Shown: in pieces, positions 1 to 64,000 of the stretch
Numbering within the stretch: the first letter of the stretch is position 1
Layout of the letters: the number at the start of each line of letters is the position of its first letter
Notes under the pieces: generated by a model
Seen by the model: only the letters and a program-made list of their open reading frames with translations
What the model was told of the DNA's origin: nothing
Databases searched by the model: none
Translations under genes and position numbers: made by a program
Assembly (NCBI GenBank): GCA_964016885.1
Contig: OZ024753.1
Coordinates: forward strand, 3,162,001-3,226,000
DNA length: 64,000 nucleotides
Direction: 5' to 3'
DNA from: Eledone cirrhosa
Lineage: Eukaryota

Positions 1-1445
1 TATATAAAAGTTTAATGATAAAACCAATTTCATTTAATGATGCTGGCATATTACAATCCAAATATTGAAGCACAACCAAAATATTAATATAGGTTTATGA
101 TACCTAATACATTATAATTTGAAACCTTGCCAATATTTTGTGAATTCAGATATTATAATTGAGTGGAGTTTCAACTTTGGAAAGAGATATGTATATCTTC
201 TGAGGAAAGGAACCAACAAGAGTATCCAGTCATAAAACACACACTTCTCTATTACTTCATTTTTCTTTATTTGTTACTATTACCAATTGGAATCAGATGC
301 CTCCAGCCTTCTTATGACTTGTTATATGTCAAATCACAGTTAAGATGCAAGACCTGCTTCATGATAAATACTTCTATAAAATTCTACCTTTTAACAATTT
401 TGAATAAAAATTCTTCTTTAATTCGAATATTAAAAACTTGTTTGAAATAGTCATACAGAAGTGTATAAATATTGTAACTAGATAAAAGACCAGCTCTTCC
501 TTTTAGATTTGAGGTAATCCAACTGTTATTACTGGTACTTATTTTATCAGTCTCATAGAGATAAAAGCCAAAGTCAGTGACAATGAACTTGGAATATTAA
601 CAAAGTATGAACTACCCTAACAATATAAGATATTAATAGTTTTCAGTTGAGAGAATCTTGTATGAAATTAAGTGATGATAAATCTATATTTTAGTGTTAG
701 GAGAAGTAAACTACTAATATGGAATAGCAATTGTAGTCTAGAGTATATTGTGGAAGATACCTATTATAGGCTGTTTTATAACCTCAGTAAATGGCAATCT
801 GTCAGATTGAGTCTATTAGGTCATTCATTCCTTAATGTGATTGTCTGTTAGAAAGTTATATCACCAATACTCAAGATGCAATATTAATAGGATATATGTA
901 TGACAGTTTACGTGAGGATAATTAAATAATATTAGACGAATAAGAAATAAAAAATAAAATTAAATCTGAATTCAGAAAAGAAATAAAAATATTTTAAACT
1001 TTTTTCTAGTAAAGTAAGCATAAAAATCATTTATCAGTTATCATCTATTAGGGCCAGGATATTGCTCCAGTATTTCAAAGCTGGCCTACAGGAAATATTC
1101 TAAAATGAGAATGATTTATGAAACTGTGATACTCATACATTTATTAGGGATATTAAAATGTTAATAAAATGAAATGCTTCTAACTAAGAATTAAACAGAA
1201 GTCAAACCATCAATTTTCTGACAGCATACACCACATACCCAAACTATATGATAACTCTTAATGTCCCATACCACATGAAATCTCATTAGAAAGATATTCA
1301 ACCACCACAAGGCTGCATCATTATCATTTTATGTTCATTGTTCATTACCAAATATTAAGAGATAAAGAACATTTTTAGACACCAAAATTTGATTGATTTG
1401 TTTATTTCTCAACTTCACAAATATCTTCATTATTTTACATTACTC

Positions 1446-1822
1446 CTGAGTTCAAATTTTACATTATTTTACATTATTTTACATTACTCCTGAGTTCAAA
1501 TCCCGCCAAGGTTGACTTTGCCTTTCATCCTTACGGGGTCGATAAAATAAAGTACCAGTAATGCACTGGGTAATTGCTGGCCTTGTGCCAAAAGTAGAAA
1601 CAATTATTTTACATTACTCCAGGCTGTGGATTGGCAGTATCGGTAGAGAGTCGGACGCCATGCTTTCCAGCATAGTTACGGCCCTTTATGGCCTGAGTTC
1701 AAATCCCGCCAAGGTTAACTTTGCCTTTCAGCCTTACAGGGGTCGATAAAATAAAGTACCAGTAATGCACTGGGTAATTGCTGGCCTTGTGCCAACAGTA
1801 GAAACAATTATTTTACATTACT
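1446..1822 (+). mobile_element. tRNA-derived SINE (family A), partial plus near-complete tandem copies
   Basis: B-box-like gagttcaaatccc followed by gcctttcatccttacggggtcgataaaataaagtaccag and the tail ccttgtgccaaaagtagaaacaattat. The unit is repeated in tandem here and recurs many times in the window. Confidence 0.85.
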
Positions 1823-1888
1823 CGTTGCACCAAGTACATAACCAAAATGGACAACTAATCTGAAGTCTCCTACAACTGACAACAACTT

Positions 1889-2090
1889 CTTTTTCTTCTT
1901 CTTTGCCCACTTATTCCTGAGAAGGTCATAGGGGTAGAGTCCTCAAACTCTCCATCCAGCAGTTCCTGTCAGAAGCAACCATCTCCAACTGATCTGACTG
2001 GATCTCCAAGCAAGACCAGCCAACATCATAGATGTTATCCAACCATTTTGCTCAAGATATACCTCTTGGTCTCATGCTGGTTAGTTTTTC
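1889..2090 (-). mobile_element. RTE-clade LINE 3' end (Expander/Rex3-like), decayed
   Basis: Minus strand translates MRPRGIS*AKWLDNIYDVGWSCLEIQSDQLEMVASDRNCW, the RPRG..RW.D C-terminal RTE motif. Homologous to 61378-61566. Confidence 0.75.
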
Positions 2091-3964
2091 CCACTTTCCA
2101 ATTAAAAACAGAAAAGAACATAAACAACTAACTAACTACATTAATCACATTTGCATGAAAAAAACTACACTGAATGATATAAATTCATAACTGAATGCAA
2201 TAAGCCTAAATGCCATTAAGAAGTCTCTCACAATTTTCATTTAAACCTAGGAAATCGTGCTTTGATATAATTCTTTGATATAGCTAAGGTGCTCTATGCT
2301 CCAGACTTTAGTGATGTTTTAATTCTGAGATCAGAATCATTAATTATGAGTCTCTGTAGAAGTTTTAAGACTAGTTAGCTCGAAGACCAAACATACTACC
2401 ATTTTTTTCCTTATTGATTGATTAGAAAAAGTGACAACTGCAAAATATGAGTACACACTATATGTATTTAAGCCGATTTCTAAAGTTTATGAAATAATTC
2501 AGTTATAATAAAAAAAAAACTCCTCTTCTATTGTCTTTATAGTATTTAAAATTTTAATTAATTCAAAGATATTGTAAAAGAATCATAATTAAGTAAAAAG
2601 ATTACCAAGTTTAATAGAAATAACGTAAAAAAAACAACACAAAATTTTGTTCTGTTTGATGTGATATAGTTAGTAATAATACAACAAAAATATGTTAGAG
2701 AATCTGTTTATTTTCAATTTTCTTCCTTCATTTCCAGTCAATTATTAAGATGAAATGACTAATGCAAGATCAAATGACTTGGTGTTTTTATGAACATCAT
2801 ATAGCTTTTAGTCAATGAAGAGATGTTACTTCAGGCTATTTAGAAGTCTCCTAACAAGCAACATTACCACAGAAAAGTAGTAGAAGAAAAGCAAGAGAGC
2901 TAGATATGTAATTTCAATACACATACCAAGCAGCTTTCAACTACCATCTCATTGAAAACAAAGCACAATTGTTAAGATGATGCAGTGATTTAAACCTTTC
3001 TTGTCAATGAGTTTTGATATATTTATTTGATATACTGATAAGAAATGATGAAAATTAACATGTATGTTGCCAATCCATTCATTAACTTTGCACTGTGCTG
3101 CCATAAATCAATGACACATAAAGTACCAATTTATTGCCAATCAATTTTTCCTCAGATTCTTATATTCAATATGTTTGTTGAGCTTTATGTGGTTCTTTGA
3201 GTTGTCTGCATTCTCAACAGTAGATGCACTATAATCAATATTTCTCTTGCATCTACTTCAGAAGTTATTATACTGCAACAAAGGTTACAGAAAGTGGGCA
3301 TCTTTGCTCCGGAAATATGGTTACTTGTTGAAAAGAGCAGCATTGTGTAATGAGAAGAATCAGGCAAATGCAATAACATCCAGTCTGTAACTTGTACAAA
3401 GAGAGAAACCATTATCTAAATGTTTGTATTGATAATCACTATTGACTGTAATGATTATAAAAGGCATCCCATGAAGATATTTTATGAGAATTCTGTCAAG
3501 GCATAAATATTGAGCTTTAGTTCTTGGTGCTAATATCATTATGGTCAGGCCAGTATTTAGAAGCTTATATGGGTTAGATAATTCTGCAAAATATTTATCA
3601 CTATTTACATTTTAATCTACCACCATCACATCAGTAAGGATCAATCATTTAAGGTTAGTCTATTTTTCCTTTTATCATTTTATTGACTTCAATCATTAGA
3701 CTGTTGTTATGCTGAGGCAACATATTCAAGGGATATACACTATCATGCTGATACCAGTAATTAATCTAGTACATATTTTATCAACAGTTATTTAACGAAT
3801 GGCTAAGTTCACCTACACATTATTTTACATCACTTAAAAGTTATAATTACCATAAGATTTTTGCACCAATTTATAATGGCATACACAAGCACACACATAT
3901 CTTCTCCCCTTTTCCCATCATATTCCTCATACAGAGTAGAGAGGACCCTTTAGTCCTGACATGA

Positions 3965-4270
3965 TAAACTCACTAGTGCTGGTGTCATACAAAATGCACA
4001 TATTATACCCTGTAAAATGGTTTGTGATGGGAGAGGTATCCAGCTCTGGAACCCTAAAGGTTAAAACGTTTTCAGTTGTATCAAGGACACAACAACCTCT
4101 CTAGTGCTGGTGACACAATCAAACACACCCAGTACTCACTGTAAAGTGTTGGGTGATAGGAAGCACATCCGACCATAGAGAACCTACTTAACAAAATGTA
4201 GAGATGACTCTTTAGTTGTGTCAAAAACATGATAACCTCCATAGTGCTGGAGCCACGATAAAATGTACTT
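3965..4270 (+). mobile_element. Decayed RTE-associated non-autonomous modules (pseudoknot-type unit plus ggaag..catcc motif)
   Basis: Three agtgctgg(t/a)g.ca...aaa units, the first two followed by ctgtaaa...gg..g.atcc. Same modules as 63468-63940. Confidence 0.55.
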
Positions 4271-5569
4271 GTCAACATCTGTTAGCAGGGAATATGAACT
4301 TTAAATGATGATGCCGAGATTCCATCTACCTAATGTCCTTCAAAAGACATTGGTCAACATAAGTTTAGAGCAGAAGCTGACAGCCAGTGGACTTGAACCT
4401 GCAGCCATGTTTTCTTTAAGTAAACCACTTAACCAATCTTGCACTCATATCTGCCCTCGTCTCTTCCCATTCTCATTGCTGGACAGTAGCACCAATGCTA
4501 ATTTATATGATACTGTATGTCTATAATTCTCATCAGGAAAAAAAAGAGACATAGATGGGTCCCGATTCCTTGTCCATTAATTAGAAGCTGGCTACTGAGG
4601 CAGAGTTTATTCACCTTTATCAAAAGGACGGAGCTGTTGTCCACTTGAAAAATTGTCACCGATGTTACTAAGGAGTCCCATGTAACCAGATTTTGAAATC
4701 AAAGTGATCCTTCTCCAAGACAGACAGTCATCCAAAGCTAATAACCATCTTTCTTCATGCTTCTATTTTTGTTTTTACACACTATTGAATGGTCTTTCGA
4801 CTCTCCTAAGTTCTTCCATCTTTTGGCAGGTTTTATTTTTCATCCTGTTTCTTAACCCTATAACAGCCCTGATTTAACAGTCCAATAATCCAAGGTTCTC
4901 CAACAATCAACAACCCCTTTTTTAGGATTAAATCTACTATACTACATAAAGTATCCTCTCCTTATAAGTAGTAGGGTGGGATTTGAGGGAAACTTGACTA
5001 TTATCTCTAGCAGGGTGAGTGACTGTATCAAGTCGTCTCCATTTGCTATGTGGTGAGTGCAACCTGTACATGCCAGCAATTCACAGGTTAGATTGAGTCT
5101 GCTACAGTTGTCTCAGTGTAATTCAAGTGATGTAATGTGACCATTTGTCCTTTCAGCTGACTGACTGATGCACTTCCATTCATTTTGATGATGAGTGTTC
5201 CAGTTCGATCAATGAAACAGACTACTCATGAAATTAACATGTAAATTGAGATTCAGCATGAAACAGTATGTGATGAGGCAGGCCTTTTGCATTACAGGTA
5301 CAATCCATCCAGCGTGTCTCCCTTACCATCCTCCAGGGAAACGCCTTCTCTATTTTGTCTGCCGGTGAGAGATGGGGAGAGCAGGAGAGTCAGAGGCCAT
5401 GACAGTGGGAGTTTGGTTCCTTTGTGTTCGAACCTGGTGTATATGTTTCAAGGACACACACTCATGTTCAAATTAACAGTTTAAATATTGAAATACTTTT
5501 GTTGTGAAGTAAAATATAATCCATTCTTATGTCCAAAAGGTATGTTGATTGACAAAAAGTAGATTCTAA

Positions 5570-5720
5570 ACTGTTTCTGTTTACCAAATGCTACTCATAA
5601 GGTACAGGTCGATCTGAAGCCTCTATGGTCAAAGACACTTGCCTAAGATGTGATAGAGTGGGATCAAACCCTTGACCTAATAATTACAAAGTAAACTTCT
5701 TCACCATTCATCTATACTGT
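5570..5720 (-). mobile_element. Decayed tRNA-derived SINE (family D)
   Basis: aaagacacttgcctaag...gtgggatcaaaccc is the reverse complement of a B-box plus CORE-like segment. Related copies at about 11650-11845, 12125-12465, 44470-44635 and 49020-49125. Confidence 0.55.
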
Positions 5721-7489
5721 ATCTATTGATACACCTTTTATGTAGCCAATCAGTTTTCAGTGAGATAACACCAGAGATAAACCAACTACCAGAGCAAGCC
5801 AACAAAATTCTACATCGATAAGTCAGAAGCAAGTGTTAAAGAATTACACACAATCTCCAATGTATCTTAGTAAAACACACATAACTATTTTGATACAAAG
5901 CTGCCTGAAATTGCCTCAGGGTTTACAATATAAGTCTGTTTATTTTAAAGTGTTTATATTTATCTAGCAAACCTTCATCATAATTTTATTAAGTTACAAA
6001 CTTTAAACTGATAATGAAGAAGTTAGTTATATTAAATCCCCCGAATTCTTGATTATATTCTATATCACAGACAGTGTTTTTCATTAGAAATATGGTAACA
6101 AAAGTTTTAAGTGTATATAAATCACAGACTGCAATATAAGTCAATAAATATAAAAGCCACCATGTGAGAATTAGATTAACCTTAGTATATCTCAATATTA
6201 TGAGGTAGATCATGTGAATATAACATAAGTGACAGTATACATCTCAAAATCCTATAAGCAGTAAATATATGGTTATCACTTAACCAGCAGTATATATTTG
6301 AATATCATATAAGCAACAGTATATATCAATAATAAGTAAGCTACAATGTATATATAAATGTATCTCAATATCTCATAAGCATCTCAATACCACATGAGCA
6401 ATGATATATATCAAAAGCAACTGTATATATCTGAATATCAAATAAGCAATGATATATAATGAGATACATAAGCAAAAATACATCCTATCGTCACATAGGA
6501 TGTACTGAATATAAAAATCATGTTGTATTTTTAAAGGCAAATACTTGATATTTTTCAGGGAAGTAATTTATCATCTGACTTTTAACAGTTTATATATATA
6601 CTTTCTTTAGCTTTTTTGCATAAAAATATCAACTATTTTATATTTCGAAGAAAATAATTTTCAGATTTAATCTTTAGTATTCTCCTGATAGCTATTATTA
6701 GAATTGTTGTTGTTATCATATCATATTTAAAATACTTTTAGGATAAAACTTTTAACACTCAAAAAATCTATTTCCCAAATGGTCAGTAAACACAAAGCAG
6801 TATCTATTCGTTTTCTTCGAACTGAAATCTTCACATTAAAAGATTATTCTTTAATAATTTAAAAAATATTTTAGCAAGTTGCACTTAATACATTTTTGTT
6901 GAGCTATGTATTTTTTCTAATTTTTTAATTTCTTTTTTAAATTAACCATTTCTTATTCTTAATATATTATTTCAGTTTGTTGAATTGTCAAATTCCAAAA
7001 ACCAGTTGACAGGTTATAAATTATCTCACATTTTAGTAATCATTATTTAGCAAGAAAACGTATGAACTGAACTAAATATATACTTAAATAAATGGAAAAA
7101 ATGAAAACAAATCAAGCTAAGTTCTGTTAGATGTTACTGAAAAGAATTTGTGAATCTGAAAACAGAAAAAAATAATATACAATGTGGAAAGTGATATAAA
7201 GCTAAGAAATAATGTTTTGTATCTTTATATATCTTCTATTATAATTCCATTTACATCTAGAATGCATTATACGGATATAAATTAACCCAATACTTACCCA
7301 AAAAGATTAAAAGCAAAATTGACCTCAGTGGGAATTGTATAGAAATTGCTAAGAACCATAACTAAATAATGCTTCAAAGATTCTGCCAGTACACATTAAA
7401 AACTGATGTTTGAAGTTTAATAAGGAACTGTTTCAACTCCACAATCAGCAATGAAATCATCCAAGATATTTTTATACCACAAACTAAAT

Positions 7490-7812
7490 GATTAAATGAT
7501 ACACAATATTTCAATACCAGTTTCAACATCGTAAACAAACAGGAGTGTTGTGTAACTCCAGATTAAATGATTCACAATATTTAAATCCCAGTATCAACAT
7601 TGAAAACATACCAGAGTGTTGAGTAACTCCAGATTAAATGATTCACAATATTTAAATCCCAGTATCAACATTGAAAACATGCCAGAGTGTTGAGTAACTC
7701 CAGATTAAATGATTCACAATATCTTAATCACAGTGTCAACATTGAAAACTTACATGACAGTTGTGTAACTCCAGATTAAATGATTCCCAATATTTCAATC
7801 TCAGTATCAACA
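7490..7812. repeat. Minisatellite, 71-bp unit, about 4.5 copies
   Basis: gattaaatga recurs at 7490, 7561, 7632, 7703 and 7774. Confidence 0.95.
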
Positions 7813-7829
7813 AATATAAAAGACAGCCG

Positions 7830-8200
7830 TGAAGGCGCATGGTTTAGTGGTTAGAGCATTGGGCTTGCAATCGAAATGTTGTGAGTTCAATTCTTGGACC
7901 GGGTGATGTGTTGTTTCCTTGAGCAAGACACTTTATTTCACATTGTTCCAGTTTACTCAGCTGTAGAAATGAGATGATAGGATTGGGGTCCCTATCATTC
8001 CCCTGCAAAGTGGTCGTGGAGGTGCCACGGCAAAAAAGCAAATAAGATTGGTGTTAGGAAGGGCATCCAGCTGTAGAAATCAAGCCAAAATCAGTTCCCA
8101 TATGAGCAGGACAAGGTCAGCCAACCGGACACTGCCCATAACAGGACAATCCGTCTAACCCATGCTAGATTGGAAGAACTGACGTAAAACAGTGATGATG
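7830..8200 (+). mobile_element. tRNA-derived SINE (family B) with CORE-like body and RTE-type tail
   Basis: A-box tggtttagtgg, B-box gagttcaattc, ccttgagcaagacactttatttcac, ggtgttaggaagggcatccagctgtagaaa, and tail cccatgctag...gacgtaaaacagtgatgatg. Confidence 0.85.
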
Positions 8201-10019
8201 ACTCAAGGCTGGATTATGTTTTATGGGCTTCTAAGCACTCAAAAGATTATGGTGCCCCTCATTTATAAATTCTGCAACTATACATATTTTTTGAATGATA
8301 AATCGATTTAATTTTAATAAAATGCTGTCCCTCTTCCCTTGATGTCCACAGTGTGAGGTTAATTTGTTTAATTGTTAATCGAAACCTACACACAGCAGTG
8401 TACTACATTCTTGCTCTTGCTCGACACAGCCGGGGTCATCTTAAGCCAGCTATCTCAAAGTATCATTGTGCATAGAGCCGACCAGATTAAATTATTCACA
8501 GCATTTAATATGGAAATACTATGGATTGTTCAGCACCTGTGGTTGCAGAACTATGTGAAACAGAGACACACAATAAATTCAGGATAAATACCTAGGAAAC
8601 TGTTGCTATGATAAAATAACATTTATGCTCCCAAATGTTCACAACACACATTTATTTATTATCTACAAACATTATAAAGGTGGAAACACTCTCCTTAATC
8701 TCAGTTATAATAATATTATGGCGCAAATATTTTGACACTTGCACTATGCATAGAAGCCATGACTACGGGTAAATGGAAGTAAATATCTAAATACTCAGAT
8801 GATTGCAAAAGTCATACAACACTGCCTGTGGCCACCCAGCAAATTTCTTCACTCTGTTATAGGAAATTCAAGTGCCCACTCCTAATTAAAGAGATGATGG
8901 ACTATCACTTGCCAAAGTGTTTGGGCTGCACATGAATGTATATTAACAGTCAAATCATAAAAAATCAGAAGTGTACTTGACTAAATTATTCACAGGTTCT
9001 ACCATTATCATCATCATTTTATGTCTGGTTTACACACTGACATTGGATGGGCATTGGGTGGACATTGGGTGGACATGGGTCAGAGAAAATACATCTTGCT
9101 CATAAGTTACATATTTGGCATGGTTTTTATGGCTGGATACTATTCCTAGTGCCAGCCACCTTACAATTTTGTTTTGTGATCTATAATAACTCCACCCATA
9201 TCTAAGGTTCGTTATAGAAATTGACCCCAATAGTTGATTATTACTTTATTTTATTGGCCCTGGAAGGAAGAAAGGCAAACTCTGCCCAGTAGGGTAATAG
9301 ATAAAATCTGCAGTCTTTTTGGTCTGATGCTCTACAGATTCTGGAAATCCAAATTTTACTTTGATTTTCAGCAATAAAATAATCACGCAAGCAAATCGTA
9401 AATTTAATGAGTGGATATTAAACATCAAGTATATGTCTGCCTGATCAAAGTAAATATTCTTTATGATGTAAGATACAGAATATAGAAATATAGTTATACT
9501 ATTTGTAAAGTATGGTAATATTGTTTTAGTACTGAAAACTATGTATCAAAGTTTAAGTAGTCATCCTTTCATTTTTGTTAGCTACTCTAATGCTAGATTA
9601 GTTTGGATATATAAAAAGACATTGGAATTCAGAAGAAATAAAAATATCAATGATCAAAAAACGTCATGAAAGTAACATTAAGTGTTATAGCACAAATAAT
9701 TAGAATGAAAACCAACTTAGATACAGTTCAGGTTTATGCTAAGACAAGCAACCAACAATATTTTATCCCTAGTGAGAGAACAACAGTTGTTGGCTAAGAG
9801 CTAGTCCCTGTTCCAAATATTTATTGACCTGGAGAAGACATTTAACATGTTACCATATGCCGTAGACTAGTGGTTGATAGGAAACTTAACTGTAGATGAA
9901 TATGTGGGAGCCATAGAAGCCATGAGAGTTAGCAATGAATTAATGAGTTCAGCAAAAGATTTAGTATGTAGGTGGGTGTCCATCTTGTTTTTCAGGTCAT
10001 AGCAAAAATATTTAAGACC

Positions 10020-10495
10020 AGCTATATTTGGGAAGCTCTGTATGTTCTCTGTAGTTCTCATAACCAGATCTGTCCAAGGATTATAGAAGCAATTCTAAAT
10101 GTTTGAGCGGTTTCATAGTAAATCTAGCAAAGTCAAAAGTTTTAATTTAGAAAGAAAGAACACAGGATCCTATTGCAATATGAGAAGTGGCCTGCTTGAA
10201 AGACAGAGGAAGGGGAGGTAGGATTCAATAGAGTGTAACAAATGTATCAGCACACAAGCTGTGATCAAAGTCAGACTGATCAAAAGGTGATATAAAACTA
10301 GTCGTTGACATCAGTAAGGTGGGTGTTTTGAACAAAGTAGTCAGAAAAGTTCATGGAGATGATAATAAAGGGTTTCTTCCTATGTATGAAGGCCAGAGTG
10401 TACAAGATTTGTGTATGAACAGAGATGCTGCAAGGTAACAAAATATGGATATTGAATGTGGAGAATGTATGAAGACTGGAATGAAATGAAACAAA
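10020..10495 (+). mobile_element. Highly decayed RTE LINE reverse transcriptase C-terminal fragment
   Basis: Interrupted translation (VNLAKSKVLI; FMEMIIKGFFLCMKARVYKICV*TEMLQGNKIWILNVENV*RLE*NE) aligns by eye with the RTE ORF at 23097-23760. Confidence 0.65.
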
Positions 10496-11845
10496 TATAC
10501 TCTACTGGTTGTGTAACTATATGAAATTGAGGTGTGTTATCATTAGGAACGGCTGTACAACTAATTGTTTACTAAAAACATCATTTGAACAAACAGCCTT
10601 TGGTTCCATAGACCAGAACTACAACCACCCAGCTTTGACTAGCTCAACATTTCAAACAAGAATCAGAAATAAATTTAAATATTTTTTCCTCAATAGTAAT
10701 TCAATTTCTAAATCAGACATAATTTTGAACATGTGTAAAATATGCAGTGTTTCCTTTCATTTCAAATATCAACTATACTTCACTTAGCATAAATTATAAT
10801 GGTAATAATTTGAAAAAATACATGCCTCTGGCAAGATTATTTCAAAATTTTAACTTTGGAATAGAAATTTAAAAATACTAATTTTAAAAAAAATTGGCCT
10901 ATGTTCACCTTGGCTAATTTTTCTTTTCTCATGCTTTAAATGGAATGTATTCTAAGATGAAAACTACATGCTAAACATGATCTGGATTAATGTTTTTTTT
11001 TTTTTGTTTTGTTTTTTTCAGTAAATTGTATGACAATTATTATGTGTATTAACAAAGACATATACATACACATGTATGTGGAAGTTCATTTATATGTGAT
11101 TATCAGAATCTGCCGATATGTTTGTCTATGTAAACAGGCAAGTATGTGAAAGTATGCAAATGTATACAAGTTTTTGATTATGTCAAAATGTATATTTATA
11201 CAATGTCTATGTAAAGTATAAAAAAGCAAATATCAAGATGTCAATGATGATAAGGTTATTGAAGCTTTTTACCATAATTTCCCCATGTTTCCCCTCACCT
11301 TAGGAACAGCTCACTTTTACTTTAGTAGTAATGTTACAATACAATGTTCAATAACATTAATATTTTAGTCTCCAGGTTTTGTTGTTGTTCTTTGGTAAAG
11401 TACAGGAATGTATGTAAGCAAGATGCAGACCCCTGGCTCAACTGGGAGGTCAGTAGCTCTGCTTGAGTTCTGACTTCGTCAGTGACAACTTATCCAATCC
11501 TTGCTAGGTGGGAAAATGGACAATAAAAGATGATGGAGAGCCCACCTCAAAACCATAGTTATATTTTCTGTTCACATAAAAACACTTGATACCATGCTTT
11601 ATTTTATATATATAAAAAGAAAATTGCATGGAACTTATTCTTAATATATGAAGGATCCTCCTTCAGTTTCAACGATGGACATTCGATCGGTGATCAACTG
11701 TATATGTGGCTCATTAAATAAATGTTCAGTCAGCTGAGTATTTTACTAACACCTATACTCTTAAATAATTCCAAAGCCAAAACGAAATATGCAAGACACT
11801 CAGTGGTATTACACAATTTCTGTCAAACTAATTTCACTCATAAAT

Positions 11846-12034
11846 CTTGGCCATATCTGCCAAAATTCTCTCACCTCTTTCTGTTCAAACTGGCTATAAC
11901 TGGTCACGCATACTGATATTGAGGTACTGTTCTCAAAATAAATAATATCATCATCAAAATCTCATAGATTCCATATTATGTGAGATAAAGCCTTCACTGG
12001 GAAAATATAATAGTAATGTAAATGCTAAAGGGTT
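11846..12034. mobile_element. piggyBac-type MITE, left end truncated
   Basis: Ends taaatgctaaagggtta. Internal sequence shared with 30967-31193, 41455-41670 and 45167-45532. Confidence 0.65.
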
Positions 12035-12487
12035 ATGATGCTATGAAGTAGCATCAAAGCAAGTATGTTGGGATTGTGAAGCAAACATCTTAGCCACTTC
12101 ATCAAGTCTGTATCCTAATATATGATAGACCTCTTTCAGTTTCAATGAGGAGTGTTCCAGTTGTTAGATCAATCTGCTAATGAATTTAACATGTAAGTGA
12201 CTGAGCATTTCACATATCTGTGTATCTTCATCGAAATACTCAGGGAGATTAAGTGTGTAACAGAGTATAACAGAGCTGACCTCTTTGAATTACAGGTTCA
12301 GCCAATCTGATAGGCTGCCAAATAATTTTAATCTCCCCAATTTCTCTCACAAGACGTGGATCAATGTGAAGCTATGGCACAGGAAGTTCATGTTTCAATG
12401 CAGTAGGTTTGAACCCAAGATATAATGATTGCGAAATGAGTTCCTTAAACCTTTACCCATATTGCATCTCCATCCTAATAAGTATAT

Positions 12488-12534
<47 letters not shown>

Positions 12535-12589
12535 GATATACTTTATATATATATTAGGATATACAAACCACATTTACAGTGTGTGTATA

Positions 12590-12960
12590 TCATCATCATC
12601 ATCATCATCAACGTTTAACGTCCGTGTTCCACGCTTGCATGGGTTTGGACGGGGGTAGTCCCGCTTGAGGCAAGAGTGATTGTCTTGCTCGCATAGGACT
12701 GTCTGGCAGGTTTTCTACAGTTGGATGCCCTTCCTAACACCAACCACATTTACAGTGTGGGTCTGGGAGGTTTTTACCGTGTTGCCTACACGGCCACATT
12801 ACAGCGTGGACTGTGTGTTTTTTTGTTGTGACACCTACACGATCTCATTTGTTTCGGCCTGGATGGCGCGGCACCAACATAACTTTACATAGAACGGGGT
12901 GGTGTGGATGGGGTGGGGGTGGTGGTGGCGGGACGGGTTGTATTTTGTAGAGATGCCTAC
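12590..12960 (-). mobile_element. 5'-truncated copy (3' UTR only) of the RTE LINE at 22710-23760
   Basis: Near-identical to 22710-23070. (CAT)n tail at left; truncated at (TA)n. Confidence 0.9.
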
Positions 12961-12977
12961 TATATATATATATATAT

Positions 12978-13169
12978 AACGAAGGAAATGTGGTAAGGAA
13001 CCAGATGGACCATAATGCACCAAAGTACTCAATACTTAGGGTAGTAGAGTGGGTAATAGGAACGAATAGGACCCCGACGGCTGAACTCAAGCCGTTTTGA
13101 TGGCTAATTCTGGACCAGAATTAGCCGTTGAAACGGCTTGAGCTCAGCCGTCGGGGTCCTATTCGTTCC

Positions 13170-13172
<3 letters not shown>
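12978..13172 (-). mobile_element. Hairpin element copy 1 (putative PLE pseudo-LTR with inverted arm)
   Basis: Flanked by (TA)n. 13056-13172 is a near-perfect palindrome centred on 13114. Homologous to 16065-16268 and 20861-21028. Confidence 0.75.
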
Positions 13173-13226
<54 letters not shown>

Positions 13227-13230
13227 ATAT

Positions 13231-13405
13231 GTATGTAAAAGGTAAACAGAAATAACAACACAATCAGTACAGTATATGAAAGGATTATATTAGGTTAACG
13301 CTTGAAATAGCAGGAAGAGGGTGTTAATGTTTCAGGTGCTAGTCCTTCATCAGAAGAAAGAATGAGAAATAAGATGAGAAATAAGATGAGAAATAAGATA
13401 GAATT
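13231..13405 (-). mobile_element. Short repeat with hammerhead core (family H2), putative PLE solo pseudo-LTR
   Basis: Minus strand reads CUGAUGA-AGG-acuagca-CCU-GAAAC (13329-13353). Homologous to 21243-21395 and 25411-25527; ends ttaccttttacatac next to (TA)n. Confidence 0.65.
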
Positions 13406-13594
13406 GGAAAAAATGTCTTTAGCTAAAAATAACAGGTCATCTCTTTGGCAATATACAAACATATGTATACATGTAAAAAATACAAGGAAGATGTGTACAT
13501 GTTACAATACAGGAATATGTATTCATGTATGCAATACAGAAAATATGCATACATATGGAAAATATGCAGAAATATGTGTACATGTAGACAATAC

Positions 13595-13715
13595 TTAGAT
13601 ATATACATGTTGACAATACAGTGAAATATGTATATATACATGTTGACAATACAGTGAAATATGTATATATACATGTTGACAATACAGTGAAATATGTATA
13701 TATATGTAGACAATA
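13595..13715. repeat. Minisatellite, 33-bp unit, about 3.5 copies
   Basis: tatatacatgttgacaatacagtgaaatatgta repeated. Confidence 0.9.
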
Positions 13716-14265
13716 CACAGAAATATTTAGTTCTATTTTTTAATATTTAGCCCTAAGATGAACATAGATAATATTGTGAGAAATTCAATTCCTAACTTCT
13801 TTAGTTCTTTCGTTTGTTTTAAACATCATGGCCAAGACCATACTGCATCATAGGTTTTAGATAAAAAAAAATAGGAAAAAACAGCAAATCATTTAGCTTG
13901 TGCATAAAATATATCTTAGTTGTAAATTGTGCTTTTTTTTTTCTATACAACTGAAAAATGGAAAAAAATCTGAAAGAATGACAGCCCAGAAGGAAAGATA
14001 TGAAAGATATATAGAAAAATGTTATATTACAAAATACAAAGAAGAAAATTTATGAAGATCTAGAATACAGGACTTTGGCAATTTCAGCATTAAGTGAAAG
14101 AATATCAAAATCATAGTTTTGAATTGAATGTAATTTGCTTGATAAATTGAATAAGAATTGTTTTCAATGAAAGACATACATATAATATATACCTGTGTAT
14201 ACATTACTGTGTAGGATGAATGAATGTATGTGCATGTATTTGTAAGTATGTAGATGTGTAAATAG

Positions 14266-14268
14266 TAT

Positions 14269-14339
<71 letters not shown>

Positions 14340-14352
14340 TATATATATATAT

Positions 14353-14397
<45 letters not shown>

Positions 14398-14480
14398 TAT
14401 ATATATATATACACACATATATATACACACACACACATATATATATATATATACACACATATATATATATATACACACAC

Positions 14481-14515
<35 letters not shown>

Positions 14516-14552
14516 TATATATATATACACACACATATATATATACACACAC

Positions 14553-14617
<65 letters not shown>

Positions 14618-14752
14618 TATATATATACACATATATATATATATATATATACACACACACGACTGATTTTATATGAATAAATTTATATCTAGGTAAATAG
14701 TGAATATGTTCAAATCTATATATGCTTGTATTTATAAGCATGTGTTTGCACC

Positions 14753-14803
<51 letters not shown>

Positions 14804-14820
14804 TCATTTTACATTCATGC

Positions 14821-14852
<32 letters not shown>

Positions 14853-14919
14853 ATATTTGTATGTATGTGTGTGTGTATATTTGTATGTATGTGTATATAG
14901 ATACATTCATGCATATATA

Positions 14920-14955
<36 letters not shown>

Positions 14956-15021
14956 GATAGATAGATACATTCATACATATGTGTGTATATATTTGTATAT
15001 GGGTGTATATAGATACATTTA

Positions 15022-15060
<39 letters not shown>

Positions 15061-15070
15061 GTACATACAC
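14266..15070. repeat. Compound (TA)n/(CA)n microsatellite block
   Basis: Direct inspection; source of the YI/CV-repeat ORFs. Confidence 0.95.
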
Positions 15071-16021
15071 ATAAATATCTATATAGTGAGAATGGGAGAG
15101 AGAGGGAGAAAGAAACTGTGTTATGAATAAATTTATCTTTACTTGTATATATGTGCAAGTCTTACCTTCTCTATCACTTTATACTTTTGAGAAAATCTGT
15201 GCATATGCATGAATGTGCAAATTATGTGGGGTTGAGACAGTATATATCTGTGTAGAAATGCATAATTTTCATTTTTGTTTTTTAAGTATACATACGTGAG
15301 TATGGATGTGTAAGATGTGATATATGATGTGATAATGTAATGGAACAAGGAAGATGTGTATGTTTTCCTTGTTGTTGTGTGCAACAGACCTTACAGTGAA
15401 AAGTTACTCTGGTTCACTACTTGACAACTACATAATAGCTGAAATAATTGATGGTATCATCTTACATCTTATGTCGAAAATGACATTCTTTTCAAAAGTC
15501 TACATTCAAGAAACGGTGCTATTTTTTTCTTTCCTTTTCCTTTTAAAAATGTTTATTGGTTTTATTGTTTTACCTCTTTGCTATTGCTCAAACATTAAGG
15601 AATATATTCACATATTGAGGTATATAATATGAATAAAATAGAATATAGAAAAACCAAAGTTGAATACAATCATAAAAGTATGTAAGATATTTTACATATA
15701 TGATTACGAAATATTTGTTATATACACCTACATAAAATCGTAATTTGAAAGCTAAAAATACTTATAAGACAACATAAGATTTGAAGGAATGCCAATATGT
15801 TTGTGTGTGTGTAACTTATTTATCGTAGAAATGACTGATATAGAACTAGCACTGTTTCAGTTTGTGGAAATCATCAGATTTCAAGTGAATGATCAGTACT
15901 ACTCTCGGAGAAGTGATCTCAATCTGAAAAATAAATTATGTATGCTTTCTATTTTATGTAATCAACACCATATCTAACTATGGTATATTTCCATTCATCT
16001 ATGGCAAACCATTTTTTCTCG

Positions 16022-16064
<43 letters not shown>

Positions 16065-16069
<5 letters not shown>

Positions 16070-16268
16070 AAAATGTTCACGACCCCGGAGGCAGAGCTCA
16101 AGCCATTTCGACTGCTATTTCTGGACTAGCCAGAAATAGCCGTCGAAACGGCTTGAGCTCTGCCGTCGGGGTCTTGAACATTTTCCTATTACCTACTCTA
16201 CTACCCTAAGTATTGAGTACTCTGGTACGTATGGTCCATCTGGTTCCTTACCACACTTTCTTCGTTAT
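16065..16268 (+). mobile_element. Hairpin element copy 2 (putative PLE pseudo-LTR with inverted arm)
   Basis: Palindrome 16065-16189 centred on loop actag (16125-16129), then a unique tail ending ttcgttat. (TA)n on both sides. Confidence 0.75.
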
Positions 16269-16278
16269 ATATATATAA

Positions 16279-16413
16279 CCAGATACCCCAGTTCTGTTGG
16301 AGGGTAACCACAGTAAAAAAGAGGTAAATACCTTGGTAGAGTATAGTAAATTTTTATTTTATAGAGAAGTGACTTCTACAGGACTAGAACTATTTCATTC
16401 ACATGAAATCATC
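16279..16413 (-). mobile_element. Short repeat with hammerhead remnant (family H3)
   Basis: Minus strand reads GAUGA-UUUC-augu-GAAU-GAAAUAG-uucuaguc-CUGUA-GAAG. Homologous to 43400-43520. Confidence 0.55.
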
Positions 16414-17829
16414 ATCATTTAATGTTTGTTCTTTCTGCTAACAAGAGCTGGATGACTCTTCCCAAAATGAGTAGTACACAAATTGTGCTATTGACCTCTC
16501 AATAAATAGTTGCTACTCTGTTATATCTCAAAATTGTGGTTTAACTTCATGTCAGCTTTGACTGAACAGATAGACACATGGTTGAAGATTTTTCATTAAT
16601 GTTAACATAATTTTAGGGTTTAGTTTACCAAATTCTAATTCAACTCTTGAAGAATATATCAATAGTCAACAAAGGTAAGTAGCATTCATTTTGATGAGTT
16701 GAAGATATATAGAACAACATTTCTATCTACCTTTATAAACTGTTTTAATTGACAATAAGTTCTTTACTATCTTTACAACTTGCAGGTCCAAGTTCATTAG
16801 ATGTGAAACGAGATGTGTGAACTGCTGTATTCCTTCTCAAAGAATGCATCTTACCTGAGGAAAGAGACTTATGAGGTGGAGTGACTATTGATGCTTGTAT
16901 CACTGTCTATTGTCCATCGAAATATCCAGTTAAAACCTGAAAATCTATAGGTTATACTTGGTACTAGTATATAATAATTGAACTAAAAATGTCATTTTGG
17001 CGATTTAATAAGTATTTAATTGTGTGGATGTTTTTTTTTAAATATTCATTTTCTCTTTATTACCAGTATTATTCTCACACTCAAATGCATACAGTACCAT
17101 TAAATTGCAATTAACACAATCACACTCAAATGCATATGAGACAGAATTATCCAGATTTTGTTTTATTTCTTTATTAAATCATCATTTTAACTGTCTCATT
17201 GTGTTAACATTGTATTTTTCCAGTCCAAAGACAGTCAATTTAATGACTTTGGTAAACAGCATTTATTATGAAATGGGAAATTCTATTCAACAAATTTCAG
17301 TTATAACAAATTTTGGAAATAATGAAAATGAGGGAAAGCGGGAGAAATTGGCAGACTTTACTCCCCAGTCTAGGGGGTACATCTCAGATGTGCCTCATGC
17401 AATAACATTGCCATGAACAATAGTCAGTGATACCTGCTTTAATAGCCACTACACCTCACAGGGCTCCCTTCCTAGGATGCACTCCTAATTTTGAATAGTA
17501 TAATAAGCAGTTTGACAACATCAGAGGTCTCAACAGTGACCTACATCAAAATCCCAGCATTTGGCTATCTTCTACTCCTCTACTCTATGGGTATCAGTAC
17601 CTGGGATTAGGGCTGAAGTGAGAGAACATGTCTTAGCATGTATAGACACATGTTAGAGATGTAGTCCCTTTGAACAGGAAAAGGGTTATCCCATCTGGGT
17701 GCTTACTACCACCAAGTAAGTGGTTTGCAGGATCCTGTTCTGATAGGAAACTGGCTGGAGCAAGGTTCCTGTTATTAGTATTATTATTAATACTTTGATA
17801 GTTCAGTCCTTGTTAAATAACAAGGACAT

Positions 17830-17990
17830 ATTTGGGGCCCAAGTTTGTTGACCTCCTCATTGGGGGCTCTGGAGACTGTTCATTTGATTAGGTGAATGGT
17901 AAAAACCTGAGATTAACTCATACACAAGAAGAATATACCAATATCTGAAAAAAGTGCCTTATTTGGAAACAATTTCTTGCTAATGTCTAG
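17830..17990 (+). mobile_element. Possible decayed R4/Dong-type RLE C-terminus
   Basis: Frameshifted remnants resembling IGALGTV and KSALFG, comparable to the end of ORF 32587-33240. Confidence 0.3.
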
Positions 17991-19046
17991 TGTATAACAG
18001 AAAAAAATTGACTTGTCTTCTAGGGGAGCAGCAAGAGTTACAAACAAGAGAGGGAGTAGCCCAAAAGATGGTGAATGAAAACAAACCACAGTGATACCTG
18101 ATAAACATACAAAGTGAGTTTAAACAAAACGATTATTTGAATATATAGACAAATATATAGACAAAAATAAAACAATGAACACTGAAACAGACAATTTATG
18201 TCTATGTTCTTAGGCTACTTTCTAAGTTTAGTGGTTTTGAGCACAGAGCTTAGATGCCTACTAGAATTATCTTCATGTTTGGAATTTTTGACCACATTCA
18301 TGCAAATTTGATATTCAATTCAGTATATTTTGTTATTTTTCTCAATTTGTTTTTATTCATTGTTATTATTCATTGTTATTATTCATCACTTTTTAATGTC
18401 CATTATCCATGCTAGCATGGGTAGGACGGGCTGTCCCTTTGTGGGAGATCAGGTAAGAGGACCGTGTTTTGTTCACACTGAACAGGTCTTGGCTTGGTTT
18501 CTATGGCTGGATGCCCTTCCTAACTCCAACCACATTTACAGTGTGTGCTGAGTGCTTTTTATTGTTACACTTACATGAACACTTTACAGTGTGGGCTGGG
18601 CACATTTTGTTGTGGGAGATTTATAGGAGAGGAGATGGTAGGGAAGCGGTTGCATACTAGACATGCATATGGGAAGGAAGTTCTTCTCTAATACTATTAT
18701 TAAAACTTTTTTAGTCTTCTTTATGAACATTTTCCTCACATAAAAACCCCACACCGTACATCCTCTTAATGTAAACCCTGTGTGGCTAATAAAGAAGCCA
18801 TTATAATTTTGATATATCAGTCATTATTTAAACAGAACATTTTCTCTACTGAACATTAAGCCACTACCTGCAGCCTCAGATATTCAGGACACATCAAAGG
18901 GTCCCTGCCCCTCCTAGTAGCCCCTCTGGAGTGTTCCAAAAAAGGGAATTAGGCTAATTTTCTTTAACCAGCCCTGGAAGCTCTTCAAGACAGCACCCAG
19001 AAAAAACCCTGACACCATGACACCTCCAAATCCACCATTATTATTA

Positions 19047-19620
19047 TTTGGATTGGCAGTACTGGTAGAGCATTGGACAGCAGCATAGTTATGTTCCTTT
19101 ACGATCTGAATTCAAATTTCAGAGGTTAACTTTGCATTTCATCCTTACAGGTTGATAAAATAAAGTACCAGTAATACACTGGATTCAAATGACTTTATCC
19201 TCCCCCAGAATTGTTGGCTTTGTACCTAAATCAGAAACTATTATTGTTATTGTTTGATTGGCAGTATCAGTAAAGCATTGGACACATTCTGAGTTCAAAT
19301 AACAGGGTTCATAAAATAAAGCACCAGTAATGCACTGAGGTCGATTTAATTGACTTTCCCTTCCCCTACAAGTTGCTAGCCTCGTGCCTAAAGTAGAAAC
19401 CATTATTATTATTATCATCATTGGGCGGTTGTTTTGCAGTATCTGTAGAGCGTTAGACTACATGCTTTGCAGTATAGGAGTTATGGCCTTTTACGTTCTG
19501 AGTTCAAATCCCACCAGGATAACTTTGCCTTTTATCCTTACAGGGGTCGATAAAATAAAATACCAGTAATGCACTGGAATAATTTCTGGCCTTGTGCCAA
19601 AAGTAGAAACAATTATTATT
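19047..19620 (+). mobile_element. Cluster of three family A SINEs
   Basis: Three successive ttg(g)cagta...ga(a/g)ttcaaat...taaaataaa..accagtaat units, each ending agaaac(n)attatt. Confidence 0.8.
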
Positions 19621-19944
19621 ATTTTCATTCCATTGCTCTAGAACCCCAACATTTCAAAGCTAGCAATAAAATATTTGGCATTTCAACAAAATGCACCAAC
19701 ATTTTGAGATATGTAAGTATGAGGTTTGAAGTAATATTTTCCTTTTCACTGGTTCTGAATGCCATTCAATGGTTTTATTTAACAGTACATTTTTTTTTGG
19801 TCACAGGAAAACAATGTCAGGTGTTTTGTGCTTACATCTGATAGAAATATTCATCATAATTTTTTATCACACACAAACATATTCAAAGCAGTGTTTTCAG
19901 CAGGGTGCATTATATATATATATGTGTGTGTATGTATTTATATA

Positions 19945-20002
<58 letters not shown>

Positions 20003-20412
20003 TGTATGTATATATATATATATGTGTATGTATGTATGTATGTATATATATATATATACATATATATATATTTATATTGCATTAACATCATACTTCATAC
20101 GAAAATAAATACTTTGATAATATTTCAGAGAATGGAAAAACTTTCGTGTTTTGTCTTTCTTACAAATTCAGTACACACACAGACACATGCACAGAGGCAA
20201 ACACACATGCAGAAACACACAAACACACGTAAACATAGACACACACATATGTGTTAACCCATGTCAGCGTTAGATAAAAAGAATCGAACTTAAAAACCCT
20301 GTTACTCATCATAATCATTATTATTTTAACATGTTTTCATTGCAAGCAAAGGTTGGACTTCTTATTTGACTGGTGTTGGCAAAAGTGAAATACCAGTCAA
20401 CTAAGATCATCA

Positions 20413-20464
<52 letters not shown>

Positions 20465-20491
20465 GTATATACATATATATACACATATATA

Positions 20492-20831
20492 TCATCATCA
20501 TCATTTCATTTTACGTCCACTTTTCCCTGCTTGCAAGGGTGGGACGGGAATAGATTCTGGCTTGATTTCTACAGCTGGATGCCATTCCTAACACCAACCT
20601 CATTTACAGTGAGTGCTGGGTGCTTTTTTGCCGTGGCACCACCACGACCACTTTGCAGTGGAATGATAGGAACCCCAGTCCCTATCATCTCATTTCTACA
20701 GCTGAGTAAACTGGAGCAATGTGAAATAAAGTGTCTTGCTCAAGGAAACAACACATCACCCGGTCTGAGAATTGAACTCACAACCTTTCGATTGCAAGGC
20801 CAATGCTCTAACCACTAAGCCATGTGCCTCC

Positions 20832-20832
<1 letters not shown>
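20492..20832 (-). mobile_element. Family B tRNA-derived SINE with RTE tail
   Basis: Reverse complement of the 7830-8090 head and body. Tail ttttacgtccacttttccctgcttgcaagggtgggacggg matches the end of the RTE at 34855-34895. Confidence 0.9.
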
Positions 20833-20860
<28 letters not shown>

Positions 20861-20862
<2 letters not shown>

Positions 20863-21028
20863 ACGAAGGAAATGTGGTAAGGAACCAGGTGGACCATAAC
20901 GCACCAAAGTACTCAATACTTGAGGTAGTAGAGTGGGTAATAGGAACCAGTAAGACCCCGACAGCTGAGTCCAGAATTAGCCGTCGAAACGGCTTGAGCT
21001 CAGCTGTCGGGGTCTTACTGGTTCCTAT
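20861..21028 (-). mobile_element. Hairpin element copy 3
   Basis: Arms ataggaaccagtaagaccccgacagctgag and ctcagctgtcggggtcttactggttcctat (20940-21028), with (TA)n flanks. Confidence 0.75.
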
Positions 21029-21193
21029 ATATATATATATATATATGTATATACATATACACATATATATATATATACACACAGATATACATATACAGAG
21101 ATAGGCAGAGAGAGAAAGAGATAATATGTGTCATGGTGTTACACTGCCATGGATGAACAAAGCATTTTGAGGCAGAATGATTTCATAAATCTA

Positions 21194-21242
<49 letters not shown>

Positions 21243-21244
<2 letters not shown>

Positions 21245-21395
21245 ATCCCGCCCGTCCACTCAATCTATCTTATTTCTCATTCTTTCTTCTGATGAAGGAC
21301 TAGCGTCCGAAACTGCTATTTCAAGTGTTAACCTAATATATCCCTTCCATATGCTGTACCGATTGTGTTGTTATTTCTGTTTACCTTTTACATAC
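21243..21395 (+). mobile_element. Family H2 repeat with hammerhead core
   Basis: CUGAUGA(21289-21295)-A-GGAC-uagc-GUCC-GAAAC. The segment after GAAAC is deleted relative to the other copies. Confidence 0.65.
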
Positions 21396-21427
21396 ACATA
21401 TATAGACGTTAAACGATGATGATGATG

Positions 21428-21463
<36 letters not shown>

Positions 21464-21841
21464 CATAAATCAGACTGTTATTGTGTTATTCCTCCATTTT
21501 GTCTACTAACCCTCAGCAAACACCCTAAACTGAATGTTGACCTCTACCCATGACACTTGCCAAACCACACCATAGTCACTCTCCAAATTCGGCAAATCAA
21601 AAGAGAACCACACATATGCAACAAGTAAATGAAAATAACACAGTACTATGAAGAAATATATCAGTTTAACGTTTGGCATAGTCAGAAAGGAGACATTAAT
21701 TTGGGACACTAGTACTTCATGAGAAGATAGAATGAGAAGTGAAAGGCGAAATAGAAAGATAGATTGAGAATAGGAGAGAATGGAAAGATTTAAAAAAAAA
21801 GTATGTATTTATTCAGTTAGGCTTTTTGGAGAATATGTATG

Positions 21842-21882
<41 letters not shown>

Positions 21883-22292
21883 AGAGAGAGGGAGAAATAT
21901 TACAAGCAGGGAAAACAGACTATGATGAGGATGATTATGATGATGATGATGATATATATATACATAATTACACACAGATATAGGTCTTCAGAGAATTAAT
22001 CTAGGAATGAGAATTGAACACACTCTAAAACAAACTGAGCTTGCTAGCACAAATGACAAAACTGCGTAATTGGTTTCTCACTTTTGATACATTTTCAAAT
22101 GATATTCGTGCCGAAATACACACCTAGATTAAAGAGACAAACACCAAAACCATACAACATAAAGGCAAGTATATAACCGCAAACACACACACACGTACAC
22201 AGTCCTACACAGAGACAGAATCGTTAAGAATTTATGAATATTTAATATTTAGATACATCGAATCTTCAACAAGTATGAGACACACACACAAA

Positions 22293-22324
<32 letters not shown>

Positions 22325-22391
22325 CATCATCATCATCAACATACGCCCGCTTTTCCTTGCTTGCAAGAAAAAAAGAAAATTGATGATGTAG

Positions 22392-22394
22392 ATG

Positions 22395-22470
<76 letters not shown>

Positions 22471-22474
22471 ATAA

Positions 22475-22554
<80 letters not shown>

Positions 22555-22642
22555 ATATATACATATATCATCATCATCATCATCATCATATGTATATATA
22601 TATATGTATATATGTATATAAGTATATATATATATATATGTA

Positions 22643-22687
<45 letters not shown>

Positions 22688-22710
22688 ATATATATATATA
22701 TATACATATA
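22392..22710. repeat. (TA)n/(TATG)/(CAT)n compound microsatellite
   Basis: Direct inspection. Confidence 0.95.
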
Positions 22711-23765
22711 TCATCATCATCATCAACGTTTAACGTCCGTGTTCCACGCTTGCATGGGTTTGGACGGGGGTAGTCCCACTTGAGGCAAGAGTGATTGTCT
22801 TGCTCGCATAGGACTGTCTGGCAGGTTTTCTACAGTTGGATGCCCTTCCTAACACCAACCACATTTACAGTGTGGGTCTGGGAGGTTTTTACCGTGTTGC
22901 CTACACGGCCACATTACAGCGTGGACTGTGTGTTTTTTTGTCATGACACCTACACGATCTCATTTGTTTCGGCCTCGATGGCGCGGCACCAACATAACTT
23001 TACATAGAACGGGGTGGTGTGGATGGGGTGGGGGTGGTGGGATGGGGTGTATTTTGTTAGAGATGCCTACTGGCTGGAGTAGGTTTTACTATATATTTAG
23101 GTAAGGCGGGTCTTCTCTGTTACTGAGTACCGCCAAAGGTCTCGGTCCAGTGACATTGTCTTGGAGAGGTGTAAGTGTGTGATGTCTGAGTTTATCAGCT
23201 CGTCCCAGGTTTTTCTAGGTCTGCCTATTCCGTGACTACCGTCTATCTTTATTGCCCTGCACTTTGTTATACAGCTATCAACTTTCATGCGCATCACGTG
23301 TCCATACCAACGTAGCCTTCTCTCGAGTAAACAACATCTGATCCCTCTTATCTCTAATTTTTTCCTTAGTTCGTTTATGCTTTGCCGTTCACGTATATTA
23401 CTGTTACACATCCAGCGGAGCATGCAAGCTTCGTTCCTCTCTAGTCTGCGTATATCCTCTGCACACAATGCCCAGGTCTCACTGCCATGCAGCATTGCTG
23501 TTCGTATGCAGGCATCATACAACCTGCCTTTCATTTTTAGGGAGAACCCTTTAGCAGCTAATAGTGGTATAAGCTCTCTGAACTTTTTCCAACCAGTTCT
23601 GACTCTCGCTACTGTACTTTCAGAGCACCCTCCCCCACTGCTGATTTTATCGCCCAGGTAACGGAAGCTGTCCACTATTTCTATAGAACCCTCTGCGCAA
23701 TTGAAAGAGCTAGTATTTTGTGGGCACTTGCTGCTACTTATTGCACCAGAACACCGGCCACATGT
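22710..23765 (-). mobile_element. 5'-truncated RTE-clade LINE: intact RT C-terminal ORF (23097-23765), ~390-bp 3' UTR and (GAT)n tail
   Basis: FTCGRC...[15 protein letters not shown]...[13 protein letters not shown]...[20 protein letters not shown]...[11 protein letters not shown]...GRPRKTWDE...KTRLT*. Truncated at a (TA)n/(TACA) array. Confidence 0.93.
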
Positions 23766-24430
<665 letters not shown>

Positions 24431-24944
24431 CATATATGCATGTGTCAGTGCGTTTGTATATGTATGAAAGATTGCTTACACAAAATGATATAGAGAAAAG
24501 GAAATATGAAACTCTCAGGCATTACTGCTAATTATCAAATAATCAGTGCAAATACTAGCACATATAACTATTGTGTTGTACTATAAGATAAATACGTATT
24601 TCATTTGTTCCATATAGAAACTAGGCTCCATAGCCATTGGAAATGTTCAAATTTTCCTAAATCATCTCACACGGGATAGTATTGAGAAAGAAAATAAATG
24701 TAAAATAATCAAACATGGTTAATATTTGTTGTGTATAATATATAATAACAAGTATTCATACATTTTATTTTAATAATAACCAATTACTAACTTCTATTGC
24801 ATATCTGTATTTGTTTATATTTGAATTATACTAAATAAATAAATGTCATTATTATAATGTATTATAACTTGTTTAGTGGAACCATCATGAAGAAAATGAC
24901 AAGACTACATACAGCAAGAATTGAAACCATTAAGTTTACATTTT

Positions 24945-25410
24945 ATTAATTGTTTCTACTTTTGGCACAAGGCCAGCAAATAACCAGTGCATTACTGGTA
25001 CTTTATTTTATCGACCCCGTAAGGATGAAAGGCAAAGTTGACCTTGACGGGATTTGAACTCAGATCATAAAGGTATGTAACTATGCTGGAAAGCATGACG
25101 TCCGACCCTCTACTGATACTGCCAATTCAATAGTATATTAGCTCAGGCCCCTTTACGGTCTGAGTTCAAATCCCGCCAAGGTTAACTTTGCCTTTCATCC
25201 TTATGGGGTTGATAAAATAAAGTACCAGTAATGCACTGGGTATTTGTTGGGCTTGTGCAAAAAGTAGAAACAATTATTAATGTTATATTAACTCAGGCCC
25301 CTTTACGGTCTGAGTTCAAATCCCGCCGAGGTTAATTTTGCCTTTCATCCTTACAGGGTCAATAAAATAAAGCACCAGTAATACACTCGGATAATTGCTG
25401 GCTTTGTGAA
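24945..25410. mobile_element. Family A SINEs: one on minus (24945-25130) and two partial tandem copies on plus (25143-25410)
   Basis: Same gcctttcatcctta...aaaataaag.accag domain in both orientations. Confidence 0.85.
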
Positions 25411-25527
25411 AGGACTAGCACCTGAAACATTAACACCCTCTTCCTGCTATTTCAAGTGTTAAACTAATATATTTCTTCCATATAATGTACTGATTGTGTT
25501 GATATTTCTGTTTACCTTTTACATTCA
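25411..25527 (+). mobile_element. Family H2 repeat, 5'-truncated inside the hammerhead core
   Basis: aggactagcacctgaaacattaacaccctcttcctgctatttcaag...ttaccttttacatt followed by (TA)n. Confidence 0.65.
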
Positions 25528-25560
25528 TATATATATATGTAAAATAGTAAAAGAGTCTGC

Positions 25561-25592
<32 letters not shown>

Positions 25593-26503
25593 CATAATGT
25601 GAAGAATTTTGAAAATGTTTTTAAATTACTAATTATTTCATTATTAAGTTGGTATTTATAACATAAACAGACGCTTTTTATATCAACCTATGCTGGAAGA
25701 TTTTAATTGAAATGGCAAATATTTAAAATGGGTGGTTTTGATTCATAGAAAAACAATTAATTTTGGGTTTTGATGGTAGCAAAAACTTATTGTAGATAAT
25801 GGCTACTCTCCCATATATTGTACACATTTTTCAAATATTTTAATTGACCAATCTTATTGGAGTTTCTTCCCTTGCTTGTTTTCAGGTTTTAAGCATCCTT
25901 TGAGGGAGCTTTTGTCTTTAAATTGCATGAATAAGCTTAGTTATTTAAAAGTTTGTCCATTGCACTATATTAAATATGGGAGCATCTACTATATTGTTGA
26001 CAAAAGTCCATAAAATACTATCTAATGTCATGAATTAGGAAGATGTATGCAAGGATTAAAATTTCTTACATCTCAGGCTATTTATAATGGAGGTATTTCC
26101 CTATTTTGTAATTGGTTGTATTTCCCTAATAAACTCTCTCTCTCTCTCTCTCTTATTTTCAATCTATCTATTGCTCATTCCCTCCATTTCTGCCTCTTCA
26201 CCTTCCACTGTCCACCCACATTCTGTTTGTTCTATTCTAAATAGTCTTTCTTCAACCTTTCTTCATCTTGGCAGCCTCTGTTCTTCCTTCAAAGTGTGAG
26301 ATTACTAATGGAACTTTGTTTTTCATGGCTGCAATGTTTTGAAAGATATAAACTTGTGACCATCAACTTCTTTCTTTTAATTCCTTGCAACATATTACAA
26401 CTGAGACAGTGTTGTTGCTGTTATTGCTGATAATAAGACAGTTGTTGTTTGTGATGTTCACAAAAGTGGTAATAGTATTAGTGTATATATGAGTTTATGT
26501 GTT

Positions 26504-26536
<33 letters not shown>

Positions 26537-28674
26537 AGAGGAGGAGATTTGTTTGAACTTTGTTATAGGTTTTATGTCAGTCACTGCTTATATGATAAGG
26601 AAACCTGGCAGTTTTCCCAGTGTAAATTAATTTCGATTGCACAGTTAGCTAGCCACTGTTTGTTTTTATCTTAATGATATTTCTTGACCCTTATTGTGCC
26701 AGACTAGAATTCAGAAAACATTAGTGGACGTTAGTAGCTAACTATACAATAGTTTCCAATAGTAGTAATTTTAGATGCTTTATTTCTTAAATTTCAAGCA
26801 ACGTATGATGGAGAAAATTATTGTTCATCAATTACTGTTACTATTTCAGACACAGACAGAAATTATTAGTGCCTAATTATTATTATTATTATTATTATTT
26901 TCTTATTAGGACAGTGTATTAGCAGTATCATTAGAGGGTTGGACAAAATGCTTTGCAGTATTCATTCAAGATTTTCTATGTTCTGACTTCAAATCTCACC
27001 AAGTTCAACTGTATTTTATCGACATCTCCTTCCAGGACTGATAAAATAAAGTACCAGTCATGTACTGCTCTTAAATTGCCACATTTAAGAGAAATACATG
27101 ATAAACAGTATGGGTTTAGTGAGTGGTATCTAATATAGGTTTATGGATTACATTTGTTTGAGTTCTAGGATAGGTTCAGTTTGTTTTTAGATGTATTTGT
27201 GTTAAAGTTAAGGTAATTGGTGGTATTAGATTAGTTGCATACATGTTAATATATTCATAGTTAGTTAAATAGTGAAGAAACATTTATGATATCAGTGTTT
27301 AACATGAGCCAAGGTTACAAGTAAGGTAAAATAAATAGTTATATATCTTCCATAGTCTTTATTTGATAATATTATGCATCTCTAATTCAAGATTGCATGC
27401 AAGATTTTTAATTGCTCAGGGCTGACCAGAGGAAAGCACAGCAATATCCTAATAGTACTTTACTATAGTAGCTAGTAGAGTAGACATCTGGTTGTTTAAC
27501 CTATTTACTCAGTCCTAACCTGATGTTGACCCTGAATGTGTATCAGCCAATCTTTTATGTGTATGTCCATAAGCTTTTGTACAAGATAAGTAAGGCAGTA
27601 CACTACATCAACAAAAATCAGCTCTATAATGTTTAGAAAATGGAATGAATTTGTGATGTGAGAGGATTGTAATTTTAACTATTTCCACAGTATCCTTCGT
27701 TAGACATGATAATGAGGAGAAATGTGCTGAAAGGCTAATACAAGAGATGATACATGTAAACATTATTTAGGAGATGATAATCAGACATTGTTGTAGAAAG
27801 TCAGAAAACAGAGCAAGGGAATGAATAAACTGGCATACATGCCATTCAATCACATAACATATTTTACTAATCTTCTTTAAACAACTGTCGTAAAAGTGAT
27901 TGTCAAGAGGCTAGTTGTCATATTTGATGCTACTGTCATTGGTTTTGACATGTTTTTTATCAGAAATTTTAACAAAGATTATAACCCATGGCCTTACCTT
28001 GTGTTTGTCAACAAAGGAGTATTGAATGCTGAAAATATTTTTACAAATTGTATAATTACGTGTGTCACTTTTTGTTGATGGTCTTACAATTTTAAGACTA
28101 TACTATTCAGTTGTGTTGGTGTCTGTAGGTGCTGACATATGAAGGAATTGAAAAAGATAGAGTAAAATTGGAAGACAGGAAGACAGAAATGGACAAGATG
28201 TGTTTAAAACTTAGTGTATGTATATATATATATATATATATACTTAGTATATCTGTATGTGTGTGTGTGTGTATATATGTATATATCATCATCAATGATT
28301 GTGTGAGTATGTGTGTCTGTCAATGAATTAATGAATACAAATAACTAAAGTAACATTGTTTATTCTTTTATATATAGATGTGTGAGGCTACATGCACACA
28401 CTTAAAGATGTGTGGGTGGGTGTGGGTGTGTGGGTGTTTAACACAGAAATATCATCATCATCATCTACAATGTGACAATGTTATCATCTGTGTAGTTAAA
28501 CCAGCTATTACTAAACTATTGTTGAAAGAAATTAGTTTTAGTACAAAATCAGGATTTTTGCAACAGCAGTATCCATAAATAATAACCAATTGTGTAATAC
28601 ATGACTAACAGTACATATGTTCTGAACACATAATGAAATGCTGAGAAGCTCATTTCTTAAATAGCTTCATATTT

Positions 28675-29535
28675 ACACATGTATATATCTCTGTACATAT
28701 GTATGTATCTATGTACATATGTATATATCTATGTACATATGTATGTATCTATGTACATATGTATGTATTTATGTACATATGTATATATCTATGTACATAT
28801 GTATGTATCTATGTACATATGTATGTATCTATGTACATATGTATATATCTATGTACATATGTATGTATCTATGTACATATGTATGTATCTATGTACATAT
28901 GTATATATCTATGTACATATGTATATATCTATGTACATATGTATATATCTATGTACATATGTATATATCTATGTACATATGTATGTATCTATGTACATAT
29001 GTATGTATCTATGTACATATGTATATATCTATGTACATATGTATATATCTATATATCTATGTACATATGTATATATCTATGTACATATGTATATATCTAT
29101 GTACATATGTATATATCTATGTACATATGTATATATCTATGTACATATGTATGTATCTATGTACATATGTATGTATCTATGTACATATGTATATATCTAT
29201 GTACATATGTATATATCTATATATCTATGTACATATGTATATATCTATGTACATATGTATATATCTATGTACATATGTATATATCTATGTACATATGTAT
29301 GTATCTATGTACATATGTATGTATCTATGTACATATGTATATATCTATGTACATATGTATATATCTATATATCTATGTACATATGTATATATCTATGTAC
29401 ATATGTATATATCTATGTACATATGTATATATCTATGTACATATGTATGTATCTATGTACATATGTATATATCTACGTACATATGTATGTATCTACGTAC
29501 ATATGTATGTATCTACGTACATATGTATGTATATA
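28675..29535. repeat. Minisatellite, 20-bp unit atctatgtacatatgtat(a/g)t, about 42 copies
   Basis: Direct inspection, with occasional 8-bp insertions. Source of ORFs 28679-29948. Confidence 0.97.
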
Positions 29536-29589
29536 TGTATTATCAACATCATCATTTTTATATCTGCCAATGCTTGTATAGGTCAGACA

Positions 29590-29750
29590 TAGGCGGTGAA
29601 TTGGCAGAATCATTAGAACGTCAGATAGAATGCTTTATGGTATCTGTTCTGGCTCTCTGCTTTCTGAGATCAAATCCTGTCGAGGTCAACTTTGCTTCTC
29701 ATCCTTTCGAGGTCGGTAAAAAAAAGTACCAGTCAAGTACTGGGGTCGAT
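29590..29750 (+). mobile_element. Family A-related SINE
   Basis: ggcggtgaattggcagaatc...gatcaaatcc...tcatcctttcgaggtcggtaaa...agtaccagtc. Confidence 0.75.
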
Positions 29751-29929
29751 TCTTCCTCTATATCTTTTTCTCATTTCCTCTCTCTCACTTTCTATCTCTC
29801 TCTGGAAGAAAGCTGCTGTACAGGGGCCTGGAGAGGGGTGGGCTCTGCCAGGCTTAAAATGGCCAAGAAACGCAGTATGTCAATTCAGCACCCTATGACC
29901 CTACCGGGAGTTATGGAACCATACCATAG

Positions 29930-30195
29930 GTCAAACAGGTCATTTTAAGCAGAGTATTACTCCATGTGTTGTGCTCTTTTGTTATCTACTCTGTTAGATT
30001 CAGCAATTTGAGATTAGCTCTTACCGCCTCTGCCCAGGTCTTCCTTGAGTGTGGCTTCCTTCCACTGGGATTTCTTTGCACTTATTCACCCCGTGACCCT
30101 CATCCATATAACACCACATGCCCATACCAGCACAATACTATCTCTTCTAGACTACATATACTTTCTCTTATATTCATTGTTTCTCTCGGTTCAAA
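29930..30195 (-). mobile_element. Decayed RTE LINE 3' end
   Basis: Minus strand carries CWYGHVV and RKTWAEAV remnants. Confidence 0.6.
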
Positions 30196-30966
30196 TTATA
30201 TGTGCATGTATATATACAATTATGTGTGCATGTATATATACAATTATGTGTGCATGTATATATATATATATATATATATATACATTTATATGTGCATGTA
30301 TATATATATATACTATTATATGTGCATGAATGTATACAATTATGTGTGCATGTATATATATATATATACAATTATATGTATATATGCAATGTATATATAC
30401 AATTATGTATACATGTGTATGTGTGTGGGAAGGATACTAATTAACGGAGCTATAGGAAAAATAGATTAATAAAATATAGACATTATCAGGCTTTTCTCTT
30501 GAGGCTATTAAATGTATTGTAAGGTCCCTAATAAATCAAATTTATTTTGAATTAAGAACATAAATGTTTTCCTAAAAAAAATCAGTGTACCTATGGGAAT
30601 AATTACTTCACCATTCCTATCAAATACATTTATATTATATTAACCTATACAGATTAACAGCCGTGATTTCTAACATTAGAATACTGGCACATATTTTAGT
30701 GTGGTAGGTGTAGTGTCAATTCAATCAACTCTAATACTTATGAGTTCTTTCTTTAGTAATTTGGAAGGATACCAAGCAAGGTGATCCTCAGTAGGAATTG
30801 AACTAAGAACAACAATGGGTATGACTAAGTTTCCCAAGACATATTTTGTAGTCCACTTCAGTCTCTCCACCATAATCAGATAGAGCGACAAGAAAACAGA
30901 AAGACAGAAAAGATAAGATATTTAAGAGAGTTAGTTAAGATAGTTAGCTAAGATACTAAAGTTAAT

Positions 30967-31193
30967 TAACCCTTTAGCATTTAATTTACTCTATATTTAC
31001 TATTGTATTTTTACGATAAACACTTTATTTCACACAATATCTCACATAATATTGAATCTACGAAATTTTGATATTATTTATTTTGAGAACAATACCTTAA
31101 CATAGATATAAGTTGCCAGTTATGGTCAGTTTGAACAGAAAGAGGTGAGAGAATTCTGGCCAGATATGGCAGGTTTAAATGCTAAAGCATTAA
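30967..31193. mobile_element. piggyBac-type MITE
   Basis: TTAA-ccctttagcattta ... taaatgctaaagca-TTAA: TTAA target site and CCC-starting TIR, right end decayed. Confidence 0.7.
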
Positions 31194-31559
31194 GATACTA
31201 AATGTAGTTAAGATAATATAGATCAGAGGTTCTCAAAGAGGGCAGCTTGCAACAACAGAGTCCCTGAACTGAGTGTTGATGGACCTCTATCAACGCACTA
31301 AATATATCACTCAAATCTTTCATAACAGCATTTCTTATGACATACACTAAATTTCAATTAATTAATGAAGAATTTGGGGGGATTTACTAACATTATTAAT
31401 TATTTCTTTACAAAGTTGTTTGTAATATTAATTAATAATTGGTTCTCATATCAAAGTATGTTGGAAAGTTTTAATTAAAAAGTATCTCATTATAATGAGT
31501 TGTTTTATTTTATAGAAGCAGATGTAGTTTTAGACAACTCACTTTATACTAGCTACAGA

Positions 31560-31800
31560 AAAATTATAACTAAAACTATTAGTTCTAACTAAAATTATTA
31601 CTAGAATTATTACTAAAATTATTACTAAAATTATTAATAAAATTATTCCTAAAATTATTAATAAAATTATTAATAAAATTATTAATAAAATTTTTAATAA
31701 AATTATTACTAAATCTATCATTTATTACTAAAATTATTACAAAAGCTATTATTTATAGCTAAATTATTACTAAAATTATTAGTTATTACTAGAATTATTA
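31560..31800. repeat. 12-bp AT-rich tandem repeat (aaaattatta(c/a)t)
   Basis: Direct inspection. Confidence 0.9.
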
Positions 31801-32204
31801 ACAATTCATTAAAAATTGCTTCTTATTATGACAAAAGGTTTTAGTTTAACAAGAAATCCTTTAAAATGAGTTGCCTTGTATTTTAGAAAGAGGTAGTTTT
31901 AGGCAAGTTGAATCATTATCTCCCCCTTTTCTGATTGTATCTTTCCAAATGGTTTGTATGGTATGGTCCTCACAAGCACTGAATTACACAGCAAGGAAAG
32001 TCGTTTTCCAGGCTGATGAATACTAGGTATAGAAGCTCAGTAATTCTGCAGTCTCTCTCTTTCTCGCTCTCTGTTCCTTTCCCATTCCAAGATGGAATTG
32101 GTAGTATCTCTTACTGGCACCAAGCTGAACTACATCTCATCAGGATCAATTCCGCTTCTAATCAATCCTGCTCTAACTTTTAGCATAAAATTACATAACC
32201 TATA

Positions 32205-32252
<48 letters not shown>

Positions 32253-32586
32253 CTGTTTGTGTCTGTTCATATGTATATGTGTGTGTGTTTAGATATATGA
32301 CTGACTGTAGTAAAGGATCCATTTTGGGAACAATATTTGTAATTAGATAGACATTAACTAATGATTACATCAGCAAATTTACAGTTAATTCAATAATGTG
32401 AGTACATTCCATTTACCACAAAACAAAATAAACCATTCAATTAGAAATTAATTACTTGTTGTTTCTGCAGAAATGTCTTCTCAATCTAAATTGTGAAGTA
32501 AAGTATGTATATACATATATATATATATATATACATACATACATATATATATACATACATACATACATACATATATATACATACAT

Positions 32587-33319
32587 ATGACATCACACCT
32601 TGAGGGATATCTCTATGCAATACAGGAACAAGAACTCCCTACCAAATATCTGCTGCACAAAAGGGGAGGGCCATCAGCTGACAATAAATGTAGGCTATGT
32701 AAAACAAAGATCGAAGATGTAAGCCACATTGTTGCCAACTGCGAAAGAATGTCATCTCGCTACTACCTCCCCATGAGACACGATGGGATAGCTAGAACCA
32801 TCTGGAACGCACTTCGGAAAACAAAATTAACAACAAACGAGGAAGAATATATTGAGACAGATGGCACTAAGGAATACTGGTGGAACCTGAAAATAAAAAC
32901 TGCCACCAAATTAAAGCACAACCTGCTTGATATTGCTGTTTGGGACCACACATTGAAAACGTGTTCTGTTGTGGAGATCAGCTGCCCACTTGATGTAAAC
33001 GTTGTCAGAAAAATACAGGAGAAGGAGGACATCTACGGACCATTGATGAGGAGCTTACAAATCCAGTATCTAAGATACACCTTTAGCTTCATACCCATCA
33101 TTATTGGAGCTATGGGTTATATACCAACCCGCTTGGACCAAAGTATGACTGAACACAGCTCCCTAATTCATAGTCTACAAATGGCTGTGATAGCTGGCAC
33201 CTTCAAAATTTGCAAAACATTCTTGCGATTCAAGGGATGACAATTTCTTTTCTTTTACAACCTTGCCACCAGGAAGGTGGCCGGTCAAAAAAATATACTC
33301 GAAATTAAGAAAAAGAGAT

Positions 33320-33322
<3 letters not shown>
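32587..33322 (+). mobile_element. 5'-truncated R4/Dong-clade non-LTR retrotransposon: CCHC knuckle and restriction-like endonuclease (ORF 32587-33240) plus short 3' UTR
   Basis: AIQEQELPT, CRLC..EDVSHIVANC (CCHC), RHDGIA, LLDIAVWD...VVEISCP (PD-(D/E)xK-like) and PIIIGAMG. Open frame, flanked on both sides by (TA)/(TACA)n. Confidence 0.88.
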
Positions 33323-33381
<59 letters not shown>

Positions 33382-33478
33382 CATACATATATATATATAA
33401 TATATATATATATACATACATATATATATATACATATATATACATATATATATACATACATATATATATACATACATA

Positions 33479-33528
<50 letters not shown>

Positions 33529-33559
33529 TACATATACACACACATACATATATACATAC

Positions 33560-33617
<58 letters not shown>

Positions 33618-33944
33618 TCCTTTATTTATTCACTATTATTTGCCTCTACTACCAACAAACATTTTCTCCCCAATGAGAACCTCAGCTGACATCCACCCCT
33701 CTCACTAACATAATCTTTAGTTTTCTGATTCCTCCAGGACACAAACTATTGCTCAATCTCTTACTTGTAACCACCTTGTAGTTACCAATCTTCATCTTTC
33801 TAATCAGCCATCTTATCACTGTTTCCATCTCTAACCACAATCTCGCACTTTCTTCCATATAGGATTATTAACTGTCAACCACAACTCTTATCATCATACT
33901 TCATTGTTGATAGCCATCACCAGTTGTCCCCTATTATAACATGT

Positions 33945-34136
33945 TGGATTGGTGGATTTGCAGTATCGGTAGAGGGTCGGACGCCATGCTTTCCAGCATA
34001 GTTACGTCCCTTTACGATCTGAGTTCAAATCCCGCCGAGGTTGACTTTGCCTTTCATCCTTACGGGGTCGATAAAATAAAGTACCAGTAATGCACTGGGT
34101 AATTGCTGGCCTTGTGCCTAAAGTAGAAACAATTAT
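33945..34136 (+). mobile_element. Family A SINE, near-intact
   Basis: Head ttgcagtatcggtagagggtcggacgcc, B-box gagttcaaatccc, central domain and tail all present; CpGs retained. Confidence 0.9.
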
Positions 34137-34407
34137 AACATGTTTTATATGTGTTTATGTCAGAGACAGAGGGAAAAGACGAGAGAGGGAGAGAGAGAGA
34201 GAGAAAAAGAAGAGTTGAGAGAGAGAGAGAGAAAAAGAAGAGTTGAGAGAGAGAGAAGGTGCACGAGAGAGAGAAGCCAGTTAAGACCATTTTTCGTGCT
34301 GAAGCAGAGGTTAACCATGTAAACCCCACGAGAGTCTTTGCAGTCATTTTGATGTTTTGATAGCTTTATGAATTTCTTAGTGCAATCCATATATACATGT
34401 GTGTGTG

Positions 34408-34438
<31 letters not shown>

Positions 34439-34457
34439 ATATATATATATATAATAT

Positions 34458-34915
34458 ATGAGGAGCGCGATGCTGCATGGTAGTGAGACATGGGCAGCAA
34501 CCGCAGAGGATATGCGACGGCTGGAGAGAAATGAGGCAAGCATGCTCCGTTGGATGTGCAGTGTAAATGTGCGTGAACGACCCAGCTTAAATGTGTTGAG
34601 AGAGAAACTGTGTCTGAGAGGGATAGAATGTAGTGTACGGGAGAGGAGACTGATGTGGTATGGACATGTGATGCGCATGGAGGATGACCGATGGGTGAAG
34701 AAGTGCCAGGAAATGCCAGTTGAAGGAAGACGTGGTAGAGGTAGACCACGAAAAACATGGGCGGAGGTGGTGAGAACAGACCTCAGATCATTGAAGCTCA
34801 CGGTGGAGATGACGAGGGACCGTGACGAGTGGAGAGATGCTGTGCTGAATAAGACCCGTCCCACCCTTGCAAGCAGGGAAAAGCGGACGTAAAATGATGA
34901 TGATGATGATGATGA
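34458..34915 (+). mobile_element. 5'-truncated RTE LINE (second family); ORF runs into the (GAT)n tail
   Basis: AMLHGSETW...[11 protein letters not shown]...[11 protein letters not shown]...[13 protein letters not shown], then (atg)n. Confidence 0.92.
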
Positions 34916-34970
34916 TATATATGTGTGTGTGTATACATATATATGTATATATATATATGTGTGTGTGTGT

Positions 34971-35016
<46 letters not shown>

Positions 35017-35046
35017 ATACATATATATATATATATGTGTGTGTGT

Positions 35047-35092
<46 letters not shown>

Positions 35093-35375
35093 ATACATAT
35101 ATATATATGGTTAGCTATACTCTTTGTTGTTCTCCTGTCTCACTCGCTTTACGCGTTTTAATTGTCCTAATAACTTATTTTGGTTATTATTGCACCGAAG
35201 TGAGATATATGATTTTTAATGCAATGAAATATCTATGATCTTCGGCAAATCACTGATGAGGGACTTATTTTATTACATGTTATCCATGTGCTACCTGCAG
35301 TATTTTTCTCTATATTTTAATATATATATATATATATATAATATAAGATCAAAAGATGGTTAAAGGAGTTCAATA

Positions 35376-35446
35376 TATTTTATTATGCGCATTTCAAAAA
35401 CAAACATCATCAAACAATAATATTTGTGTTTTCATCAGATAAAACA
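35376..35446 (-). ncRNA. Type I hammerhead ribozyme (PLE-associated)
   Basis: Exact reverse complement of 37843-37913. Confidence 0.8.
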
Positions 35447-36663
35447 GGAGAACATGATATGAAGGCTAAAAAAAACACTTGTTGATAGTGCAGTTTTAAA
35501 TCAACATATGAAAAGTGGTTTTAGATTGATGTGTGATATTGGGAAAAATATTTTATTTAGAGAGGGGGGGAGAGAAAAGGATGAAAAGGGAAGGAGATGA
35601 GAGGGAGAGATGGGTGATAGAGAGAAAGAGATAGTTTTTATAACAGAGAGGAGATATATATTATATAGAGGGGTTGAAAACCGTTGGAAGATACTGTATA
35701 AATTAAAAATTTTGAAAATTAACGAAGGGAGGATATGTGCGAGGAAAAAATATATTATATTTAGGGAGGGGTGGGGGTGGAAAGGATGAAAAAAAGGGGA
35801 GGAGATGAGAGTGAAGGTGGAAAGGGAGAGATGGGTGATAGAGAGAAAGAGATAGTTTTTATAACTGAGAAAAAGATATAATGTTTTAATATAGAGAGGT
35901 TGGGAACCGTTGGAAGATAATGTATAAATTAAAGAAATTTGAAAATTAACGAAGGGAAATTATGTATGGAGATAGAGAGAAAAAAATAACGAAGGGAGAT
36001 TATGTATGGAGATAGAGAGAAAAAAAAATAATAATTGTGGGTGAATATTCAAAAGGAGAAATGTAGGAATCTTAAAATTAGCAAAGAGAAAATGTTTATG
36101 TATAGAATTTGAGAAAAATTTATATTGAATTCATATGTATTAATAATGAGTTTGTTGATGGGGAGAAAAAAATAATAATAATAAATTAAGGATGAAATTG
36201 AGATTAAAAAGATTTATGATAGAGAGAAAAAATAATAATGATTGCGGATGAATACTCAAAATGTCAAAAACAAATGTTATTGTTTTACGAAGAGATATAA
36301 TGAGGGTGATGAGTAAACGGGTATTATAGAGTGTATAATGCCCTTTAAAGTAAGGTAGATGGGTATATTTTAAAGAATATATGAGTATATATTAAAAAAA
36401 TATATATAATAATAAATTAAGGATGAAATTGAGATTAAAAAGATTTATGATAGAGGGAAAAAAATAATAATGATTGCGGATGAATATTCAAAATGTCAAA
36501 AACAAATGTTATTGTTTTACGAGAAGATAGGATGAGGTAAATGAATAAACGAGTACTATAGAGTGTATAATGCCCTTTAAAGTAAGGTAGATGGGTATAT
36601 TTTAAAGAGGTGTATGTATATGTGCCTTTGAGAAAAGATTCTAAATTGATAAAGAATTGAATA

Positions 36664-36960
36664 TTAACTGTATACTTTGTGAAAAGTTCTATGGAATTTA
36701 TGAAGGCAGATGGAAAACAAATCCGAGCGTCTATTTATTATGGATTCTAGGTTAGAGATAATGGTAAATTTTTCATTTAGGCAGAGATTACAGATTTTAG
36801 ATAGAGAACTGTTCAAGTACGAGGATGCAGAAGAAATCTTTTTCCAAAAGATGTTATATTTAATGTTTTTGTCTTTTAAGGACCATATGAGTTCTGAGAG
36901 AGCAGTGTTAGTTCTTTTAAGTTTGTATTTGAAAGATGAATGATGATTATAATGATGAGT
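36664..36960 (-). pseudogene. C-terminal ~98 aa of a PLE GIY-YIG endonuclease (no start codon; absent from ORF track)
   Basis: Manual translation: YNHHSSFKYKLKRTNTALSELIWSLKDKNIKYNIFWKKISSASSYLNSSLSKICNLCLNEKFTIISNLESIINRRSDLFSICLHKFHRTFHKVYS*. Matches the recalled PLE pattern NH..SF..T.LS..IW.LK..W..CNLC..EK...N.R.EL...C.H. Confidence 0.8.
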
Positions 36961-37842
36961 ATAATACCCGTTTACTCATCACCCTCATTATATCTCTTCG
37001 TAAAACAATAACATTTGTTTTTGACATTTTGAGTATTCATCCGCAATCATTATTATTTTTTCTCTCTATCATAAATCTTTTTAATCTCAATTTCATCCTT
37101 AATTTATTATTATTATTTTTTTCTCCCCATCAACAAACTCATTATTAATACATATGAATTCAATATAAATTTTTCTCAAATTCTATACATAAACATTTTC
37201 TCTTTGCTAATTTTAAGATTCCTACATTTCTCCTTTTGAATATTCACCCACAATTATTATTTTTTTTTTCTCTCTATCTCCATACATAATCTCCCTTCGT
37301 TATTTTTTTCTCTCTATCTCCATACATAATTTCCCTTCGTTAATTTTCAAATTTCTTTAATTTATACATTATCTTCCAACGGTTCCCAACCTCTCTATAT
37401 TAAAACATTATATCTTTTTCTCAGTTATAAAAACTATCTCTTTCTCTCTATCACCCATCTCTCCCTTTCCACCTTCACTCTCATCTCCTCCCCTTTTTTT
37501 CATCCTTTCCACCCCCACCCCTCCCTAAATATAATATATTTTTTCCTCGCACATATCCTCCCTTCGTTAATTTTCAAAATTTTTAATTTATACAGTATCT
37601 TCCAACGGTTTTCAACCCCTCTATATAATATATATCTCCTCTCTGTTATAAAAACTATCTCTTTCTCTCTATCACCCATCTCTCCCTCTCATCTCCTTCC
37701 CTTTTCATCCTTTTCTCTCCCCCCCTCTCTAAATAAAATATTTTTCCCAATATCACACATCAATCTAAAACCACTTTTCATATGTTGATTTAAAACTGCA
37801 CTATCAACAAGTGTTTTTTTTAGCCTTCATATCATGTTCTCC

Positions 37843-37913
37843 TGTTTTATCTGATGAAAACACAAATATTATTGTTTGATGATGTTTGTTTTTGAAATGC
37901 GCATAATAAAATA
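37843..37913 (+). ncRNA. Type I hammerhead ribozyme (PLE-associated)
   Basis: Stem I UGUUUUAU/AUAAAAUA; core CUGAUGA at 37851-37857; long stem II; GAAA at 37894-37897; palindromic stem III AUGCGCAU; predicted cleavage after AUA at 37905. Confidence 0.8.
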
Positions 37914-38037
37914 TATTGAACTCCTTTAACCATCTTTTGATCTTATATTATGCATACTCCAGTCCCACAAACTGTAGAGTGCTTCTTATCCGATATCTGC
38001 ATTGCTTTATTGTACTACAATAAAACTCACCTCCTAC

Positions 38038-38099
<62 letters not shown>

Positions 38100-39520
38100 G
38101 TGTGTGTATATACATATATATATATATATATATATAAAGTAGAATATAAAGCATTGTGAGATATTTAATAATGTGTTCTTCCCTAAGAGGTCAGTTAGGG
38201 AAGAAGACATCGATTGTTCATTTTGTTTGGCAACATTTGCTTTTATTTTTACATTTGAAAAGCAGGTTATAACCCTGAAATATTATGTTGAAATATACTG
38301 GGTATAAACATTACTTTGTATTGTTTAATTTGTTATAATTTGCCTTTTATATATTTTTATGACAATGTACCGGCTTACTTGTCAGTCATCTACTACACAT
38401 GCACACGCGCGTGTGCATGTGCAAATTTATAAAAAAGAAGACACAATACTGTAGAGTATTTAATTTCATTTGGTTAACAAACTGACAGTCGAAATGCTGG
38501 TAGTTTCCTTGGATTAGAGATTAACCCAATTTTTCAGGCCACCATATTCTTAAAGTGAAATAAAATTTACTACATTCTAATAAATTTCCAATCCTTTATC
38601 AGTATCAAATGTTTCTATTATGAGCTAGATATTATCACACATTAAATTAAAACGAAGGAAATTAGTTTTGAGGAGTTATATTCAGAAACAGATAAGATCT
38701 GCTGAAAAGGGGGAAATTTACCAAGAAATATTACACAAAATTGGATACAAATCTATATAAGGACTTAATGACTGAGTCAGTAGAATGACAAATGAGGGAA
38801 AGGAGAGATTTAGCTCACTGGTAAGTTCATCTGTCCTCATATATCATAGGTTTGCTCACAGTTCATAAACCAGTACCAATATTGATAGGTTCAAGTTGGT
38901 AGGTACCACATAGTGTAGATTAATTGCAGAATCAATGTAAGTACATAACCTAACTAGTGGAAACCATTCAGCTTACTGATATTGCCACAGGCATACTCTT
39001 ATGTTCTTAGTTCATGAATTTGCTATTCATATACTGAGAATATGGATTATTAATAATCTATATGCATACTTCTTGAAGTTTATCCCATGAATAATGTATT
39101 TTCATATTATTAAAGTGTTTTCTATATGTAATTTAGATAGACAAGCCATTGAAAAATAAAATATCTATACATATAAATTATGATAAATAAATACGTGTAT
39201 GTGCACATGAATGTATGTCTGGATGTATAGGTGTGTGTATATATACATATACACACACACACACACATCCACATATCATCATTAGTACCAGCAAGGTTTG
39301 GATGGACGATCACTGACTGAGACAGTAATCGAGTTGAGATATCGACCTAAAAAATGGACCAGGAAACTGTATCTCACTCAAATGTCTTCCCATGGACTAT
39401 TGAGTGCATTTGATAGTGGCACCAGCACTACGAAGGTTGACATGATTTTCATACATCTCAACAGTCCTCCTGCCAAATATATGTTTGCCACACATTAAAC
39501 ATTTCAGCTATATTCTACAT

Positions 39521-39977
39521 CAGGCCTGGGCAACATTTTTTGAGCAGTGGGCCACATAGGATGTGCTGCATCATAAGGTGGGCCACATAGGATGTGACTC
39601 ATCATAAGGTGGGCCACATAGGATGTGACTCATCATAAGGTGGGCCACATAGGATGTGACTTATTATAAGGTGGGCTACATAGGATGTACTACATAGGAT
39701 ATGCCACATAGGATGTACTACATAGGATATGCCACATAGGATGTACTACATAGGATATGTCACATAGGATGTACTACATAGGATATGCCACATAGGATGT
39801 ACTACATAGGATATGCCACATAGGATGTACTACATAAGATATGCCACATAGGATGTGGCATATCATAAGTTTGGCTGCACTACTAAAAGTTCAAGGCAAT
39901 TTTGAAATTAGGCATACTATTCAGAAAACCAAACAGGCTGCATGTGGCTCACTGGCTCATAAATGTCCTACATCCTG
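39521..39977. mobile_element. Probable hAT-type MITE containing internal minisatellites
   Basis: Starts caggcctgggcaac and ends acatcctg. Internal 31-bp (x4) and 28-bp (x~5) units built on acataggatgt. Candidate 8-bp TSD matches only 5/8. Confidence 0.5.
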
Positions 39978-40143
39978 CTTGACATGAATATCATTGCTGC
40001 AATAGTCTTTTGTATATAGTATCATATTGGTAGTTATCTTCTTATAAGAAGACAAAACTCTTTGAAAATATATAATGGTAATCTCTTATGTACTTCCTCC
40101 ATAAGATACGTGCTTACATAATTACATGTCTATTATGATTGTG

Positions 40144-40425
40144 AGGGCACATGGCTTTGTGGTTAGTGTATTCAGCTCATGATCGTAAGGTCATGAATTC
40201 CATTCCTGGTAGCGCATCGTGTCCTTGAGCCAGACACTTTATTTCACATTGTTCCAGTACACTGAACTGGCGAAAAATGGGTTGCATCTGTTTTTTGAAA
40301 GGCCAACTTTGTCACATTCTGTGTCACGTTGAATCTCCCTGAGAACTACATTTAGGGTACGAGTGTTTATGGAATGCTCAGCCCCCTTCACCTTAATTTC
40401 ATGAGCAGGCTCTGATTGTATCAAC
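40144..40425 (+). mobile_element. tRNA-derived SINE with CORE-like segment and a different body
   Basis: catggctttgtggttag head, gtgtccttgagccagacactttatttcac. Reverse copy at about 47890-48180. Confidence 0.7.
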
Positions 40426-41454
40426 AAGAGTACTTTTTGTCGTTATGGAAAGATTTGCTGACCTTGTGCTTAAAGTAGAAACAATTATTATTCAATATAA
40501 AGCTCATAAATGAATTTATGTAACCAGCTATATGAGAGTGAGAAACCAAATTCTAATTTCGTTTTTAAACGAAATATAGTTTTTCAGTAATCTCTCATTA
40601 TTTAATCATTCCATTTCATGCTAGTAGTTATTAAGAGCTCTGGTATCAATTCTTGCTCACCACGGTACTGTTTTCCTTCTTCAAATTGAAATAAAGGCAT
40701 TGGGCATGAGTAATAAGCCTTGTGAAGTGCAGATGATGTCACTGGTTGTTTGTTGTGGTAAAATCATTTGCCATTGTTCCTGGGGAATTAGTGAGATACG
40801 TTCTTCAAATCAATGTGCAAATTTTACATTTTATATTCATTCAGATTGGTGCTTGTTTTTTATTTGATTTTTGATTTTGCAGTTTGTATTTTAAAAAATG
40901 TATTAAATTCAATTTAATATTTACTAAAGATTATTTATTCTTAGATTATATTTTATAAATTAAAATGAAATATTAAAAATTAATATATTGGATTATAGCA
41001 GATTATCTACTTTGTGTATTATATAAAGTTAAGAAGCTTTACAAGACAGTTTAGGCCTCAAAAATCGATGTGTTATATACATTACATTTTGGACATATAA
41101 GTATGTATATATGTGTGTGTATTATCTCCACATAGAAGAAAGGGCTGTTTAGTCAAGAAAATTACTGACATCTCTAGTGCTGTTGTCTTGATAAAACACT
41201 CCACTTACACACTGTAAAGTAAATGGAGTTTGGAATGTTGACCCGTCGTATGTTCCTTAGTGCTGATGTAATGACAAATGCAACTAGAACACCCTGTAAA
41301 GTAGTTGGTGGTAGGAAGAGTATCCATATAGATACTATGACAAGAAAATTTGAGAGGATTCTTTAGTTGTTGCAAAGGCAGGGCAACCACCCTAAAGCTG
41401 GTGCCATGATAAGATACACCCAGCATATTCAGCAGTAGATTTTGAGAAAATATT

Positions 41455-41670
41455 TAACCCTTTAACATTTAAACTGGCTGTATCCAGCTAGAATACTCCC
41501 ACTTCTTTCTGTTCAAACTGGTTGCTCATACTGATGTTAAGGTATTGTTCGCAAAACAAACAATATAAAAATCTTGTAGATTCAATATTATGTGAAACAA
41601 TTATGTGAAATGAAGTGTTTACTGTGAAAATACAAGCGTATATATAGAGTAATGTATATGCTGAGGAAGG
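41455..41670. mobile_element. piggyBac-type MITE
   Basis: TTAA-ccctttaacatttaaactgg start; same internal sequence as the other copies. Confidence 0.6.
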
Positions 41671-42251
41671 GCTCCAAATCATCTGAGAGATCAGTAGCTC
41701 CAATTAAGTACTCACGTGGACTCTGGCAACTCATCCAAGCGTTTCTAGCAGGAAATTGGAAATTTTCATAATTTAACATCTGTTTTCGCTGCTAGCAAGC
41801 CTTGAACAGGTCGTCACAGACCAAATCAGTTCTCAAGCAGAGTTACTGATTTGTTAGTTTAGCTGGAGAGATGAGTTGAATTCATGACCTTACAATTATG
41901 AACCAAACAGTAACCACTAAGCCATACACTTTAACATATACATATATAGATACATATATCAATTACACACACATACATCTATTCATTGGAAGAAGTATAT
42001 TATTAAAGTAAATATAAATATGATATGTATACAGTTATAGATATTTCATATAGTTCAGACATCTGTTGCTTTTATTAAACACCAAATTTTATGTCCAAAC
42101 ATACTTGTTATGCTTTGATGTTTGCATATTCATATTCTATGTGTATTTTTACCAGATGTTGAGTATGTGAACATGTGTGATGGTGTAATGAATATGCGCA
42201 TTATAATCTCTATATATAAAACTGTATTTCATATTTTTGAATTTGTGTCTA

Positions 42252-42505
42252 ATCATCATCATCATCATCATCATCAGGTTTAGCGTCCGTGTTCCACGCT
42301 TGCATGGGTTTGGACGGGGGTTTTCCCACTTGAGGCAAGAGTGGTTGTCTTGCTCGCATAGGACTGTCTGGCGGGTTTTCTACAGTTGGATGCCCTTCCT
42401 AACACCAACCACATTTACAGTGTGGGGCTGGGAGGTTTTTACCGTGTTGCCTACACGGCCACATTTACAGCGTGGACTGTGTGTTTTTTGTCGTGACACC
42501 TACAC
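42252..42505 (-). mobile_element. 5'-truncated 3' UTR copy of the RTE at 22710-23760
   Basis: (CAT)n plus near-identity to 22710-22955. Confidence 0.9.
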
Positions 42506-42750
42506 TAATAGCATCACTATTTCTGTGTGTGTAAGTGCACATAGGAGTGGACAATTTACTCCTTATGTGGAATATATTTAAGTCACTTCTTAAAATCTGA
42601 AGCTTTAGGAGGTCGCAACTTTCTGTGTTGTATTATTGAATGACAGATTGAATGTCAGCTACAAATCTTCATATATATATATACATGTGTGAGTGTGTGT
42701 GTTTATATATATATATATTCATGAGTGAATAATAATATCATAATATTATC

Positions 42751-42912
42751 AATATTCGGTTTGTTTATTATTACTAACTAACAAATACATTTACGTATCC
42801 ACCATGTTAAGAGTGAAAACAAATTATATATATATATATATATATATATAATTTGTTTTCACTCTTAACATGGTGTATTTGTTAGTTAGTAATAATAAAC
42901 AAACCGAATATT
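42751..42912. repeat. Palindrome centred on (TA)n
   Basis: aatattcggtttgtttattattactaactaacaaatac...caccatgttaagagtgaaaacaaat-(TA)n-reverse complement, with one ~12-nt indel. Confidence 0.9.
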
Positions 42913-43312
42913 TAAATATATATATATATATTTAAATGTAATCTGAGTTTTTTGAATATTAATAATAATATTTGATTCGTTTGCAATTATGCAAACAAGC
43001 CTCATTTTTAAAGCCATGTTGAGCCCCTCATTCTTGTGTTGGCATGTAAACCGAACTGCTGACACTAATGTTTCTGAGTATTACCCTTCATCAGTACAGC
43101 TCACTGTTCACCTGCCAACTGTCAGAGCTAGTGAAAATATATGATATTTTCTAAAATATACAGTGACTGATTGGCCTGATTTGCATATTAGCAGACTGGC
43201 TGAGAAAGAGAGAGAGAGTGAGAGAGAGAGAGACCTCGCATTGCTCACAACTGGTTAACTTGCCTAACCCATGCTAGTGTGGAGAAATGGATGTTAAACG
43301 ACGACGATGATG

Positions 43313-43347
<35 letters not shown>

Positions 43348-43354
<7 letters not shown>

Positions 43355-43525
43355 CTACTTGACTAGAAGTGTCATTCATTTGAAATTCATCAGGAAAGTC
43401 TTTCCTGGTGATTTCATAGGAATGAAACACTTTTAGCCCTGTAGAAGTCATTCTTATATAAAATAAAGATATCTATACTCATCTAACATACTGAGTACCT
43501 TTTTTAATGGTCATCAGCTCCCGGG
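43348..43525 (+). mobile_element. Family H3 repeat with inverted duplication and hammerhead motif
   Basis: Degenerate palindrome 43348-43451 centred near 43399. Minus arm has CUGAUGA; plus arm has CUGGUGA...GAAACA...UGUA GAAG. Confidence 0.55.
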
Positions 43526-44433
43526 AGTAATTTACCCAATTTTTAAGGTGCGTTTTCTTTTAACTTTTAAATTAAGTTGTTGCTTTTAATTGTTTTCCCT
43601 TTTCAACTTTATGTAAACATAGGACTGACAAACTTCAATCTCATTTGATCTCAGAAAACCATATTCATATCAACCCTAATGCAGTCAAAGTTACACAGGA
43701 AAGGCAGAAGAAAATTATGGACTGACTATGAAGAGACATATTGATACCAGAATATTATAAGAGAAAAACAGAAAGATAGATAGACAGCAAAATGTACAAA
43801 GCGTGTTAATATAAATGAAAATAAAATTATTTGCGCTTTACAAATTAAAACAAGAGATGCAAGCCATGAATTCTAACAATTTAATCTACATTCAGAAAAC
43901 AATCGAAATCATTAATCAAGTATAGTTTAATTCTTCCAAAAAGAAAAGTAAATCTTTTGAAAAATCCTTCTTTTGTAGACATAATTCTTATTGCAAAGAT
44001 GTTGTTCAGTTTCTAAGTAGAGTTGAACATCTTTTGAAGAAATGACCATTCAAAGGAAGCATACTTTCGCCAATACTTTCATAATAGATGAAAGTTTATA
44101 ATTCTGTCTGAACGTCAAATTAGTCCTTTGTAAATCTTTCCAACTGTTAAAAAACAAGAAGCCAAGCAAAGTAGTTTGTCTCAGATTATAATTATATTTT
44201 TGCTTTCGATTAACTCTTTATTGTTATATATATATATATATATAGTATTTGACTGGCTTTTACTGGTTTTAGTTATTGGACTGTAGCCTAGCTGGAGCAC
44301 AGATTTTAAGAGTTTTTAGTTGAACAAATCAATCGCAGTACATATTTTGTTGAGTAGCTAAATTGCCATTTTGATATAATACTATTATTTTATTTCTTGC
44401 TATTATGTCAACACATAAAAACAAAAACCTACC

Positions 44434-44465
<32 letters not shown>

Positions 44466-45166
44466 GTATATGACAGGCTTCAGCATAGTTCCCATCAACT
44501 AAATTTCACTCACAAACTCTTGATTGACTTGTTGCCACAGTCAAAGACACTTATCAAATGTACCATACAATTAATTGGTTTGAACCTAAAACTACACGAT
44601 TTGGAAGTAATTTCTTAACCACATATGCATACCTACAAATGTATGTGTGAATATATATATATAATAGATGCAGAGAAAACTCATTAAATGAGGATGATTA
44701 TATATGTATGCATATATATGTGTTTGTGTATGTGTGTATATATAATAAAATGGTTGACAATTACTTTGAATTTTTGCCAAAGGCTAGCATTTCAAATCAT
44801 GCGGAATATTAGAAATTGAATATATAAATACAAATAAATATCATAGAAGATGAAATGAAGTGGTTGAGTTAAAACGTAGCGTATTGAAGAGGTTGCAGAT
44901 AAACAATTGAAAAGAAAAGAAATTTACTACTGTTTAATCTTAATTTAGAAATGAAAAATGAATACAGGCAAATGGGGTTACCAGAGATAAGGTCAAAGTG
45001 CATATGAGAAGTAGTGTATATGTGTTGGTGGGAGAATAATAGTTGTTTAAAATGAAAGGTAATATACATTTCCTTTATTTGGCTGGAAGGCCTGTGTAAA
45101 TGAAAAAAAGACATATCTAATATGTGAAATTTTGAATGAAGCTGTGTATGCCAGAATGATTAAAAT

Positions 45167-45532
45167 TAACCCTTTAGTATTTAAACAGGCCATATCTGAT
45201 CAAACTACTCTCACCTCTTTATGTTGAAACTGGCCACTCATACTGGTGTTAGGGTATTGTTCTCAAAATAAATAATATAAAAATCTCGTAGATAATTATG
45301 TAAGATGAAGCCTTTACAGTGAAAATACAATAGTAAGTACAGTGAAATTCATGAGGTATAACAAAAATTCGTTGTAACGAAAAATTCTTTATGATGAGAT
45401 CGACTGAAACACATCGAATGTGTGTCCAGCGATTGAAAAATATTCTGTTATACTGAAAAATTTGTTATAATGGTATTCGTTATAACGGAATTTTACCTGT
45501 ATAGATATTAATGTAAATGCTAAAATGTTTAA
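45167..45532. mobile_element. piggyBac-type MITE with nested pogo/Tigger-type MITE (45340-45499)
   Basis: Outer element TTAA-ccctttagtattta...taaatgctaaaatgt-TTAA. Inner element TA-cagtgaaattc...gaattttacctg-TA with repeated cgtt(a/g)taac sub-terminal motifs. Confidence 0.65.
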
Positions 45533-48500
45533 GGACAATGAAGAAGAATTTTGACTAAAGGAATAGAGAATATTTTAATATTTATAACTATGGAGGTTTA
45601 GTTGCATAAAAGATAACTAACCCTCTTATTTCTCTGATCAGCCAGTTTGGTCTCAACGTATGTGAACTTTATAGTTTGCATGTTTAAAATATTTAATGTT
45701 ATAATATTCAGTGAAAAAGCTAACAAATGTTAATCTTAACTTTAAAATATTTTGTATTGTGAAGATCATTTAATCTCGAATAATATTAACATGACTTACA
45801 AGTTAGAAAGGAGTGGTTTGTATTATTAATGATAAAGTTTGATTTAGACTTCTTAAGACTAACAGGTCAAAGGAAGGTAATATATTATATCCTTTGGGAA
45901 GATTTTTTACTTTACATGAACATATAAAAGTCTTCAAATGACAGACGAAAATAATGGTTAGAAAGTTATGTACTGATATTAAAAACGATGTAATTTGTTA
46001 AAAGACCCCAGGAAATATAAAAAATTAATATCTGAAATAGGGGTTCAAAGAAAGCATAACTGTAGAATGAGGTGCAAGTTTGCAAATAAACTGATTAATA
46101 TTGTGTCCAAAATAAAACAGTATCCTAAAACGGGTATACAAATAGTTATGTGATTCGTTGAACATATTGTGTATCAACATGTTATGAAGAAACACTGAAA
46201 AAAACTGTGAGAAACAAGGTTTGTTTAGATAGAGGGAATGCCCAGCATATTATTGAAAAAAGGAATAAAAATGACAAACTTTACAGATCACATTACTGAT
46301 GGTTGAAAACGTCAAATTATGTAATAAAACCTCGGAAATAAATAAGGTATAAGTCATTTTGCAGTTATGAAATGTGGCCATAGAAAGAGATTATACATAC
46401 CACCATAGAAAAATACTGTTAACCTAGAGATATAGTGCAAATCTATGAAACAATGCAGAGTAAAATCAAGTGTATAAGTGTCACATCATCATTATGATTT
46501 TACATCTGTTTTCTATGTTAGCATGGGTTGAATGAATCATTACAATCAGTGTTATTTCATATTTGAAGTCATTCCACTAGATAGATGTATGAAATTCAGA
46601 CTATTCTCTATGAAATATTGACTGTTCAATCGTCAACCACTTTACACTGTGTAAATGTCTCTTGCTCGTTATATAAAACAAATACAAAACTGAAATTAAC
46701 AATAATGATTGAGGCATGGCTGTGTGGTTAAAGACTTTGCTTGGCAGTATATGTGTGTGAGTGTGTGTATGTGTGTGAGCGTATGTGTGTGAGTGTGTGT
46801 ATGTGTGTGAGCGTATGTGTGTGACTTTATGTGTGTCCCCCCCAAAAAAAATCTTTGCAGTTCAATAAAAATGAGATCAATAAAATAAGTACTAGACTTA
46901 AACTGAGAAGTAATGGAGTCAATATGATCACCTAAATAAAGGCAGCGGTGCAACATGTCACAGTCTAATGGCTGAAAAAAGTGAAAGAGTTGAACATAAA
47001 AAAGTGCTAGTAAGTTGAAAAGTGGAGAACATTAATTAGGGCGGGAGCAAATCTATAAAAATCATCAAACATAACTAAAAATGTTTAAATGTATGAAATA
47101 GATGGAAAGGAATAAATATATGTATAGAAATATATACATTAGGACTTTTCAAAGATACAAGAACCTCCCTATTACTGATGCCAAGATGAAATTCACTAAA
47201 TAGCATACAGGAATCCATATAAGAAAGATGCACGCCCCAGGCCCAACTGAACACTTGGTAGAAGTAAAATGCATGCAGTTACCCCATCTGAAAGGTTAGT
47301 AACTCTACTTGAGAACTGACCTGGTTTGTGATAACCTATCCAACCCTTTCTAGAAAAGGGGGCATTAAATGAATATAATAATGGCATAAACATATTTGAA
47401 TGTGTAAATAGATATATATTCTGTTTTCTTTTTTAACCCTTTCATGACCACATTTCTAATGAAATATTCTATTTTGAGGGAAGTACACTATTTTGAGGGA
47501 CTTACTAAAATTATTAATTATTTCATTACTAAGAAAGTAACTTAATGTAAGGTTCTTAAATAAAATTATGTTGGAAGATTTTAATTTGAATTGGAAACCT
47601 TTAAAAGAGGTGGTTTTATTTCATAGAACCAGAACTAGTTTTGCCCGGGTTGGTAACTTCATGTCTTCATGATTTCATGTCAGAGTGTCTCAATTGTATA
47701 TGTATCTATGTTTATAATTAGTTATGACTACTATATATATTGAGTTCCATGTATTAAATTGAGGGTCTTTCAGTTCTAAATGGAAATAGAACAAATTAAA
47801 CACAGGGTGGTTGAAATGAGTTTCACAGAACAAAAGTTTTTTGGAATCTTGACATATTTCTTGCCTAATATTCATGATTGTGTATTACAGTTGTTTAAAC
47901 AACAGATCTGCCTATTTGTGGAATTAACCTGCAAGTTGCTGTGCATTCCCCAGATGCATAGACTCTTAATGTAGTTCTCAGAGAGATATAGTTTGTCATA
48001 GTGTGTGACAAAATAGGCCTATTGAATTACAGGTGCCACTCATTTTTTTGCCAGCTGGGAGAACTGGATCAACGTAAAATATAGTGTCTTATACAAGGAC
48101 ACAGCTTGGCAACTGAAATCAAACTCACAACCTTGTAAATGCAAGCCAAACACCCGACACACTAAGCCACACACCTTCCCAATTCATGTCTAACATTTGC
48201 AGTAAATATCATTCAGAGAATGATTCTCACAATTTAATCAACAGCTTAGAATATTAGTAGTATTTCTTATTTTGTCTAGCTTGATTTGATCTCAGAATGT
48301 AAAAGATACAGTGATATTCTGTAAGACATTTTGGCATATTATCTAGCAATTTACAAATTCTGTGCAAAATATTAGTTGCTTTTCGTAATTTGAATAATAT
48401 GGTTGTAATAAGTAACAAGTAGCTGGTTAGATAAATCATGTCAAGTCATGAAAGTAGTAATACACACAGACATACACCTACATACACACAGGCATACACC

Positions 48501-51229
48501 TACATACACAGACATACAATTACTTACACACCAACATACACACTGACATGTGCATTTACTGGAGGAAATCATCTAGTCTGAACTTTCTAATGTTTTCTTA
48601 ATATTTCTTCAAGTTTGGCAGGAATCTGACATTTATCAGGATAATAATTGCATTTAATTATCCGGTTTTATTGAAGTTAACCAAACATATATACAGCCAA
48701 TTTGAAGACCTAGCTTCTGCATTAATCAAGAAAGTGTAACATCTTTGTGTATATACATGATTCATTCTACAAATATTTCTTTTCTCTGATATGGATACTA
48801 ATGAAAAGAGAGGAAGTAGTTAAGGCTTTAAGTTTTGTTGAACTGTGAAACTGAAATAAACAGAAGAGAATTCAAGTCGACACTAATCATTGTTGACTAT
48901 TCCTTCCAGTAAGATAAACTAAAATCTTTGTAAACTAATATGGCAAGTTGAAGGAACGTCTTATCTATATTCGAAGGTGCAACATGTCTAAATATTTTTA
49001 AAGTTTGTTTTGTAATCATTATATCCTTGGTTTGATCCCACAGAGTGTCACCTTGAGCAAGAGTTATGTACCATAGCCTAAGGTTGACCCATGTCCTGCA
49101 AGTGAAATTGAGTGGACAGAAACTGATATCAAAAGGGTTGAAATAACATTTAACTCTTAAATCTTAAGACATCAAGCCAAAACTATATCAAAACTGTCGC
49201 AAGTAGAACATTGATCAAATAATTCTAGTCAACTCTAGCTGAGGTCAACCAAGATTTTACAACAGAAGTATCACCATTTATGTTTGCTCAATAGTTAGAT
49301 ATGAATATAATGGAGACATCTAACATCTTATAAATAGCTATATCAAACTATCTGAACTGGCCCTCATTTTCCAATACTAAGCTATATATTCAATGTGTTT
49401 TTATCTATCAACAAACCTTTCTTCATAATGTTATGTCAGAACATTTGTTACGTTATACCTCAAGCACCAACTTAATAATTCTTTCTTAACTTGGTACAAG
49501 ATGGTATGAGAACATTGACTATAAAAACTCAGTACTAGACCCTAAATACATTAACCTCAGGAAGGATGAAAAGCAAAGTTGACATTGGTGGGATTTGAAG
49601 CCAGAATGTAGAGGCTTGTACTGAAATACTGCAATTTATTCCATCTGACTCACTAAAGATTCTGCTAATCCATTGTCCTACACCAACTTAATAATGATAG
49701 TTATATTACTAAATCTCTCCTACGTCTCTATTTTCAAAATGGTTTGATAACTGTAGGCAGTGTCTTTCATTAGAAATATTGTAACAAAAGAGTTAATACC
49801 CCTAAAGTAATGGTAAACATTCAGAAACTTCTAAGATTCAAATTACTATAAAGAATTTCCATGAAAATCCAATAGAGAGAGATGGAACATAGAGAGACAA
49901 ACCCAGCTAATGCTAGTATAAGATCAATATATTTTAGTTTTATACAACAGATCATAATTTGAATTAACTTGGAAACAAACTTGTGCTTTTATAAATTTTT
50001 TTTATTGCAAGATGCAATATTGTTTTCATAGTTTTGTGCAATTATGATGAATGTTTTGAGGATATTTCTCATTGCTAAATGAAACTTTACCTCCACAACC
50101 AATCAATATAATCATTGTACAAAGAAGTTTAATGCAAAATATGGTGTACTTTGCATAGTGTGTGTCTTATTCCTAAATATTTATGCTCCTTGGATGACAA
50201 TTACATGTTCAACACAGTTATTTTTTCTTATAAAACAGTTTCATCTAGTTAGGTATAGAAATGTATGTTTTCTGGCACGTTTTTCTATTCTGTTCATCAT
50301 ATTAATGCCTGTGACTGCTGGTCAGTAGGATTGACATTTTTTAGAGATCGATGTGAAATATAGCTCTCAAAGTAATATAGCTCTTGTTAGTAGTTGATAT
50401 TCTATAAGATCTTGCATATTTCCATTATATCAAGTATCAGAATGTAACTTTTCTCAATCTAGTATTTGGTTTCATAGACTGGTTTAGTAGATTCAAATAA
50501 TTCATAATTCTCAGAATATTATTTGAATGCTCTTTGCTAAGACGAATTATTGTATGTTCAGTGAAGTAGGTATTCATTTATGATGGAGAGGGACTGAAAT
50601 AACATTTTGTGGTGTTCATAAAATAGTTGTAACTGATCTTACATCTACAGTACTCACTTATATTGGTTGAATTGATTAAAAGTTAAAAACAGCAAACATT
50701 TTATTTTATCTATTATATTTCTTGATATTTAGCAAAAGCTTATACTTGCTCAGCTCACTACCTGTTGAATACATTAAAGGGTAGCTAACTAAGCCAGCTA
50801 ACATGAAACACTTGCACAGTAATTTCGATCTCTACTTCAACATCACTGGTACTGTTTCCTTTTTAATCTGTAACTGCTGTGCCTATTGATATCAATGCAG
50901 CTGTCATTGTTAGAAAAGCTCATAAATGCACAAAACTTTCTCATACAAAAGAACCTCTTTTACAAATCTCTTTGCTTATGCTCTTCAATCTTTTATCTTT
51001 TCAATCCATATTTTCCTTTCTTCTCTTGCTCTTGTTTTATTCACCTGCTTTTTGTTATTCATTGTTCAAGCTCTCTCTCTATCTCTTTATCTCTCCATTT
51101 TTCATCTTTTATATATGTATGCACACACAATCAAACATATATATACATGCAGGCAAGCATATGTACATACAAATATACTTATTTATTTATTAGTTTTCCT
51201 AATAAAATTCTCATAATTTGTTAAAATCT

Positions 51230-51824
51230 CTTTTATATATATATACATACATATAATCTCTTATATATATATATATACATATAATCTCTTATATATATAT
51301 ATACATATAATCTCATATATATATATATATACATATAATCTCATATATATATATATATACATATAATCTCTTATATATATATATATACATATAATCTCTT
51401 ATATATATATATATACATATAATCTCTTATATATATATATATATACATACATATAATCTCATATATATATATATATATATAATCTTTTATATATATACAT
51501 ATAATCTCATATATATATATATAATCTCTTTTATATATATATATATAATCTCTTTATATATATATAATCTCTTTATATATATATAATCTCTTTTATATAT
51601 ATATATATTCATATATATATTCATATATATATATTCATATATATATATACATATATATATTCATATATATATTCATATATATATACATATATTCATATAT
51701 ATATTCATATATATATATATATATATTCATATATATATATATATATTCATATATATATATATATATTCATATATATATATATATATATATTCATATATAT
51801 ATATATATATATATTTATATATTC

Positions 51825-51876
<52 letters not shown>

Positions 51877-51880
51877 TATA
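51230..51880. repeat. (TA)n-derived minisatellites (ataatctc and attc interruptions)
   Basis: Direct inspection. Confidence 0.95.
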
Positions 51881-52020
51881 AATTTCATTATTTGTTATGT
51901 ATTATTTTACGTACCTATTTATTTATTCATTTATTATCACTCTCTGTCTCGTTTTATGTGAGCAGGCTAACTTTTATTTTCTTAATGACATTCAAATGTA
52001 AAATATGGAAAGAACTATGA

Positions 52021-52066
<46 letters not shown>

Positions 52067-52502
52067 CTACTAAAAACAAATATAATTACCAATTCAATTT
52101 ATGGATTTCCCAGCCTCCTCTCAACTAACCATCTTTCATTCAATCCAATTTCATATTTTATATTCCCCTCTATCTTCCTACTTCCTGTTACATATTTTCA
52201 GCTATTCATTCCCCCTACTAAATTTACAATATACTTTCAACTGTAAAGTATTTCAAATCTTGTTGCTGTTAACATCTTAGAATATTCAGTTTTATAAACA
52301 CATGTCAATTTGAGAATTAGAAATAAAGCTATAATATAGATTTATATTTGAGACATTTGTATTTGATTTCAGTTTTTCCTCAAGTGGGATAATTTTGTAT
52401 TAGCAAGCATCTGACTTGATTTGAATTTTTGAAGGAAATGAAATGTTAAAAAAAAATGTTTTTATTATATTGTCATTTCAATAAGAAAACCTATATAGGA
52501 TT

Positions 52503-52517
52503 ATGACCAGCAAGACC

Positions 52518-52566
<49 letters not shown>

Positions 52567-52693
52567 CCAGTAAAACCTATATATATATATATAAAACCAG
52601 TAAAACCTATATATATATATATAAAACCAGTAAAACCTATATATATATATATAAAACCAGTAAAACCTATATATATATAAAACCAGTAAAACC

Positions 52694-52740
<47 letters not shown>

Positions 52741-52772
52741 ATGATGAAGATGAACCAGTAAAATCTATATAT
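52503..52772. repeat. Minisatellite aaaaccagtaaaacc(ta)n, ~30-bp unit
   Basis: About six units separated by (TA)n; another unit at about 53180. Confidence 0.9.
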
Positions 52773-53021
52773 AACAAAGTGTTGTAGTTTGCTTGAAGCA
52801 TTGTTGAATAGGAAATATAAATTTAAATAAACTTTAAAAGCCATGCAATGCAATAGAAAATTAAAGGTGCCAAGATAACAATAGGATCTTACCTTAGCAA
52901 ATTTAATAATCCCAAATATTATCAAGGAAGTATCCCTGTGAAGGTCTTAAAGGATCGATCAGAGATGAGTTGTTGTTAGTAAGGTAGATTTAAGTTAAAG
53001 ATATATATATATATATATATA

Positions 53022-53160
53022 TCATCATCATCGTTTAACGTCCGTGTTCCACGCTTGCATGGGTTTGGACGGGGGTTTTCCCACTTGAGGCAAGAGTGAT
53101 TGTCTTGCTCGCATAGGACTGTCTGGCAGGTTTTCTACAGCTGGTTGCCCTTGCTAACAC
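53022..53160 (-). mobile_element. Short 3' UTR fragment of the RTE at 22710-23760
   Basis: (CAT)n then gtttaacgtccgtgttccacgcttgcatggg..., near-identical to the other copies. Confidence 0.9.
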
Positions 53161-53769
53161 AAATATATATATATATATGACCAGTAAAACCTATACAATT
53201 CACATTAATTGCATAGATAAGATTAATACTAATCATGTTAAGGCAACAAGTTGAGGGAGAATACATTGGAAAAAACCAATCCAACTGATGCAAGCATGGA
53301 AAAGTAGATGTAAAAATGATGATAAAAATATTTATTAGTATACACAAAGGTGAACTGATTTGCATAATGGCGTTAATTTGATAACCACTCAGAAATTCTC
53401 ATTAAATATTTAAGATCTTTGCCAGCCATAGTTACTCATGTGATGCATTTGGAAAATTGCCCTCATGGCATTTTTTTTTTATAGAAAACCAGCAGTTAGC
53501 CATGAAATATGTCTCCCTTCTCAATGCTTCTGATATTGACCAAGAAAAAAGTAAGGGCAACACAACTTAGCCAGAGCATCATTGCAGGAAACCTGGGAGC
53601 ATTTTATCAATCTATAAATTAACCTGGTAATTTATTTTATTGTCTCTAGAAGGATGAAAAATCAAGCTGACTTCAGCAGTATCTGGGTTTAGAATGTAAA
53701 GACATGGAATAAAATGCATTTTGTCTGATGCTCAAATAACCATGCCAATCCATACTCTGTTATAAATAT

Positions 53770-54045
53770 GATAATAGTGAAAATTATGGACAGTGCTCAG
53801 GTGCACTTCAACTCATCAAAGGTACATGTATTGTACATAGAATAATGTACAAATGCCAGGAAAGTGAACAGTGTATGAGTCATGATATACACACTGACAC
53901 ATGTCTGTGTGTCTGGAGTGGGAATAACAAGTGTAATGTTGGCAAATTTCTGGAAGCATGGACATTTTGAAGGATGTAGTGACCTGACAGTTAACAACTG
54001 ATGCAGGTAGTTTGTTTCATGCTTCAGCAACTCTGAGCATAAAAG
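53770..54045 (-). mobile_element. CR1/L2-clade LINE 3' end
   Basis: A minus frame other than the listed ORF reads FMLRVAEA*NKLPASVVNCQVTTSFK, the CR1-type F..RV...WN.LP..VV...S...FK terminus, followed by UTR and an att-rich tail. Confidence 0.75.
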
Positions 54046-54577
54046 AAAATGTATATATGGACCCATCACTTCTGATGGAGTCAAAGGCACACAGTCATGA
54101 TATACAGCATGTTTTGGGCTTAGCTTGATCACCACAGTTGCAATGCAAGTTGTGGTGTGATGAAGCTTTATATCTCTAGCAGGATGTCTGGTAATTTTAA
54201 TTTTTTTATCCATTTTTATAATAGTAGAATGTGAGATGATTTAATAGAAGAGTTTATTTGTAGACTGTGTTAGTTTTCTATATGGATAACTTTTATTTTT
54301 TTAATATATTGTGTGCCTCTGGTAGTTCAGTTTTAATTTAATTGTCATTGGTTGCACATGGAAAAATTATATATCTAGAAATCTAGAGAAGGAAGTTCAA
54401 AGTAAGACTTCATTTTGAAGGTGTTGTTTTTGAGACACACGTGTACACTCATACACAATATGAATGCATGTATGTATGTATGTATGTATGCATGTATGTA
54501 TGTATATATGTATGTATATATGTATGTATGCATTTATGTATGTATGCATTTATGTATGTATGTATGCATTTATGTAT

Positions 54578-55003
54578 GGCCATCCAAAATCACCGGGAGA
54601 GATGACCCCTTAGCCTTTGTCAAGGCAGAATTCTAGGAGAAGGAAAACTCTGATATAACACCTGCAACCCTGATGGTATCCAATGATGTTGACTTGTTCT
54701 TCTTTTTGGTAAATATCATCTTGGTTAAGAGAGTGGGACTGGCTTTGTGCAGTGCCTTTGCTCACTATAAAAGCTTCACGGCACAGGCATTGCTTTATAT
54801 CTGGAGATCTCTCTGCACTTGTCGTCACATGGTACCATGGGCCCAGCACTATGTGTCAGTAATTGTCACAAGTGTAGTGTTTGTACCAGAGTTTTCAAGT
54901 CGCTGGCTGGACTAAAAAGTCACACTCGTTCAGCGCATCGGTAGGGGTTCTCCTACATGGATATAAAGTAGTGGCCGTACTCGAAAACGAGTTGGCAGCC
55001 ACC
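54578..55003 (+). mobile_element. Internally deleted (bipartite) RTE/BovB-type element
   Basis: 5' part has ctaggagaaggaaaactctgat (BovB-type 5' UTR motif as recalled). 3' part encodes C2H2 finger CSVCTRVFKSLAGLKSHTRSAHR* (54873-54944). Sits inside a (TATG)n array. Confidence 0.65.
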
Positions 55004-55004
55004 A

Positions 55005-56070
55005 TATATGTATGTATGCATTTATGTATGTATGCATTTATGTATGTATGTATGCATTTATGTATGTATGCATTTATGTATATATGTATGCATATATGTA
55101 TGTATGCATTTATGTATGTATGCATTTATGTATGATTGCATTTATGTATGTATGCATTTATGTATGTATGTATGCATTTATGTATGTATGTATGCATTTA
55201 TGTATATATGTATGCATTTATGTATATATGTATGCATTTATGTATATATGTATGCATTTATGTATATATGTATGCATTTATGTATATATGTATGCATTTA
55301 TGTATGTATGCATTTATGTATATATGTATGCATTTATATTATATGTATGCATGTATGTATGTATGCATTTATGTATGTATGCATTTATGCATTTATGTAT
55401 GTATGAATTTATGTATATATGTATGCATTTATGTATATATGTATGCATTTATGTATGTATGTATGTATGCATTTATGTATATATGTATGCATTTATGTAT
55501 GTATGTATGCATTTATGTATATATGTATGCATTTATGTATGTATGTATGCATTTATGTATGTATGTATGCATTTATGTATGTATGTATGTATGCATTTAT
55601 GTATATATGTATGCATTTATGTATATATGTATGCATTTATTTATGTATGTATGCATTTATGTATGTATGTATGCATTTATGTATATATATGTATGCATTT
55701 ATTTATGTATGCATGCATTTATGTATATATGTATGCATTTATGTATATATGTATGCATTTATGTATATATGTATGCATTTATGTATGTATGTATGCATTT
55801 ATGTATATATGTATGCATTTATGTATATATGTATGCATTTATTTATATATGTATGCATTTATGTATGTATGCATTTATGTATGTATGCATTTATGTATAT
55901 ATGTATGCATTTATTTATGTATGCATGCATTTATGTATATATGTATGCATTTATGTATGTATGTATGCATTTATGTATACATTTATGTATGTATGTATGC
56001 ATTTATGTATACATTTATGTATGTATGTATGCATTTATGTATATATGTATGCATACATTTATGTATGCAT
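55005..56070. repeat. (TATG)n-derived minisatellite, 16-24-bp units with gcattta
   Basis: Direct inspection; also at 54465-54577. Confidence 0.97.
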
Positions 56071-56974
56071 ACTATATTATTAATTTGTTAAGGATGAACA
56101 AAGCTCATGGCCCCTTTTTTAAGGTTCCTAGGCTCAGAGATAAAAGCAACTAGATAAAGTTAGTAGGAAGATACTACTACAAGCAGAACTGGGAAGATAG
56201 AGGAAATCGGGGATAATAATTGAAAGAGAGTGAAGTGGGGAGATCCACATATATAAATATATCTAAATGCACACAAACATGCATTCTTGCAAACATAATC
56301 ATGAATACAAACACACATGTATAGAAGCATGCATTTGCATTCAATTTTTCACTTCCTATATCCACCACCCACCCCCATACATAGTACAAAGTAATTAACA
56401 GTTTACAATTGAGAAACATTTCAAAATCAACTGCCTCCTTTTCTTGTGGTGAAACAAGAGGGTGGGGAAGGCTAACATTTCTTTTGCAAAGATTAATTCA
56501 AATTTTATTTATTTATTTAATTTACATAGATTTGCATGTATGTTTTAGTTTATTTATGTATGTCACACCCCCGCCACTCCCATACTTCCTTGTTTCATGC
56601 ATTCATTGACAATTGTTAGATAAGATACCACAGTAACACAAATGTCATCATAAAAACAGCAACAACAACTACAACAACAACAACAACAACACTGATTAAG
56701 AGAGAAAAACAAAAGAGTTAAGGAGAATAAACACAAGACAAACTACAGCAGGTTGGGTGGAGAATAGGGGGAGGAGAACAATTAAGGATAGGAGCCTAAA
56801 CATACACACATGAAATAAAATGTAAACAAAAACAGTCAGCGGTTATCCAATGAAACAAGTGTTAGTTGTTATAAAGAATGCAATTAAATGAAGCAAAGAT
56901 GACGTCAAGTGTATTAACAGCAGCAGTTAAGACAAACTGATGAAAGAATAATGACAAATGAAGTTATAACAATG

Positions 56975-57510
56975 ACAGCATCATCAAAATCACCACCACC
57001 ACTATCACAATCAACACCACCATCATCATCATCACTACCACCGCCATCATTCTCACTACCACCACCATCATCATCAACACCATCACAATCAACACCACCA
57101 TCATCATCATCACTACCACCGCCATCATTCTCACTACCACCACCACCACCATCATCATCAACACCATAACAATCAACGCCACCATCATCATCATCACTAC
57201 CACCGCCATCATTCTCACTACCACCACCACCACCATCATCATCAACACCATAACAATCAACGCCACCATCATCATCATCACTACCACCGCCATCATTCTC
57301 ACTACCACCGCCATCACCACCATCAACAACACCATAACAATCAACTCCACCAGCATCCTCCTCATCACTACCACCGCCATCATTCTCAACACCACCAGCA
57401 CCACCACCACCATCATCAACACCATCACAATCAACTCCACCACCATCATCATCATCATCATCATCACTACCACCATTCTCAACACCACCACCACCATCAT
57501 CATCTTCAAC
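56975..57510. repeat. (CAC/CAT)-rich minisatellite, ~75-81-bp unit
   Basis: acaatcaac...cactaccaccgccatcattctca repeated about six times. Confidence 0.9.
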
Positions 57511-58091
57511 AGTAATAACAAATTGCTGAAAGTGAGAGTGAGAGAGACAGAAATAATTGTTTCTATTTTAGGCACAAGGCCAGCAATTACCCAGTGCATT
57601 ACTGGTACTTTATTTTATCGACAGAAATAATGAAAGAGTTAAAGCATGTGTATTTTATGTGAGAAAGAGAGAGAGAAAGAGATAATGTAAGAATGAAAGC
57701 ATGTAGATGTTATCTCAGAAAGAAAGAGAGAATGTGTGCGTATGTGTGTGTATGTGAATGTGTGTGTATGTGTGTGTATGTGAATGTGTGTGTATGTGTT
57801 TGTATGTGCATATCTGTATATGTGTGTGTGTGGATGTTTGGTGATTTCCACTTTGATATTGAATTAGGTTCCATGTACACTGTTGCAGTTAAGTTTTATA
57901 AGAGGATGTTAGCAGCTTTAGCAACAGTAACAACAAACAGCAACTGTTACTATGGCAACAGTTATAAAGTATGGCAACAACAACAACAGTAAATATAAAT
58001 GTAACTACTTTAGACAAACACAACAATAACAACAACAGCAACTGTAAATATAAATGGAGCTACTGTAGACAATAAACAACAAAAACTGCAA

Positions 58092-58310
58092 TAATCATTT
58101 CTTTTATAGGCACAAGGCCAGCAATTTTGGGGGAGGGGAAAGTCGATTAAATTGTCCCCCAGTGCATGACTGGTACTCTATTTCATCGACCTCATAAGGA
58201 TGAAAGGCAAAGTTAACCTCGGCGGGATTTGAACTCAGATCATAAAGGGCCGTAACTCTATGCTGCAAAGCATGGCATCTGACCCTCTACCTATACTGCC
58301 AATCCGCCAT
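58092..58310 (-). mobile_element. Family A SINE (also 3' fragment at 57552-57622)
   Basis: aaggatgaaaggcaaagttaacctcggcgggatttgaactc is the reverse complement of the family A core. Confidence 0.85.
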
Positions 58311-59289
58311 CAAAAATACTATAACAACAACAAAAACAACTACAACAACTGTAACTACTGTAGACAATTAATACAAGAAAAACTGCAACAACTGTAACTA
58401 CTGTAGACAATTAATACAACAAAAACTGCAATAACAACAACAACAACTGCAATTGTAACTGCAAAGCTACTATGCCAACAAGAAATAAGAAATGCAACTG
58501 ACTATATTGTAGCTATGACAATAACAATAACAACAACAAATGACATCAACCTTAACAGTCTTATATACAACAGCATCAAGCAGCACCTCTAACAAACAAC
58601 AATAACATATGAGAAAACAACTAGAACAATAACAATTGTATTTTAAAAAAAAACAACATCAATTGCAGTTAGATGAGTTAACAATGCCTTCTCACAACAA
58701 AACAACAACAAAAAATGTCATTAAAATTAAAGTCATCAACAAGAAAAATAACCCAAAACAACCACAACATTTCACCATTTGCTTTCATAACACAAATAAT
58801 AACAAACAAAACAGAGTAGCAGTAAAGACAAATAAATATAAATAAACAATAATAATAATAATAATGATAATAACAATATAATAGTAATAAAATCAAATTG
58901 CAATCAAATCTGGATTCCAAATCTACTGAGAGAGAACAAAGCGTTGTTCTGCAAGAGAGAGGCTGCTTTTGTTCTTCTTCAGAGTTTGATAGTGTCTCCA
59001 ATCTGTTAACTTGATAAACTTTACTTCTTAGAAGATAAAGGAATTAGTATAGATGTTTATAGAGGAGGGGTGAGGAGGAGGGAGAGGGGGAGGGTAGCAA
59101 GAGGAAAAGAAATTCACACAATTTGTCAATTCCAGAATTAAAACAAGACAGCAACTAGTGAGTAAAAAAGAATAAAGCTTTTTTGTTCTTACTGCTGTAG
59201 TAGTAGTAGTAGTAGCATCAGCAGCAGTAGTAGTAGTAGTAGTAGTGCTGCTGATAGGAGTTTTTGTTGTTGCTGCTGTGTGGTGTGGT

Positions 59290-59940
59290 GTGGTGTGTGT
59301 GTATGAATGTTTGTGTGTCAGTGTGTGTGTGTGTGTGTATGTACAGGTACATGTGTGTTTGTGACGAAGTGCAAGTGTCTGTGTGTAGGTACAGGTAAAT
59401 GTGTATGTGTAACTAATTGTATGTTGGTGTGTGTATGTAAATGTGCATGTGTGTAACTGAATGTGCATTTGTGACTAAGTGTGTGTTGGTGGGTGTATGT
59501 GTGTATGTGCATATGCATGTGTATTTGTGACTAAGTGTGTGTTGGTGTATGTATGTGTATGTGCATATGCATGTGTGTTTGAGACCAAGTGTGTGTTACT
59601 GTGTGTGTGCTTGTGTATATGTGTGTATGTGTATATATATCTGTGACTAAGTTTGTGTTGGTGTATGTTTTTGTATGTGAATATGCATATGTGTTGGTGT
59701 ATGTATGTGTATGTGCATACGCATGTGTGTTTGAGACCAAGTGTGTGTTACTGTGTGTGTGTGCTTGCACATATGTGTGTATGTGTATATATATCTGTGA
59801 CTAAGTGAGAGTTGGTGTGTGTATGTGCATTTGTATGTGTGACTAAGCGTGTATTGGTGCATGTATGTGCATATATGTATGCGTATGTGCTTGTGTGTAG
59901 ATGGATGAATGTTTGTAACTAAGTTTGTGTGTGTGTGCAT
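59290..59940. repeat. Degenerate (GT)n-rich repeat with tgactaagt motifs
   Basis: Direct inspection. Confidence 0.85.
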
Positions 59941-60700
59941 GATTTCTCTGACTTAAATGGATACATATACCATTAAGTTAACATGTGCTGTTCAATTTGC
60001 TCGAAAACTTTTCATTATCAAGCTATTTATTAAATGCTTCATTAACTCGCTCTTAAAATTGCAACTAAATCCTAAGAGTATTGCTTCTTGTATTTGTTAT
60101 TTCTTGAATTTTTAAATTTAATTTCCAATGCTAGCAAAGGGTAACTTTAAAGATGGACAAGCATTAGTAACATGACTGAATAACCAATTAGCATTTCTCA
60201 TTAGTTGTTCACAAGAAACAGTATGAAAGGCCAAGAATACTAACAAGTGTTGACTAAGAAGAGGACAGTGGACTTTCTTCTCACATTTTGTTACTTCAAG
60301 GAACAATGCATTGGAAACATCTAATTTCACTGTTTGCATCTGTGTGGTAGGAATAATTATTTCAAAGATGGTATGAATATGAGGAGTTAATTGTTAACTG
60401 TGCTTCTCTGATCAACGAAGCTATTTAGATATAACTACAGCTGTAATAAGCAAATTAGTTGTCTTTTGAAGTAGAAAATACATATTTTTGCATTCATTTA
60501 TCAAATTACTGAAAGCCACCATTATTTTATTAGTCATCAGCATATTTATGCTTTGGGTATATATCGATTTTAAAATGTATGAGAGATGCTGAAGTGTATG
60601 TAGAAGATAACATGAGTGAAATGTTTCCAAAATGTTAGAAATGAATTATAATAAATGTTTCTAAAAACTATAGTGGCTCAGAAATCCTGAAGGACACAAA

Positions 60701-61084
60701 TCATCATCATCATTATCATCATCATCATACTTTAACGTCCATTTTCCATGCTAACCATCGGTTACATATGACCATGGGATTTGCCCCTAGAATGTTACCC
60801 TCCGAGGCACAAGTTCAGGAGAGGTTATTTGTAGAAGACCAGCAGTCAGCCATGCATGCCAGCCTCCTTACTCCATGCCCCCTATGCTGTTTAAGGGAAA
60901 GGCAATGATCAATACAGTTTGGCACCAGTGATGTCACGACTCATTTCTACAGCTGAGTAAACCGAAGCAACATGAAATAAAGTGTCTTGCTCAAGGACAC
61001 AACGCATCACCCGGTCTGAGAATCAAATTCACAACCTCACGATTGCAAGCCCAACATTCTGACCACTAAGCCATGTACCTTCAC
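60701..61084 (-). mobile_element. tRNA-derived SINE with family B head and a different body
   Basis: 60940-61084 matches the family B head and CORE segment. 60755-60935 is a distinct body; (CAT)n tail at 60701-60728. Confidence 0.75.
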
Positions 61085-61377
61085 ATAACATAGTTAATAT
61101 CCTTTGTACAAAACAAGTTTATCTTCGAGAAAAGAAAGAATAGAATCATGGAATTAACATTCTTGTTGAGAAACACAAATACTAAAAGCCTAGAGCCAGG
61201 GAAAAATATTTGAGCTGTAAATTGATAGTTTGATGTGTATCAGTTTGCCTACCTTCATAATATATTCTACTATAAACACTGTACAATATTTAAAGAAACA
61301 CTTTGCATCTATGTTATTTGTATGATATATAAATTCAGGATGTCAAACTAGAGAGATTTTTATCCTTAAATATTTTA

Positions 61378-61566
61378 TCTTAACTGGCAAGAGACCGAGG
61401 GGTAGATCCCAAGCAAGATGGTTGGATAACATCCATGAGCTTGGCTAGTCATGCTTGGGTATCCAGCTGGATCAGTTGGAGACAGTTGCTTCTGACAGGA
61501 CCTGTTGAAAAGAGTGTTTGAGGAGTCTTCCCCCATGACCCTCTCAGAAATAAGTGGGTGAAGAAC
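61378..61566 (+). mobile_element. RTE-clade LINE 3' end (Expander/Rex3-like), decayed
   Basis: TGKRPRGRSQARWLDNIHELG*SCLGIQLDQLETVASDRTC*KECLRSLPP. Confidence 0.78.
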
Positions 61567-62014
61567 ATATTTTCTCTTAATATGTCTTAAAGAATAATCT
61601 ATCACTATGTTCCAAATTATCATTGTTATTAGGTACCATCTGTTCTCAGCAGCTTGAATACCATAGATTAACACAACTTTATTTTTGAGTTATTGGATAT
61701 TTCAAGCTAGTCTAATTCTTGATTTTATTCATTCACATATTTCTCTTCTGATTAATTTTGACTTTTACTAATGACTTGACCACTTGTGACCCATTTGGTC
61801 ACATTCACTTCAAAATATTTTTTTTAAATCATGTTCAGTAAAAATTAATTTTTAAATAATTAAAATATACAGAGATATGTATATAATATGAAATGAAACT
61901 GGAAGACCCATATATATATATATATACGTGTGTGTATGGATATATATAAATGTATATGTTTGTATACATATATATATGTATATATATATATGTTTGTATA
62001 CATATATATATGTG

Positions 62015-62065
<51 letters not shown>

Positions 62066-62152
62066 GTGTGTGTGTGTGTATATATATATGTGTGTGTGTC
62101 TGTGATCTATATACACTGGTCATTGACACACATACACACACATATACACACA

Positions 62153-62650
62153 CCGCCTTACCTAAATACAAAGTAAAAACCTACTACAGTCAGTAGGCAT
62201 CTCTATCAAAACACACCCCCGTCCCACCACCCCCACCAGCCCTTTCAATGTAAAGTTATGTTGGTGCCACAACATCCAGGCCGAAACAAATGAGATCGTG
62301 TAGGTGTCACGACAAAAAAACACACAGTCCATGCTGTAAATGTGGCCGTGTAGGCAACACGGTAAAAACCTCCCAGCCCCACACTGTAAATGTGGTTGGT
62401 GTTAGGAAGGGCATCCAGCTGTAGAAAACCCGCCAGACAGTCCACGCTGTAATGTGGCCGTGTAGGCAACACGGTAAAAACCTCCCAGCCCCACACTGTA
62501 AATGTGGTTGGTGTTAGGAAGGGCAGCTGTAGAAAACCCGCCAGACAGTCCTATGCGAGCAAGACAACCACTCTTGCCTCAAGTGGGAAAACTCCCGTCC
62601 AAACCCATGCAAGCGTGGAACACGGACGCTAAACCTTGATGATGATGATT
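62153..62650 (+). mobile_element. 5'-truncated copy of the RTE at 22710-23760, starting at the last ORF codons, with an internal ~110-bp tandem duplication
   Basis: ccgccttacctaaata (R-L-T-stop) continues into the same UTR and ends with (GAT)n. Confidence 0.9.
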
Positions 62651-63467
62651 CACATATATGTATATACACAACACTACCAGCTCTCTCTCTTCCATTCTCC
62701 TTCTCTGTCTCCTCTCTCTATATCTTTCTTTCAATCTACTCTCTCACAACCATTATCTCATTCTCTCTATCCATCTCTCTCTCTCTGTTTATGAAGGTAC
62801 CCAGAAAACACCCATATCTTGGGAAACCGTGCTTCGATTTATGCAAAACTTGTTTTATTCCATTTGTATTTCCATTTCAGGGGCAACTTCCTTTCAAAGT
62901 ATTTTCCCATTATGCGCCATTTTGACTGTATTACATTACAGACAAGCAAGCAGGCAAGCAAACAAGCAAGCAATCACAGAATTTTAATAGTATATAGATA
63001 GATATATAAAGTCATGTGGTAAAACCATTTTTTAAAAAGCAAATGTCCACATTATTTTGATGGTGGCTAATAAAAAGTTCTTCAGTTTTGCAATATTTAG
63101 TTCTTCTTCATTGAGGTAGTGTTTTGCCACTGATATTCTCCAAATGGCTTCTCTCACCCTACATCTCAAAGGCCTTTGATATACTAAATTATACTTCAGT
63201 TAACGAAATAGCTGCAGATCCATGCAGTAAAGTGGATTTGTCCATTATAACAATAAAGGAAATAGAAACAAAGAGTTTATTAAAAGCATAAAAATAGTTA
63301 AATGCTGGCAAGTTCTAATCACCTTGCTTGCCTACATTAGAGAGAGAATAAATGATTTGGAGATTGGTTACTCAACTAAGAGAACATTACAAAATTAGTA
63401 CTGGATACCATTGGAGAAAAATGATTTCTCACTTAAAAATAAAACGTTTTTTAATATTAATAAATGA

Positions 63468-63899
63468 TAAAGTGGTCGTGTAGGTGTTATGACAAAAAGC
63501 ACCCAGGACGCACTGTAAAGTGGTCATGTAGGTGTCACAACAGAAAGTACCTAGTCCACACTGTAAAGTGGTCGTGTAGGTGTCATGACAAAAAGCACCC
63601 AGCACACACTATAAAGTGGTCGTGTAGGTGCCACGACAAAAAGCACCCAGCCCACACTGTAAAGTGGTCATGTAGGTGACATGACAAAAAACACCCAGCA
63701 CACACTATAAAGTGGCCGTGTAGGTGCCACGACAAAAAGCACCCAGCCCACACTGTAAAGTGGTCATGTAGATATCATGACAAAAAACACCCAGTCCACA
63801 CTCTAAAGTGGTCATGTAGGTGTTATGACATAAAGCACCCAGTCTATACTGTAAAGTGGTCATGTAGGTGTCACAACAAAAAGCACCCACCACACACTG
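63468..63899 (+). repeat. Tandem array of 9 x 48-bp units inside an RTE-associated element that runs off the window
   Basis: taaagtgg starts at 63468, 63516, 63564, 63612, 63660, 63708, 63756, 63804 and 63852, then ggttggcattaggaaggtcatccagctgtagaaa. Confidence 0.95.
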
Positions 63900-64000
63900 T
63901 AAATGTGGTTGGCATTAGGAAGGTCATCCAGCTGTAGAAATCTAATCAGAAACAGTTCTATAAGAGCAAGACATGGTCACCTGACCCAACTTGCCTCAAA

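Follow-up and report, generated by a model that had tools for sequence, protein, structure and literature searches.

In the 64,000-nucleotide window of the Eledone cirrhosa genome analyzed here, three short hairpins (12978-13172, 16065-16268 and 20862-21028) have outer arms that differ between copies but match within each copy. How do such hairpins arise? All three are stubs, arranged head to head, of a Penelope-like retrotransposon (PLE) that has the motifs of the Hydra clade. As judged from sequence comparisons, each probably consists (with odds of roughly two in three) of two cDNAs, primed at element positions +60 and +140, that ran off the capped (or cleaved) 5' end of an RNA and were joined.

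All three copies lie where the original prediction placed them, with a (TA)n tract on either side of each, and copy 2 is in the opposite orientation (Table 1). Each is made up of an 80-nucleotide single-copy part and a hairpin, and folding energies range from -83 to -124 kcal/mol. The outer arms read as first described and have exact partner complements in copies 1 and 3, but copy 2 has one mismatch (cacg versus caag). The GAAA, closed stem III, GUC and GGGGUC of a hammerhead are also found in the stubs as described, and CUGANGA is absent from all three. Without this 5' catalytic core, each stub holds only half a ribozyme. The turn of copy 3 is asymmetric, its tail-side arm ending after 28-30 nucleotides. 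In one read run, of unspecified type, depth changes stepwise at the turn and joints that switch strand occur there, an observation that says nothing on expression.

Table 1. Parts of the three hairpin copies in the window
Feature	Position	Strand	Remarks
Copy 1, 80-nt tail	12978..13056	-	element positions ~+61 to +140, confined to one arm
Copy 1, tail-side arm	13057..13114	-	putative cDNA primed at +140; CCTATTCG variant of CCTACTCG subfamily
Copy 1, no-tail arm	13115..13172	+	putative cDNA primed at +60; carries hammerhead 3' half
Copy 1, hammerhead half	GAAA 13130-13133, then stem III; predicted cut after 13152	+	
Copy 2, no-tail arm	16066..16127	-	CTTGAACATT subfamily; full to putative RNA start (+1)
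Copy 2, tail-side arm	16130..16188	+	GAAA 16145-16148; predicted cut after 16167
Copy 2, 80-nt tail	16189..16267	+	
Copy 3, 80-nt tail	20862..20940	-	young CTTACTGG subfamily, shared with intact parent in L318
Copy 3, shortened tail-side arm	20941..20969	-	joined via GAG overlap 20967-20969
Copy 3, no-tail arm	20967..21028	+	full to +1 (A at 20968); G at -1 within overlap
Copy 3, hammerhead half of no-tail arm	GAAA 20986-20989; predicted cut after 21008	+	

The core of the central palindrome has at least 15,732 exact matches genome-wide and a reversed control pattern has none, so the hairpins in the window are not chance structures. All stub subfamilies in the window have long parents, and full-length parents with direct pLTRs are found at the loci L185 (direct repeat of 233 bp, 96% identity) and L318 (495 bp, 99% identity, plus an inverted copy). 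The sequence of the 80-nucleotide tail continues in full-length copies into the 5' UTR and ORF. At L318 an open frame of 718 amino acids encodes an RT followed at the C terminus by a GIY-YIG endonuclease, with YRDD and NVIYQ..KAYIG present, and the link of non-inverted copies to a PLE reading frame that had been predicted is thus found. Hydra-clade features of this frame are HSDKTG (DKT), CNCPDRSIC (the CxCx5C linker) and CNLCSEE..LLNKKDELVTACKH (CxxC and CxH beside E and N). RLRWR occupies the place that matches the N-terminal RWK site, which reads RMRWK in Hydra-1_Obim. A Pfam search assigned the parent protein to no family with a useful E-value; Atlas neighbors at 0.96-0.99 include members that carry HTH_animal, GIY-YIG and RVT_1. 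The parent has the single ORF for RT and GIY-YIG, the pLTR layout and the (TA)n setting of EN+ PLEs of the Hydra clade.

The Hydra clade comprises C-terminal EN+ PLEs, and Hydra-1_Obim is the nearest family listed (Craig et al. 2021, PMC8557442). The likeness extends over the single RT-then-GIY-YIG frame, the DKT, linker and CxxC plus CxH motifs, the (TA)n target and a hammerhead within the pLTR. Set against Hydra-1_Obim by eye, the Eledone element is a different family. It has RWR instead of RWK, about 3.1 kb between pLTRs compared with a 2,507-bp consensus, and a U3-A8 core and a loop II spanning about 40 nucleotides where Hydra-1_Obim has a C3-G8 core and an 8-nucleotide loop. Stubs also outnumber long ends here.

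Long copies carry a complete motif that is classified as a type I hammerhead within the parent pLTR, with self-cleavage predicted after +41. The motif, with the U3-A8 core UUGANAA, has 5,870 pattern matches; N7 was left free, and position 8 is A in almost every one of the 100 listed. Stem I is ACCCC and stem II is CGGCTA/TAGCCG. Such a hammerhead had been expected in non-inverted copies, and stems I and II are near those foreseen, but the core is not CUGANGA. A strict CTGANGA search gave 39 matches; each of the 30 loci examined is a junction product or a chimera. It suggested a parent lacking a ribozyme, a view that the relaxed core search overturned. A spliced hammerhead proved unnecessary as an explanation. 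Rfam models detected no hammerhead in the window or in a full-length copy. Paired cells amount to 97.8% of the hammerhead alignment compared with 19-57% when it is slid, for sequences selected with a pattern that already fixes many paired bases. There are 0 two-sided compensatory pairs among 30 sequences at 90% identity. The turn of the stubs sits in loop II, about 10 nucleotides to the 5' side of stem II's 3' strand.

Arms agree at a diagnostic site in 98.8% of copies. Discordant arms number 187 in a total of 15,732 (4,250 being AAAT/AAAT), compared with about 6,300 expected by hand arithmetic. In samples with imperfect de-duplication, from which most stubs of the copy 3 type dropped out because their short arm has no anchor, outer tags are identical in 78 of 115 copies versus 13.4 on shuffling, 28 of 28 and 12 of 13 centers are distinct, and 111 of 122 stubs carry the tail on a single arm. 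Young copies, 1.7% apart, have 21 centers in 29. A count of shared rare variants (29 versus 5.7 when shuffled) was set aside on account of shifted anchors and CpG sites present in several rows. Because arms agree within a copy and centers vary, the hairpin is generated afresh at each insertion, as the original prediction proposed. Chimeras with arms of mixed subfamilies are rare (L312 and one copy in L118), so concordance alone cannot tell two cDNAs from one folded cDNA.

Outer ends are fixed at +60 and +140, and inner ends pile up at +1, with a minority at +42. A G precedes AGTCCAG on both arms at 357 loci, compared with 5 for an A control. This extra G is present in 21 of 100 arms of an unselected list (counted by hand), and two lists of 100 long arms each contain no case of it. 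RTs copy the RNA cap as G, which is assumed to apply to the PLE enzyme. A templated T is found at -1 in 65 of 100 intact arms; with this T in most arms, starts would need to spread from +1 to about -5, a point against the two-cDNA reading. In one subfamily +1 falls in TCAGT, which we take to be an initiator-like word.

A single cDNA could instead fold back and prime itself, the resulting hairpin then being opened and trimmed at one end by the endonuclease at +60. The concordance of arms favors this route, an ATT stands at +60 and matches the motif at which the endonuclease of another PLE cuts, and self-priming has been argued for Adineta PLEs (PMC3846280). However, the no-tail arm is equally often the longer one (in 7 of 13 position-ordered loci and 17 of 28 loci resembling copy 2), and chimeric arms exist. 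Many of the 357 loci have one base between complete arms, a loop too small to prime. An extra G on the sense strand also implies a sense template, whereas the published model needs an antisense one. Fold-back is unlikely on these grounds, and self-priming of one cDNA does not yield a one-sided tail where either arm can be the longer. Its initiation at a palindromic stem II, as first envisaged, does not agree with a turn in loop II.

Two joined cDNAs also accommodate a second set of inner ends. Two patterns retrieve 68 and 143 stubs that reach inward only about as far as the predicted cut. Both arms end at the scissile bond, with filler that is mostly A/T, in 24 of 50 and 22 of 50 of those listed (hand counts), and a single A/T is the filler in 13 of 50 listed from the set of 143. 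All 20 cut-site stubs that were fetched have a one-sided tail and (TA)n flanks. Stubs with no filler (11 of 50 and 20 of 50 listed) are possible deletions through a CG overlap, and in 15 of 50 and 8 of 50 listed one arm runs past the site. In a separate list of short stubs, 20 of 50 continue past the cut, and a GG overlap is compatible with many of the rest.

These inner ends might, however, be places where the RT stalled on RNA structure while making two cDNAs, the G being a cap-independent addition. A single base separates the predicted cut from the foot of stem III, a place at which an RT could stall, and we count this against our proposal; in addition, RNA start, cap and cleavage are all read from genomic DNA alone. 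Stalling does not explain why +1 falls within loop II, past stem II rather than at a stem foot, or why the added base is site-specific, G at +1 and a single A/T at the cut. The putative initiator at +1 in one subfamily also speaks against it, and we consider this explanation quite improbable.

In the preferred reading, with two cDNAs on a capped or cleaved sense RNA, the pLTR promoter would initiate capped RNA within loop II, at +1. Such RNA would include no more of the ribozyme than its 3' half. The RT-endonuclease would nick both (TA)n strands, and one cDNA would be primed at +60 and another at +140, with a single RNA or source locus serving both in most cases. Each cDNA would run off the cap, copied as the extra G, and the two 3' ends would be joined end to end or via overlaps of 1-5 nucleotides. 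Read-through RNA would contain the whole ribozyme. After self-cleavage its 3' piece could yield the shorter stubs ending at GGGGUC, and uncut read-through RNA could yield long and full-length copies. This reading draws on the one-sided tail, the finding that either arm can be longer, the chimeric arms and the precedent of the PAc PLE, which is reported to extend both strands in vitro, beginning at two internal start sites (PMC11167929).

The hairpins could also form a non-autonomous family in which master stubs are copied in their entirety, centers being reshaped later by palindrome repair and arms homogenized by conversion. Copy 3 has five further copies that are 100% identical, asymmetric center included. 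However, six arm subfamilies share its junction, which occurs at 49 loci, 37 in one orientation and 12 in the other (counted by hand), and on this ground inheritance is rejected as the reason for six identical loci. The diversity of centers among young copies, the long parents of every stub subfamily in the window and a G at one fixed position, where repair would not place it, likewise leave this explanation largely refuted and very improbable. A functional hairpin element cleaved in trans, suggested earlier, is unsupported. A DNA MITE or a rolling-hairpin element whose inverted ends are fixed, for which TA context, a long inverted repeat and centers in flip and flop form might argue, is refuted by the link to an RT-encoding PLE whose pLTR supplies the sequence, by repeats that are not terminal, the 80-nucleotide tail lying outside them at one end, and by the diversity of centers.

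Joined cDNAs on sense RNA can be set beside several published systems. EN+ PLEs with an inverted, 5'-truncated pLTR and tail (PMC8557442, PMC3846280) are alike in their head-to-head arrangement and one-sided tail, but the tail is 80 nucleotides here and 30-40 there, and arms here are about 60 nucleotides and end at fixed points. The published account is self-priming on an antisense template (PMC3846280); the data here favor two cDNAs on capped sense RNA. In PAc (Poseidon, from Anolis), two internal RT starts bound the tail, both target strands are extended and a hammerhead lies upstream of the start sites (PMC11167929). Cleavage of PAc is described there as unnecessary for insertion, with no RNA reads ending at the cut, whereas a minority of genomic stubs here end at the predicted cut. 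The minimal hammerhead of Schistosoma Cercyon (PMC4209133) shares U3-A8, the G10.1-C11.1 pair, a 5-bp helix I and a long helix II. Unlike Cercyon, helix III here is closed (5 bp, with a near-palindromic loop) and loop II holds the putative transcription start. Non-LTR retrozymes (bioRxiv 10.64898/2026.07.22.740005) are likewise non-coding, PLE-derived and hammerhead-related. They consist of tandem units with complete ribozymes, and the stubs, which are single, inverted and half-ribozyme, were rejected as members.

The head-to-head architecture is already known. The origin of such PLE inversions is posed as an open question (PMC3846280), as is the in vivo action of the pLTR hammerhead (PMC4209133, PMC8557442, PMC11167929). 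Searches of literature outside subscription journals yielded no earlier account of stubs as a read-out of PLE RNA ends. A wider interpretation, which we advance tentatively and at slightly less than even odds, is that germ-line processing of PLE RNA is preserved in the stubs as a fossil record at base resolution. The promoter in loop II would let only read-through RNA form the ribozyme, the ribozyme would cut in vivo at a point upstream of the two RT start sites and thereby limit full-length transposition, and all EN+ PLE inversions would result from twin priming on capped sense RNA, not from self-priming on antisense RNA. The family offers base-level predictions (a capped start at +1, a cut after +41 and priming ends at +60 and +140), and the intact young parent is material for testing them in vitro. 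A point for genome annotation is that a retrotransposon has left, as by-products, more than 15,000 short hairpins resembling MITEs or miRNA precursors.

The three hairpins of the window (copies 1, 2 and 3) lie where the original prediction placed them, each between (TA)n tracts and each consisting of an 80-nt single-copy part, the tail, followed by the hairpin. Copy 2 is oriented opposite to copies 1 and 3, and mutual likeness is 79-84%. As predicted, each copy has an outer-arm sequence of its own, matched by its partner arm (with a single mismatch there in copy 2), and the copies carry the 3' half of a hammerhead without its 5' core. In the 3.0-Gb genome, 15,732 sites match the central palindrome exactly, compared with none for the reversed control pattern.

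Features of the window (strand in brackets as +/- where assigned)
Feature	Position	Strand	Remark
Copy 1	12978-13172		hairpin
Copy 2	16065-16268		hairpin
Copy 3	20862-21028		hairpin
Hammerhead-like core, another repeat family	~13325-13353	-	CTGATGAAGGAC..GTCC/CCTGAAAC; near copy 1
Hammerhead-like core, another repeat family	21289-21320	+	CTGATGAAGGAC..GTCC/CCTGAAAC; near copy 3
Fragment	23097-23760	-	presumed RTE-type LINE frame, by resemblance
Fragment	32497-33240	-	presumed RTE-type LINE frame, by resemblance
Fragment	34455-34892	+	presumed RTE-type LINE frame, by resemblance
Different PLE remnant	35333-37956		arms 696 nt, 100% complementary, 1,232 nt apart
GIY-YIG-like C-terminus of that remnant	36664-36975	-	
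Minimal C3-G8 hammerhead motif, palindromic stem III	near 37850-37915		also in the mirror arm of the remnant

Such stubs, as these short head-to-head copies are called here, are almost certainly the ends of a Penelope-like retrotransposon (PLE). Starting from a locus whose arm is unusually long, we obtained 932 candidate longer copies which, read inward, contain a 3' UTR and GIY-YIG C-terminus and then a reverse transcriptase (RT), bearing out the predicted linkage to a PLE reading frame. In L185, which is full-length and has direct terminal repeats (pLTRs; 233 bp, 96%), the sequence of the 80-nt part runs on into the 5' UTR and an ATG. L318 belongs to copy 3's subfamily, is young and adjoins an inverted copy; it has an open frame of 718 aa and pLTRs that are 99% alike. 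It shares DKT, CxCx5C, CxxC and CxH, and TA targeting with the Hydra clade as outlined in section 11 of PMC8557442, and differs, judged by eye, from the published Hydra-1_Obim. Inverted truncated copies with a one-sided tail are a known PLE insertion pattern, according to passages of PMC3846280 and PMC8557442, and the stubs share it with EN+ PLEs. Numbering from the A of AGTCCAG (+1) places the predicted cut after +41, the short end at +60, the tail end at +140 and the ATG at +235.

Non-inverted copies had been expected to contain a hammerhead with a CTGANGA core; the complete motif is present, with UUGANAA as its core. A strict CUGANGA search yields 39 matches, of which the 30 that were read are either junction products or chimeric with other families, and none in full-length L185. 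A relaxed search gives the actual order: ACCCC, UUGANAA, G, stem II, C, GAAA, a 5-bp stem III, GUC and GGGGU, with a stem II of 6-9 bp and a loop II of ~40 nt. This is the core type of the U3-A8 variant described in a passage of PMC4209133; its motif has 5,870 matches genome-wide, and N7 differs among subfamilies. In an alignment of 30 copies, 97.8% of cells are paired, compared with 19-57% when slid. Because these 30 were chosen by a pattern and contain no two-sided pair changes, covariation lends no support to the hammerhead. The stubs turn inside loop II rather than at the palindromic stem II that had been proposed, and retain the 3' half alone. Some members of copy 1's subfamily (L236, L237 and L253) have the core CTGAGAA, with C3 opposite A8, which is predicted to cut less well; others of that subfamily keep TTGAGAA.

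The reading that we prefer, at a probability of about 0.68, is drawn from sequence comparison. Transcription would begin inside loop II; two cDNAs, twin-primed at (TA)n, would run off the RNA and be joined. Read-through RNA would give long copies when uncut and shorter stubs when cut. The element itself is of a known kind; its record of RNA ends is unusually clear and testable. A search of the openly accessible literature retrieved no description of stubs marked by a cap or a cut, and passages of an octopus repeat annotation (PMC13282606) make no mention of such hairpins.

The turn may mark a capped RNA start. In 3,315 loci, neither arm is truncated before +1. Of the 100 arms in the 50 loci listed, 21 have G at -1, 65 have T, 12 have C and 2 have A (hand count); among the matches listed for long arms, G at -1 occurs in 0/100 in each of two lists, the second spanning both main subfamily groups. 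G is found on both arms in 357 loci, compared with five for A. Several T-extended arms stop 3-5 nt further up, again with a G. Reverse transcriptases can copy the cap as an extra G. One subfamily has TCAGT at +1, which we take to be an initiator-like word.

Were the ribozyme to cut in vivo, stubs ending at GGGGUC would be expected from its 3' product. Short stubs of this kind number 68 in copy 1's subfamily and 143 in copy 3's. Among the matches listed for each (hand count), both arms stop at the scissile bond with filler in 24/50 and 22/50, respectively, and without it in 11/50 and 20/50, which a CG overlap could also produce; one arm extends past the bond in 15/50 and 8/50. Filler consists mostly of A/T (13/50 listed for copy 3's subfamily have one A or one T alone), in contrast to the G at +1. 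All 20 stubs fetched of the 68 have the usual tail and flanks. In a wider set of 314 short stubs, 20/50 listed pass the cut, many through collapse of the stem III palindrome. Alternatively, RT may be halted by stem III, whose foot sits one base from the predicted cut. Passages of PMC4209133 and PMC8557442 describe in vivo ribozyme function as lacking evidence, and one in PMC11167929 states that RNA ends at the cut were not found. Among 20 cut-site stubs, all four single-base fillers (L283, L285, L290 and L292) are A with the tail on the left, hinting that the added base goes to one of the two cDNAs.

The tail is confined to a single arm in 111/122 copies; 90 loci came from queries that contained the tail. 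Of the two arms, the one lacking the tail extends further inward in 7/13 position-ordered and 17/28 copy-2-like loci. A folded single cDNA cannot account for these two observations without further cutting. In many loci, both arms are complete and one base separates them. Of the predicted fold-back or self-priming, the new hairpin at each insertion is supported and simple fold-back is not. A folded-back hairpin that is later opened and trimmed is a less probable route; a passage of PMC3846280 attributes inversions to self-priming, with antisense RNA as template, and treats the question as open. According to PMC11167929, the protein of another PLE extends both strands of the target, starting at two internal sites that bound the tail. 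We infer a pair of cDNAs, one primed at +60 and the other at +140.

Inversion points, once mapped, agree with hairpins generated anew: centres, the turns between arms, are distinct in 28/28 copy-2-like and 12/13 position-ordered loci. A young subfamily whose tails differ by 1.7% has 21 centres in 29 copies; nine of these copies, retrieved with copy 3, have the same junction. Inheritance, suggested by five other copies identical to copy 3, is outweighed by the presence of its GAG-overlap junction in 49 loci and six arm subfamilies (37 on the tail side, 12 on the other; hand count), the identical copies arising because this junction recurs on a young template.

The predicted within-copy matching of arms also extends across the genome. 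A diagnostic base reads AAAT on both arms in 4,250 of the 15,732 copies and is discordant in 187, compared with ~6,300 under random pairing (hand arithmetic, the other concordant class being obtained without a direct count). Twelve discordant loci were fetched, and because outer tags are single-subfamily in 8/8 parsed, these look like later point changes. Outer tags are identical in 78/115 copies, compared with 13.4 on shuffling, and most of the remaining 37 differ by 1-2 bases. Two copies, L312 and one in L118, carry outer tags of two different subfamilies. In the single case of L312 (135-345), the inner part of the tail arm and the segment following GGGGTC are of different subfamilies; the change lies near the predicted cut and may reflect a jump to another template from one subfamily's cut RNA.

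Other hammerhead-bearing families are joined in sense to the 3' half of the stub family at five loci (L091, L099, L105, L111 and L113), suggesting template switching between PLE families; the join in L099 lies at a common CAGAA.
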